A stretch of 45,585 nucleotides of DNA from contig JAYPQH010000025.1 in assembly GCA_038131935.1 (NCBI GenBank), forward strand, positions 1 through 45,585. Direction: 5' to 3'. Shown here piece by piece: positions 1 to 45,585 of this stretch (the stretch's first letter is position 1; every line of letters begins with the position of its first letter). The notes beneath the pieces are model-generated. The model made no database searches. It was not told the origin of the DNA and worked only from the letters and a program-made list of their open reading frames with translations. Origin of the DNA: Alphaproteobacteria bacterium. Lineage in GTDB: Bacteria; Pseudomonadota; Alphaproteobacteria; UBA8317. Made by a program: the position numbers and the translations under genes.

Positions 1-602
1 ATGCCTTTGTATATGATCGAACGGCAAGACAAAGAGCACACATAAAGGTCGGTAAGCATGGCTTCGGCGGCTCGTTTTTCTACACGGCGACGAATAATAT
101 AAAGATCCCGTTCAATCTTCTCATCTTCATGATCATCTGGGTTGGCAATCATGATCTGCTCAATTTCAGGTCTTGTCGCCAAAGCTTTTTCACCCAAAAT
201 GGAGACATCGACAGGAACTTGACGCCAGCCATAGATGGTATAGCCCAAGCGCAGCACTTCATTTTCCACCAAAGTCCTCGCAGCCTCTTGGGCACCGAAA
301 TCTGCCCGCGGTAGAAAAATCATACCTACAGAAATTTTTCCTACAGGCTCATGTCCCGTGCGGCGTACATGCTCATGAAAAAATTCTTGTGCGAGCTGCA
401 AATGAATGCCTGCACCATCACCGGTTTTTCCATCAGCATCAACGGCACCTCGGTGCCAAACAGCTTTCAACGCTTCAATGCCCATATCTACGACACGACG
501 GTTGGGTTGGCCATCTACAGAGGCAACAAAGCCAACCCCGCAGGCATCATGTTCATCACTGGGATCATAAAGACCTATGGCGTTTGGAATAATACTATTC
601 AT
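1..602 (-). CDS. gltB: Glutamate synthase large subunit, 5' part (runs off the window edge)
   Basis: Not in the ORF track. Hand translation of the minus strand from ATG at 602 gives MNSIIPNAIGLYDPSDEHDACGVGFVASVDG...AVWHRGAVDADGKTGDGAGI, the N-terminal Ntn amidotransferase signature of GltB. A GAGAAGGG RBS lies upstream, and the gene sits directly downstream of gltD. Confidence 0.97.
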   Translation of the reverse strand, partial: MNSIIPNAIGLYDPSDEHDACGVGFVASVDGQPNRRVVDMGIEALKAVWHRGAVDADGKTGDGAGIHLQLAQEFFHEHVRRTGHEPVGKISVGMIFLPRADFGAQEAARTLVENEVLRLGYTIYGWRQVPVDVSILGEKALATRPEIEQIMIANPDDHEDEKIERDLYIIRRRVEKRAAEAMLTDLYVCSLSCRSIIYKG

Positions 603-631
603 AATTCTTACCCTTCTCAGCTTAGGTATCT

Positions 632-2071
632 TTAGGATGCATGCGCCAAATTGTTAGACTTGGCTTCAATGTACGCAGCAATGGAAGCCGCAGCGTCACG
701 TCCATCGCGAACAGCCCATACAACCAAGGATGCACCCCTTACGATGTCACCCGCAGCAAAGACGCCATCCATAGCTGTCATACCTGTTTCATAATCTACA
801 CGGAGCGTGCCCCACCTGCTTACAGGAAGCGATGGCTCTTGAAATAAAGTCGGTAAATCTTCTGGTTCAAACCCTAAAGCTTTAATAACAAGGTCGGCTT
901 CCACAGAGAAATCAGCACCCTCAATGATTTCAGGTCGGCGACGACCTGTGGCATCTGCTTGGCCTAATTTCATACGATGAACCAACACACTGGACACCGC
1001 ATCTCCATTTGTTCCAAACGCCCTTGGGTTGGCCAACCACTCAAACCGTACACCCTCATCTTCTGCATTGGCGACCTCACGCTGTGAGCCCGGCATATTC
1101 TGTCGATCGCGGCGATACAAACACGTAACTTCAGCAGCCTCTTGGCGAATGGCTGTGCGCACACAGTCCATCGCGGTATCGCCACCGCCAATAACCACAA
1201 CCTTCTTACCTTTTGCGTTCAACAAACCCTCGTCGAACGCAGGTACCTTATCGCCCAAACCAATCTTGTTGGAGGCAGTCAGAAAATCCATAGCGGGAAT
1301 AATGCCCTGGGCATGACTTCCTGGAAGCACCAACTCACGGGCTTTATAAACCCCTGTTGCAACCAGCACCGCATCATGGCGTGCACGCAATTCTTGGAAC
1401 GAAATATCGGTACCTACATTGGTATTCAGCTGAATTTTTACGCCAGAATCCTCAAGCCATTTGGTTCTCTTTTCGACAACATCTTTCTCAAGCTTAAAAC
1501 CTGGAATCCCATACATCAAAAGCCCGCCGGCCCGATCATAGCGGTCATAAATCACCACTTGAAATCCTTGACGACGGAGCATCTCTGCCGCCCCATATGC
1601 TGCTGGTCCAGCGCCGATAATACCCACAGACTCAGTGCGCTCTGCCGTTGGTTTGATGGGCTCTACCCAGCCCTCTGCGAAGGCGGTATCGGTGATATGC
1701 TTTTCTACTGCACCAATAGTCACGGATCCATGACCTGATTGCTCAATGACACAATTGCCTTCACAGAGTCTGTCCTGCGGACAAATACGGCCACAAATTT
1801 CTGGCATGGTGTTGGTGGCTGACGAGAGTTCATAAGCCTCCCGCAAACGCCCCTCAGCTGTTAACTTCAGCCAATCTGGAATGTTGTTATGTAAGGGGCA
1901 GTGAACCTGACAAAACGGAACACCACATTGCGAACAACGGCTGGACTGCTCTTGCGCTTTATCATCAACGAAACGCTCATAAATCTCATCAAAATCTGTA
2001 CGACGAACATCACTGGACCGCTTGGTTGGTGTTTGCTGCTCTATTTTTGTAAATGACAACATATTGGCCAT
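632..2071 (-). CDS. gltD: Glutamate synthase small subunit (NADPH)
   Basis: Fe-S motifs RCSQCGVPFCQVHCP and GRICPQDRLCEGNC, Rossmann motifs GAGPA and GGGDTAMD, and C-terminal RGASLVVWA. Start placed at MANMLSF (2071), after an AAGGGAG RBS. Confidence 0.97.
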   Translation of the reverse strand: MANMLSFTKIEQQTPTKRSSDVRRTDFDEIYERFVDDKAQEQSSRCSQCGVPFCQVHCPLHNNIPDWLKLTAEGRLREAYELSSATNTMPEICGRICPQDRLCEGNCVIEQSGHGSVTIGAVEKHITDTAFAEGWVEPIKPTAERTESVGIIGAGPAAYGAAEMLRRQGFQVVIYDRYDRAGGLLMYGIPGFKLEKDVVEKRTKWLEDSGVKIQLNTNVGTDISFQELRARHDAVLVATGVYKARELVLPGSHAQGIIPAMDFLTASNKIGLGDKVPAFDEGLLNAKGKKVVVIGGGDTAMDCVRTAIRQEAAEVTCLYRRDRQNMPGSQREVANAEDEGVRFEWLANPRAFGTNGDAVSSVLVHRMKLGQADATGRRRPEIIEGADFSVEADLVIKALGFEPEDLPTLFQEPSLPVSRWGTLRVDYETGMTAMDGVFAAGDIVRGASLVVWAVRDGRDAAASIAAYIEAKSNNLAHAS

Positions 2072-2152
2072 CAGACTTTCTCCCTTACGTGAAGACATAT
2101 CAACTGTCCCTCTATCGCAACCTTGCTACCTTGTCCAGCATTGGCTAACCAA

Positions 2153-2175
2153 TTAAGTCAATAATACTGACATAA
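2153..2175. promoter_or_regulatory. Palindromic operator-like site TTAAGTCA-N7-TGACATAA in the gltD/uppP divergent region
   Basis: Near-perfect dyad (7 of 8 bp per arm) read directly from the sequence. The binding factor is unknown. Confidence 0.4.
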
Positions 2176-2318
2176 AAACGCAAAGGGCACCAATGCCTTG
2201 GTCTAAGTATCTAAGGGATTAATGGTATTTGCAGAACATTTCGTAAACATAATTTTACTTTTTAACATAGGCAACATCATGCTAACCGTTCACAATTGGT
2301 TGTAACAGGATAAGCCCC

Positions 2319-3115
2319 ATGGACTTTTTTCATATTTTGGCACTCGCATGCATCCAAGGAATTACCGAGTTTTTGCCCATTAGCTCTTCAGCACATCTCA
2401 TTTTATCACCCATTATCTTTGGCTGGAATGATCAAGGACTCTTGATGGATATTGTTCTGCATAGCGGAACGCTTTTGGCGGTGATGATCTATTTTACTCG
2501 AGAAAGCTTATCTCTGATATCAGGATTCTTTGCTGTCGCGACACAACAAAAAAGCCAAGACACGAAACTTTTACAGCTTGTAGTTATCGCAACAATACCT
2601 GTCATTATAGCAGGTGCTACCTTAAAAATGTTTGGGCTTACTGCATACCTCCGCGACCCCCTGGTTATCGCGTTAGCCAATTTGATATTTGCAATTCCAC
2701 TATGGGCTTGCGATCGTTATTGCAAACAAAGCCGCCGCCAAAATGATCTTAAATCAATGGATGCCTTAATCTTAGGCATAGCTCAGTGCCTCGCGCTCAT
2801 ACCAGGCACAAGTCGTTCAGGCGTGACCATGACAGCGGGGCGCCTACTTGGACTAGAGCGAGAGAGTGCCGCAAAGTTTGCGATGCTCATGGCCATACCA
2901 ACAATAATGGCAGCCCTTATTCTTGCTCTTTTAGATATCGCAGAAACGCCATCCAACATGTCAACCATGAGCTTGGCTCTAGGTTTTGGACTCTCTTTGG
3001 TTTCGCTTACTTGGCCATTTCTGTTTTGATGCGTGTCGTGAGCAAAATTGGCTTTTTGCCATTCACCATCTACAGAATATTTCTCGGCACACTTTTACTT
3101 ATCATTTTTTGGTAA
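2319..3115 (+). CDS. uppP: Undecaprenyl-diphosphate phosphatase (one frameshift near 2997, probably a sequencing error)
   Basis: Motifs QGITEFLPISSSAHL and ALIPGTSRSGVT. The C-terminal helices (FAYLAISVLMR...FTIYRIFLG) continue in another frame after a short T run. Confidence 0.93.
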
Positions 3116-4066
3116 TTATTGACCCTCACGCAAATCTGTATATTGGCCAGCTCTGCGGAATCGATAAAGATATCCGTCAATAATGCCTTCTATGGCTTCA
3201 GGCTTAATACCAAGGTCGTCAAAACCTTGCGCTTGCGGTGAAACAATATTGTCACGCTGCAATAAGGTAATTTGATCTCGTGTCAGTGGAGCTTGAGGCA
3301 ACCAGTCAGTCAAACTTGCCATCAAGGTTGCTAGTCCCCGCGGGATCTCAGCAATCAATGCTCGTCGGCCTGTAACATGCAGCATCAATTGTATGAGCTC
3401 ACGAAAACTGTAAATTTGCGGCCCACCAAGTTCAAAAATTCCCTCACAAGCTGATTGCTGCATCGCAACCGTGATGGCCTTCACGACATCACCAACAAAC
3501 ACAGGTTGAAATCTTGTGTCAGCTCCGACCAAGGGCAAAACGGGGCTTAAGCGAGCCATAGCTGCAAATCTATTAAAAAATTGGTCTTCTGGACCAACGA
3601 CTATTGAAGGTCGCACTATGACCGCGTCAGGGTAGATATCCTGAACAATGGCCTCGCCAAGCGCTTTAGACTGCGCATATTGTGAGGAAGAGGAGCTGTC
3701 TGCACCAATGGCGGAAAGCTGTATAAAAGAAGCAACATTTTGCGCCTTAGACATCTTGGCCAGGTTCTCAACACCAGTAGCTTGCACGGCATGAAACTTT
3801 TGTGCGCCTTGTTCTTGCAGAATACCTACCAAATTGATGACAACATCAACACCTGTAACCACGGGAGCCAACGAGTCTGGATATCGAATATTAACTTGCA
3901 TGGGAACAACTTGCCCAGGCACACCCATTGGCTTCAGAAAACCAGCCTTATCGACCCTCCTAACACCAACCCTAACCCTGTGACCTTGACGTGCCAGTTC
4001 TTGGACAAGATGTCGACCGATAAAACCAGAACCACCAATTACGGCAACATTTTTTGGCATATGCAT
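3116..4066 (-). CDS. Complex I NDUFA9-family NAD-dependent epimerase/dehydratase
   Basis: GGSGFIGRHLV, INLVGIL, YAQSKALGE, RPSIVVGPEDQFFNRFA and FQPVFVGDV. This position beside uppP and tRNA-Leu is common in Alphaproteobacteria. Confidence 0.9.
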   Translation of the reverse strand: MHMPKNVAVIGGSGFIGRHLVQELARQGHRVRVGVRRVDKAGFLKPMGVPGQVVPMQVNIRYPDSLAPVVTGVDVVINLVGILQEQGAQKFHAVQATGVENLAKMSKAQNVASFIQLSAIGADSSSSSQYAQSKALGEAIVQDIYPDAVIVRPSIVVGPEDQFFNRFAAMARLSPVLPLVGADTRFQPVFVGDVVKAITVAMQQSACEGIFELGGPQIYSFRELIQLMLHVTGRRALIAEIPRGLATLMASLTDWLPQAPLTRDQITLLQRDNIVSPQAQGFDDLGIKPEAIEGIIDGYLYRFRRAGQYTDLREGQ

Positions 4067-4125
4067 CTAAACCTCTAAAGATCCAATAGGATAAAGTGAT
4101 TTCTTGTTGGCACGGGTGACAAGAA

Positions 4126-4154
4126 TTGACAAGGTATTTGGTGCATTATAACGC
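4126..4154 (+). promoter_or_regulatory. Probable sigma70 promoter of tRNA-Leu
   Basis: Perfect TTGACA at 4126-4131, with TATAAC/TAACGC 15-17 nt downstream and about 20 nt before the tRNA. Confidence 0.5.
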
Positions 4155-4175
4155 TTACGAACCGTGTGACAAAGG

Positions 4176-4262
4176 GCCCAGATGGCGGAATTGGTAGACG
4201 CGCCAGCTTCAGGTGCTGGTTCTCTGATGAGAGTGGAAGTTCGAGTCTTCTTCTGGGCACCA
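4176..4262 (+). tRNA. tRNA-Leu (anticodon CAG)
   Basis: Acceptor stem GCCCAGA/TCTGGGC followed by ACCA, D-loop GGAATTGGTAGAC, anticodon arm CCAGC-TTCAGGT-GCTGG, long variable arm and GTTCGAG T-loop. Length 87 nt. Confidence 0.98.
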
Positions 4263-4263
4263 T
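4247..4263 (+). repeat. att direct repeat copy 1 (tRNA-Leu 3' end), CTTCTTCTGGGCACCAT
   Basis: An identical 17-mer occurs at 6847-6863. Confidence 0.9.
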
Positions 4264-4310
4264 TTAAAATTATTTTCCATAGCATAACCAACTGATTTGT
4301 GAGCAATTAC

Positions 4311-4457
4311 GATGCTCTCACTACCGCTGATTCACTGTCAGCAGGTCTCAATGGAGCAGACCTTACTCTAGCAAACTTGGCTAAGGCTAAATGAGAAAAC
4401 GCTATTTTTTTCAACACACAGCTGGCATGGGGTGAGAAAAATTCTGGATGTAAATGA
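4311..4457 (+). pseudogene. Pentapeptide-repeat protein remnant (3' fragment with internal stop)
   Basis: Hand translation gives DALTT ADSLS AGLNG ADLTL ANLAK AK*EN AIFFN TQLAWGEKNSGCK*, which has A(D/N)Lxx periodicity. TGA at 4392 falls where Leu is expected, and there is no start codon. Confidence 0.7.
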
Positions 4458-4562
4458 AACAAAACATCAAAGCACTTCATCCACGGACCACGCCAATGTA
4501 ACATATACTGATCGGCGGGCCTCTGCGCGCCGCGCTCACCAGCCTGTTTAAGGAGGACTGAC

Positions 4563-6584
4563 ATGCCCCGCACGATTTCCACCATGTGCCCAATGAACTG
4601 TCACCCGACGCTCTGCGGTATGAAGGTGACCGTGGATGGCAATGCCCTGACCATCGCAGGCGACCCGACCAACCCGGACAGCGAAGGTTTCCTATGTATG
4701 CGCGGAAACACAGCGCATGAGATCGTGGGCAACCCGAAGCGTCTGCTGACCCCACGGTGGCGGGAGGCCCCGGGTGCCTCTTGGCAGGATACCACGTGGG
4801 ATGCCGCCTTCGACCGGATCGTGGCCGCAATGGAGCGTGTGGGGCCAGCGGCCGTCGGCTTTTGGCAAGGGCACGGGAACGCGGCCAACGATTATGGCTT
4901 TGGCCTGAAACGCGGGCAGATGGAGCGATTTGCCAATCTCTACGGCGCCCAGCACTGGAACCCTGCGATGATCTGCTGGGGGCTGGGGGGCCTTGGGCTG
5001 GGGCTGACCGGCGCGCTGGAGACCTCCACGAAGGAGGACATGGGCGACAATTCCGACCTGATCCTGCTGTGGGGCGCCAATACCGTCAGCCAAGCCAACA
5101 CAATCCGCCATGTGGAGCGGGCCCGCGCCCGCGGCGCCCATTTGGTGACAATCGACGTGCGCCAGACGGAGGCGAGCGCGCTGGCCCATGACAAGCTGAT
5201 CCTGCGCCCTGGGACGGATACGGCACTGGCGCTGGCGCTGGCCCATGTGATCGTGACGGAGGGGTTGGAGAACAAAGAGTTCGTTGCCGCTCATACCGAG
5301 GGCTTCAATGCCTTCCGCGACCACCTAGCCGACAAGACGCCCGCCTGGGCTGAAGCGTTGACTGGCATCCCGGTAGAGCAGATTGAAACGCTCGCCCACC
5401 GTTTCGCTGCCACGCAAAAAGCCATGATCGTGCTCGGCGGCTCCTCCGTCCACAAGGGCGACAACCAGTGGCATGCGGCGCGCGCTGTCTCCTGCCTGCC
5501 CGCACTCACCGGCGCCTATGGTGTGCCAGGCGGTGGGATGGGCCCACGGCACGGGGCACGCAGCCATGGGGCGGGGTTTGCGGATCTGACCGCCAGCGAT
5601 CGCCGTCGCACACAAGGCATCATTCCCAATGATCTGGAGGCGATTGTTCGCGCAATGGAAACAGGCGTGGTGAAGGTGCTTTTCTCACTGGGCAGCAACT
5701 TCCTGTCCTCTTTTCCAGACACTGAGCGGGTGAAGGCGGCACTCGCCAAACTGGACCTGCTGATTGCCTATGACCTGTTCGAAAACCAGACGATCCGCGA
5801 TGCCACCCATATCGCCCTGCCAGGAACGATATGGCTGGAGGAGATCGGGGCGAAGGCGACGAACACCCACATCCACCTGTCGGATCAGGCGCTGGAGCCT
5901 GCGGGACAAGCCCGCCCACTCTACACCATCTATCAGGAACTGGCGGCGCGGCTGGGGGTGAAGGATGTGTATCCTTGGGCGAACCAGGAGGAGGCGATGA
6001 ATGCGGCTCTGTATCACCCCGCAACCGGGTATGCGACCGTAGCCGCGATTCGCGCGAACGGTGGGCGGACGGCGTTGAAGATCAGCCCAGTAGCCTACCC
6101 GACGCGCCGTTTTGATACACCCTCGGGCAAGCTTGCCTTCGTCTCCCAAAAGGCCGCAGCGATGGGCCTGCCCGCTCTTCCGGAACTGCCGCCCGAGACC
6201 ACTGGCGCAAAGGACACGCTCACCCTAGCCCATGGCCGTAGCTTCGCCCATTTCCACAGCTTCTACGACCATGCCCGCGCCCTGCCGACACTCGCCGCGC
6301 GGGAGGACGCGCCGGAACTGTGGCTAGCGCCAGCAGATGCCCAAGCACGTGGGATCACGGATGGGGTGGAGATCGAGATCGCAAACGCGCGCGGCAAATT
6401 TCAGGCGCGGGCAAAGGTGACCCCTCGGATGCCTAGAGGTGCGGTCTGGATGCGCGACGGTTGGCCCGGGTTTAATGCGCTGACGGATGGGAGCTCAGTA
6501 CTGCCGGAGACAGCGCTCGCGGGTTTCCCATTCTCCGTAGGACAGTCCCATTATGGGGCGCGGGTGACCGTCACGCCGGTCTAA
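4563..6584 (+). CDS. Molybdopterin (Mo/W-bisPGD) oxidoreductase, DMSO-reductase superfamily, substrate unknown
   Basis: N-terminal 4Fe-4S motif CPMNCHPTLC...FLCMRG, LILLWGANT, LRPGTDTALALA, IALPGTIWLEE, and a C-terminal dinucleotide-binding domain (PADAQARGITDG...NARG). AAGGAGG RBS. No Tat signal. Confidence 0.92.
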   Translation: MPRTISTMCPMNCHPTLCGMKVTVDGNALTIAGDPTNPDSEGFLCMRGNTAHEIVGNPKRLLTPRWREAPGASWQDTTWDAAFDRIVAAMERVGPAAVGFWQGHGNAANDYGFGLKRGQMERFANLYGAQHWNPAMICWGLGGLGLGLTGALETSTKEDMGDNSDLILLWGANTVSQANTIRHVERARARGAHLVTIDVRQTEASALAHDKLILRPGTDTALALALAHVIVTEGLENKEFVAAHTEGFNAFRDHLADKTPAWAEALTGIPVEQIETLAHRFAATQKAMIVLGGSSVHKGDNQWHAARAVSCLPALTGAYGVPGGGMGPRHGARSHGAGFADLTASDRRRTQGIIPNDLEAIVRAMETGVVKVLFSLGSNFLSSFPDTERVKAALAKLDLLIAYDLFENQTIRDATHIALPGTIWLEEIGAKATNTHIHLSDQALEPAGQARPLYTIYQELAARLGVKDVYPWANQEEAMNAALYHPATGYATVAAIRANGGRTALKISPVAYPTRRFDTPSGKLAFVSQKAAAMGLPALPELPPETTGAKDTLTLAHGRSFAHFHSFYDHARALPTLAAREDAPELWLAPADAQARGITDGVEIEIANARGKFQARAKVTPRMPRGAVWMRDGWPGFNALTDGSSVLPETALAGFPFSVGQSHYGARVTVTPV

Positions 6585-6846
6585 AGGAAACGGCTGAGTA
6601 AGCCACGGGTGCGCTCTTCCTAAGGGTTGTCGAAGATCTGCTCTGGTGGGCCAGCCTCCAGAGTGCGGCCCTGGTCAAGAAAGCCAACAAGTACCACGAC
6701 CAGACCGGAACTATGGCACGCTGCTGAGGCGACGAGGCTGTATTTTGAATTAATGGTACAGGTAGAGGCCTCTACCTCACTCGAGGTTGAAGATGATGAT
6801 TTCGATCCGTCTATCTTCGTTATGGTGCCTTGTGTAGGAAATCATA

Positions 6847-6863
6847 CTTCTTCTGGGCACCAT
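6847..6863 (+). repeat. att direct repeat copy 2, CTTCTTCTGGGCACCAT
   Basis: Exact match to 4247-4263, 2600 bp downstream. Confidence 0.9.
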
Positions 6864-6901
6864 CTTTTGCATTGCACAGAGTGATGGGGCATATTTTCCA
6901 C

Positions 6902-8098
6902 CTACGAAGAGCCTACCTTCTCATTTATTAATGCAAAGCCCGCTTGAAAGAGTTGAGGTTCGCTTCCCGGTTTTCCCATAATAGAAATCCCAAAAGGCGC
7001 CCCCTGTACAGATGTCAAAGGAAGAGTAAGCTGAGGAAGCTTCGCCAATCCAGCTGGACATAACATCCTCAAGGCACGATTACGAAACGCATCTAGCTTG
7101 GCCTCACTACATTGCTTCAAGGGCGCAGGGCCTGGTGCTGTAGGGATACAAATCAACATATTGTCTGGCCAGCGATCGAGCAAATCGTCGGTCCAATCTT
7201 GCCTTATGCTGCAAGCTTGAGCAAAGGCATGCTCTTGCACCTGTGCTGCCATTTGAAAACGCTCATGAATACCAGGGCCAAAATTCGGTCGATGTTCCTG
7301 TATCCACGGGCCTAACGCTTGCCAGGCTTCAAAAGCTTGAATGGTGCGGAATGTGTCAAATAATTGATCAAAATCAACGCCATCAAAAAGTGTCGTGCTG
7401 TTCCCATATGATGCCATAGAGCGACGGACCACGACCAAATCTTCAAAAACATCTGGTAAGACTAAGTTCCAAAAAGGATCAGGAAAACTTAAGTGAGGGG
7501 TAGCTTTTTCTTCGCCATTAAGAAGGCCGACAACCTCTGCAACCTTTTGCATAAGCGATAAGTCTGCTGCAAAAAAACCAACCGTATCAAAACTTGGTGC
7601 AAGAGGAACCAAACCTTGATTTGAGAGCAAGCCATGCGTTGGACGCAATCCAAAAAGCCCGCAAAAAGAGGCTGGGATACGAACCGAACCACCTGTATCA
7701 CTCCCAATTCCTATCATGCATAAATTTTGTGCTGTGGCCGATGCCGAACCAGAAGATGAACCACCAGGTACACGCGTTGGGGCTTGTGGGTTCAACGGGG
7801 TTCCATAATGTGCATTGGCCCCCATCAATGAATAAGCAAGTTCATCCAAATGAGTTTTACCTGTCAGAATAGAACCCGTGTCCAGCAAGTCTTGAATAAT
7901 AGGAGCATGAGACTCAGCAGGCCCATGGCGACTTCTCCATGTAGGTGAACCTGCCCCGGTAATGTAACCGGCCACGTCAATATTATCCTTTACTGCGATG
8001 GTTATTCCACTAAGACTGGAACCAGAGGGATTGTCCAAGTGCAATGGGGTATCAAACAACTCAACAAAACAATCATCAGACATAGCAGTTTTTTTCAT
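6902..8098 (-). CDS. Amidase-signature family amidase
   Basis: AVKDNIDV, PGGSSSGSA and GSDTGGSVRIPASFCG (Lys-cisSer-Ser triad). Confidence 0.92.
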   Translation of the reverse strand: MKKTAMSDDCFVELFDTPLHLDNPSGSSLSGITIAVKDNIDVAGYITGAGSPTWRSRHGPAESHAPIIQDLLDTGSILTGKTHLDELAYSLMGANAHYGTPLNPQAPTRVPGGSSSGSASATAQNLCMIGIGSDTGGSVRIPASFCGLFGLRPTHGLLSNQGLVPLAPSFDTVGFFAADLSLMQKVAEVVGLLNGEEKATPHLSFPDPFWNLVLPDVFEDLVVVRRSMASYGNSTTLFDGVDFDQLFDTFRTIQAFEAWQALGPWIQEHRPNFGPGIHERFQMAAQVQEHAFAQACSIRQDWTDDLLDRWPDNMLICIPTAPGPAPLKQCSEAKLDAFRNRALRMLCPAGLAKLPQLTLPLTSVQGAPFGISIMGKPGSEPQLFQAGFALINEKVGSS

Positions 8099-8165
8099 TG
8101 GTTCATGACTTCTTGATGACCACGTTACGCATTGTCATGGTAATGGCTTCCCAAAACAAGCGCAC

Positions 8166-8900
8166 CTAGAGTTTAAAAAAACCTTTTTGATTTAAAGATT
8201 CTTTCATATGCACGCGCTTTTTGGTTTGTAGGGCTTGGCTCACCTTCATGTTCCAATTTTGGTCGTCTTGCGTGTCACGTGCCTTGTAATGCTCATCCAT
8301 CATAACGTTAAACTTAACGATATTCTCATCACGCTTAGCTGTCTGATAGGACTCCTCATAAAATATCTCAGATAGTGGCAAACGTGGTTTCGTGTCATTT
8401 ACGTTTTTTGGCCATCCCAAACACATTCCAAAAACAGGGTATACCAATTCTGGCAAAGCTAAAGCCTTAATGACGGCATCGGGATTGTTGCGTATCCCAC
8501 CAATAAAAACTCCACCTAACCCGAGAGATTCCGCAGCCAACAATACAGATTGTGCATAAAGAGCTACGTCTACAACAGCTGCTAAAGAATGCTCATGCAA
8601 CCCATCTAATGTACCCAATCCCTCTGCGTCAGAAAGCTTACTTAAACGATTTAAATCCGCACAGAATATGAAGAATTCTGGTGCAGCAGATATCCAAGGC
8701 TGACCACCCGCGGCCTCCTTGATAATTTCTCTATTGGCTTTGTCTTGAACACGTATCACGGTGTAAGCTTGGATATGACTTGAAGTTGAGCTATGTTGCG
8801 CGGCCTCGAATATTGTTTCACGCAAAGCACTATCAATAGGCTCATCTTTAAATGAACGCACTGATGTGTGCGCGCGCATTGTTTCCAATAACATGTTCAT
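8166..8900 (-). CDS. nfsA: Oxygen-insensitive NADPH nitroreductase / flavin reductase (NfsA/Frp family)
   Basis: HTSVRSF, SSTSSHIQAYTVI, AESLGLGGVFIGGIRN and KPRLP. Start placed at MNMLLET. Confidence 0.88.
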   Translation of the reverse strand: MNMLLETMRAHTSVRSFKDEPIDSALRETIFEAAQHSSTSSHIQAYTVIRVQDKANREIIKEAAGGQPWISAAPEFFIFCADLNRLSKLSDAEGLGTLDGLHEHSLAAVVDVALYAQSVLLAAESLGLGGVFIGGIRNNPDAVIKALALPELVYPVFGMCLGWPKNVNDTKPRLPLSEIFYEESYQTAKRDENIVKFNVMMDEHYKARDTQDDQNWNMKVSQALQTKKRVHMKESLNQKGFFKL

Positions 8901-8993
8901 GGGATCACTCTCCACAGTGTTGGCATGGTTAAGGCGGTAATGTTATCTCATTCATATCAAAAGGGTCAAACAAGATACATCATAAAGTCGTCA

Positions 8994-10046
8994 TCATAAA
9001 TTTTTCGCCGCATATTCCTTCATCAGCCCAACAAACCGCTCTACCGCTGATGGAGAAACATCATGATGGATCACTATCCGCATCAAACTTTTGCCTCCTC
9101 CTAGCAAAACACCACGTGCACGAAAGTAATCGCGTAACCGCTGCTGTTGCTCCAAAGGAAGTTTGATAAAGAGCATGTTGGTTTCTACCTTAGCCAACGG
9201 AACCTCCAAACCTGGGATTTCAGCAAGAGCACAGGCTAGATCAAACGCAAGCTGATGGTCTTGTGCCAAACGCTCTGTTTGATGCTCCAACGCAAACAAG
9301 CCTGCGGCCGCAAGTATTCCGGCTTGACGCATGCCTCCCCCAAGCATTTTCCTGATTCTACGCGCTTTTTTGATGAAATCAAATGAACCGACAAGCACCG
9401 AACCTACGGGTGCACCAAGCCCCTTAGATAGACATAAACTCACACTATCAAAGCCCGCTGCCAGAGAAGAAGGTTCAGTTTGTAGCTTCACGGCTGCATT
9501 GATTAGCCGAGCTCCATCAAGGTGCGTTAGCAATCCATTTGCATGAGCACAATGAATAAGCTCTTGATGTTGACTTGGCTGTTGCACAAATCCAGAAACG
9601 GTATTTTCGAGGACCAACAACTTTGAGACGGGCTTATGAATATCATCAGGTGATATGGACTGCCGCACCTGTTCAGGACGTAATCCACCTCTCTCATCTG
9701 TAGAAATTGCGCTGAGCACAACACCACCTAAAACGCTTGCTCCACCTGCTTCATAACTACGAACGTGATATTGGTCACCGGTAAGAATTTCTTCCCCACG
9801 CCCACAATGGCTCAGCATGGCTGTCAAGTTTGATTGTGTTCCACTTGCCATGAACAGACCGGCTTGCTTTCCCAATAACTGTGCGGTTTTTGCTTCAAGC
9901 TGTCTAACTGTAGGATCATCTTCATACACGTCATCACCCACAATAGCTTCGGCCATGGCCTCACGCATCGCGGGGGTTGGTCTTGTGACGGTATCACTTC
10001 GCAAATCAAGCCAAATATTTGAAGATGTAGGGTTGGTGTTAAGCAA
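8994..10046 (-). CDS. ltaE: Low-specificity L-threonine aldolase
   Basis: DLRSDTVTRPT, GDDVYEDDPTV, HLDGARL, the PLP lysine in CLSKGLGAPVGS, and GGGMRQAG. Confidence 0.95.
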   Translation of the reverse strand: MLNTNPTSSNIWLDLRSDTVTRPTPAMREAMAEAIVGDDVYEDDPTVRQLEAKTAQLLGKQAGLFMASGTQSNLTAMLSHCGRGEEILTGDQYHVRSYEAGGASVLGGVVLSAISTDERGGLRPEQVRQSISPDDIHKPVSKLLVLENTVSGFVQQPSQHQELIHCAHANGLLTHLDGARLINAAVKLQTEPSSLAAGFDSVSLCLSKGLGAPVGSVLVGSFDFIKKARRIRKMLGGGMRQAGILAAAGLFALEHQTERLAQDHQLAFDLACALAEIPGLEVPLAKVETNMLFIKLPLEQQQRLRDYFRARGVLLGGGKSLMRIVIHHDVSPSAVERFVGLMKEYAAKNL

Positions 10047-10072
10047 AACAGGCCTCTTTTAAAAGGTACATA

Positions 10073-10694
10073 TTAGTCATGATGATATCTATCCAAAAGC
10101 CATTGAAGATGCGCCTTGATTGTGGGCCACTCATGATCACAAATTGAGTAAACAGCGGTATCACGCAATGTGCCATTTTTCATGATCATATGCTGTCGTA
10201 ACAACCCATCAAATTTAGCACCTAACCTCTCAATTGCACGTCGACTCCTAACATTGAGGGCATGCGTCCGAAATTCTACAGCAATGGCTTGGCAATCTTC
10301 AAAAGCATGTCGCAACAACAAAAATTTGGTTTCTGTGTTAATACCGGTTCGCTGGGATGACGAACGGTACCATGTAGAACCAATTTCAAGTCGTCGATTG
10401 ACATGGTCAATATTCATGTAGGTGGTCATTCCTATGGCTTTATTACAGGCTTTATCAATCACAACAAAGGAAACCATTTGACCCAATTCTGCCAATGTCT
10501 CACGGCGCTGTCGCTCTTTGGTTAACCCCGAAGGTGTGGGAACTGTTGTAAACCATAAGTTGTCCAACGAACCGCTCTGCAAAGCCTCGCAAGTCATCAT
10601 CATGAGATGAATGACTTGGCTCAAGCCGAACGCCTGCACCCTCTAGCACAACCGGACTTACGAAAATATCTGATGTTAATGAAATATTGTCCAT
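10073..10694 (-). CDS. GNAT (RimJ/RimL-type) N-acetyltransferase, frameshift near 10590
   Basis: The N-terminus PVVLEGAGVRLEP (ORF 10500-10694) joins RLEIGSTWY...INTETKFLLLRHAFE...SRRAIERLGAKFDG (ORF 10073-10639). Confidence 0.88.
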
Positions 10695-10753
10695 AGGGTT
10701 AAAAAATCCATGATTGAAAAGCTGCCACTCAATAACTGGAGCATGAACAAACG

Positions 10754-11431
10754 CTAATTATCCGGTTGCAGTCCCATATTCCAAAATTGTATCTCCAACT
10801 GACTCGCCATGGCAAACCGATTGGACAAATCATGCCATCTCGGGTTGCGCTCCACATCATTACCAAGACGACGCTGCGCCACATGATCAATCAAAAGCCC
10901 AACGTCGTGACATAATTTCTGATATTCCTCACTTGCATAGGTAGAGATCCAATCATGATAACGTGTTGACGTTGCCTCAACCTCCAATCTTTTTCCAATT
11001 TCACCATAACCAAGCACGCAAGGCGCCAATGCGGAGAGCAAATCCAAAAGATCACCTGAATGCCCAGCATCCAGGACAAACCTTGTGTAAGCCAGGTTCT
11101 CAGGCCTTTCTGAGGTATTCATAATATCATACTCGGAAATACCAACATGCTGACAGGTACGAATATGTAACGAAATTTCCTCATTAATGAGGCCATGCAC
11201 CATGGAAGCTGCCAACCGCATTTCATCGACTTGATCTGTTTTGGTAATAGCAAGCGCCCAGGCCCGCGAAAAATGGATAAGAAAAAGATAATCCTGCTTG
11301 AGGTAATGAACAAATGCCTCCCAAGGAAGGCTCCCGTCTCTTAGTTTTTCAACAAATTCATGCTTTACATACCCATTCCAGGTCGGAAGACAACATGCGC
11401 GCCACTGCTCAAAAATATTACCATAGGCCAT
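10754..11431 (-). CDS. tenA: Thiaminase II / aminopyrimidine aminohydrolase
   Basis: HYLKQDYLFLIHFSRA, AYTRFVLD, the catalytic Cys in APCVLGYGEIG, WISTYASEEY and LEIQFW. Confidence 0.93.
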   Translation of the reverse strand: MAYGNIFEQWRACCLPTWNGYVKHEFVEKLRDGSLPWEAFVHYLKQDYLFLIHFSRAWALAITKTDQVDEMRLAASMVHGLINEEISLHIRTCQHVGISEYDIMNTSERPENLAYTRFVLDAGHSGDLLDLLSALAPCVLGYGEIGKRLEVEATSTRYHDWISTYASEEYQKLCHDVGLLIDHVAQRRLGNDVERNPRWHDLSNRFAMASQLEIQFWNMGLQPDN

Positions 11432-11505
11432 ATCTTGATCCCCTCTTCAATATTTGTGCTGGTATCTCTTATGCCCAGAATAGGTATCAATGGAACGATT
11501 GGCCA

Positions 11506-12042
11506 CTATTGTTCGCAGGACTCAGCAACTGTATTTTTTAGCGTGGCGCAGGGTTGAAAAAGGAATTTTTCACGACCTTTTCCCCAAGGGCCCATCACCC
11601 CAAAGCTCAACACATCATTGGGTAGTACAATTGCCAAAAATTTTTGAGACTGCTTGCACTGAATAGCCCTGTATTTCTCTCCTTTAAAACGCACAAATAA
11701 AGCCGCCATGTCGGTGTATGTCTTCTGCACTTGAAAAAAGCCATCCTGACAGCCAAGGTACCAACCAGAGGCTTTATTCTTTATGGCAACAAGGTGCTTA
11801 GGCCCCAGCGTTTGAAGACGAAATACCTGGTCACCCTTGCAAATGCCCGCGCGGAAAAACAAGTTTGGTTTACCCGTTGCACCAACACCTAAAAATTTTT
11901 GATCAATAGATTGGATACACATGTCTTCGTTTACAGGGTAGGGCAAGACTTCAGCATAGAGTCTGGGCGCCCCTATCGTGCTCAAAAGCCATACAACACA
12001 AAACAAACGAAAGCTCAAAGACTCTTCCTTCTCAAAAAACAC
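11506..12042 (-). CDS. Exported hypothetical protein with a fascin-like beta-trefoil domain
   Basis: Hydrophobic leader ending APRLYA, then three roughly 40-aa repeats (IQSIDQKFLGV / IKNKASGWYLGC / IQCKQSQKFLAI), each closed by a conserved Phe (DQVF, AALF, REKF). Confidence 0.65.
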   Translation of the reverse strand: MFFEKEESLSFRLFCVVWLLSTIGAPRLYAEVLPYPVNEDMCIQSIDQKFLGVGATGKPNLFFRAGICKGDQVFRLQTLGPKHLVAIKNKASGWYLGCQDGFFQVQKTYTDMAALFVRFKGEKYRAIQCKQSQKFLAIVLPNDVLSFGVMGPWGKGREKFLFQPCATLKNTVAESCEQ

Positions 12043-12150
12043 GCAACTTATCAGGATAATATCATCATCAACCCCACAAGATTATCCGTGAACAGTTGTA
12101 TCAAAGAAGAAAGCATGCTGCACGGCTATTTTTGATCACAAGCCGTATCT

Positions 12151-12369
12151 TTATTTTTGAATGATTTCTTTCAACCACTCTGGGTTTCCTTGAATGGCAT
12201 GAGGTTCTTTGGTGCTTTTGCCGTTAAATTTGGAGCTATGGTGCACTACCCTGGTATTAATTTGAGAAACATCTCCAATTTTTACATCTTTTTTATCATC
12301 AAATTTAAATGACCAAGCACATCCACAAACTGGCATAATCATAGATAATATGAACAAACACCTAAGCAT
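12151..12369 (-). CDS. Small putative lipoprotein, hypothetical
   Basis: MLRCLFILSMIMPVCGC leader with a lipobox-like VCGC, a GAAGGG RBS and a hydrophilic tail. Confidence 0.55.
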   Translation of the reverse strand: MLRCLFILSMIMPVCGCAWSFKFDDKKDVKIGDVSQINTRVVHHSSKFNGKSTKEPHAIQGNPEWLKEIIQK

Positions 12370-12470
12370 AACCAACCCTTCAGACATGGATTGGTATCAC
12401 AGTAGAACATATGAGCTAAAAATTCCATCTTTTTATAAGATAAATGCGCCCAATATTTTTAAAACTTTGC

Positions 12471-13346
12471 CTAGCGTGCTGATGCTTGACCTTGGACTGT
12501 GAAAAAAGAAGCTGATTTGGGCTGCCGAGGCAATTCAAAAGATAACTCCATCATGCGCGCCTTACCCGTTTTGTGCCCTCGAATAATATTACCCTCGCTT
12601 GTATTGGGCATGGGATTCGGAGCCATGGGAACGGCATCTTCTGCACTATACACACAAATATAAAGCCCACGCGCTTGTGTTGAACTATTGGCTTCCGACC
12701 CATGCAAAAGGCGGGTATGCATCAAACAGACCGAACCGGCCTGCCCAACGATTGGGACAGCTTGCTTTTGCAGAATTTCCTCATCATGGGCGGGTATACG
12801 CCCCACAAACTGATCACCCGAAAAAAGACTGTAAAGAGGCCCTTTATGGCTTCCGGGCACAACCATCAAACAACCATTTTCCAACGTCATATCATCAAGG
12901 AGTATGAGAGCTGTGACCACATCATCATTAGAATGCGGCGTGAAACCAAAATCCTGATGATAATGAACTGTGGTCGCCGAACCAGGGCATTTGAGATTAA
13001 TTTTGCAATGATGAAATTTGATATTAGGGCCTACCAAATCTGCCACCATATCCGGCACATTGGAGTGGCGCATGACTTGGGTATAAGCAGGATAGATATC
13101 TGAAGGGTTATTGATACGCCTCAAGGCTGGATGATCTGGGGTATGCTCAGTACCCATGTCAAAACGAGGACGCCCATCGATTGTTGCTGGCCCATAGGGG
13201 CTATCATGGGCGCGACTCTCTTCAACCCATTGCGCACGCGCCTCTTGCATAGCCTTCAGCTCATCATTTGTGACAGCGTTGGCCACAACCAAATAACCGT
13301 CTGAAAAGAATGCATTGCGCTGCTCTTCACTCAAAATCACCTGCAT
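12471..13346 (-). CDS. Phytanoyl-CoA dioxygenase (PhyH) family Fe(II)/2-oxoglutarate dioxygenase
   Basis: HxD in HYHQDF, LDDMTLENGCLMVVPGSH, distal His in LLHGSEAN, followed by the 2OG-binding Arg. Confidence 0.92.
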   Translation of the reverse strand: MQVILSEEQRNAFFSDGYLVVANAVTNDELKAMQEARAQWVEESRAHDSPYGPATIDGRPRFDMGTEHTPDHPALRRINNPSDIYPAYTQVMRHSNVPDMVADLVGPNIKFHHCKINLKCPGSATTVHYHQDFGFTPHSNDDVVTALILLDDMTLENGCLMVVPGSHKGPLYSLFSGDQFVGRIPAHDEEILQKQAVPIVGQAGSVCLMHTRLLHGSEANSSTQARGLYICVYSAEDAVPMAPNPMPNTSEGNIIRGHKTGKARMMELSFELPRQPKSASFFTVQGQASAR

Positions 13347-13462
13347 GATGAACCCCCTGTCATGCATACGCCATAGCGTCAGATCTAACTTACAAGCTCA
13401 ATGTTGGTTGCTTTGTGCTTATGTGTCAAACCCACATGTCATGATCCTGCATGACCAAGAGA

Positions 13463-14266
13463 TTATAACTTATAAGACGCATCAATGCGATCTAGTTTGC
13501 GAAGCAAAGCAGGCCATTCTAGAACCCCGAAAGGACGGCGGGCTTCTGGCTTATACATGTCAGCAGTTCGCTGGATTACATCCGGACTAGGCTTCACTGG
13601 TGTTTGGTGCGCACTCATCGCAAGAAGCTGTGCCTTACAAGCCAACTCTGCCCGGTAGATATTGCTAAAGGCTTGTGGGGTGGACGCTCCCGTGACCAGC
13701 AATCCATGGTTCCGCAATACCATAAGTTCTGCCCTTCCAAGATCTGCTATCAGAGACTCTTGCTCTGCTTCGTCAACAACAACAGATTGGTAATCATGGT
13801 AAGCTACCTCACCAAAACGCATAGCTGTTTGGGTCAATGGCAAAAAACCGTCCGGCAAGCATGATACAGCCATACCCGCCGGTGTATGGGTATGGATCAC
13901 ACAATGCGCATCTTCTCTTGCTTGATGGATAGCACTATGAATGACAAATCCTGCCCGATTAAGCCCGTAATCATTATCTGGCTGGTATAAAATTTCTCCA
14001 TCAAAGCGCACCTTCAGCAGACATGAAGCCGTTACCTCCTCGTAAAGATAACCATAAGGATTTATCAAAAATACATCCTTCTGACCTGGCACCCTGGCAG
14101 AGGCATGGTTGGCGATCATTTCATCCATATCCCAAAGTGCAATCAAACGATATAATGCCGCCAAATGGACACGCTCACGCCACTCTTCTTCGGGCACTTT
14201 TCCTCGCAAGGAGGGGATATCTGTGCTGTAATTTTTATTTTCTAACATGTTCCAAACATCGGCCAT
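13463..14266 (-). CDS. Class II aldolase/adducin family protein
   Basis: NHASARVPG, FLINPYG, AGFVIHSAIH, CVIHTHT and LRNHGLL. Start placed at MADVWN. Confidence 0.92.
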   Translation of the reverse strand: MADVWNMLENKNYSTDIPSLRGKVPEEEWRERVHLAALYRLIALWDMDEMIANHASARVPGQKDVFLINPYGYLYEEVTASCLLKVRFDGEILYQPDNDYGLNRAGFVIHSAIHQAREDAHCVIHTHTPAGMAVSCLPDGFLPLTQTAMRFGEVAYHDYQSVVVDEAEQESLIADLGRAELMVLRNHGLLVTGASTPQAFSNIYRAELACKAQLLAMSAHQTPVKPSPDVIQRTADMYKPEARRPFGVLEWPALLRKLDRIDASYKL

Positions 14267-14357
14267 GTTTCTCTGCCCTTTCTCGTCACTCTCCACTCTT
14301 GAGCTAAGATCATAATTCAGCATAACGTTGCGCTCAGAACAATGAGAAATTCAAGGG

Positions 14358-15322
14358 ATGACAGAAATGGCCAAAAAGCAAATTGCAGTGTTGGATGATT
14401 GGATGGACATAGCAGCGCAAATGGTACCATGGTCTGAATGCGAGGATTGTGCATTCACCTTTTTTAAAGAACCATTTGCTGATGAAGATGCAGCAAAAGA
14501 AGCGCTCCAGCCCTTTCATGGTCTTCTCTTGATGCGTGAACGCATGCCACTAAAAGCGTCTTTGATTGACGCACTGCCCAATCTGGAAATCGTTGTCACA
14601 GCAGGACGCCGCAATCTTTCCGTGGATCACGAAAGATTAAAACAACGCAATATCATTTACTGCGGTACCGATGCTGTAGGCACAGGGACGGTTGAATTAA
14701 CATGGTCTCTTATTTTGAATTTATTTCATCGCACCCATATCCATGCGGAAGCCATGAGGCAGGGCCTCTGGCAGACATGTTTGGGCAATATGCTTGAAGG
14801 AAAAACTATTGGGATTGTGGGTCTAGGTCGACTAGGAGGTCGGGTTGCACAAATTGCACAAGCTTTTGGCATGAATGTCATTGCCTGGTCAGAAAACATG
14901 ACCGCAGAAAAAGCTGCACAATATGGCGCGACCCATGTATCCAAGCAGGAACTTTTTGCCCAATCCGACCTGGTTACCATCCATTTGGTACATTCACCAC
15001 GAACAAGGGGAATTGTAGACCGGGCAAGCCTCGAACAAATGAAGCCATCAGCATATTTGGTGAACACATCACGTGCGGGCATCATTGAAGAAGACGCTTT
15101 GCTGGATCTTCTTCAGCGGAAAAAATTGCAGGTGCAGCTTTAGATGTTTACAATCAAGAACCATTGCCGGCAGACGCCAACATCAGACAATGCCCCAACC
15201 TTTTGCTTACACCTCATGTAGGCTATGTATCTCATGAAAATCTTCACGTTTTCTATGCACAAATGCTCGAAAATCTTCAATCATGGTGCGCCGGTGATGT
15301 CATGAGAAGGCTTGATCTGTAA
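14358..15322 (+). CDS. D-2-hydroxyacid dehydrogenase family protein, frameshift in the A run at 15120-15125
   Basis: GLGRLG and LVNTSRA. The shifted frame continues IAGAALDVYNQEPLP...LLTPHVGYVS to TAA at 15320-15322. Confidence 0.92.
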
Positions 15323-15342
15323 AAACCAAGCTTTTTCTCATT

Positions 15343-16677
15343 CTAAAGGTTGAGAGACCTCACAGGAAGATTATGGGAAGACCAGATCTGATTTTCGAGA
15401 TCTTTTTGCTGTGATGAACAAAGCACTGTGCGGCTTAGCTCATGGAACTTATCTGACAAATCTTGGTCCGTGAGCGGCCACTCAGGATCCCCTTTTCTGT
15501 GTGGCTGAAATTGCGTGTATTGCTGTCCATCTTTCATGGTGAGCGTAACACGTGCAGCTCTTTTGTGCGGGAATTGCTGATCAATTTCTGGGTCTATATT
15601 CAAAACCACCTTAGAGGCCAGTTCATGAATACGCTCATCCGCCAACCTCTCAGGGGTGAAGGCATCAAGGCGAACAGCACCATACAACAGCGCATGGGCC
15701 AGGGTATATTGCAAGCTGAATTTCGCTTCATAAACCGTTGTTGGTGACAGCTTATCGGTAATGGCTAACGCAGGTGCATAAGTGCCAACTTCAACCTTTA
15801 TGATATCTTCAATACCGATCTTATGTTCAGCCTTAACAATCAACGCCGCATCGATGGCGGCGAAGGTATGTCCGCAGCAACCATGGTTTTTGAAGGTAAT
15901 TTTCTCAATGTTGAAGTCTTGCCCCAAACCTTTTGTGGCAATCGACCAGTCGACATCACGACTCATGGCCACACCCATACCAGCTGGTCCTTCCAAAATA
16001 TCAAGAGCGCCTGTCACACCTTGACGCGCAGATAGTGCAGCAAGAACACCAACATCAGCAGCATGACCTGCGTGAAGAGGCTTACTCATCGCATCGGCGC
16101 GAAAGGCCTGCTGTAACCCAGCAGCCATGGTTCCTACCGTCGCCAAAGCATGTGCTGTTTGATCTTTATCAAGGCCCAACAACAAAGCTGCGGCTGCGGC
16201 TGCACCAAAAGATGACATGGTGGCGGTTGAGTGCCAAAAAGCATAATGGGTGCGCCCCATCGCTTCTGAAAGCCGTGTGCATACCTCGTAACCAGCTGTG
16301 ATGGCGCGCAGAAGCATTTGCATGTCAGCGTCCACCATATCCGCAACAGCAAGAGCCGCAGCAATGGTCGCAGACCCTGGATGCATTGTTCCCTCTTTAT
16401 AAATGTCATCAAATTCTGACGTATGTGAACTTGCACCATTCAACAAGGCTGCATGGCGGACATCGGTCATCATCTCACTTCCCAAAACCCTACATGGTCC
16501 GTTTGATGCTATGTCTTGAAATACCGCACGTAATTTTGGATTTGGGTCCAATTGCGTCCCAGGATATAACGCTGCCAACCAATCCAATAAAGCCCTGCGC
16601 GCATGCCACTCAACTGCTTCAGGCAACTCCATATTTCGTTGGGCTGCCACATAATGTGCAATTTCACCTATCAACAT
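15343..16677 (-). CDS. MmgE/PrpD family protein
   Basis: NGASSHTSEFDD, HPGSATI, GYEV, WHST, KPLHAG, FKNHGCCGHT and KGDPEWPL. Confidence 0.93.
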   Translation of the reverse strand: MLIGEIAHYVAAQRNMELPEAVEWHARRALLDWLAALYPGTQLDPNPKLRAVFQDIASNGPCRVLGSEMMTDVRHAALLNGASSHTSEFDDIYKEGTMHPGSATIAAALAVADMVDADMQMLLRAITAGYEVCTRLSEAMGRTHYAFWHSTATMSSFGAAAAAALLLGLDKDQTAHALATVGTMAAGLQQAFRADAMSKPLHAGHAADVGVLAALSARQGVTGALDILEGPAGMGVAMSRDVDWSIATKGLGQDFNIEKITFKNHGCCGHTFAAIDAALIVKAEHKIGIEDIIKVEVGTYAPALAITDKLSPTTVYEAKFSLQYTLAHALLYGAVRLDAFTPERLADERIHELASKVVLNIDPEIDQQFPHKRAARVTLTMKDGQQYTQFQPHRKGDPEWPLTDQDLSDKFHELSRTVLCSSQQKDLENQIWSSHNLPVRSLNL

Positions 16678-16925
16678 GTCATGTCCTCATCACGCCGTAA
16701 AAAGACGAAGTTTGGCATTATCATTCTCAACTCTGAGTCAAAGTGCAAGACCTACTTTACAGCGCCGCCATGCGGTGACATGATTTCGTCGTCAATTTTG
16801 GCTGCAGTCTATGTCAAATCATTCAAAGCCATGGATTCAGTACAAAATCGTTTTGGTGCATAAGAGAAAGACTGATCAAACAACAATTATCCCTGCACCC
16901 ATCATCGGAAGAGAAGGACCAGATA

Positions 16926-18086
16926 GTGAGCATTGATCTTTTTTTAACAGATGAGCAACGCATGTTCCGAGAGGCTGTTAGCAAATTTGCCCGCGCAGAG
17001 CTTGCTTCAGATGCTGTATCACGCGCCAACAATGACAGGATAGACCCAGAGACCATCAAAAAAATGGTTGATATGGGATTGCTTGGCATCATGATCCCAA
17101 CCAAAGATGGTGGCCAAGGTGGCACCTTGGTGGATGCGATTATTGCCATTATGGAAGTTGCTTTGTCATGTCCACGCAGCGCAGACTTTGTCCAAGCAGG
17201 AAATTTTGGCGCGATTCGTACATTTGCAGAATATGCAAATGATGAGCAGAAGGAACGCTGGCTAAAACCACTTTTGCAAGGCTCATTATTGATGTCGGTA
17301 GGCATGTCAGAGCCTGAGGCTGGTTCGGCTGTTACAGATTTACAAACCACTGCGACCCCAGATGGGGATGGTTATCGTTTGAACGGCACAAAAGTTTTTG
17401 GCACCCATAGCGGACATGCTGATATCATCCTTGCTTATTGCAGGTTTGGGCCCGGGGTTGGCGGAATTGGCTCTGTTATTGTTGAAAAAGGTATGGATGG
17501 GTTCACCAAAGGGCAAGAAATTCGTTACATGAATGGTGAAAAGTGGGCGCAATTATATTTTGATAATGTATATATTCCGCCAGAAAATATATTGCTTGGC
17601 GCGGGTGGTTTTAAAAAACAAATATCTGGTTTTAATGTGGAACGCTTGGGCAACTCATCACGGGCGGTGGCTGTCGGGCGTCATGCCTATGAGGTTGCGC
17701 GCCAGCACGCACTTACCCGCAAACAGTTTGGACAATTGCTATGTGAATTCCAAGGTATTCAATGGAAATTTGCTGATATGGCTGTGAAGCTTGATGCCGC
17801 AGAAATGATGTTGATGCGCGCGGCTGTGAAAGCAGGTGGAGGATTACCCGATGCTTATGACACATCTACGGCCAAATTGATGTGCAATGAAGCAGGGTTC
17901 TTCGCCGCTAATGAGGCTTTACAGGTCATGGGTGCCTTAGGCTTTGGCGAGGATCATATTGTTCAATATTGCATGCGCCGCACACGTGGCTGGATGATTG
18001 CCGGAGGCACTTTGGAGATACTCCGAAACCGAATTGCCGAGGGTGTTTTCGAGCGTAGATTTGCACAAAGACCCGCCAAATCATGA
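16926..18086 (+). CDS. Acyl-CoA dehydrogenase family protein
   Basis: MSEPEAGS, LNGTKVF, RKQFG...FQGIQWKFADM, ALQVMGALG and IAGGT. Confidence 0.94.
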   Translation: MSIDLFLTDEQRMFREAVSKFARAELASDAVSRANNDRIDPETIKKMVDMGLLGIMIPTKDGGQGGTLVDAIIAIMEVALSCPRSADFVQAGNFGAIRTFAEYANDEQKERWLKPLLQGSLLMSVGMSEPEAGSAVTDLQTTATPDGDGYRLNGTKVFGTHSGHADIILAYCRFGPGVGGIGSVIVEKGMDGFTKGQEIRYMNGEKWAQLYFDNVYIPPENILLGAGGFKKQISGFNVERLGNSSRAVAVGRHAYEVARQHALTRKQFGQLLCEFQGIQWKFADMAVKLDAAEMMLMRAAVKAGGGLPDAYDTSTAKLMCNEAGFFAANEALQVMGALGFGEDHIVQYCMRRTRGWMIAGGTLEILRNRIAEGVFERRFAQRPAKS

Positions 18087-20170
18087 CAAGCTGGAACCTC
18101 AAACAACTTCTGAAACCAAGAGCTGTAGCCTTGATTGGGGCATCATCTCAACCCAATCGCGTTACAGCCCGACCATGGCAATTTCTGCGTGCTCATGACT
18201 TTGCAGGGGATATATTTCCTGTGAACCCGCAACGAACGGAGGTAGGAGGTCTCCCTTGCATTCCACATATTTCTGAACTTCCAAGCCATACAGACCACGC
18301 CTATATCCTCCTCAACACCCAACATGTTGAAGAGGCGTTACGCGCCTGTGGCCAACAAGGCATCAAAACAGTCAGCATATTGGCAGATGGTTTTGCAGAA
18401 CGTGGACCGGAAGGATTGCGTGCCCAACAACGACTTGTGGATATAGCAACGGACCATGGGATGGCCTTGATAGGTCCAAACTCCATGGGCATTGTTTACC
18501 AAAATGGGGGATTTGTCTGCACCACAAACGCAGCCTTCAAAGCTACCCCACTACGCTCTGGGCGATTTGCTGTTCTCTCTCAAAGCGGTAGTGTTATCGG
18601 TGCCATCCGTTCACGAGGCGATGCTGTTGGGGTTGGATTTGGTTGCTTTATTTCTCTAGGGAATGAGGCACAACTTGGTGTTGGAGAACTAGGCTGCCAA
18701 TTGGTTGATCATGAAGAATTTGATGGCTTTCTTCTCTTTTTAGAAACAATAAGAAGACCCGAAGCTTATGAAGAATTTGCAAACCGCGCCCGAAAGCTTG
18801 GAAAATCCATAACAGCATTCGTTGTCGGTCGCTCTGAGGCTGGAAAAAAATTGGCACAAGCACATACTGGCGCCATGGTAGCAGGGCCTAAGGCAATTGA
18901 TGCCTTCCTCAAAGGTCACGCTATTGATGTGGCAGAGAGTTTCTCGAGCCTTATCGAGATGCCTAGAGGATTACGGTTGCGCAAGCAGCAAGAAAACCGT
19001 CCAAAACATGCCATGGTCCTCACCACCACGGGAGGGGGTGGTGGCATGATGCTGGATCGGCTGGCCATGCATAATATTCCTCTCCAGGGCCCCTCTGAAC
19101 GCGTACGTCGATTGCTTGCAGACAAAGATATCAATATCTCAGCTGCTCCCTTGGTTGATGTAACCCTAGCAGGTGCACAATATGACATTATGCATGCCAT
19201 CATAACCGCATTATTGGCGGATCCAGACACCGGTCTTTTGGTTATTGCTATTGGCTCATCTGCTCAATTCAATCCTGAATTGGCGATACAACCCATTATT
19301 GACGCCATTCAACAGGCCTCTGAGAACAGACCTCCTGTTCTGGTCGCACCTATACCTCACGCGCCAGAGAGCCTACATCTGCTGGGTGCACATGATATTC
19401 CAGGCTTTGGCACCATAGAAAGCTGTGCTGCAACAGCAGCAAACATTATGCAACCTCGACGTGCTGTGGGCCGGCCATCCTCATCATCAAACCAAACCAC
19501 CAGATTGATAACCCATGATTTGCATGAAATTGAGGCTTATCAATTCTTAGAACCTCTTGGGTTTCAGGCTCCACCTTTTGCAATGATCAACTCTGTTGAT
19601 GCGCCATTCCCCAAGTTAGAATTTGAAGGACCTTTTGCCATCAAATTGGTAAGTCGTCAGATCGCACATAAATCAGATATAGGGGGCGTGAGATTAGGTC
19701 TTCAGACAATCGATGAGGTTAAACAGGCCATCCAAGATATGGATGCACATCTCAAAAGCAACCATCCAGATGTTAAGATAGACGGTTTCATGGTGAGCCA
19801 AATGGTATCAGGTATGGCAGAATTGATCATTGGCTATTTGATTGACCCTGTTGTCGGTCCAATGATCAATGTTGGTGCTGGGGGAATTTGGACCGAATTA
19901 CTCAATGACCACGCTACCAGGCCAGCCCCCATTGATACGGCAACGGCATTGGATATGCTGAATGAGTTGAAGATAACGTCTTTGCTTCGTGGCTATCGAG
20001 GAGCCGCCCCGGCAAACGTAGAACAAATAGCACATTTGATCTCCCAACTATCGCAATGCGCATGTAATCCAAGCATTCATGTTGCTGAAATTAACCCACT
20101 TGTGGTCCGCCCAGAGCCGTTAGCGCCTTTGATCTTGGATGCGTTAATACATACCTCCAACTGCGGATAA
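18083..20170 (+). CDS. ADP-forming acetate--CoA ligase family acyl-CoA synthetase (fused alpha/beta)
   Basis: VALIGAS, IGPNSMG, SQSG, SLGNEA, phospho-His AHTGA, ATP-grasp HKSDIGGV and EINPL. ATGA overlap with the upstream dehydrogenase. Confidence 0.92.
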   Translation: MTSWNLKQLLKPRAVALIGASSQPNRVTARPWQFLRAHDFAGDIFPVNPQRTEVGGLPCIPHISELPSHTDHAYILLNTQHVEEALRACGQQGIKTVSILADGFAERGPEGLRAQQRLVDIATDHGMALIGPNSMGIVYQNGGFVCTTNAAFKATPLRSGRFAVLSQSGSVIGAIRSRGDAVGVGFGCFISLGNEAQLGVGELGCQLVDHEEFDGFLLFLETIRRPEAYEEFANRARKLGKSITAFVVGRSEAGKKLAQAHTGAMVAGPKAIDAFLKGHAIDVAESFSSLIEMPRGLRLRKQQENRPKHAMVLTTTGGGGGMMLDRLAMHNIPLQGPSERVRRLLADKDINISAAPLVDVTLAGAQYDIMHAIITALLADPDTGLLVIAIGSSAQFNPELAIQPIIDAIQQASENRPPVLVAPIPHAPESLHLLGAHDIPGFGTIESCAATAANIMQPRRAVGRPSSSSNQTTRLITHDLHEIEAYQFLEPLGFQAPPFAMINSVDAPFPKLEFEGPFAIKLVSRQIAHKSDIGGVRLGLQTIDEVKQAIQDMDAHLKSNHPDVKIDGFMVSQMVSGMAELIIGYLIDPVVGPMINVGAGGIWTELLNDHATRPAPIDTATALDMLNELKITSLLRGYRGAAPANVEQIAHLISQLSQCACNPSIHVAEINPLVVRPEPLAPLILDALIHTSNCG

Positions 20171-20248
20171 AGGGGCTTGATAAAAGAGGTTTAGATCGTG
20201 GTATTTAGTTTCCAACCAACGTCGTCAGAGGATATGTAGGAGAGCATA

Positions 20249-21219
20249 ATGGAATATCGCCTTTTGGGACGCACCGGCATTCGTGTTTCTGAGTTATGTT
20301 TTGGAACCATGTCTTTTGCTGGCGATGCTGATGAAGCTGAAGCAGGCAGAATGTTCAGAGCATGTCGGCATGCAGGTATCAATTTTTTTGACTGTGCGGA
20401 TGGCTATGGCAGAGGCAAAGCGGAAACCATATTAGGGCGCCTCATGAAAGGTTGCCGTGATGAACTGGTTATCACAACGAAATGTTTCAATGATATGTCG
20501 CCGGATATCAATCATGGCGGGGAAACCGAAGGCATATTTTACGCGCCGTCGAGGCTAGTTTGCATAGACTTGATACAGATCGTATTGATATTTTGTTCAT
20601 GCATCGTTTCGAGCCTCACGTCCCCCTTGAAGAAACCCTCCGTGCCCTCGAAAAACTGGTTGATGACGGGAAAGTTCTGTATCTTGGCGCAAGCAATTAT
20701 GCTGCTTGGCAAATTGCCAAAGCCTTAGGAATTTCTGCCAAGAATCAATGGCCAAGATTTGATGTCATCCAACCTATGTACTCCCTCGTCAAACGCCAAG
20801 TTGAGGTCGAGATACTTCCCCTCGCAAAATCTGAAGGCTTAGGCGTGATCACATACTCACCACTTGGTGGTGGGCTACTCACAGGAAAATATAACGCTAG
20901 CGAAAAACCTCAAACCGCCCGTTTGGTGACAAATAAAGACTATGCCAGACGGTATAGCGAGGATTGGGTCTACAAAACAGCAGAGGCCTTTGGTCGCTTT
21001 GCCAGACAACAATCCGTGCACCCTGTCACCCTTGCAGTGGCTTGGGCTGGATCACATCCAGACATTACCTGTCCGATCATTGGAGCCCGGGATGAGGAGC
21101 AGCTACAGCCTTCTCTGGATGCCATTGGCTATCGTCTTTCCCCAGAACTACGCCAGCAAATAAGCGATTTATCCCGAACCCCTGCCCCGGCTACAGACCG
21201 TTGGGAAGAGTTGCTTTAA
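20249..21219 (+). CDS. Aldo/keto reductase, frameshift in the G run near 20520
   Basis: LGRTGIRVSELCFGTM and FFDCADGY, then in the next frame SLHRLDTDRID, GKVLYLGASN, YSPLGGGLLTGKY and PIIGAR. Confidence 0.92.
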
Positions 21220-21221
21220 GC

Positions 21222-22199
21222 ATGTTTACCTATGAAAACGCACGCTATCTCTTCCTAGATATCGTCAATGTTTCATGGTCTCTTTTTCGGGTGATGATTC
21301 CTACAATTATCATCGTTAAGATCTTAACTATTTTGGGGTTGGTGGATTTGCTCGCACACACGCTTGCCCCCTTGATGATGTTTTTGGGTTTGCCTGCTGA
21401 AGCTGCCATTGTGTTGACCACAACCATGCTTACAAACCCGTATGCAGGTCTTATGGTCTTTGCAACGACCCCTGAGCTACAAAGCCTCTCAGTTGCACAA
21501 ACCACGACCATGGCAAGTTTTATGCTCGTGGCACATTCACTCCCCGTCGAATGTGCCATTATGCGTCGTGCAGGATTGCGCTTGCGCGTGAGTGTAACGC
21601 TGCGGGTGTTCATGGCTTTCACCATGGGGTTTCTTGTTTATCAACTCTCAGAAATAGCAAACCTATGGACAGATCTAGCCATTATCCAATTGCCCTCAAT
21701 ACCACAATCTTCCAGCCTTGCTGGGTGGGTCTATGACCAATTTATGGGGCTTATCTTTATTCAAATCGTGATTGCCGTTCTGCTCTGCTTGCTGGCACTT
21801 TTACGGGCAGTAAAGATTGAACATGTTATTCATCAGTTTATGGGACCCTTTCTACGTATGATGAATATCTCCAACAAAGCATCTCACATCGCCGTCATAG
21901 GCGTTACGTTGGGGGTTGGTTTTGGGGGCGGTATTCTGATCAAGGAGGTTGATAGTCAAAAGATTGACAAAAAAGATGTATTTGGGGTCTTAATTTTTGT
22001 GGGCTTGTTGCACAGCATATTTGAAGATACCGCGGTTGCAATGCTGATTGGCCCCAACTTATGGGTTATTCTATTTGGCAGAATTTTTCTTGCGGTTTTG
22101 GTTACCATCTTGCTTACGCAACTATGTCGTCAAGCACCTTCATGGGTTTGGAGAGGATATCTAACCAACCGTTACGCACCAGAAATTACCACAAGGTAG
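21222..22199 (+). CDS. Nucleoside-recognition (Gate) domain membrane protein
   Basis: Two repeated hydrophobic halves carrying AHSLPVE and LHSIFED motifs and GLPAEAA. It starts 2 nt after the AKR stop. Confidence 0.75.
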   Translation: MFTYENARYLFLDIVNVSWSLFRVMIPTIIIVKILTILGLVDLLAHTLAPLMMFLGLPAEAAIVLTTTMLTNPYAGLMVFATTPELQSLSVAQTTTMASFMLVAHSLPVECAIMRRAGLRLRVSVTLRVFMAFTMGFLVYQLSEIANLWTDLAIIQLPSIPQSSSLAGWVYDQFMGLIFIQIVIAVLLCLLALLRAVKIEHVIHQFMGPFLRMMNISNKASHIAVIGVTLGVGFGGGILIKEVDSQKIDKKDVFGVLIFVGLLHSIFEDTAVAMLIGPNLWVILFGRIFLAVLVTILLTQLCRQAPSWVWRGYLTNRYAPEITTR

Positions 22200-22223
22200 G
22201 TGACCGTCAAAAAAGTAGCTTTT

Positions 22224-22257
22224 TGCAAGCCCCGTTTTTAATCTTAGGGGGCTTGCA
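22224..22257. terminator. Stem-loop between convergent genes, putative terminator
   Basis: 10-bp stem TGCAAGCCCC...GGGGCTTGCA. There is no strong adjacent U tract on either strand. Confidence 0.5.
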
Positions 22258-22276
22258 GCTATTCACTATCAAGATA

Positions 22277-23494
22277 TCAAATGATACCACGGTCCTGTAG
22301 ATCTTTGATCATATCCTCATCAAAACCCAATTTTTCCGAAAGATACTCAGATGTATGCTGCCCCAATAAAGGTGGAGCATGACGGTAAGATACGGGGGTC
22401 TCCGATAGCTTAATGGGGCTTGCAATGAGTTTTGCAGGACGCTCACCCGTTGCTGGGTGTTGCATATCCACCACCATCTCGCGATGCTGCACCTGGGGGT
22501 CGGCAAAAACTTGATGCAGATCGTTAATGGGGGAACATCCCACCTTAACTTTTTCTAATTCCGTTAACCACCAAGAAGATGGTTTGGTCTTGGTCACCTC
22601 ATTCAGGGTTTGGGTCACAACATCGCGATGGCGCACGCGTTCCGGTCCCGTTGCAAAGCGGGGATCTTCCAACAAATCTGTTCGGCCAGCAACTTCCAAG
22701 AAACGAACAAAAGTAGGATCATTTCCAACCGATAAGACGAAGAACCCATCAGCTGATGGCATAACTTGATAAGGCACGATGGAGGGGTGGTTATTCCCCA
22801 AACGTGGTGGCAGCTCACCCGTAGCCAAATAACTCATTCCCTGATTGGCCAACCAAGAGACATGCACATCCAACATGGAAATATCAACATGCTGCCCCTG
22901 GCCACTGGTCATTTGATGCCGCAATGCCGCAAGAATAGAGACGGTGGCATACATACCTGACATGATATCAGCTATCGATACACCAACTTTCATGGGTTCA
23001 CCTTCAGGATCACCTGTCAAACTCATTACCCCGCCCATGGCTTGCACCAAGGCGTCATATCCTGGCCGCGCTGCATAGGGACCTGTTTGCCCAAATCCTG
23101 TTATGGAACAATAGATAAGATGGGGGAATTCCGCTTTAAGGTCTTCATAGCCCAAGCCATATTTATGAAGTGTACCTGTTTTAAAATTTTCAACCAAGAT
23201 ATCACAGTCAGCAATCAATTTTCTAGCGATCTGCTGGCCTTCTGGATCAGCAAGATTAAGTGTAATTGATCTTTTGTTTCTATTTGCGCCCGCAAAATAG
23301 GCGCTTTCCGCTGTCTCATTGCCCGTATCATCTTGAAGATAAGGAGGGGCAAAGTTACGGGTATCATCCCCGACACCAGGACGCTCAATTTTAATAATAT
23401 CAGCGCCCAAATCCCCCAATATTTGGGTACATGTTGGGCCTGCTAACACCCTTGTTAGATCAAAAACCTTTACACCCGTTAATGGCCCAGCCAT
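22277..23494 (-). CDS. Class III (CaiB/BaiF) CoA-transferase
   Basis: DLTRVLAGP, GDLGADIIKIE, NRNKRS, LVENF, SITGFGQTGPY, catalytic Asp in SIADIMSG, and PPLLGQHT. Start placed at MAGPLTG. Confidence 0.94.
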   Translation of the reverse strand: MAGPLTGVKVFDLTRVLAGPTCTQILGDLGADIIKIERPGVGDDTRNFAPPYLQDDTGNETAESAYFAGANRNKRSITLNLADPEGQQIARKLIADCDILVENFKTGTLHKYGLGYEDLKAEFPHLIYCSITGFGQTGPYAARPGYDALVQAMGGVMSLTGDPEGEPMKVGVSIADIMSGMYATVSILAALRHQMTSGQGQHVDISMLDVHVSWLANQGMSYLATGELPPRLGNNHPSIVPYQVMPSADGFFVLSVGNDPTFVRFLEVAGRTDLLEDPRFATGPERVRHRDVVTQTLNEVTKTKPSSWWLTELEKVKVGCSPINDLHQVFADPQVQHREMVVDMQHPATGERPAKLIASPIKLSETPVSYRHAPPLLGQHTSEYLSEKLGFDEDMIKDLQDRGII

Positions 23495-23572
23495 TTTTTT
23501 TCCTTTCATACTTCCATCAATGCCGTGACCCATAAGGTCATCATTACCCAATGAAATAACCTTTTATGGGCT

Positions 23573-24715
23573 TCACCCTAGTCCTGGCACAAGAATTTGA
23601 CGGACAACCTCGCCTTGGTCCAATCTATCGAATGCCTCATTAACCTGATCAAATCCAATATGGCCATCGATCAATTTTTCTACAGGTAAGCGACCTTGCT
23701 GCTGTAACGCAATATATCTAGGGATATCACGAACAGGAACGCAGGAACCCATGTAACTACCCAATATTGATTTTTCTTCTGATACTAAGCTGGCATGCTC
23801 GAAACAAAATTCAGAACCAGCAGGAGATAAACCTGCGGTCACAAGCGCACCTCCACGGCGTAGAATATTGTATGCAGTTTTCATGGCCGGGATCGCCCCA
23901 GCAAGCTCAATCGCGTAATCAACGCCACCATTGGTAAGATCGCGCACATTTTCAACGCAATGTGGATCAGAGGCATCGAATGCATGGGTTGCACCCAAGG
24001 TCAACGCCCGTTCGCACTTTCGCTTATCTATATCAATGGCAATAATGGTTTCTGCACCTGCGACTTTGGCACCCATAACCCCATTAAGGCCAACACCTCC
24101 TAGACCAACCACAGCAACGTGATCACCTGTCCGAATACGTGCAGTATTGACGGCTGCTCCCATGCCCGTCATCACCGCACAACCAAACAAGGCGGCATCA
24201 GCCAAAGGTATGGACCGGTCAACCACCACCACAGAACCACGATCAACGACCGCATATTCAGAAAAGCAAGATACACCTGTATGATGCCCAATGACATTAC
24301 CTTCCGCGTCACGGATGCGGCTTCCACCACCCATCAATTCATTTTTCATGTTGGCAGCTTTGTGGGTGGTACAAATTTGAGGACGACCCTCAAGACATGA
24401 CCGGCAACGGCCACAGCTTGCAGAAAATTGAAACACCACATGGTCACCTACCTTCACATCATGAATTGCGGAGCCAAGTTCTACCACCTCACCAGCGCCT
24501 TCATGCCCCAAAAGCATAGGCATTTTGCGTGGCCGTGATCCATTAATGACAGATAAATCAGAATGGCAAAGACCACCTCCCGCAATTTTCACAAGTATTT
24601 CATTTGCTTGGGGTGGCATTAACGTCACCTCTTCAACAGAGAGTGGGCGACTTTGGCTGAAAGGCGCGGGGAGACCTGTTTGCCTCAATACAACTGCTTT
24701 TGATGTGATCGTCAC
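23573..24715 (-). CDS. Zinc-dependent alcohol dehydrogenase
   Basis: GLCHSD, LGHEGAG, structural Zn site CGRCRSC...C, LFGCAVMTG and GLGGVG. Confidence 0.94.
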   Translation of the reverse strand: MTITSKAVVLRQTGLPAPFSQSRPLSVEEVTLMPPQANEILVKIAGGGLCHSDLSVINGSRPRKMPMLLGHEGAGEVVELGSAIHDVKVGDHVVFQFSASCGRCRSCLEGRPQICTTHKAANMKNELMGGGSRIRDAEGNVIGHHTGVSCFSEYAVVDRGSVVVVDRSIPLADAALFGCAVMTGMGAAVNTARIRTGDHVAVVGLGGVGLNGVMGAKVAGAETIIAIDIDKRKCERALTLGATHAFDASDPHCVENVRDLTNGGVDYAIELAGAIPAMKTAYNILRRGGALVTAGLSPAGSEFCFEHASLVSEEKSILGSYMGSCVPVRDIPRYIALQQQGRLPVEKLIDGHIGFDQVNEAFDRLDQGEVVRQILVPGLG

Positions 24716-24772
24716 CTCGAATTCCTCCTCATGTTATCTGTTGTTTGGCTTTGAAATAGATGCCCTTGATGA

Positions 24773-24796
24773 ATGACGACTGTCATAAATAATGAC
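24773..24796. promoter_or_regulatory. Overlapping dyads ATGAC-N4-GTCAT-N5-ATGAC in the ADH/amidase divergent region
   Basis: Read directly from the sequence. It contains GTCA-N7-TGAC, as at 2157-2171. Confidence 0.35.
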
Positions 24797-24852
24797 TAGA
24801 CGCCCCTTACTCTCCTAGCCTAGCTTAACAGCGTCAAGAGGAGAAGAGTGCC

Positions 24853-26298
24853 ATGAGCAAAACAAGGACCTACAGCGGATCTGAAGCAACCAGTTGGACC
24901 GCGTGCGAAGCTGTCGAAAAATTGATGACCGGCGAAGTTACCCCAACCGAACTTATCGATGCCGCCGTAACCCGAATAGAACAAGTCGATGGTGCCGTGA
25001 ATGCCGTCGTCACGGTTTGTGCTGAACGAGCTAAAGAAAAAGCACTTCATATCAAACCTCATGACCCTAAAGACAAAGCCGGTTATCTTGCAGGATTACC
25101 CCTTGGGATAAAAGACCTCACTGCCGTGGAAGGCGTGCGCACAACTTTTGGCAATATGGCATATCGAGATCATGTACCCACATTTTCTGATCCCGTGGTG
25201 GAAAAAATTGAACATCGCGGCGGCATCATTTTAGGCAAAACCAACACCCCAGAGTTTGGCGCTGGAGCCAATACCTTCAATGAAGTTTTTGGTATGACAC
25301 GAAACCCTTACGACACCCGACTTAATGCCGGGGGTTCCTCTGGGGGGGCTGCTGTTTCTCTTGCAACTGGCTGCTTATGGCTAAGCCATGGAACTGATCT
25401 AGCTGGCTCTTTAAGAACCCCAGCAAGCTTCAACAACGTTGTTGGGCTGCGCCCCACACCAGGTCGATGTGCCAGCCTATCTCCTGCCACGTTTTTGGTA
25501 GAGGGCGCAGCAGGCCCCATGGCCAGAAATATCCATGACCTCGCCCTATTCTTGGATGCCATGACAGGGACAGATGATAGAATACCACTAAGCCTTGAAC
25601 GACCCACACGCAGTTTTTTAGATAGTTGTGAAGACAAAACGCGTCAGCTCAAAATTGCGTTCTCAGTGGACCAAGGTAAATTTGCCCCGGTTGAATCTAA
25701 TATTCGAGACGTCCTTCAACATGCCCTTGGGCAAATATCTCAAGGGGGGCATATCGTTGAAGATTTTTGCCCAGAGCTTCCATCGCTGTATGAAACTTAT
25801 GTGACCATCCGTGGCATTCACTATGCATCTATACCCGCAAGCCAACCTGCTCATGTCCAAAAATATTATAAAAAAACATTAGCCGACAACGTAGCGTCTG
25901 GGCTTGCGTTAAATCCAGAACAAATTTTTGCATGCCAGCGCCAGCGAACTGTTCTGGTTAGAAAAATGGCGGAATTTTTTGCAACATTTGATTTGCTCGC
26001 AATACCCGTCACCGGCATTGCCCCAGGCCCCGTTGAGGTGGAATACCCTTTATTTGTCGATAATCAGCCACAAGAAGATTATGTTGATTGGTTAAGGTTC
26101 TCTTTTTTAGCCACAACCTGTGGTCTTCCTGCCCTAAGTCTACCTGCGGGCTTTACCGAGGATGGACTACCTGTTGGCATCCAATTGATAGGCAAGCCTC
26201 GTGGTGAAGCCCAATTGCTTCACGCTGGTCGGATGATTGAAGATATTCTCAATATCCCCTCATCACCCATTGATCCCAATATCCGTCATGAGTGCTAG
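24853..26298 (+). CDS. Amidase-signature family amidase
   Basis: GIKDL, GKTNTPEFGAG, AGGSSGGAA, GTDLAGSLRTPA and GLPVGIQL. Confidence 0.93.
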   Translation: MSKTRTYSGSEATSWTACEAVEKLMTGEVTPTELIDAAVTRIEQVDGAVNAVVTVCAERAKEKALHIKPHDPKDKAGYLAGLPLGIKDLTAVEGVRTTFGNMAYRDHVPTFSDPVVEKIEHRGGIILGKTNTPEFGAGANTFNEVFGMTRNPYDTRLNAGGSSGGAAVSLATGCLWLSHGTDLAGSLRTPASFNNVVGLRPTPGRCASLSPATFLVEGAAGPMARNIHDLALFLDAMTGTDDRIPLSLERPTRSFLDSCEDKTRQLKIAFSVDQGKFAPVESNIRDVLQHALGQISQGGHIVEDFCPELPSLYETYVTIRGIHYASIPASQPAHVQKYYKKTLADNVASGLALNPEQIFACQRQRTVLVRKMAEFFATFDLLAIPVTGIAPGPVEVEYPLFVDNQPQEDYVDWLRFSFLATTCGLPALSLPAGFTEDGLPVGIQLIGKPRGEAQLLHAGRMIEDILNIPSSPIDPNIRHEC

Positions 26299-26414
26299 GC
26301 ATAACCTTATCGCGTCAATATTCAAATCTTGTCCGGAAATATCTAGAGCATACGCATCGTTGTCCTAATAGGAAAAACATGTGTGGGCCACCATTTCCTA
26401 AAAGCACTGCTTTT

Positions 26415-26501
26415 CATGAGGCAGACAATACAGTAAAGAAACAAAGCAGGGTAATAACCACCCCCCATTAAGATAATTCCCTCTTTATTGTCTGTCTCAT
26501 G
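26415..26501. repeat. 16-bp inverted repeat enclosing 55 nt, upstream of the MFS gene
   Basis: CATGAGGCAGACAATA (26415-26430) versus TATTGTCTGTCTCATG (26486-26501). The single mismatch would be a G:U pair in a plus-strand RNA. Confidence 0.7.
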
Positions 26502-26535
26502 GATGCGGATACAGATACCGAAAGCCACATAGTAA

Positions 26536-27723
26536 ATGTCCCAACGTGAATTTATTGCCATTATGGCGCTGTTGATAGGCTTAAGCGCATTGGCCATCGA
26601 CATTACCCTTCCCGCACTGCCCCTCATTGCCGAGGATTATGCATTGCTCCGAAAGGAAGATGCGCAACAAATTTTAACCATTTTTTTCCTTGGATTTGGG
26701 ATGGGACAGCTAATAGCTGGGCCTGTATCTGACAGTTTTGGCCGCAAACCCATTCTTTTGATTGGCATTACTATCTATATTGGATCTGCCATCGCCAGCA
26801 CTTTTGTAACATCATTTGAGGGTTTAATTGTCCTACGCTTTCTTCAAGGCATAGGTGCCGCCGCACCTCGTGTGCTCGCCCTGGCGATCGTACGTGATTG
26901 TTATTCTGGGCGGACAATGGGGCGCATCATGTCACTTTGCATCATGACATTTCTGGTCATTCCTATTCTTGCACCAGCCATTGGCCAAGGCTTTATTATA
27001 GTTGCAGGATGGACAAGTATTTTTTGGGTTTTGGCCATTGTGGGCATCTTGGCGTGGATGTGGGTTTACCAGCGGCTGCAAGAAACCAATAGCAACACAA
27101 AAGCATTTCGCATGATATCGATTTACCGTGATGCCAAAATTATCCTACGTACACCCCAAACGGTAGGCTATAGTTTAGCTGCCAGTTTTACCCTTGGCAC
27201 CCTTTTCTCTTATTTGGCATCATCTGCAGATATACTGGGCATAAGATATGATTTGGGAGAGTTGTTTCCCATTGTTTTTGGCAGCCTTGCAGCGGGAATG
27301 ATGGTTGGCTCCTTCATCAATGCAAAGCTTGTGATCAAATATGGGCTAAGGCGCGTATCACATATAGCCTTGTTCTGTTACGCCTGCTCAGGAATAGGCA
27401 TGATGATCTTAGACCATATTTGGCCAGATTTGTTGCTTGGTTTTTACATCCTGTCCGCATGCATGCTCGTCACGTTCACCTTTATCATGTCAAATTTTAA
27501 TACCATTGCTTTGGACCCCCATGGTACCATGTCTGGATTGGCGTCATCACTGGTATCTGCCACAACAACCACATTAGGTGGGATGATTGCTTGGAGCACT
27601 GGTTTTCTACCGCTTAATGCAGCGTCGCCTTTAGGCATGGTGATTTTCATTTGCACAATCCTAGCAGGGATAAGTATTTATTCTGTAAGGCAGCATGTCA
27701 TTATCTCAAGTGAAACGCAGTGA
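26536..27723 (+). CDS. Bcr/CflA-family multidrug efflux MFS transporter
   Basis: ALAIDITLPALP, motif A GPVSDSFGRKP, RFLQGIG, IVRDCY and PILAPAIG. About 12 TM segments. Confidence 0.93.
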   Translation: MSQREFIAIMALLIGLSALAIDITLPALPLIAEDYALLRKEDAQQILTIFFLGFGMGQLIAGPVSDSFGRKPILLIGITIYIGSAIASTFVTSFEGLIVLRFLQGIGAAAPRVLALAIVRDCYSGRTMGRIMSLCIMTFLVIPILAPAIGQGFIIVAGWTSIFWVLAIVGILAWMWVYQRLQETNSNTKAFRMISIYRDAKIILRTPQTVGYSLAASFTLGTLFSYLASSADILGIRYDLGELFPIVFGSLAAGMMVGSFINAKLVIKYGLRRVSHIALFCYACSGIGMMILDHIWPDLLLGFYILSACMLVTFTFIMSNFNTIALDPHGTMSGLASSLVSATTTTLGGMIAWSTGFLPLNAASPLGMVIFICTILAGISIYSVRQHVIISSETQ

Positions 27724-27734
27724 GTTAAAAATTA

Positions 27735-28075
27735 ATGGACTTTCAAAAACTCAAGACTTTTGTGGCTGATGCACAAGAGGGTGGGTTTTTTTGCAGCCGC
27801 GTCATCTTTAAGTGTATCTAAAAGTTTGTGCTTGAAACATCTCAATGACCTCGAAGAAGTTCTTGGGTGTGGCTTATTTCATTGAACAACACGCGCATGA
27901 TCACATACCACCGCTGGGGACCATTACTACGATCGGATTGTTCAAATTCTTTCTGATTTTCCAAATATTCGCGTTGACCTGCATTGTTCTGATGTCCAAG
28001 AAGATATTGTCGGCCGTGGCTTTGATATGGCTGTTCGAATTGCAACCCTTAATGTTTCTAAGCTTTCGGTGAGCA
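27735..28075 (+). pseudogene. Decayed LysR-family regulator (3' limit uncertain)
   Basis: Hand translation: MDFQKLKTFV...GGFF/AAASSLSVSKSLCLKHLNDLEEVLGCGLFH*TTRA*SHTTAGDHYYDRIVQILSD|FPNIRVDLHCSDVQEDIVGRGFDMAVRI. This is a LysR HTH plus the start of a CrgA-like sensor domain, with a frameshift, two stops and an internal deletion. Confidence 0.85.
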
Positions 28076-28316
28076 CAAATTTAAAAATCTGGGCAATGAA
28101 AACCTCTCCTCAGCAATGGCTCTTTGCGCACATTGCCAATTTCTGCCGTAATGGTTCAAAAACGTTTAAGAAGTGGCGTTCAGCGCATCTTACTTGAGCA
28201 TTTCAAACGAGATATTGCGGCAAGATTACAACATCTATCATCAGTTTAGACTTTTCATCATGCTTTGATTATGGCATCAAATCTTAACAATAAAAAATGG
28301 ATAAAGGTGCAGCAGC

Positions 28317-28433
28317 ATGTCAGATCAAGAGCATAAAGAGCAGCCACTCAACATTCTACCAGTTCTCGTGGTTACAGTCGCCTCAGCGTTACTTTTGGTG
28401 ATTATCTACACGAGCCTTCGCTTAGGATCATAG
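28317..28433 (+). CDS. Putative 38-aa single-pass membrane protein
   Basis: Below the ORF-track cutoff: MSDQEHKEQPLNILPVLVVTVASALLLVIIYTSLRLGS*. AAAGGTG RBS, and it ends 3 nt before the HIT gene. Confidence 0.55.
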   Translation: MSDQEHKEQPLNILPVLVVTVASALLLVIIYTSLRLGS

Positions 28434-28436
28434 TGA

Positions 28437-28904
28437 TTGGTTTACGTTGACTGTGACCCTCGCTTGGAACGAGATAGTCTTGAGATAGGATTTGTTGACG
28501 GAATATCCGTTCGTCTTATGAATGACGCTCGTTTTTTATGGGTCATTTTGGTTCTTACTGATCATTACGTGAATGCCAACAGATGCCGCAATAAAAATAC
28601 TGACCTGAATGGCACGACCTTGAGGGAGCCAGTCAGCATTGTTGATGTTGATTTTTGATTGAATTTGCACAAGCTTGCTCGTTTTTTATCCCGTAACTTA
28701 CAATCTTCAACCCAGGCTAGCAAAGTTAATATCGCTAGCCTCGGCAACCAAGTTCCACAGCTCCACCTTCATATTGTCATGCGCCATGAAGATGATGCGG
28801 CTTGGCCAGGCCCTATATGGGGTTCTGGGAAAACCATTCCTATGGATGCCACCTGTCAAACGCAGCGTGTGTCACTTATCAATGCCCTCATCAGCCAATA
28901 TTGA
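28437..28904 (+). pseudogene. HIT family protein, disrupted (or mis-sequenced) between about 28570 and 28660
   Basis: DPRLERDS, LMNDARFLWVILV, and KVNIASLGNQVPQLHLHIVMRHEDDAAWPGPIWG. The expected middle (EWHDLEGASQ) lies in a different frame, and there is a stop at 28656-28658. Confidence 0.8.
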
Positions 28905-29598
28905 TAGGGATGGCAAATTACATGCACGTTTGCCCGTGGTGCTGGTAGGGGCAGGTGATGTAGCCAAATATGATCTGCAAAGGTTTCCCCATGATTGGAT
29001 ATTTGTGGGCGTTGATGGTGGTGCCAACAGCTGCCAAAATCATGGACGCAGCCCTTCCTTGGTCCTTGGTGATTTAGACTCTTATGAACCAGATCCCCTT
29101 ATCACAGCACCGGTAAAACATATACCTGAACAAAATAGTACGGATTTACAAAAAGCTTTGATGCTCGTGGATGCTCCTTTGATCATTGGCTTAGGATTTT
29201 TATCGGACAGGCTAGATCATGCATTGGCAGGTCTTGATACCCTGGCTTATTGCCAAAGGCCCTTCATCCTCATCGGTGAACAAGATGCCGTTGTCACATT
29301 GCCCCAACATACAGATCTTACACTACCCATCGGCACCCGCTTGTCACTTATGCCTTGGCCAGAAAAAACATTTCTTCATGACCAAGGTTTGGAATATCCT
29401 CTAAAGGGGCTTACCTTGAAGCAGGGCATACAGCTAGGCACATCCAACAAGACCATTGCTGAGGCTGTCCACATCGTTACAGAACCCGACGGCTTGTGCC
29501 TTTTGATACTACCAAAAACGGAACTTAACGCGCTTATTCATCTATTTGCCCCGCAATTCGCTGCTCTCTTGAACCTGCCCAATCAGCCCATGCCCTGA
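28882..29598 (+). CDS. thiN: Thiamine pyrophosphokinase
   Basis: VGVDGGAN, VLGDLDS, EQNSTDLQKAL, RLDHALA, GLEYPL and GTSN. Start placed at MPSSAN. Confidence 0.9.
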   Translation: MPSSANIDRDGKLHARLPVVLVGAGDVAKYDLQRFPHDWIFVGVDGGANSCQNHGRSPSLVLGDLDSYEPDPLITAPVKHIPEQNSTDLQKALMLVDAPLIIGLGFLSDRLDHALAGLDTLAYCQRPFILIGEQDAVVTLPQHTDLTLPIGTRLSLMPWPEKTFLHDQGLEYPLKGLTLKQGIQLGTSNKTIAEAVHIVTEPDGLCLLILPKTELNALIHLFAPQFAALLNLPNQPMP

Positions 29599-30463
29599 TA
29601 GAAACAATGAAAATTGTTTGTAACGATTTTCATCAAATGCGGCTGGACGTAGAGCAAAACGAGGCAATGTATCTTTCCATGCTTGTATGTTGAGCGCATC
29701 ATCAAGATCAGGGTAGGCTTTTATAAATTGTTGCCAACAACGCTCAGGGTTATTGATCAACACCATGGTTGCCTCTTCTATAGCCGCCATGAACCTTTGC
29801 ACCCATTGTGCTTGTGCATCCTGCTCATGAACAACAAATATCAGCTCATCATAGGGAGGAACTCCATGCTCTTCGGGGTAAAAACAACGCCCTTCAACGC
29901 CCTCAATTCGCATTTGTGTCAATTCAAAGTTTCGGAAAGCACCGATCACTGCATCTACTTGTCCTGACATCAACGAAGGTGAAAGTGCCCAATTTACATT
30001 GATCATCTCAACATCATCCGCCGATAACTTCGCATGCTTCAACATCTGTGCAAGCATCGCACTCTCAAAACCTGAAACAGAGTAACCCACCCGTTTGCCC
30101 TTAAGATCTGCTAACTGTTTTATGGGACCATCTTTAACCACCAAAAGACAATTTAAAGGGGTTGCAACCAGCGTACCAGCCCAGCTTAAAGGCAGTCCTT
30201 CATAGCGCTGAAGATGCAACTGAGGTTGATAAGAAACAGCCATATCCATGGCCTTTGCAGCAACCAGCTTAGGTGGCTGTGAGGGGTCAGATGGGGCGAT
30301 GATATCAACATTAAGGTTATGTTTTTCAAAAATTCCAAGCTGTTTCGCCAAAATAATAGGTGCATGGTCTGGATTTACAAACCAATCCAAGGCCAGCTTC
30401 ACATCTTTTGCTGCCGCTAGGGATGATAAAAAACAGTTAACAAAAACATATGAGTCGTATCAT
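29542..30463 (-). CDS. thiY: HMP/pyrimidine-precursor ABC transporter substrate-binding protein (NMT1/ThiY family); signal-peptide region frameshifted near 30440
   Basis: LDWFVNPDHAP, VSYQPQL, GAFRNFE and GVPPYDEL. The leader MIRLICF... starts at ATG 30463, overlapping the permease stop, but is out of frame across T runs. Confidence 0.88.
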
Positions 30464-31224
30464 GATATATCCATTTTGTTTGAGGTTGAAGAAATCCAAG
30501 GGAAAAGAAGATGGAGCATTTTGTGCACAAGTTTTAGGAAGATGATGGCCATAATCGCCAATGTGAGGATGGTGGCAAACATGAGGTCTGTTTTTACCCG
30601 ACCATTTGCATACAGCATCAGATAACCAAGTCCACCTGAAGCCCCGACCCATTCACCAATCACCGCGCCAATAGGTGCAAAAACAGCGGCAAGTCTTAAG
30701 CCACTCACCAAAGATGGAAGTGCAAGAGGGACCTGGACCCATAACAGGACGTCCCTTGGACGTGCCCCCATAAGACGTGTCATGTCTAGATATGGTCGGG
30801 GGGTCCTTAGCAAACCATCAAGAAAATTAGATGTCACAGGAAAATAAATGACCAGCATGGTCATAATAATCTTGGACGTCACCCCATAACCAAAACCAAA
30901 GTGTCAAAAAGGGTGCGATAGCAAAAACGGGGACTGCCGGTTTGCAACCAGCACAGGAAATATCGTGCGCTGCGCCCATGGTGATGAAGCAATACTCAAG
31001 GCGTTTAAAATTCCAAAAACCGCCCCCAAAACAAATCCAACAACGACTTCCAAGGCCGTGATGGATAAGTGATCCAAGATTAAAGCATGATACTTTATCA
31101 ATGCTTTCACCACATCCAAGGGCCCGGGTAATATGAATGTTGGCAACTGTGCCAGCAACACAATCACCTGCCACACCAACATAACAACCAAAGATGAAAT
31201 CATGATGCGCACAATAGGGTTCAT
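30460..31224 (-). CDS. thiX: ABC transporter permease (ThiX-like), two frameshifts near 30940 and 30890
   Basis: FILPGP, AVPVFAIAPFLTLWF, IYFPV, PLALPSLVSGLRLA and AVIGEWVGASGGLG, spread over three frames. Confidence 0.85.
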
Positions 31225-31888
31225 TGCATCAATCTTATCATATCGTCTTCGTCCCCATGCTCTTGCGCCTCAACAAACTCAGCCTTGCTAAGAATGCTGC
31301 AACTCATGCTGAGTGCTTTTGCCTTCTCTTGGATCATGGGTCACCATTACCCATGCTTACATGCGCACCTAATTCATGCACATAATTGATCACCTCTTGT
31401 TTGGTGACCATATCGAGACCAGAAAAAGGCTCATCCAACAGCCACAGATCTGCCCCTTCAAACAATAACCTTGCTAAGGCAACACGCTGACGCTGACCTC
31501 CAGAAAGATGTGAGGGACGTCTGCGCTCAAGCCCTTGAAGCCCCAGCCGATCAAGACAATGCGCCGCAAAATCCATGTCTGGCTTTTCATGACGCAAACG
31601 CGCACCCAAACAGAGGTTGCCCAGGAGATCATACGCTTCAATCAGCGCAGGCTCTTGGGATAACAAAGCAGTGCGTTCTGCATTGTTTTCAAGATGTCCT
31701 TCAAATGATGAATAGTCATCATCAAGACCTGCCATGAGACGTAAAATTGTTGATTTTCCAGCCCCTGATCGACCTAAAATTGCGCGCCTCTGGGATGTGT
31801 AGAGCGTCCAATTTTGAATTGGCAAAGAGGTTTCGGGCAATCGCAAGATGCCACTCATATGCAGCACGGATGTTGGTAGGTTTGTCAT
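31221..31888 (-). CDS. thiZ: ABC transporter ATP-binding protein (ThiZ-like), frameshift near 31350
   Basis: Walker A GRSGAGKST, LSGGQRQRVALAR and LLDEPFSGLD. The H-loop VTHDPREA continues in another frame to a TGA overlapping the permease ATG. Confidence 0.85.
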
Positions 31889-31905
31889 GTTTCTATCATG
31901 CGCCT

Positions 31906-31988
31906 CTCATTCCCTACGCCGGTCCAAACCGGATCAGGTTCCATGGGTTGGATCAAATCCTCTCAGCCTTGCGAGGCACCCCAATGAG
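31906..31988 (-). ncRNA. TPP riboswitch
   Basis: The minus strand reads CTCATT-GGGGTGCCTCGCAAGGCTGAGA-GGATTTGATCC-AACCCATGGAACCTGATCCGGTTTGGACCGGCGTAGGG-AATGAG, with all canonical THI-box motifs. It lies immediately upstream of thiZXY. Confidence 0.97.
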
Positions 31989-32048
31989 TCCATATTGATA
32001 CTGACCATAAGCTCTCAAAAACAGATTGGCAAGAAAGGGTAAAAGATT

Positions 32049-32675
32049 ATGCCCCCAGGATATATCGATATCTATTGTGAACGACTTGCACCGGGTCTTT
32101 TTGACGAGCCCCTGAACGCAATCACAAACGGCGCCTTCGTCTTGGCTGGCTACCTATTCTACATCAGGCATCAACCAGCAACCAAAGATATTTGGGCACA
32201 ATCGGTTTTGATGGGATTGGTTGGCGTCTGCTCTCTAAGCTTTCATACCACTGCTCACTTAGGCGCAATGTTTGCTGATATTGCCTCGATCATGATGTTT
32301 ATTTTTTATCATGTTTATTTGGCCTCACTTCGTTTTATTCCACAATATGGTGCAATAGGTGCGTTCGGACTTGCCGTCATCATGGTTGTCCTATCAATGG
32401 TGATTCCACCCGCTTGGGCTTATGGATCAATGGGGTATGCTCCTGCTTTGTTGGCATTGGTATTTTTCGGCATGCTTTGTCACGGTAAAAATAGAGCTGC
32501 AAGCAGCATGTTCTTATGGGCTGCAGCTGTTTTTTTGATTTCTTTGCTGCTTCGGACAATCGACCGTCCCGCATGCGATGTTATTCCCCTGGGCACACAT
32601 TACTTTTGGCACGTTCTTAACGCGGTGGTTTTGTATTTGACGGCCAAAGCCGTCTATCATGGACGCCAGTTATGA
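32049..32675 (+). CDS. Ceramidase-domain (CREST superfamily) membrane hydrolase
   Basis: YCER...EPLNAITN, SxxxH (SLSFH), a conserved Asp and HYFWH. About 7 TM segments. Confidence 0.85.
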   Translation: MPPGYIDIYCERLAPGLFDEPLNAITNGAFVLAGYLFYIRHQPATKDIWAQSVLMGLVGVCSLSFHTTAHLGAMFADIASIMMFIFYHVYLASLRFIPQYGAIGAFGLAVIMVVLSMVIPPAWAYGSMGYAPALLALVFFGMLCHGKNRAASSMFLWAAAVFLISLLLRTIDRPACDVIPLGTHYFWHVLNAVVLYLTAKAVYHGRQL

Positions 32676-33400
32676 GAATGCTCAGCATACTTTTTCTTAT
32701 TTGGGCATCACCAACCCTTGCAGCGGATCGCATGGAAATGGGGTTTGTCCTATCATGGGGACCTTTTGAAATAGCAAGGCTGCATTACAGCATGACATGG
32801 GACGAAACATCATATGAAATCAAAGGACGAGGCAACACCACGGGACTTGTTGGTTTGGTTGTTGATTGGGGTGGCTCAACCACAACAACGGGAATTCGTG
32901 ATGAGGGTGGGCAATTATTTCCCAAAATCCACCAGCATGAAGGCAATCTAGGTGGGTCTCAACGATATGCCGAAGTGATCTTCAAAGATAACATGGTTCT
33001 GGATTGGAACGTTACCCCAAGCCATGCAGAACTTGAACAAACGGAGATACCTCTACCCCTTCCATCGCACCTCATTGACCCTCTAACATTAATTGGACGT
33101 CTCACCTTAGGGCTTACACCATTTAAAAATTGCAACCTTAACCAACTGCTCTTTGATGGAAGGAGACTGGCGCAGATTTCATTTGCCCCCCCTGAAGAGG
33201 GTAGCGGATGCGCATTAAAGTCTGAAAAACTAGGTGGATTTCGTAAAAAAGATGATGAGAAGGACCCTAGAGGCCGATTCCAATCTGTTCAACTCAATGC
33301 TGTTGGAGATATTTTCGTACCTACAGAATTTGGCCTCAAAGCCCCACTAGGAAACATCGTGGCACAACGCTATTATTTGAATCGAAGCAAAAGTGAATAA
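32672..33400 (+). CDS. Exported DUF3108-like protein
   Basis: Signal peptide, beta-rich body, IDPLT and LFDGRR motifs. ATGA overlap with the upstream gene. Confidence 0.75.
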   Translation: MRMLSILFLIWASPTLAADRMEMGFVLSWGPFEIARLHYSMTWDETSYEIKGRGNTTGLVGLVVDWGGSTTTTGIRDEGGQLFPKIHQHEGNLGGSQRYAEVIFKDNMVLDWNVTPSHAELEQTEIPLPLPSHLIDPLTLIGRLTLGLTPFKNCNLNQLLFDGRRLAQISFAPPEEGSGCALKSEKLGGFRKKDDEKDPRGRFQSVQLNAVGDIFVPTEFGLKAPLGNIVAQRYYLNRSKSE

Positions 33401-33417
33401 TCTATAGCTACGATATG

Positions 33418-33777
33418 TTAAGCTGGTATGGGCAAGAAATATTGCAACTGTGAGTGGACCCGCCTGCACATGCGGTCGATTTCATGCCAACCTTTCTCTG
33501 TAAGTTTTAGTGATGTCATGCGATGGTCATGATGAATGGATACAAGTTCAACCAAATCAGCATCTACCATGCGTTGTATGGCCCGGCGGGCTGTTGGATA
33601 AGACACATCCAAGGCATGTTGCATAAATGTTAATGGACAAGGCGTCTTTTTTTCTTCGCAGTCGGCTGCCAAAACAAGAATGGTATATTCCATACGAGAC
33701 GATAGCGTTAAATTAGCAGCCAAAGCTTGTTCAATTTGCGAGAGGACACTCACAATCTCATGACGCTGTAGTTCCAT
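33418..33777 (-). CDS. Winged-helix (MarR-like) DNA-binding protein
   Basis: VSYPTARRAIQRMVDADLVE...DHRMTSLKLTEKG. Confidence 0.8.
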   Translation of the reverse strand: MELQRHEIVSVLSQIEQALAANLTLSSRMEYTILVLAADCEEKKTPCPLTFMQHALDVSYPTARRAIQRMVDADLVELVSIHHDHRMTSLKLTEKGWHEIDRMCRRVHSQLQYFLPIPA

Positions 33778-33887
33778 TACTTACTTCCTTCCCAAAACTG
33801 TGGGAGGATTTTGTCACAGGAACATTTCAGTTTTGTTACAATCCATGAAAAAACAGGATAAATATATCCTTGATATCATTCTATTGA

Positions 33888-34802
33888 TTAGGGATTTGCA
33901 TAGGTGATTGGAGATATCGTTACGGCATGTCCCTCTGCAAACAACCCTGAAGCCACAAGGCCAGATAGATGCTGTGCGGGGACAACAAACCGTCCTTGAT
34001 CTGATACATGCATGATAGATGATTTGGTAAGTTGTTCCCTTAATTTAGAAGGGAGCTTTCCCAAAGCGACGTGGATCAATACACAATTTTTGGCATGGGC
34101 TTGCGCCTGCTGCATGGCGAGGAACAATTCTTGCAAGCGATACTCACCTGCCGAATGACGGCGCCGCAATGAACTTACCAACACAGCTTGTGATGATAAT
34201 ATCTGACCATCGTCAATAATACGCAAATCATTGGCGCGTAAGGTTGCACCTGTGGAGGTAATATCCACAATAAGCTCTGCTTGCCCAGCGTATGGAGCCG
34301 CTTCAGTGGCACCTGATGAATCAACAATCCGAAATTCATGAACCTGATGATGTAGAAAGAACTCCCGCGTGAGGCGATGATATTTGGTTGCCACACGCAG
34401 GCGACGCCCCCTACGATGGAAAAAATCTTGTGCCACCTCGCTCAAGTCACTCATGCTACGCACATCAACCCACCCATCAGGGACGGCTACAATCAAATCT
34501 GCATGCCCAAAACCTAAGGGGAAGAGAACTTCATAATCTTCTTCTTGTTTACCACCAGACTCACGTAACAAATCGATACCGGTAATGCCAAAGGCAAGTT
34601 GACCCTTTATAAGGGATTCTGCGATATCACGAGCCTGCAGATAAACCATATCATGCGTTTGATCGCCTGCATGCAGCTGTGCCGTGTAGCCCCGCTCAGA
34701 TTGGCCCGAGATGGTCAATCCTAGTTGATGTGTAAGGTAGGTCTCCGCAGACTCTTTCAAGCGGCCTTTGCTGGGTAAGGCAAGAACTGGTGCTATGCTC
34801 AT
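33888..34802 (-). CDS. hisG: ATP phosphoribosyltransferase
   Basis: LALPSKGRL, GITGIDLLRE, VATKY, GATEAAP and IVDITSTGATLRAN. ATGA overlap with hisZ. Confidence 0.95.
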   Translation of the reverse strand: MSIAPVLALPSKGRLKESAETYLTHQLGLTISGQSERGYTAQLHAGDQTHDMVYLQARDIAESLIKGQLAFGITGIDLLRESGGKQEEDYEVLFPLGFGHADLIVAVPDGWVDVRSMSDLSEVAQDFFHRRGRRLRVATKYHRLTREFFLHHQVHEFRIVDSSGATEAAPYAGQAELIVDITSTGATLRANDLRIIDDGQILSSQAVLVSSLRRRHSAGEYRLQELFLAMQQAQAHAKNCVLIHVALGKLPSKLREQLTKSSIMHVSDQGRFVVPAQHLSGLVASGLFAEGHAVTISPITYANP

Positions 34803-35884
34803 ATTTCGTCCTCCCACAAATCCAACCTCATGCTACCACCATAGGCAGGGAGATCTGGACCACCTAATTGTGCGATCAGATTGTCGTACCTGCCTCCCGC
34901 AAAGTAACGTTGCTGTTGACGGTCAACAGCATAAAAGGAAAAGCCGGAGTAATAATCCATCCGCTCAGTTCCTGCTGGTTGAAACAGCAATTGCTCCGCA
35001 GCCCAGGGCAATTGCTGGGCTTGGTCTTGGTATTCTTTCATTTGTTCAGCAAACTGATCATCAATATCGATATTCCGAGCATGTAGTGATGCCCCAAGCT
35101 CAGTTATGGGACATTCCAAAGATAGGTAACTCAACAAACAATCCTGCTGTGTAGGCTTCAACCCACCTGTAGCTTCCACTTCACCAAGCAACCATAGTCT
35201 ATCAATAATCTCTTCGGCTGTTCGACCTACCAACATATCTTGAGCTTCTTGGCTCACCCAATCTGCAAGAAAAACACGTCCTTGGTCTTCACCAAGACTA
35301 ACGGCCATCTTCGCAATAGTAAGATGAGCTGAGGGCTTAGGTTGCATCCCATCTGCAATCAAACGACGCAATTGACGAGGGCGGTTATACGCTGCAAGCA
35401 GCCTTTCGCATAAGGGCTGTGGCAAACTCATGTGATGCAACAAATGAGAAAATAGCGTGAGATCATCGGTAATAACCCGCATATCTTTGGTTTTTTCGCG
35501 AGGCAACAAGCGCCACCATAAATCGCAGATACCTAGATGCACTTCAGCTGAGGCTGCCTCACCAAGAAGTTCCATTCCTATTTCTTGCCGTTGATCTACC
35601 AAATTCTGAACCTGTGATGGTTCACGAAAAATAGTTCCTGTGTAATAAAATCTACCGGAAGGATCTTCATTGGCAACATCCAATCGCGCCAGACAAGATG
35701 CAATCGTCAAATCAGGAGTGAGGCACCGTCTTACCTCACCAACACCCTCTAAAAACACCATGCGGGCACCCAAATACTCACCGGCTGCCTCCAAAAAAGG
35801 GCGCGCTGGCATGACTTCTGGCAACATGATCTCATCCGCACCAGATACAGCCATAATTTTTGCGAACTGTTCCATCAGTTTCAT
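34799..35884 (-). CDS. hisZ: ATP phosphoribosyltransferase regulatory subunit
   Basis: HisRS-like motifs LTPDLTI, YYTGTIFR, QEIGME, DYYSGFSF and GGRYDNL. It lies between hisS and hisG. Confidence 0.9.
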   Translation of the reverse strand: MKLMEQFAKIMAVSGADEIMLPEVMPARPFLEAAGEYLGARMVFLEGVGEVRRCLTPDLTIASCLARLDVANEDPSGRFYYTGTIFREPSQVQNLVDQRQEIGMELLGEAASAEVHLGICDLWWRLLPREKTKDMRVITDDLTLFSHLLHHMSLPQPLCERLLAAYNRPRQLRRLIADGMQPKPSAHLTIAKMAVSLGEDQGRVFLADWVSQEAQDMLVGRTAEEIIDRLWLLGEVEATGGLKPTQQDCLLSYLSLECPITELGASLHARNIDIDDQFAEQMKEYQDQAQQLPWAAEQLLFQPAGTERMDYYSGFSFYAVDRQQQRYFAGGRYDNLIAQLGGPDLPAYGGSMRLDLWEDEI

Positions 35885-37356
35885 GACATGTCACCCAACA
35901 TTTTTGTCAATTCTGCAACCAATTGATCACGGGGCACATCTCTTTGTGCAGGCTGTGAGCCGACCCATTCCTCTCTACTTTTGATCTCTGACGCCATCTG
36001 TCGACCAATTTCAAGGTCCTTCACCACAACGACCCCACGTGCGCGTTCGTCATCACCTTCCATAACCACAAAACGGGCACGCCTGCGGTCTGCATATTTC
36101 ATTTGTGCTTTTAATCCCGCATCACCGACATAAGCCTCAGCACGAACCCCAGCGCCACGCAACTCATCAGCCAAACGCATCGCGCTATGATCTGAAGCCC
36201 CCCCAAAATTGACAACCATGACAGGTCCATCAAGGATCTGTTCGTCATCTTTCTTGCGCGATAAGATTGCACTTACCAATCGATCCACGCCAATCGACAT
36301 ACCTGTTGCAGGAACAGCCTCACCGCCAAAACGTGCAACCAAACCATCGTAACGACCACCGCCAGCAACAGAGCCGAATACGACTTCTTCACCTCGTTGA
36401 TTGGTTACAGGAAATGTCAATTCAGCCTCAAAAACCATACCCGTATAATACCCCAACCCACGGACCACGCTGGGGTCAAATTTTATTTGATGTCCATGCC
36501 TTTGATCACCCCGCACCAAATTCACCACGGAAGTTAAATCTTGTATAACCTCGGAACCATCTGCCTCCAACAACTGCTCTATCCGCGCAAGCAGTTCCAT
36601 TTGACCAGCATCTGTAGTTCCCGCATCCAAGAAAGATAAAACCTTTTCGATCGCTGGATCAGCAAGTCCTAAACCTTTCATATAGTCCCCAGATGAATCT
36701 GTTCGCCCCGCCCCCAACAGCTCAGCAACGCCATCACGGCCCAAACGATCAAGCTTATCCATGGCACGCATGGCATCAGCACGTTGGCTCTCCTCTTGCA
36801 ATCCGATCACATCAAGAAGCCTATCCAAGAGTCTGCGATCATTGATACGCACCACATACTCGTCATCGGCAAATCCTATTGCCGTGAGGCACCGCGCGAG
36901 GATCAAACATAATTCGCCATCTGCTTGGATTGATGAGGTACCAACGGAATCGACATCAAACTGTGTAAACTGACGAAACCGTCCAGGACCTGGTTTTTCA
37001 TTCCGAAAAACTGGCCCCGTTTGGTATCTACGAAAAGGTCGTGGAAGAAATTGTTTGTTCTGCGCCACGAAACGCGCCAATGGTGCTGTTAAGTCATAAC
37101 GCAAGGCAACCCAATCATCATCATCATCACGCCACGAAAAAACACCCCCCATGGGACGGTCCACGTCAGGCAAATGTTTTCCTAATGCTTCCAATCGCTC
37201 AATCAACGGCGTCTCCAAGGGTTCAAAACCGTGGAGTTTGTAAATACGTCCTATCGTATCAATGATATCCTGCCGCATTTGCAAATTTTGACCAGAGAGA
37301 TCTTGAAAACCTCTGGGTAATTCCGCCTTAGGCTTTTTTGTCTTACGCACCGTCAT
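35881..37356 (-). CDS. hisS: Histidine--tRNA ligase
   Basis: PRGFQD, LRYDLTAPLAR, FRNEKPGPGRFRQFTQFD, VRGLGYYTG and GGGRYDGL. Start placed at MTVRK. Confidence 0.97.
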   Translation of the reverse strand: MTVRKTKKPKAELPRGFQDLSGQNLQMRQDIIDTIGRIYKLHGFEPLETPLIERLEALGKHLPDVDRPMGGVFSWRDDDDDWVALRYDLTAPLARFVAQNKQFLPRPFRRYQTGPVFRNEKPGPGRFRQFTQFDVDSVGTSSIQADGELCLILARCLTAIGFADDEYVVRINDRRLLDRLLDVIGLQEESQRADAMRAMDKLDRLGRDGVAELLGAGRTDSSGDYMKGLGLADPAIEKVLSFLDAGTTDAGQMELLARIEQLLEADGSEVIQDLTSVVNLVRGDQRHGHQIKFDPSVVRGLGYYTGMVFEAELTFPVTNQRGEEVVFGSVAGGGRYDGLVARFGGEAVPATGMSIGVDRLVSAILSRKKDDEQILDGPVMVVNFGGASDHSAMRLADELRGAGVRAEAYVGDAGLKAQMKYADRRRARFVVMEGDDERARGVVVVKDLEIGRQMASEIKSREEWVGSQPAQRDVPRDQLVAELTKMLGDMS

Positions 37357-37619
37357 ACCACGTACCCATTGTTCTGTACTGGAGCCATTGAAAGGCTCGT
37401 TTTCTTTCATGAGCGGGGTATCTCACACCTAACCGTTTCTGTCACCCTCGCCTATATCTGGTCGTAAAACATCACCTCATATTTAAAAATTTACAGCAAA
37501 AGCGTGGTAAAAACATCCATTTCTTAACAATAGCCAAATGCGAATGGATATTAGGCTTGAATTGAATGGCCCATTCGCATAGCGCTTAAGTTCATTACAC
37601 GAATATCAAAGGTAAATGT

Positions 37620-38525
37620 ATGCCCATTTATTTACCCATTGCTGAAATCTCGATGGACGTGATGGTACTGCTTGGGCTTGGTGCTTTGGTAGGAACATTA
37701 TCAGGTATTTTTGGGGTTGGAGGCGGTTTTTTGCTTACACCCTTATTGATTTTTATGGGTATCCCTGCACCTGTAGCCGTAGCAAGCCAAGCCAACATTA
37801 TTGTTGCTTCCTCTATGTCAGGCATGATTAGTCAGTGGCGCCGAAAAAACGTAGATATACGCATGGGGATGATCCTCATTGCAGGTGGTTTGGTGGGATC
37901 ATTTTTTGGGGTGCTTTTGTTTCGTCATTTGAAGCATATAGGCCAAATAGATTTTACTGTCTCTGCCCTTTATGTGGTTTTTCTAGGCATAATTGGCAGC
38001 CTCATGATGGTGGAATCTATTCGCGCCATGACCAACCGAACAGGTAGAATTAAACGTCGCAGACGTGCTTGGCTCCATAAAATGCCTTTTCACATGGTCT
38101 TTCCCACCTCACGGATTGCCATCAGCATCATTCCTCCCTTGTTGGTGGGTGCCATGATTGGCTTTCTTGCAGCTATAATGGGTGTTGGTGGCGGATTTAT
38201 CATGATACCTGCGATGATCTATTTACTGGGGATGCCGACAGCTGTCGTCATCGGAACGTCCATGTTTCAGATCTTAGTTCTGGCAGCCGCAACCTCTATT
38301 TTGCAGGCCATCACCAATCAATCGGTTGACATCATGTTGGGTGCCGTTCTGATGATTGGGGGGGCGATTGGTGCACAACTAGGTGTGATGATTGGGAGCA
38401 AGCTAAAAGCAGAACAAATTCGCATCTTGTTGGCTTTTTTGGTACTTTTGGTAGGGGTGCGTATGTTTATGACCATGATTGAAACCCCGACCTTCACCTA
38501 TCGCTTTGCATTTGAGGCATTGTGA
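37620..38525 (+). CDS. Sulfite exporter TauE/SafE family protein
   Basis: Two GVGGGF repeats, IYLPIAE N-terminus and GTSMFQ. Confidence 0.92.
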   Translation: MPIYLPIAEISMDVMVLLGLGALVGTLSGIFGVGGGFLLTPLLIFMGIPAPVAVASQANIIVASSMSGMISQWRRKNVDIRMGMILIAGGLVGSFFGVLLFRHLKHIGQIDFTVSALYVVFLGIIGSLMMVESIRAMTNRTGRIKRRRRAWLHKMPFHMVFPTSRIAISIIPPLLVGAMIGFLAAIMGVGGGFIMIPAMIYLLGMPTAVVIGTSMFQILVLAAATSILQAITNQSVDIMLGAVLMIGGAIGAQLGVMIGSKLKAEQIRILLAFLVLLVGVRMFMTMIETPTFTYRFAFEAL

Positions 38526-38526
38526 T

Positions 38527-39228
38527 ATGATACGCTGTTGTTCATTTCTTATAGCCCTGCTCATCCCCTTGATGGCACAGGCTCAATTGTTCACAGAACT
38601 TGCCGAAACCTTGTTTGATGTCAGACCAGATTTTGATGGGACTGAAGTTGTTCTTATTGGCACCATTCAAACATCTGTTGCCCGTGATGATATAGAATTA
38701 CGCGTTGAAATGAAGGGACCACCTATAGCAGCCAACATGTTTAAGAACGAATCTGTGGGCGGGATTTGGATGCAAACAGCTGAGGGCCGGATTACTATAC
38801 CCTCATTACTCATCCATTCACACAACATTCCAAATCCCAACCGCGGAAAACTTATCCAAAAATTTTCACAGAATATCTCTCAACCCATTCCCTCAGATGC
38901 CCTGGAAGCCCTTGTGGCACAACTACAAGAGCGCGACCAACTGCGCAGCTTACCAGCTGGCATTCATTGGCGATCTGGTACATTGTTCAAGACCCGTCTT
39001 CCAATCCCGTCAACCGCACCGATGGGTACCTATAGCATTACAACAGAAGCTTATCATGACGGGGAATTGCTTGGCACCCACCAACTCACATTTGAATTGG
39101 GACGTGGGGGCATAGAACGCGGTTTGTTCTTGCTCGCCAATGAACATGGTTGGCTTTATGGTTTATTAGGTGTTGTGATGGCGGCATTTGTGGGCCTGGG
39201 CACAGCCGCCTTAGCAAATAGGCGATAA
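38527..39228 (+). CDS. TIGR02186-family exported protein with C-terminal TM
   Basis: FDGTEVVLIG, GPP, GGIW, LFKTRLPIP...GTY and LYGL. It is the usual partner downstream of this TauE. Confidence 0.8.
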   Translation: MIRCCSFLIALLIPLMAQAQLFTELAETLFDVRPDFDGTEVVLIGTIQTSVARDDIELRVEMKGPPIAANMFKNESVGGIWMQTAEGRITIPSLLIHSHNIPNPNRGKLIQKFSQNISQPIPSDALEALVAQLQERDQLRSLPAGIHWRSGTLFKTRLPIPSTAPMGTYSITTEAYHDGELLGTHQLTFELGRGGIERGLFLLANEHGWLYGLLGVVMAAFVGLGTAALANRR

Positions 39229-39231
39229 CTG

Positions 39232-40077
39232 ATGGAAAATGGTGACAGGATCAAACATAACGATGGCGAAGAACAGCTTCCTTTGGTTCTTGATGTTGAT
39301 GGGACACTTGTGCTGACTGATCTGAGCTTGGAGCATTTGTTAAACTGTCTCTGGCGGCACCCTCTAAAAACCATGCGCGTGTTACTCTCCAAGCGTGGAT
39401 CAAGAGCCGCCATAAAAGATGCCCTTTTTGATCTCTACACACCAGACATGCCCGCTGTTGATTTTGATGAACGGGTTGTTGCACTGGCGAAAAAAGCCGA
39501 TCATGTTGTACTTGCCTCTGGCAGCCATATCCGTATGCTTGAAGCACTCAAGCCATTCCTTCCCATCAAAACAGAACTGTTCGGATCTGAGGGAAATATT
39601 AATCTTGTTGGCGAAGCTAAAGCGGCATTGCTCGTTGAAAAATTTGGCTACAAGAAATTTGATTATGCTGGCAATTCTTACCAAGATCTTCCTGTATTTG
39701 CCGTTGCCAGGCATAGTATTTTGGTCAACACACCCAAAAACTTACACCAAAAACTACCCAACCAAGCGACAATTTCTGAGATTTTACCACGCAAAGAATG
39801 GACCATGAAAGATGTCCGAGGATTCTTAACATGGCCACCTGTTCTTTTCGCGGGTTTGTTCATCATCACACTCTTTTTGTTGCAGGGCATTGCTTTCTTT
39901 TGGATTTTACCGATGTGGTTTGCCACCGTTTCAACGGTTACCCTCATCATTTGGGCATGGTCTCGACGACGGTTACCACCCATGCTCCGTGATGGTACCT
40001 TCTACCCACAGCAATTTCTTGCAGCATGGGCTGCATCTTGGCTTTTGATCATCCTATTTTTGTTGATGCGCTTATAA
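39232..40077 (+). CDS. HAD-superfamily hydrolase domain with a short membrane tail
   Basis: PLVLDVDGTLVLTD, LASGS, NLVGEAKA and FDYAGNSYQDLPV. This resembles the N-terminal domain of HAD-UbiA prenyltransferase fusions. Confidence 0.8.
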   Translation: MENGDRIKHNDGEEQLPLVLDVDGTLVLTDLSLEHLLNCLWRHPLKTMRVLLSKRGSRAAIKDALFDLYTPDMPAVDFDERVVALAKKADHVVLASGSHIRMLEALKPFLPIKTELFGSEGNINLVGEAKAALLVEKFGYKKFDYAGNSYQDLPVFAVARHSILVNTPKNLHQKLPNQATISEILPRKEWTMKDVRGFLTWPPVLFAGLFIITLFLLQGIAFFWILPMWFATVSTVTLIIWAWSRRRLPPMLRDGTFYPQQFLAAWAASWLLIILFLLMRL

Positions 40078-40770
40078 CCGTCTTGGACGATCTTCGATCC
40101 ATTTGTTGTGCGGGACCTTAACAACAGATTTTTCAGAGAGCAGCCAAGCTGATATTTCCCCACGGCGGAATGGTCTGAATACGTTATCAGTAACATTGAT
40201 CCCACCCGAGAACCTACCCATTGCGGGACAAATAAGGTGTTGTTCAGAAACAAAGAACGAACGCCTGCGAAAAGAACGCCCCTTAACGCGGATCTTCACA
40301 ACAGGGTGAAGATGGCCGCAAATCATTGGCCATGAGGACTCTATGGGTTCATGACCAAGCAGGATATTGTCGAGCAACATCCTTCGTGTTTGCCTCGCGG
40401 CGATATCGGCCGGCAAAAAAGGATCATGGTTACCTAAAACAAAGGTCATAGGCAATTTGCTGTTGAGGTGATACAAAATACGGCTACTTTCTTCATCCAA
40501 ATTCATCGCTGAACCAGGTCTATGGAAGCTATCCCCTAAGAAAATAACCCGCTTCAATGCCGGGTATGATGCCACCAAGTTTTCTAACAATTGCAAACCA
40601 TCCAAGCTGTCAAAAACTGGATATAAACCTTTGCCCTCCCTTGAGAGGCTATCACCCTTGCCAAGATGCAAGTCGGCAATCAAGAGGGTTTCATCGTTTA
40701 GGATAAGTCCACCACTCGTATCGAATTGAACCTTATGCCCATGCCATAAAATACATGCTGACCCATTCAT
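40072..40770 (-). CDS. pdeM: Ligase-associated DNA damage response metallophosphoesterase/endonuclease
   Basis: ADLHLGK, LGDSFH, GNHD, GHEP and GHLHP. ATGA overlap with the helicase. Confidence 0.9.
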   Translation of the reverse strand: MNGSACILWHGHKVQFDTSGGLILNDETLLIADLHLGKGDSLSREGKGLYPVFDSLDGLQLLENLVASYPALKRVIFLGDSFHRPGSAMNLDEESSRILYHLNSKLPMTFVLGNHDPFLPADIAARQTRRMLLDNILLGHEPIESSWPMICGHLHPVVKIRVKGRSFRRRSFFVSEQHLICPAMGRFSGGINVTDNVFRPFRRGEISAWLLSEKSVVKVPHNKWIEDRPRRL

Positions 40771-43183
40771 GACATTTGTGCCCATAAGTCCGTAGCCCAT
40801 TGCTCCAAAAGCTCATCTTGGCTTTCCGAAAACACCGGCTCACGGCCGACTTCCAGCATGATAGGCACGGATAAAGGTGAGATCTTCTGAAGGTTTTTAT
40901 GTAATATTTGCCCTTGAATTCGTTTCAAAGCCGTTTGTAGCCGCGCCAGGTTGAGAACCTCATCAGCAGCATCACGCAAGCTCGCACGCATGAGGACATG
41001 ATCAGGTTGATGTCGCAGCAAAACGTCATAGACCAGCTCTGGAGAAAACCGATTTCCTGGGTCACGTCCGCGGGCCGTGCTTCCACCAATTAACCCAGCA
41101 ATACGGGCCACATATCCAAATGACCTTTTGGCAACAGCTGAATCACGTAGCCATGCTTCCAAATCATCACCCAGCATGTCTTCGGCAAAAAGGTCATGCA
41201 TAACAACACCCCCAGCATCTTTGGCCATCCAAATGGCCAAGCCATATTCATTGGCACAAAAACCTAGCGGGATGCATCCTAGTCGGTCCAAGCGTCGGGT
41301 CAGCAACATCCCCAGGCTCTGATGTGCCAAACGCCCTTCAAATGGATAGGCAACAAGATAAAACCTATCTCCACGAGGAAATGTTTCCACCAACATTTGA
41401 TCTGCTTGAGGAAGTGCTGAGCGTTGGCGTTGCATATCAAGCCAAGCTGACACGGCATTGTCTAAGTGAAACCGTTCAGGTTCAGCAATCATCTCTCGAA
41501 CCCGCTGTGCCAGATGTGTGGTTAAGGGAAACTTACCCCCTGGAAAGATGGAATCACAGCTTGACCAGATGCAGGGACCACCAACAATTTATCCGTATCC
41601 AGATACATAAATGCCCATGTCCGCCCTGAAATGATAAAACTATCCCCAACGCGCAAACTGGCGGCAAACCATTCCTCCACCTCACCCACGGCTTCACTTG
41701 CTGGGCGCCATTTCTGAGCAACAAATTTTGCGGGGGTTACGCGGACCATTGGCGTATCAATAATGGTGCCCACCTGTGCGCGATAACGTCGGCGATGTTC
41801 AGCAGAGGTAACCATAAATTTCCCGTCAACCTCTTTTAAGCGGTCATATTGCTCATACCCACGTAATGCGTAACCCCCATCACAAACAAAACCTAGACAT
41901 TCCATAACGATATTTTCGTCGATGAATTGATAAGGAGCAGCTTTTTTTACCTCCCTGAGCAGTTCATCTTTGCTGAATGGTTCTGCACAAGCACGCCCCA
42001 TGATATGTTGGCAAAGGACATCCCAATGACCTTCATGCAAATCCAAGGGGTCACTTTTTTGCTCCATTAATGCTGCTTTTGCGCCCAAGCATTCAAGATA
42101 TTCAAACCGATTTGAAGGCACCAAAAAAGCGCGACTTGGCTCTTCCAAGCGATGGTTTGCCCTCCCGATGCGCTGAATGAGACGGCCTGACCCTTTGGGG
42201 GCTCCAACTTGGACCACCAAATCAACATCACCCCAATCCACACCTAAATCTAGAGTAGACGTTGCGACCACAGCTTGAAGCCTGCCTTGATTGATGGCCT
42301 GTTCCACCTTCGTCCTCTGGGTGCGAGATAATGAGCCGTGATGTAAACCAATAGCCAAATTCTGCTCATTTTTAAGCCATAGTTGTGCAAACAAATGTTC
42401 TGCATGGTTTCGTGTATTCACGAACAATAGGGTTAATTCATGGTTTTTAATGAGCTCCAGCAACTCTTCAACAGCATGACCAGCACCATGACCTGCCCAG
42501 GGGATATAGCCATCAGGCTGAACGATATGCACATCGGGCAAAGCAGCCGTTGGTCCTTTAATCAGCACGACTTCCTCGTCGGCAACCATCCAAGATGACA
42601 TTTCTATGGGATCATCAACAGTTGCTGATAATCCAACAAGTCTCGGCGAACCCAAGCATCGCAATCGCGCCAAACATAACGCCAAAAGGTCGCCACGCTT
42701 ACCTGGTGCCAAGGCATGGATCTCATCAATAATAACGTCTTGGACCCCAGAAAAATAGCGTATAGATCGGGGGTGAGAGAGCATCAAAGCCAATTGCTCT
42801 GGGGTAAGGATCAGTAATGCAGGTGGTGAAGCCCATTGCTTGGCACGCTCATGACTTGAGGTATCTCCCGTTCTCACCCCTATAACAAAGGGTCGCGAGA
42901 AACCCGCACAGGGAGCTTCTAGGTTCCTAGCCATATCTGCAGCCAAAACTTTTAAGGGCGTGATATACAGAGCCACCGGCCCTGTATCACAATTGATATG
43001 ACCAGATACCCATTGATGTAATATTGGCAAAAACCCAGCCAATGTTTTTCCTGATCCAGTTGGCGCTGTGATGAGGGCATGACGACGGTCTTGTCCTGCG
43101 TTCAATGATTGCTGCTGATGGGTGCGCAACTCCCAACCACGATCGGCAAAGAATTTCTCCAGTGATGGGTCTAAAAAACTCAT
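40767..43183 (-). CDS. Ligase-associated Lhr-core DEXH-box helicase, frameshift in the G run near 41537
   Basis: APTGSGKTLAGF, RTGDT, DEIH, GLSAT, HHGSL, TSTLDLGVDWGDVD and QRIGRANH. The frames join at PSFQGG/KFPLTTHLA and continue into ORF 40767-41492. Confidence 0.92.
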
Positions 43184-43272
43184 GAGATATATGAACTACC
43201 TTTTTGTGGTTCGCCCGATGATACATGTTGCACTAACTTGGTAACGGTTTAGCAGCTGACAATAGAAATTTG

Positions 43273-44277
43273 ATGAAAGAATTACTCGTACCTACAGCCA
43301 AAGGACTTTATTGCACCATTGGTGACTTTTTTATCGACCCCTTGAGGCCTGTTGAACGGGCTTTAATAACGCATGCTCATGCCGATCACGCACGCGCTGG
43401 CCATAAGCATGTTCTGGCTACATCTGAAACGCTTGCTATTATGGCAGCACGATATGGACAGCATCATGCCCAGCATGTCCAAGCCATATCCTATGGTGAA
43501 GACATCATACATCACGGGGTGAAGGTGCGTTTTCTTCCAGCTGGCCATATCTGGGGAAGTGCGCAAATTTCTGTTGAGCATAAATCACATCGCATTATTG
43601 CTGCGGGAGACTACAAACGCAGGCATGACCCAACCTGCCCCGCATTTGAAATTTACCCTTGTGATGTGTTCATCACTGAAGCCACATTTGGGCTGCCGGT
43701 ATTCCGTCATCCAGATGACAAAGATGAAATCCGCAAACTTTTTGCACGCATTGAGAAACAACCTGAAATGACAACATTGATTGGGTGTTATGCATTGGGA
43801 AAGGCCCAAAGATTATGTCTGTTGTTGCGACAACATGGATATGACAAACCTATATGGCTGCATGGAGCCATGACAAAGTTAATGGAATTATATGCCCAAA
43901 ATGGTTTTGATTTTGGAGCTTTGCGACAGATTACGAAGGATCAAAAACCACCCACTGGCGCAATTATTTTGGCCCCACCCTCAGCGCTTCATGACCGCTG
44001 GTCACAACAATTTGAACCATTATTGCGGGTTATGGCGTCTGGATGGATGACGGTGCGCGCTCGTGCCAAACAGCGACATGCCAATTTGGGCCTTATCATA
44101 TCTGATCATGCGGACTGGGATGAATTGCTCATGACAATTCGCCAGATCCAGGCCCAAGAAGTTTGGATCACCCATGGCCGCGAAGAAGCCCTTCTTAGAG
44201 CTTGCGCATTGATGGGACAGCCGGCACGTCCCCTTCACTTGGTGGGCTACACCGACGAAGATGATGAGGTAACATGA
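43273..44277 (+). CDS. Ligase-associated DNA damage response exonuclease (MBL fold)
   Basis: FFIDP, ITHAHADHA, PAGHIWGSAQ, ITEATFGLPVF, YALGKAQR, ASGWM and SDHADW. Confidence 0.94.
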   Translation: MKELLVPTAKGLYCTIGDFFIDPLRPVERALITHAHADHARAGHKHVLATSETLAIMAARYGQHHAQHVQAISYGEDIIHHGVKVRFLPAGHIWGSAQISVEHKSHRIIAAGDYKRRHDPTCPAFEIYPCDVFITEATFGLPVFRHPDDKDEIRKLFARIEKQPEMTTLIGCYALGKAQRLCLLLRQHGYDKPIWLHGAMTKLMELYAQNGFDFGALRQITKDQKPPTGAIILAPPSALHDRWSQQFEPLLRVMASGWMTVRARAKQRHANLGLIISDHADWDELLMTIRQIQAQEVWITHGREEALLRACALMGQPARPLHLVGYTDEDDEVT

Positions 44278-45585
44278 GAAGGTTTGCCCAATTGCTTGAT
44301 CAGCTGGCATTTGAGCCCTCGCGCGAGGAAAAATATCGACTGCTTATTGATTATTTTTCTACACAAGAAAATCCCGAGCGTTCCTTGGCTCTGGATATTC
44401 TTGATGGACGCTTCAAGCTTAAATCCATCAAACCCCATATGCTAAGGGCACTCATTGCACAACATTGTGATCATGAGTTGGTAGCTCTTAGCTACGATTA
44501 TGTGGGGGATCTTGCTGAAACAGTTGCACTTTTATGGCCAGAAACCAATGTCCATGGGTTAGGATCGCTGCCGGACATTGTGGCCAAACTGGATACCCCA
44601 GACCCTCAGCAGGCTTTAGAATTATTGCCTGTTCTTCTTGATCAAGCTGACAGCATAGAGCGTTGGGCCCTACTCAAATTGGCAACAGGTGGGCTTCGTG
44701 TTGGGGTTTCAAGTGGGATGTTGCGCGAAGCTTTGGCGCGGTGGTCTGGACAACCAAGGTCCTTAATTGATGAACTGTGGCACAGCCTAAAACAGCCTCA
44801 CGATCAATTTTTCACTTGGCTAGAAGGCAAAGGCCCACAACCTCCCCTGCCCACATCCATGATGTTTATTTCACCCATGTTGGCACATCCCTTGAAACCC
44901 ATGGAGATGAGCAAAAGTTTTTCTATCTCGTCCTATGCTGTGGAATGGAAATGGGATGGCATAAGGGTACAATACCATCGCGACCAAGCATCTTGGCAAT
45001 TATACTCACGGACAGGCGAAGATATATCTCAAAGCTTCCCTGAATTATCACAATTACCATCTGGGCAATATGTGGTTGATGGGGAGCTTTTGGTCACGGA
45101 TGATGGCAACATAGCAAGCTTTCAAGACCTTCAAACAAGACTTAATCGAAAAAAGCCCTCCGCAAAACTGATAGCCTCAAAACCTGCCATGATCATGGCA
45201 TATGATCTTTTATCCTTAAAAGAGATCCGAACCACTCAAGATGATTTTTCCCAAAGACGTGGGCAGCTAACCCAACTTTTACGTGAAAACCCTCACCCAC
45301 AGTGGAAACTTTCTCAATTGGTAAGCGCACAATCATTTTGAACAACTTGATCAGCTGCGCGCTCACCCCCCACATCCTACGATGGAGGGTTTGATGCTGA
45401 ACCCCATTGGTCAAGTGTTTATACTAGCAGGCCTAAGGGTGCTTGGTGGAAATGGAAAAAAGACCCTTTTGAAGTAGATGCTGTGATGCTTTATGCCCAA
45501 CGTGGGCATGGATAACTCATCCTAATTGAACTTCACTTTGGTTGCTGGCAGAACGAAGATCTGATCCCCATTGTAAAGCTTATTT
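44274..45585 (+). CDS. ATP-dependent DNA ligase (cisplatin-damage-response type); frameshifted from about 45338 and truncated by the window end
   Basis: VGDLAET, EWKWDGIR (adenylated Lys), VDGEL and YDLL. Downstream out-of-frame segments read EGLML, RPKGAWWKWKKDP and YAQRGHG. Confidence 0.93.

Follow-up and report, generated by a model that had tools for sequence, protein, structure and literature searches.

CIMEs (cis-mobilizable elements) were defined for decayed ICEs and IMEs of streptococci (PMC5704250, PMC6323972). Islander maps tDNA-integrated genomic islands, and its filters, as laid out in PMC4383910, demand an integrase gene inside the candidate. The locus described here lies in a window of 45,585 nucleotides (the whole stretch of DNA analysed) and can be compared with both. 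It resembles the CIMEs outlined in those two papers in having two exact core copies, no recombinase or transfer gene, and a position at the 3' end of a tRNA gene. It departs from that outline in being only putatively descended from an ICE or IME and without a cognate resident or tandem element, with mobilisation only putative here, in arm sites that are not recognisable, the demonstrably kept part being the 17-bp core only, and in its host, which is a marine alphaproteobacterium and not a Firmicute. As in the islands described in PMC4383910, a regenerated tRNA gene and a displaced 3' fragment in direct orientation mark the ends, and a fragment start in the T-stem region is among the attachment subsites tallied there. 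Unlike those islands, the interval is without an integrase and, at 2.6 kb, far below their typical size. Islander would thus discard this locus, since the filter in its published description demands an integrase gene inside.

Repeat, tRNA target and content of the interval

The features of the locus are as follows.

4176..4262, plus strand: tRNA-Leu(CAG), whole gene (ARAGORN), the putative integration target, apparently regenerated at the left junction
4247..4263, plus strand: left 17-bp core copy, attL-like (exact repeat)
4264..4512, no strand: left arm, low-G+C (~43%) orphan DNA without recognisable gene remnant (G+C, Pfam, homology search)
4563..6584, plus strand: intact gene for a 673-aa cytoplasmic-type Mo/W-bis-PGD (MopB) oxidoreductase, ~64% G+C (ORF, Pfam)
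6587..6712, minus strand: stub of a polar-amino-acid ABC transporter ATPase gene, its final ~40 codons (homology to PF00005 proteins)
6713..6846, no strand: right arm, G+C down to host level (G+C, Pfam)
6847..6863, plus strand: right 17-bp core copy, attR-like, displaced tRNA 3' fragment (exact repeat)

The sequence CTTCTTCTGGGCACCAT forms an exact 17-bp direct repeat with two copies in the window, 4247-4263 and 6847-6863, on the same strand and 2600 bp apart; no further match was found in the window at up to two mismatches. A repeat of this kind, at the tRNA 3' end and again 2600 bp on, had been pointed out in an earlier note made from the sequence alone, and both the match search and ARAGORN bear it out. 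The mean chance expectation is 0.01 matches per shuffle, and none of 100 shuffles reached two. Across the whole genome (2,476,086 bases in 67 contigs), only the two known copies were found at up to one mismatch, and the search for further copies proposed in the earlier note thus gave no third one in the 2.48 Mb. Relaxation to three mismatches added 10 sites, each with three mismatches and none located on the integrase contigs C6, C14, C18 or C30.

The left core consists of the final 16 nt of tRNA-Leu(CAG) plus 1 nt; in the folded tRNA it covers the 3' strands of both the T-stem and the acceptor stem, followed by the discriminator base, CCA and a single additional base. Its left edge falls directly after the T-loop. 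The gene at 4176-4262 is the sole tRNA-Leu(CAG) of the assembly, and among the 37 tRNA/tmRNA genes of the genome it is also the sole one whose 3' end is repeated over at least 13 nt. The displaced 3' fragment and the whole tRNA gene lie in direct orientation on one replicon, as at the ends of Islander-type islands.

Outside the cargo gene, the interval amounts to only ~560 bp. No recombinase and no integration or transfer genes were found in it, and the five PF00589 matches in the genome are all on other contigs, so the absence of a recombinase reported earlier holds. A reading LTLANLAKAK seemed to resemble the start of P4-type integrases, but this was an impression only and was dropped. When both arms were translated through their stops (written as X), Pfam had no match at E up to 10. 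A 67-aa minus-strand reading of the left arm matched itself alone among 1.84 billion representatives, and the left arm gave only 22-26-nt matches, at chance level, in 400 genomes of the class. No other copy of either arm was found in the genome itself. The right arm contains a perfect 18-bp palindrome (6760-6777) and, at 6822-6829, ATGGTGCC, which is the inverted copy of GGCACCAT in the core.

The stub downstream of the cargo gene is convergent with it, G+C-rich and interrupted by an in-frame TAG. All 38 matches to the stub at E up to 0.01 are proteins of 237-261 aa with PF00005, and those with names are ATP-binding proteins of polar amino acid or ectoine ABC transporters. Gene scraps of different composition had been noted in the interval earlier; one scrap, this ATPase stub, is real, but it is G+C-rich like the intact gene, and the low-G+C stretches (4264-~4512 and ~6746-6846) contain no recognisable gene remnant.

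The cargo gene is of foreign origin

A single intact ORF (4563-6584) lies between the repeats, in agreement with the earlier description of one intact GC-rich gene, and AAGGAGG stands upstream of its ATG. Three Pfam domains are above cut-off, PF04879 Molybdop_Fe4S4 (3.3e-9), PF00384 Molybdopterin (4.8e-35) and PF01568 Molydop_binding (2.5e-20). The N-terminal Fe4S4 domain, the molybdopterin domain and the dinucleotide-binding domain together place the protein in the MopB/DMSO reductase superfamily. No named subfamily could be assigned among those considered, which include formate dehydrogenase and nitrate, DMSO and thiosulfate reductase: 24 NCBIfam models match, all far under their cut-offs, the best being Fdh-alpha with 246 bits against a cut-off of 666. 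The nearest solved structures are FdhF-type formate dehydrogenases (E 1e-50).

The gene is foreign to its host. In 300-nt windows its G+C is 0.59-0.68 versus 0.40-0.54 in the flanks, in a genome with mean 0.455 and standard deviation 0.038. The best named homologues are from Rhodobacterales (65-71% identity), and in a phylogenetic tree the protein is nested inside the Rhodobacterales homologues, with SH-aLRT support of 99 with the homologue P0002 and 100 with P0003. P0002/P0132 are 88% identical, with a contig of up to 33.8 kb, and P0003 is 78% identical. The amino-acid make-up of these two proteins was tried as a proxy for host G+C and was not discriminating. The neighbours of the homologous gene are different in all five Rhodobacterales loci compared, and the gene thus works alone. 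Furthermore, the ABC stub is not conserved downstream of the gene in 61 loci of Rhodobacterales type, and the immediate donor is thus not among them. Capture of the gene beside a donor tRNA-Leu was also considered and rejected, as none of the 61 loci has a tRNA-Leu within 6 kb.

Nine full-length 673-aa variants were found in other assemblies, with 0-14 changes (~99% identical) and on contigs of up to 330 kb, and of the 13 changes listed for the gene, nine are synonymous. MoaC and MoeA are encoded in the host genome. It appears that the gene is under purifying selection and has been kept because it is useful to a host which has the cofactor pathway.

The same tRNA gene in other genomes and the insert in other samples

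In five of 400 other genomes from the class, a tRNA-Leu(CAG) gene is accompanied by a displaced 3' fragment, both lying on one contig and one strand.

G286: 16-bp repeat, 22.5 kb, whole P4-like integrase 111 bp from attL
G146: 25-bp repeat, 46 kb, whole P4-like integrase
G250: 19-bp repeat, 9.1 kb, DUF6538-type integrase adjoining attR
G043: 45-bp repeat, 3.5 kb, integrase truncated to 192 aa, next to an IS transposase
G357: 16-bp repeat, copies 181 bp apart, 165-bp shell, no gene

These five cases form a series that runs from islands with an integrase to empty shells. In G286, G357 and the window, the repeat has its left edge at the same place, directly after the T-loop, and in G250 one base off. 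The 16-nt core is present at up to one mismatch in 222 of 401 genomes of the class. The two islands with P4-like integrases share the target gene with the window and likewise carry foreign cargo, with CBASS and type I restriction genes in G286, whose 16-bp core also has the same edges. They differ in that the integrase is whole and 111-166 bp from attL, the span is 22-46 kb and the arms are unlike those of the window; indeed, no arm similarity was found to any of the tRNA-Leu(CAG) islands of other genomes. Like the locus described here, G043 and G357 are small intervals at tRNA-Leu(CAG) that are bounded by att sites and lack a working integrase, and G357 likewise holds a G+C-rich scrap, in a genome of 40% G+C. 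However, the integrase stub of G043 is still visible, as is the IS by which it was broken, and G357 is without any gene, whereas the remnant in the window keeps one intact, selected gene.

Searches for the interval among relatives and for a parent element gave little. A DNA search of 41 relatives matched the tRNA only, and the one same-genus genome (84% complete) has neither an orthologue of either flanking gene nor a core copy. A metagenome scan with the amidase returned seven loci at only 40-42% identity, none with a nearby tRNA. The interval had no blastn match to plasmids and phages, and viral contigs had no match to two 25-nt arm patterns or the cargo protein. The parent element was thus not found in phages, plasmids, viral contigs or the 400 class genomes, the latter searched with the left arm. 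A second large G+C-rich patch of the genome (contig C30, 129-158 kb), examined as a possible sister island, proved to consist of giant ORFs.

The insert was further examined in four runs, each from a different study (X1, X3, X6 and X20), on assembled contigs, in which rare variants are lost. It is present in all four at about flank depth, and a junction is bridged in three. A single contig bridges attL in X3 (record 18, 4189-5053), and single contigs bridge attR in X6 (record 30, 6640-6932) and X20 (record 12, 6652-6909). The depth of the insert versus its two flanks is 97.7 versus 118.6 and 119 in X1 (18% lower), 72.6-85.7 versus 92.3 and 79.7 in X3, and 10.6-12.8 versus 12.5 and 11.5 in X6. 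X20, with a depth of only ~3, is without cover over 5024-6495, and a joint from 3439 to 4176 in this run most likely involves the tRNA of another organism. The divergence of the insert is about that of the flanks, with 21/2573 versus 15/2874 differing letters in X1, 34/2568 versus 27/2867 in X3 and 26/2356 versus 27/2780 in X6. Together with the mostly synonymous changes in the gene, this indicates that the insert is old, fixed and selected. No contig skipping the 2600 bp was found in the contigs of any of the four runs. In X1, a 24.7-kb contig has its start exactly where the right core copy begins, at 6847; this start and the depth deficit in the same run could stem from a minor allele that lacks the insert, or from G+C bias together with a branch of the assembly graph.

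Origin and mobility of the interval

We consider it likely that the locus is the eroded remnant of a genomic island inserted by a tyrosine integrase at the 3' end of tRNA-Leu(CAG). Within the gene, the point of insertion would have been the T-stem/3'-end part; integration would have left a restored tRNA at the left junction and a displaced 17-bp copy of its end at the right one. With the element would have come a piece of Rhodobacterales-type chromosome, composed of the stand-alone gene for the molybdopterin oxidoreductase and the end of an ABC ATPase gene next to it. Later deletions may have removed all else, the integrase included, apart from arm DNA of 250 bp and 130 bp. The event was presumably an insertion, and the type of recombinase is suggested by analogy to the islands of other genomes, the interval itself being without integrase trace. 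By its structure, the locus fits the definition of a CIME. The exact repeat, the foreign cargo and the missing recombinase support the earlier proposal of an att-bounded, integrase-less mini-island at tRNA-Leu. Of the two histories offered with it, erosion of an island down to one selected cargo gene agrees with the presence of the insert in 4/4 runs, its flank-like divergence and the nine synonymous changes among the 13 listed.

Other origins fit the data less well. An assembly chimera, a false join of DNA from a G+C-rich organism to the MAG contig, could be suspected from the draft state of the genome (67 contigs, 89.9% complete, 2.2% contamination) and from an insert with the composition of another order. 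It is extremely improbable and is contradicted by the junction-bridging contigs of independent runs (attL in X3, attR in X6 and X20), by insert depth that follows the flanks across three runs of very different depth, and by the 99%-identical protein on nine contigs of up to 330 kb; moreover, the 17-bp repeat is below the usual assembly word size, such words being longer than 17 bp. We regard as unlikely an origin in two steps or without an integrase. In two steps, a low-G+C island would have decayed to a shell, and a G+C-rich fragment would have entered later by illegitimate recombination. The arbitrary ends of the G+C-rich block (~4513-6745), a gene plus the tail of its neighbour, are in keeping with this, as are the host-like low-G+C DNA between the block and both core copies, the empty 165-bp shell at the same tRNA in G357 and the lack of tRNA-Leu within 6 kb of the gene in all 61 donor-type loci. 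However, low-G+C arms fit a one-step history too, since attP arms are commonly A+T-rich, and neither a repeat nor an IS end was found at the borders of the block. Alternatively, the 17-bp repeat would stem from chance or another duplication process and not from site-specific recombination. An interval free of integrase traces accords with either version. Chance is very unlikely at 0.01 expected matches in shuffles, and the left edge of the repeat coincides with that of the integrase-bearing islands.

The other history in the earlier note, a non-autonomous cassette still excisable in trans, would be a CIME in the working sense, with attL and attR still substrates for an incoming cognate integrase. 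The cassette would be cut out by an incoming element, or taken along by one that integrates next to it, and a single enzyme gene would be moved between marine Alphaproteobacteria having the same tRNA-Leu(CAG) core. The CIME concept and cis-mobilisation are documented in PMC5704250 and PMC6323972. The two copies of the core match exactly and still adjoin non-coding arm DNA of 250 bp and 130 bp; the core is a widely shared landing site (222 of the 401 genomes), used with the same edges by whole integrase-bearing islands; and X1 shows the lower insert depth and the contig starting exactly at 6847. However, the perfect att conservation taken earlier as a pointer to mobility carries little weight, since the left copy belongs to an essential tRNA, and since only ~0.3 changes are expected in 17 neutral bases at the nearby divergence of 1-2%, exactness is uninformative. 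The assembled contigs and genome searches gave this reading no support: contigs skipping the insert are absent from all four runs, insert depth in X3 and X6 is not below the flanks, and the 90%-complete genome has no third core copy, arm copy or close integrase. The search for tyrosine integrases suggested in the note returned no cognate enzyme among its five PF00589 matches; the two P4-like integrases of the genome are 23-30% identical to the integrase of a same-core tRNA-Leu island, and one is frameshifted. No 8-mer is common to both arms, against 1.1 expected in shuffles, and thus no arm-type site pattern is visible. Moreover, the divergence of the insert equals or exceeds that of the flanks, as in a long-resident segment. 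A functional cassette is therefore improbable, and a live minimal form of it (two core sites, short arms and one gene) picked up by passing integrase-bearing islands is a doubtful prospect as well. We think that the locus is now immobile in this genome.

As an eroded remnant, the locus does not represent a new kind of element; both CIMEs and the scars left by tRNA fragments have been well described, and this one is an ordinary genomic leftover. Tools that demand an integrase, such as Islander with the filters given in its description (PMC4383910), miss such remnants by design. If a live cassette were nevertheless true, single metabolic genes would be traded between orders without a recombinase of their own, here from Rhodobacterales to a low-G+C marine lineage, riding a core common to more than half of the sampled Alphaproteobacteria, and the 18% depth deficit and contig break at 6847 in X1 would be the trace of cassette-less cells. 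The eroded remnant, for its part, points to tRNA-Leu(CAG) as a recurrent landing site across the class. It provides a clean, datable case of a stand-alone redox enzyme gene passing from roseobacter-type bacteria into an unrelated low-G+C marine alphaproteobacterium of wide distribution, in which the gene was retained while its vehicle decayed.

The core repeat and the anatomy of the insert

The insert is a 2600-bp interval bounded by two exact copies of the 17-mer CTTCTTCTGGGCACCAT, both on the plus strand, at 4247-4263 and 6847-6863, as the earlier note had described. No third copy was found in the window even when 2 mismatches were allowed, and the genome search proposed in that note returned only these two at up to 1 mismatch. 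By chance 0.01 matches are expected on average, and none of 100 dinucleotide-preserving shuffles reached two. The only tRNA in the window is tRNA-Leu(CAG) at 4176-4262 (ARAGORN). From this placement, the left copy takes in the final 16 nt of the tRNA and the base after it: the 3' strands of the T-stem and acceptor, the discriminator, CCA and the +1 base.

Features of the insert and its flanks
3116-4066, minus: NAD-dependent epimerase-family gene, whole, left flank
4264 to about 4512: left arm, low G+C (about 43%)
4563-6584, plus: intact cargo ORF of 673 aa; Pfam Molybdop_Fe4S4, Molybdopterin and Molydop_binding, each above cut-off
About 6587-6712, minus: ABC ATPase stub, reading ...FLDQGRTLEAGPPEQIFDNP(TAG)EERTRGLLSRF
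6713-6846: right arm, G+C back at host level; perfect 18-bp palindrome at 6760-6777
6902-8098, minus: amidase, whole, right flank; meets the NCBIfam PRK08310 cut-off across the full profile

The one intact GC-rich gene noticed earlier is the cargo ORF, which is preceded by AAGGAGG and has a G+C content of 0.59-0.68 in 300-nt windows. As for the gene scraps reported with it, one was identified. When the 45 residues of this minus-strand scrap were searched by word index against longer proteins, 38 matches came back at E<=0.01, all of 237-261 aa with PF00005; those with names are ATP-binding proteins of ABC transporters for polar amino acids or ectoine. The scrap is therefore what remains of the 3' end of an ABC ATPase gene convergent with the cargo, interrupted by one in-frame stop. 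For the low-G+C arms Pfam returned nothing at E up to 10, read-through with X at stops included; a 67-aa minus-strand reading of the left arm matched only itself among 1.84 billion representative proteins, and neither arm has a second copy in the genome.

The genome to which the window belongs as a whole contig has 2,476,086 bases in 67 contigs (89.9% complete, 2.2% contamination) and a mean G+C of 45.5%. It carries a permuted tmRNA, which suggests an alphaproteobacterium. None of the other tRNAs has a recurring 3' part (37 tRNA/tmRNA genes scripted; at least 13 nt, same strand, up to 120 kb). ARAGORN also reported two tRNAs that are probably false: a 100-nt 'tRNA-Pyl (cta)' at C17:78020-78119, some 750 bp ahead of tRNA-Leu(GAG), and one of undetermined type, its anticodon only 2 nt long, at C7:7752-7841.

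Origin of the cargo gene

Outside its own 99% cluster, the nearest relatives of the cargo protein are P0002 (88%), P0003 (78%) and P0004 (71%), followed by many proteins at 65-70% with source names Aestuariivita, Roseibacterium, Jannaschia, Dinoroseobacter, Seohaeicola, Tropicimonas and Phaeobacter. With one genome scanned per species, 61 loci at 54-71% identity were found, whose taxon-naming titles are nearly all Rhodobacterales, except for one Chromatiales and two Granulosicoccaceae records. In a maximum-likelihood tree built quickly from 36 rows (33 loci hand-picked from the 61 for named taxa, with the window protein, P0002 and P0003), the window protein groups with P0002 (SH-aLRT 99) and then P0003 (100) within Paracoccaceae/Roseobacteraceae rows; the root is unsure because row L040 was mis-cut and is unreliable. 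Matches at E up to 1e-100 were found in two of 300 other genomes of the class and were absent from the same-genus genome (84% complete). Judged from its sequence relationships, the cargo is a molybdoenzyme gene of Rhodobacterales origin. No NCBIfam model reached its cut-off for the protein, and its best solved relatives are FdhF-type formate dehydrogenases (E 1e-50). MoaC and MoeA are encoded in the host genome. In each of five Rhodobacterales loci the gene has different neighbours, so the cargo is a stand-alone gene.

One-kb windows of the genome have a mean G+C of 0.455 (sd 0.038), and stretches at G+C of at least 0.56 comprise the insert, a part of C30 made of giant ORFs, three short C18 stretches and one contig end. 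The C30 region (about 130684-158301; L102, L103) has 60-65% G+C; its first open frame exceeds 5772 aa and continues beyond the stretch analysed, and two further frames, of 1222 and 1981 aa, reach the contig end. A second molybdopterin oxidoreductase match at C47:4645-5580 (L104) contains two TGA and one TAG in the matched frame, and may stand for a selenocysteine enzyme, for one broken gene or for two separate genes.

Presence in independent samples and mobility

The 4-kb stretch was found by word index, whole or in part, in 20 of 24 public runs listed, from 9 studies and labelled as salt lake, marine, seawater, estuary or biofilm; 18 of the 20 contain at least half of its words. Contigs assembled from four runs of four studies (X1, X3, X6 and X20) were compared with the window. 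The insert is present in all four, in X20 only as pieces at a depth of about 3.

Depth and letters differing from the window
X1: insert depth 97.7, flanks 118.6 and 119; insert 21/2573, flanks 15/2874
X3: insert depth 72.6-85.7, flanks 92.3 and 79.7; insert 34/2568, flanks 27/2867
X6: insert depth 10.6-12.8, flanks 12.5 and 11.5; insert 26/2356, flanks 27/2780

Single contigs bridge attL in X3 (4189-5053) and attR in X6 (6640-6932) and X20 (6652-6909), and an assembly artefact, the chimera that the earlier note had considered, is rejected. Among the X1 pieces listed (268 further), none bridges either junction with 31 letters on each side. The insert is not younger than the divergence of the strains. 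The 99%-identical cargo protein cluster has 12 members on 9 contigs, the longest of 330 kb; its nine full-length members show 0-14 amino-acid changes. Differences within the stretch are most tightly clustered at 6589-6723, across the ABC stub and into the beginning of the right arm, a pattern expected of DNA under no constraint; the window differs from all four runs at 6677, 6693, 6705 and 6723, and from three of them at 6589. A 335-bp X1 contig (depth 37.8) shares only 44 nt, with 4 differences, with the left arm (4302-4345), preceded by ...ATACAAGGCACCAT..., a near reverse complement of right-arm 6822-6835; this contig may come from a related att region at another place in the sample.

A search for tyrosine integrases, likewise proposed earlier, gave five PF00589 matches in the genome and none on the window contig, in agreement with the absence of a recombinase from the insert.

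PF00589 matches
C14: Xer-like gene
C18:169655-170594: Xer-like tyrosine recombinase in two overlapping frames (171 and 212 aa; two matches), a frameshift or sequencing error
C6:46311-47462: apparently whole P4-like integrase (L024), in a 3-kb islet of 32-36% G+C starting right after a flagellin gene end (by eye), no tRNA there
C30:440-1691: split P4-like integrase (L027), Arm-DNA-bind_3 ORF 1320-1691 and central plus catalytic ORF 440-1426 in another frame, adjoining a stretch of 32-39% G+C, no neighbouring tRNA

The idea of a cassette still excisable in trans is unsupported. Among the contigs of the four runs none passes over the 2600 bp, and the two P4-like proteins are 23% and 30% identical to the integrase of the G286 island at the same tRNA. 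No core-like site within 3 mismatches lies on C6, C14, C18 or C30. Compared in both orientations, the arms have no 8-mer in common, where 1.1 would be expected. A hint against a fossil comes from X1, where insert depth is 18% below the flanks and a 24.7-kb contig begins exactly at 6847, as a second path into the right core copy would give. However, G+C bias and an unrelated branch could equally produce this signal, and X3 and X6 show no deficit in insert depth. Mobility of the insert has no support in these data, although the insert may still be able to move.

tRNA-Leu(CAG) as a landing site in the class

With up to 1 mismatch allowed, 222 of 401 class genomes contain the 16-nt portion of the core that belongs to the tRNA, a count including the window genome and unpublished G239 (the tally of 39 of 41 relatives includes unpublished G040). 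In seven other genomes two copies lie on the same strand of a single contig. G227 and G240 were rejected, each having two whole tRNA-Leu genes; in the remaining five, a single tRNA is accompanied by a displaced fragment.

Displaced tRNA-Leu(CAG) fragments in other genomes
G286: 16-bp repeat, 22.5 kb; whole P4-like integrase 111 bp from attL
G146: 25-bp repeat, 46 kb; whole P4-like integrase 166 bp from attL
G250: 19-bp repeat, 9.1 kb; DUF6538-type tyrosine integrase adjoining attR, resolvase, ATPase
G043: 45-bp repeat, 3.5 kb; HTH gene, integrase cut to 192 aa, IS240-type transposase
G357 (L144, C1): 16-bp repeat, copies 181 bp apart; 165-bp interval 2094-2258, no gene, G+C-rich scrap

The G286 island (L142/L143, C2) is a defence island, carrying an SMODS/AGS-C (CBASS-type) gene and type I restriction-modification genes. 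The G357 interval is an even more eroded shell at the same tRNA site in a genome of 40% G+C. No similarity was found between the arms of the insert and the islands of the five genomes. The repeat begins directly after the T-loop (GAGT|CTTCT) in G286, G357 and the window, and one base earlier in G250. This edge, shared with integrase-bearing islands, indicates that integrases use the subsite and that decayed intervals recur there.

Cis-mobilizable elements (CIMEs) are described as decayed ICEs or IMEs that retain attL and attR but no integration or transfer genes (PMC5704250, PMC6323972), and ICEberg 2.0 catalogues 235 of them (PMC6323972). Other published accounts describe the mapping of islands via regenerated tDNA and displaced fragment with an integrase gene required by the filter (Islander, PMC4383910), tRNA-gene fragments from integrations as pervasive (PMC9897764), and integrase sublocation preferences (bioRxiv 10.1101/2020.11.02.365908). 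The insert is CIME-like in structure. The earlier suggestion of an island eroded to one selected cargo gene is supported by the presence of the insert in all four runs, by a divergence about equal to that of its flanks, and by nine synonymous changes among the 13 cargo differences listed in the run comparison (49 further in the stretch). The insert is real and clearly delimited, an ordinary remnant of an island that had integrated at a tRNA. It is fixed in a widespread alphaproteobacterium of marine or saline habitats and is probably kept for its one stand-alone molybdoenzyme gene.
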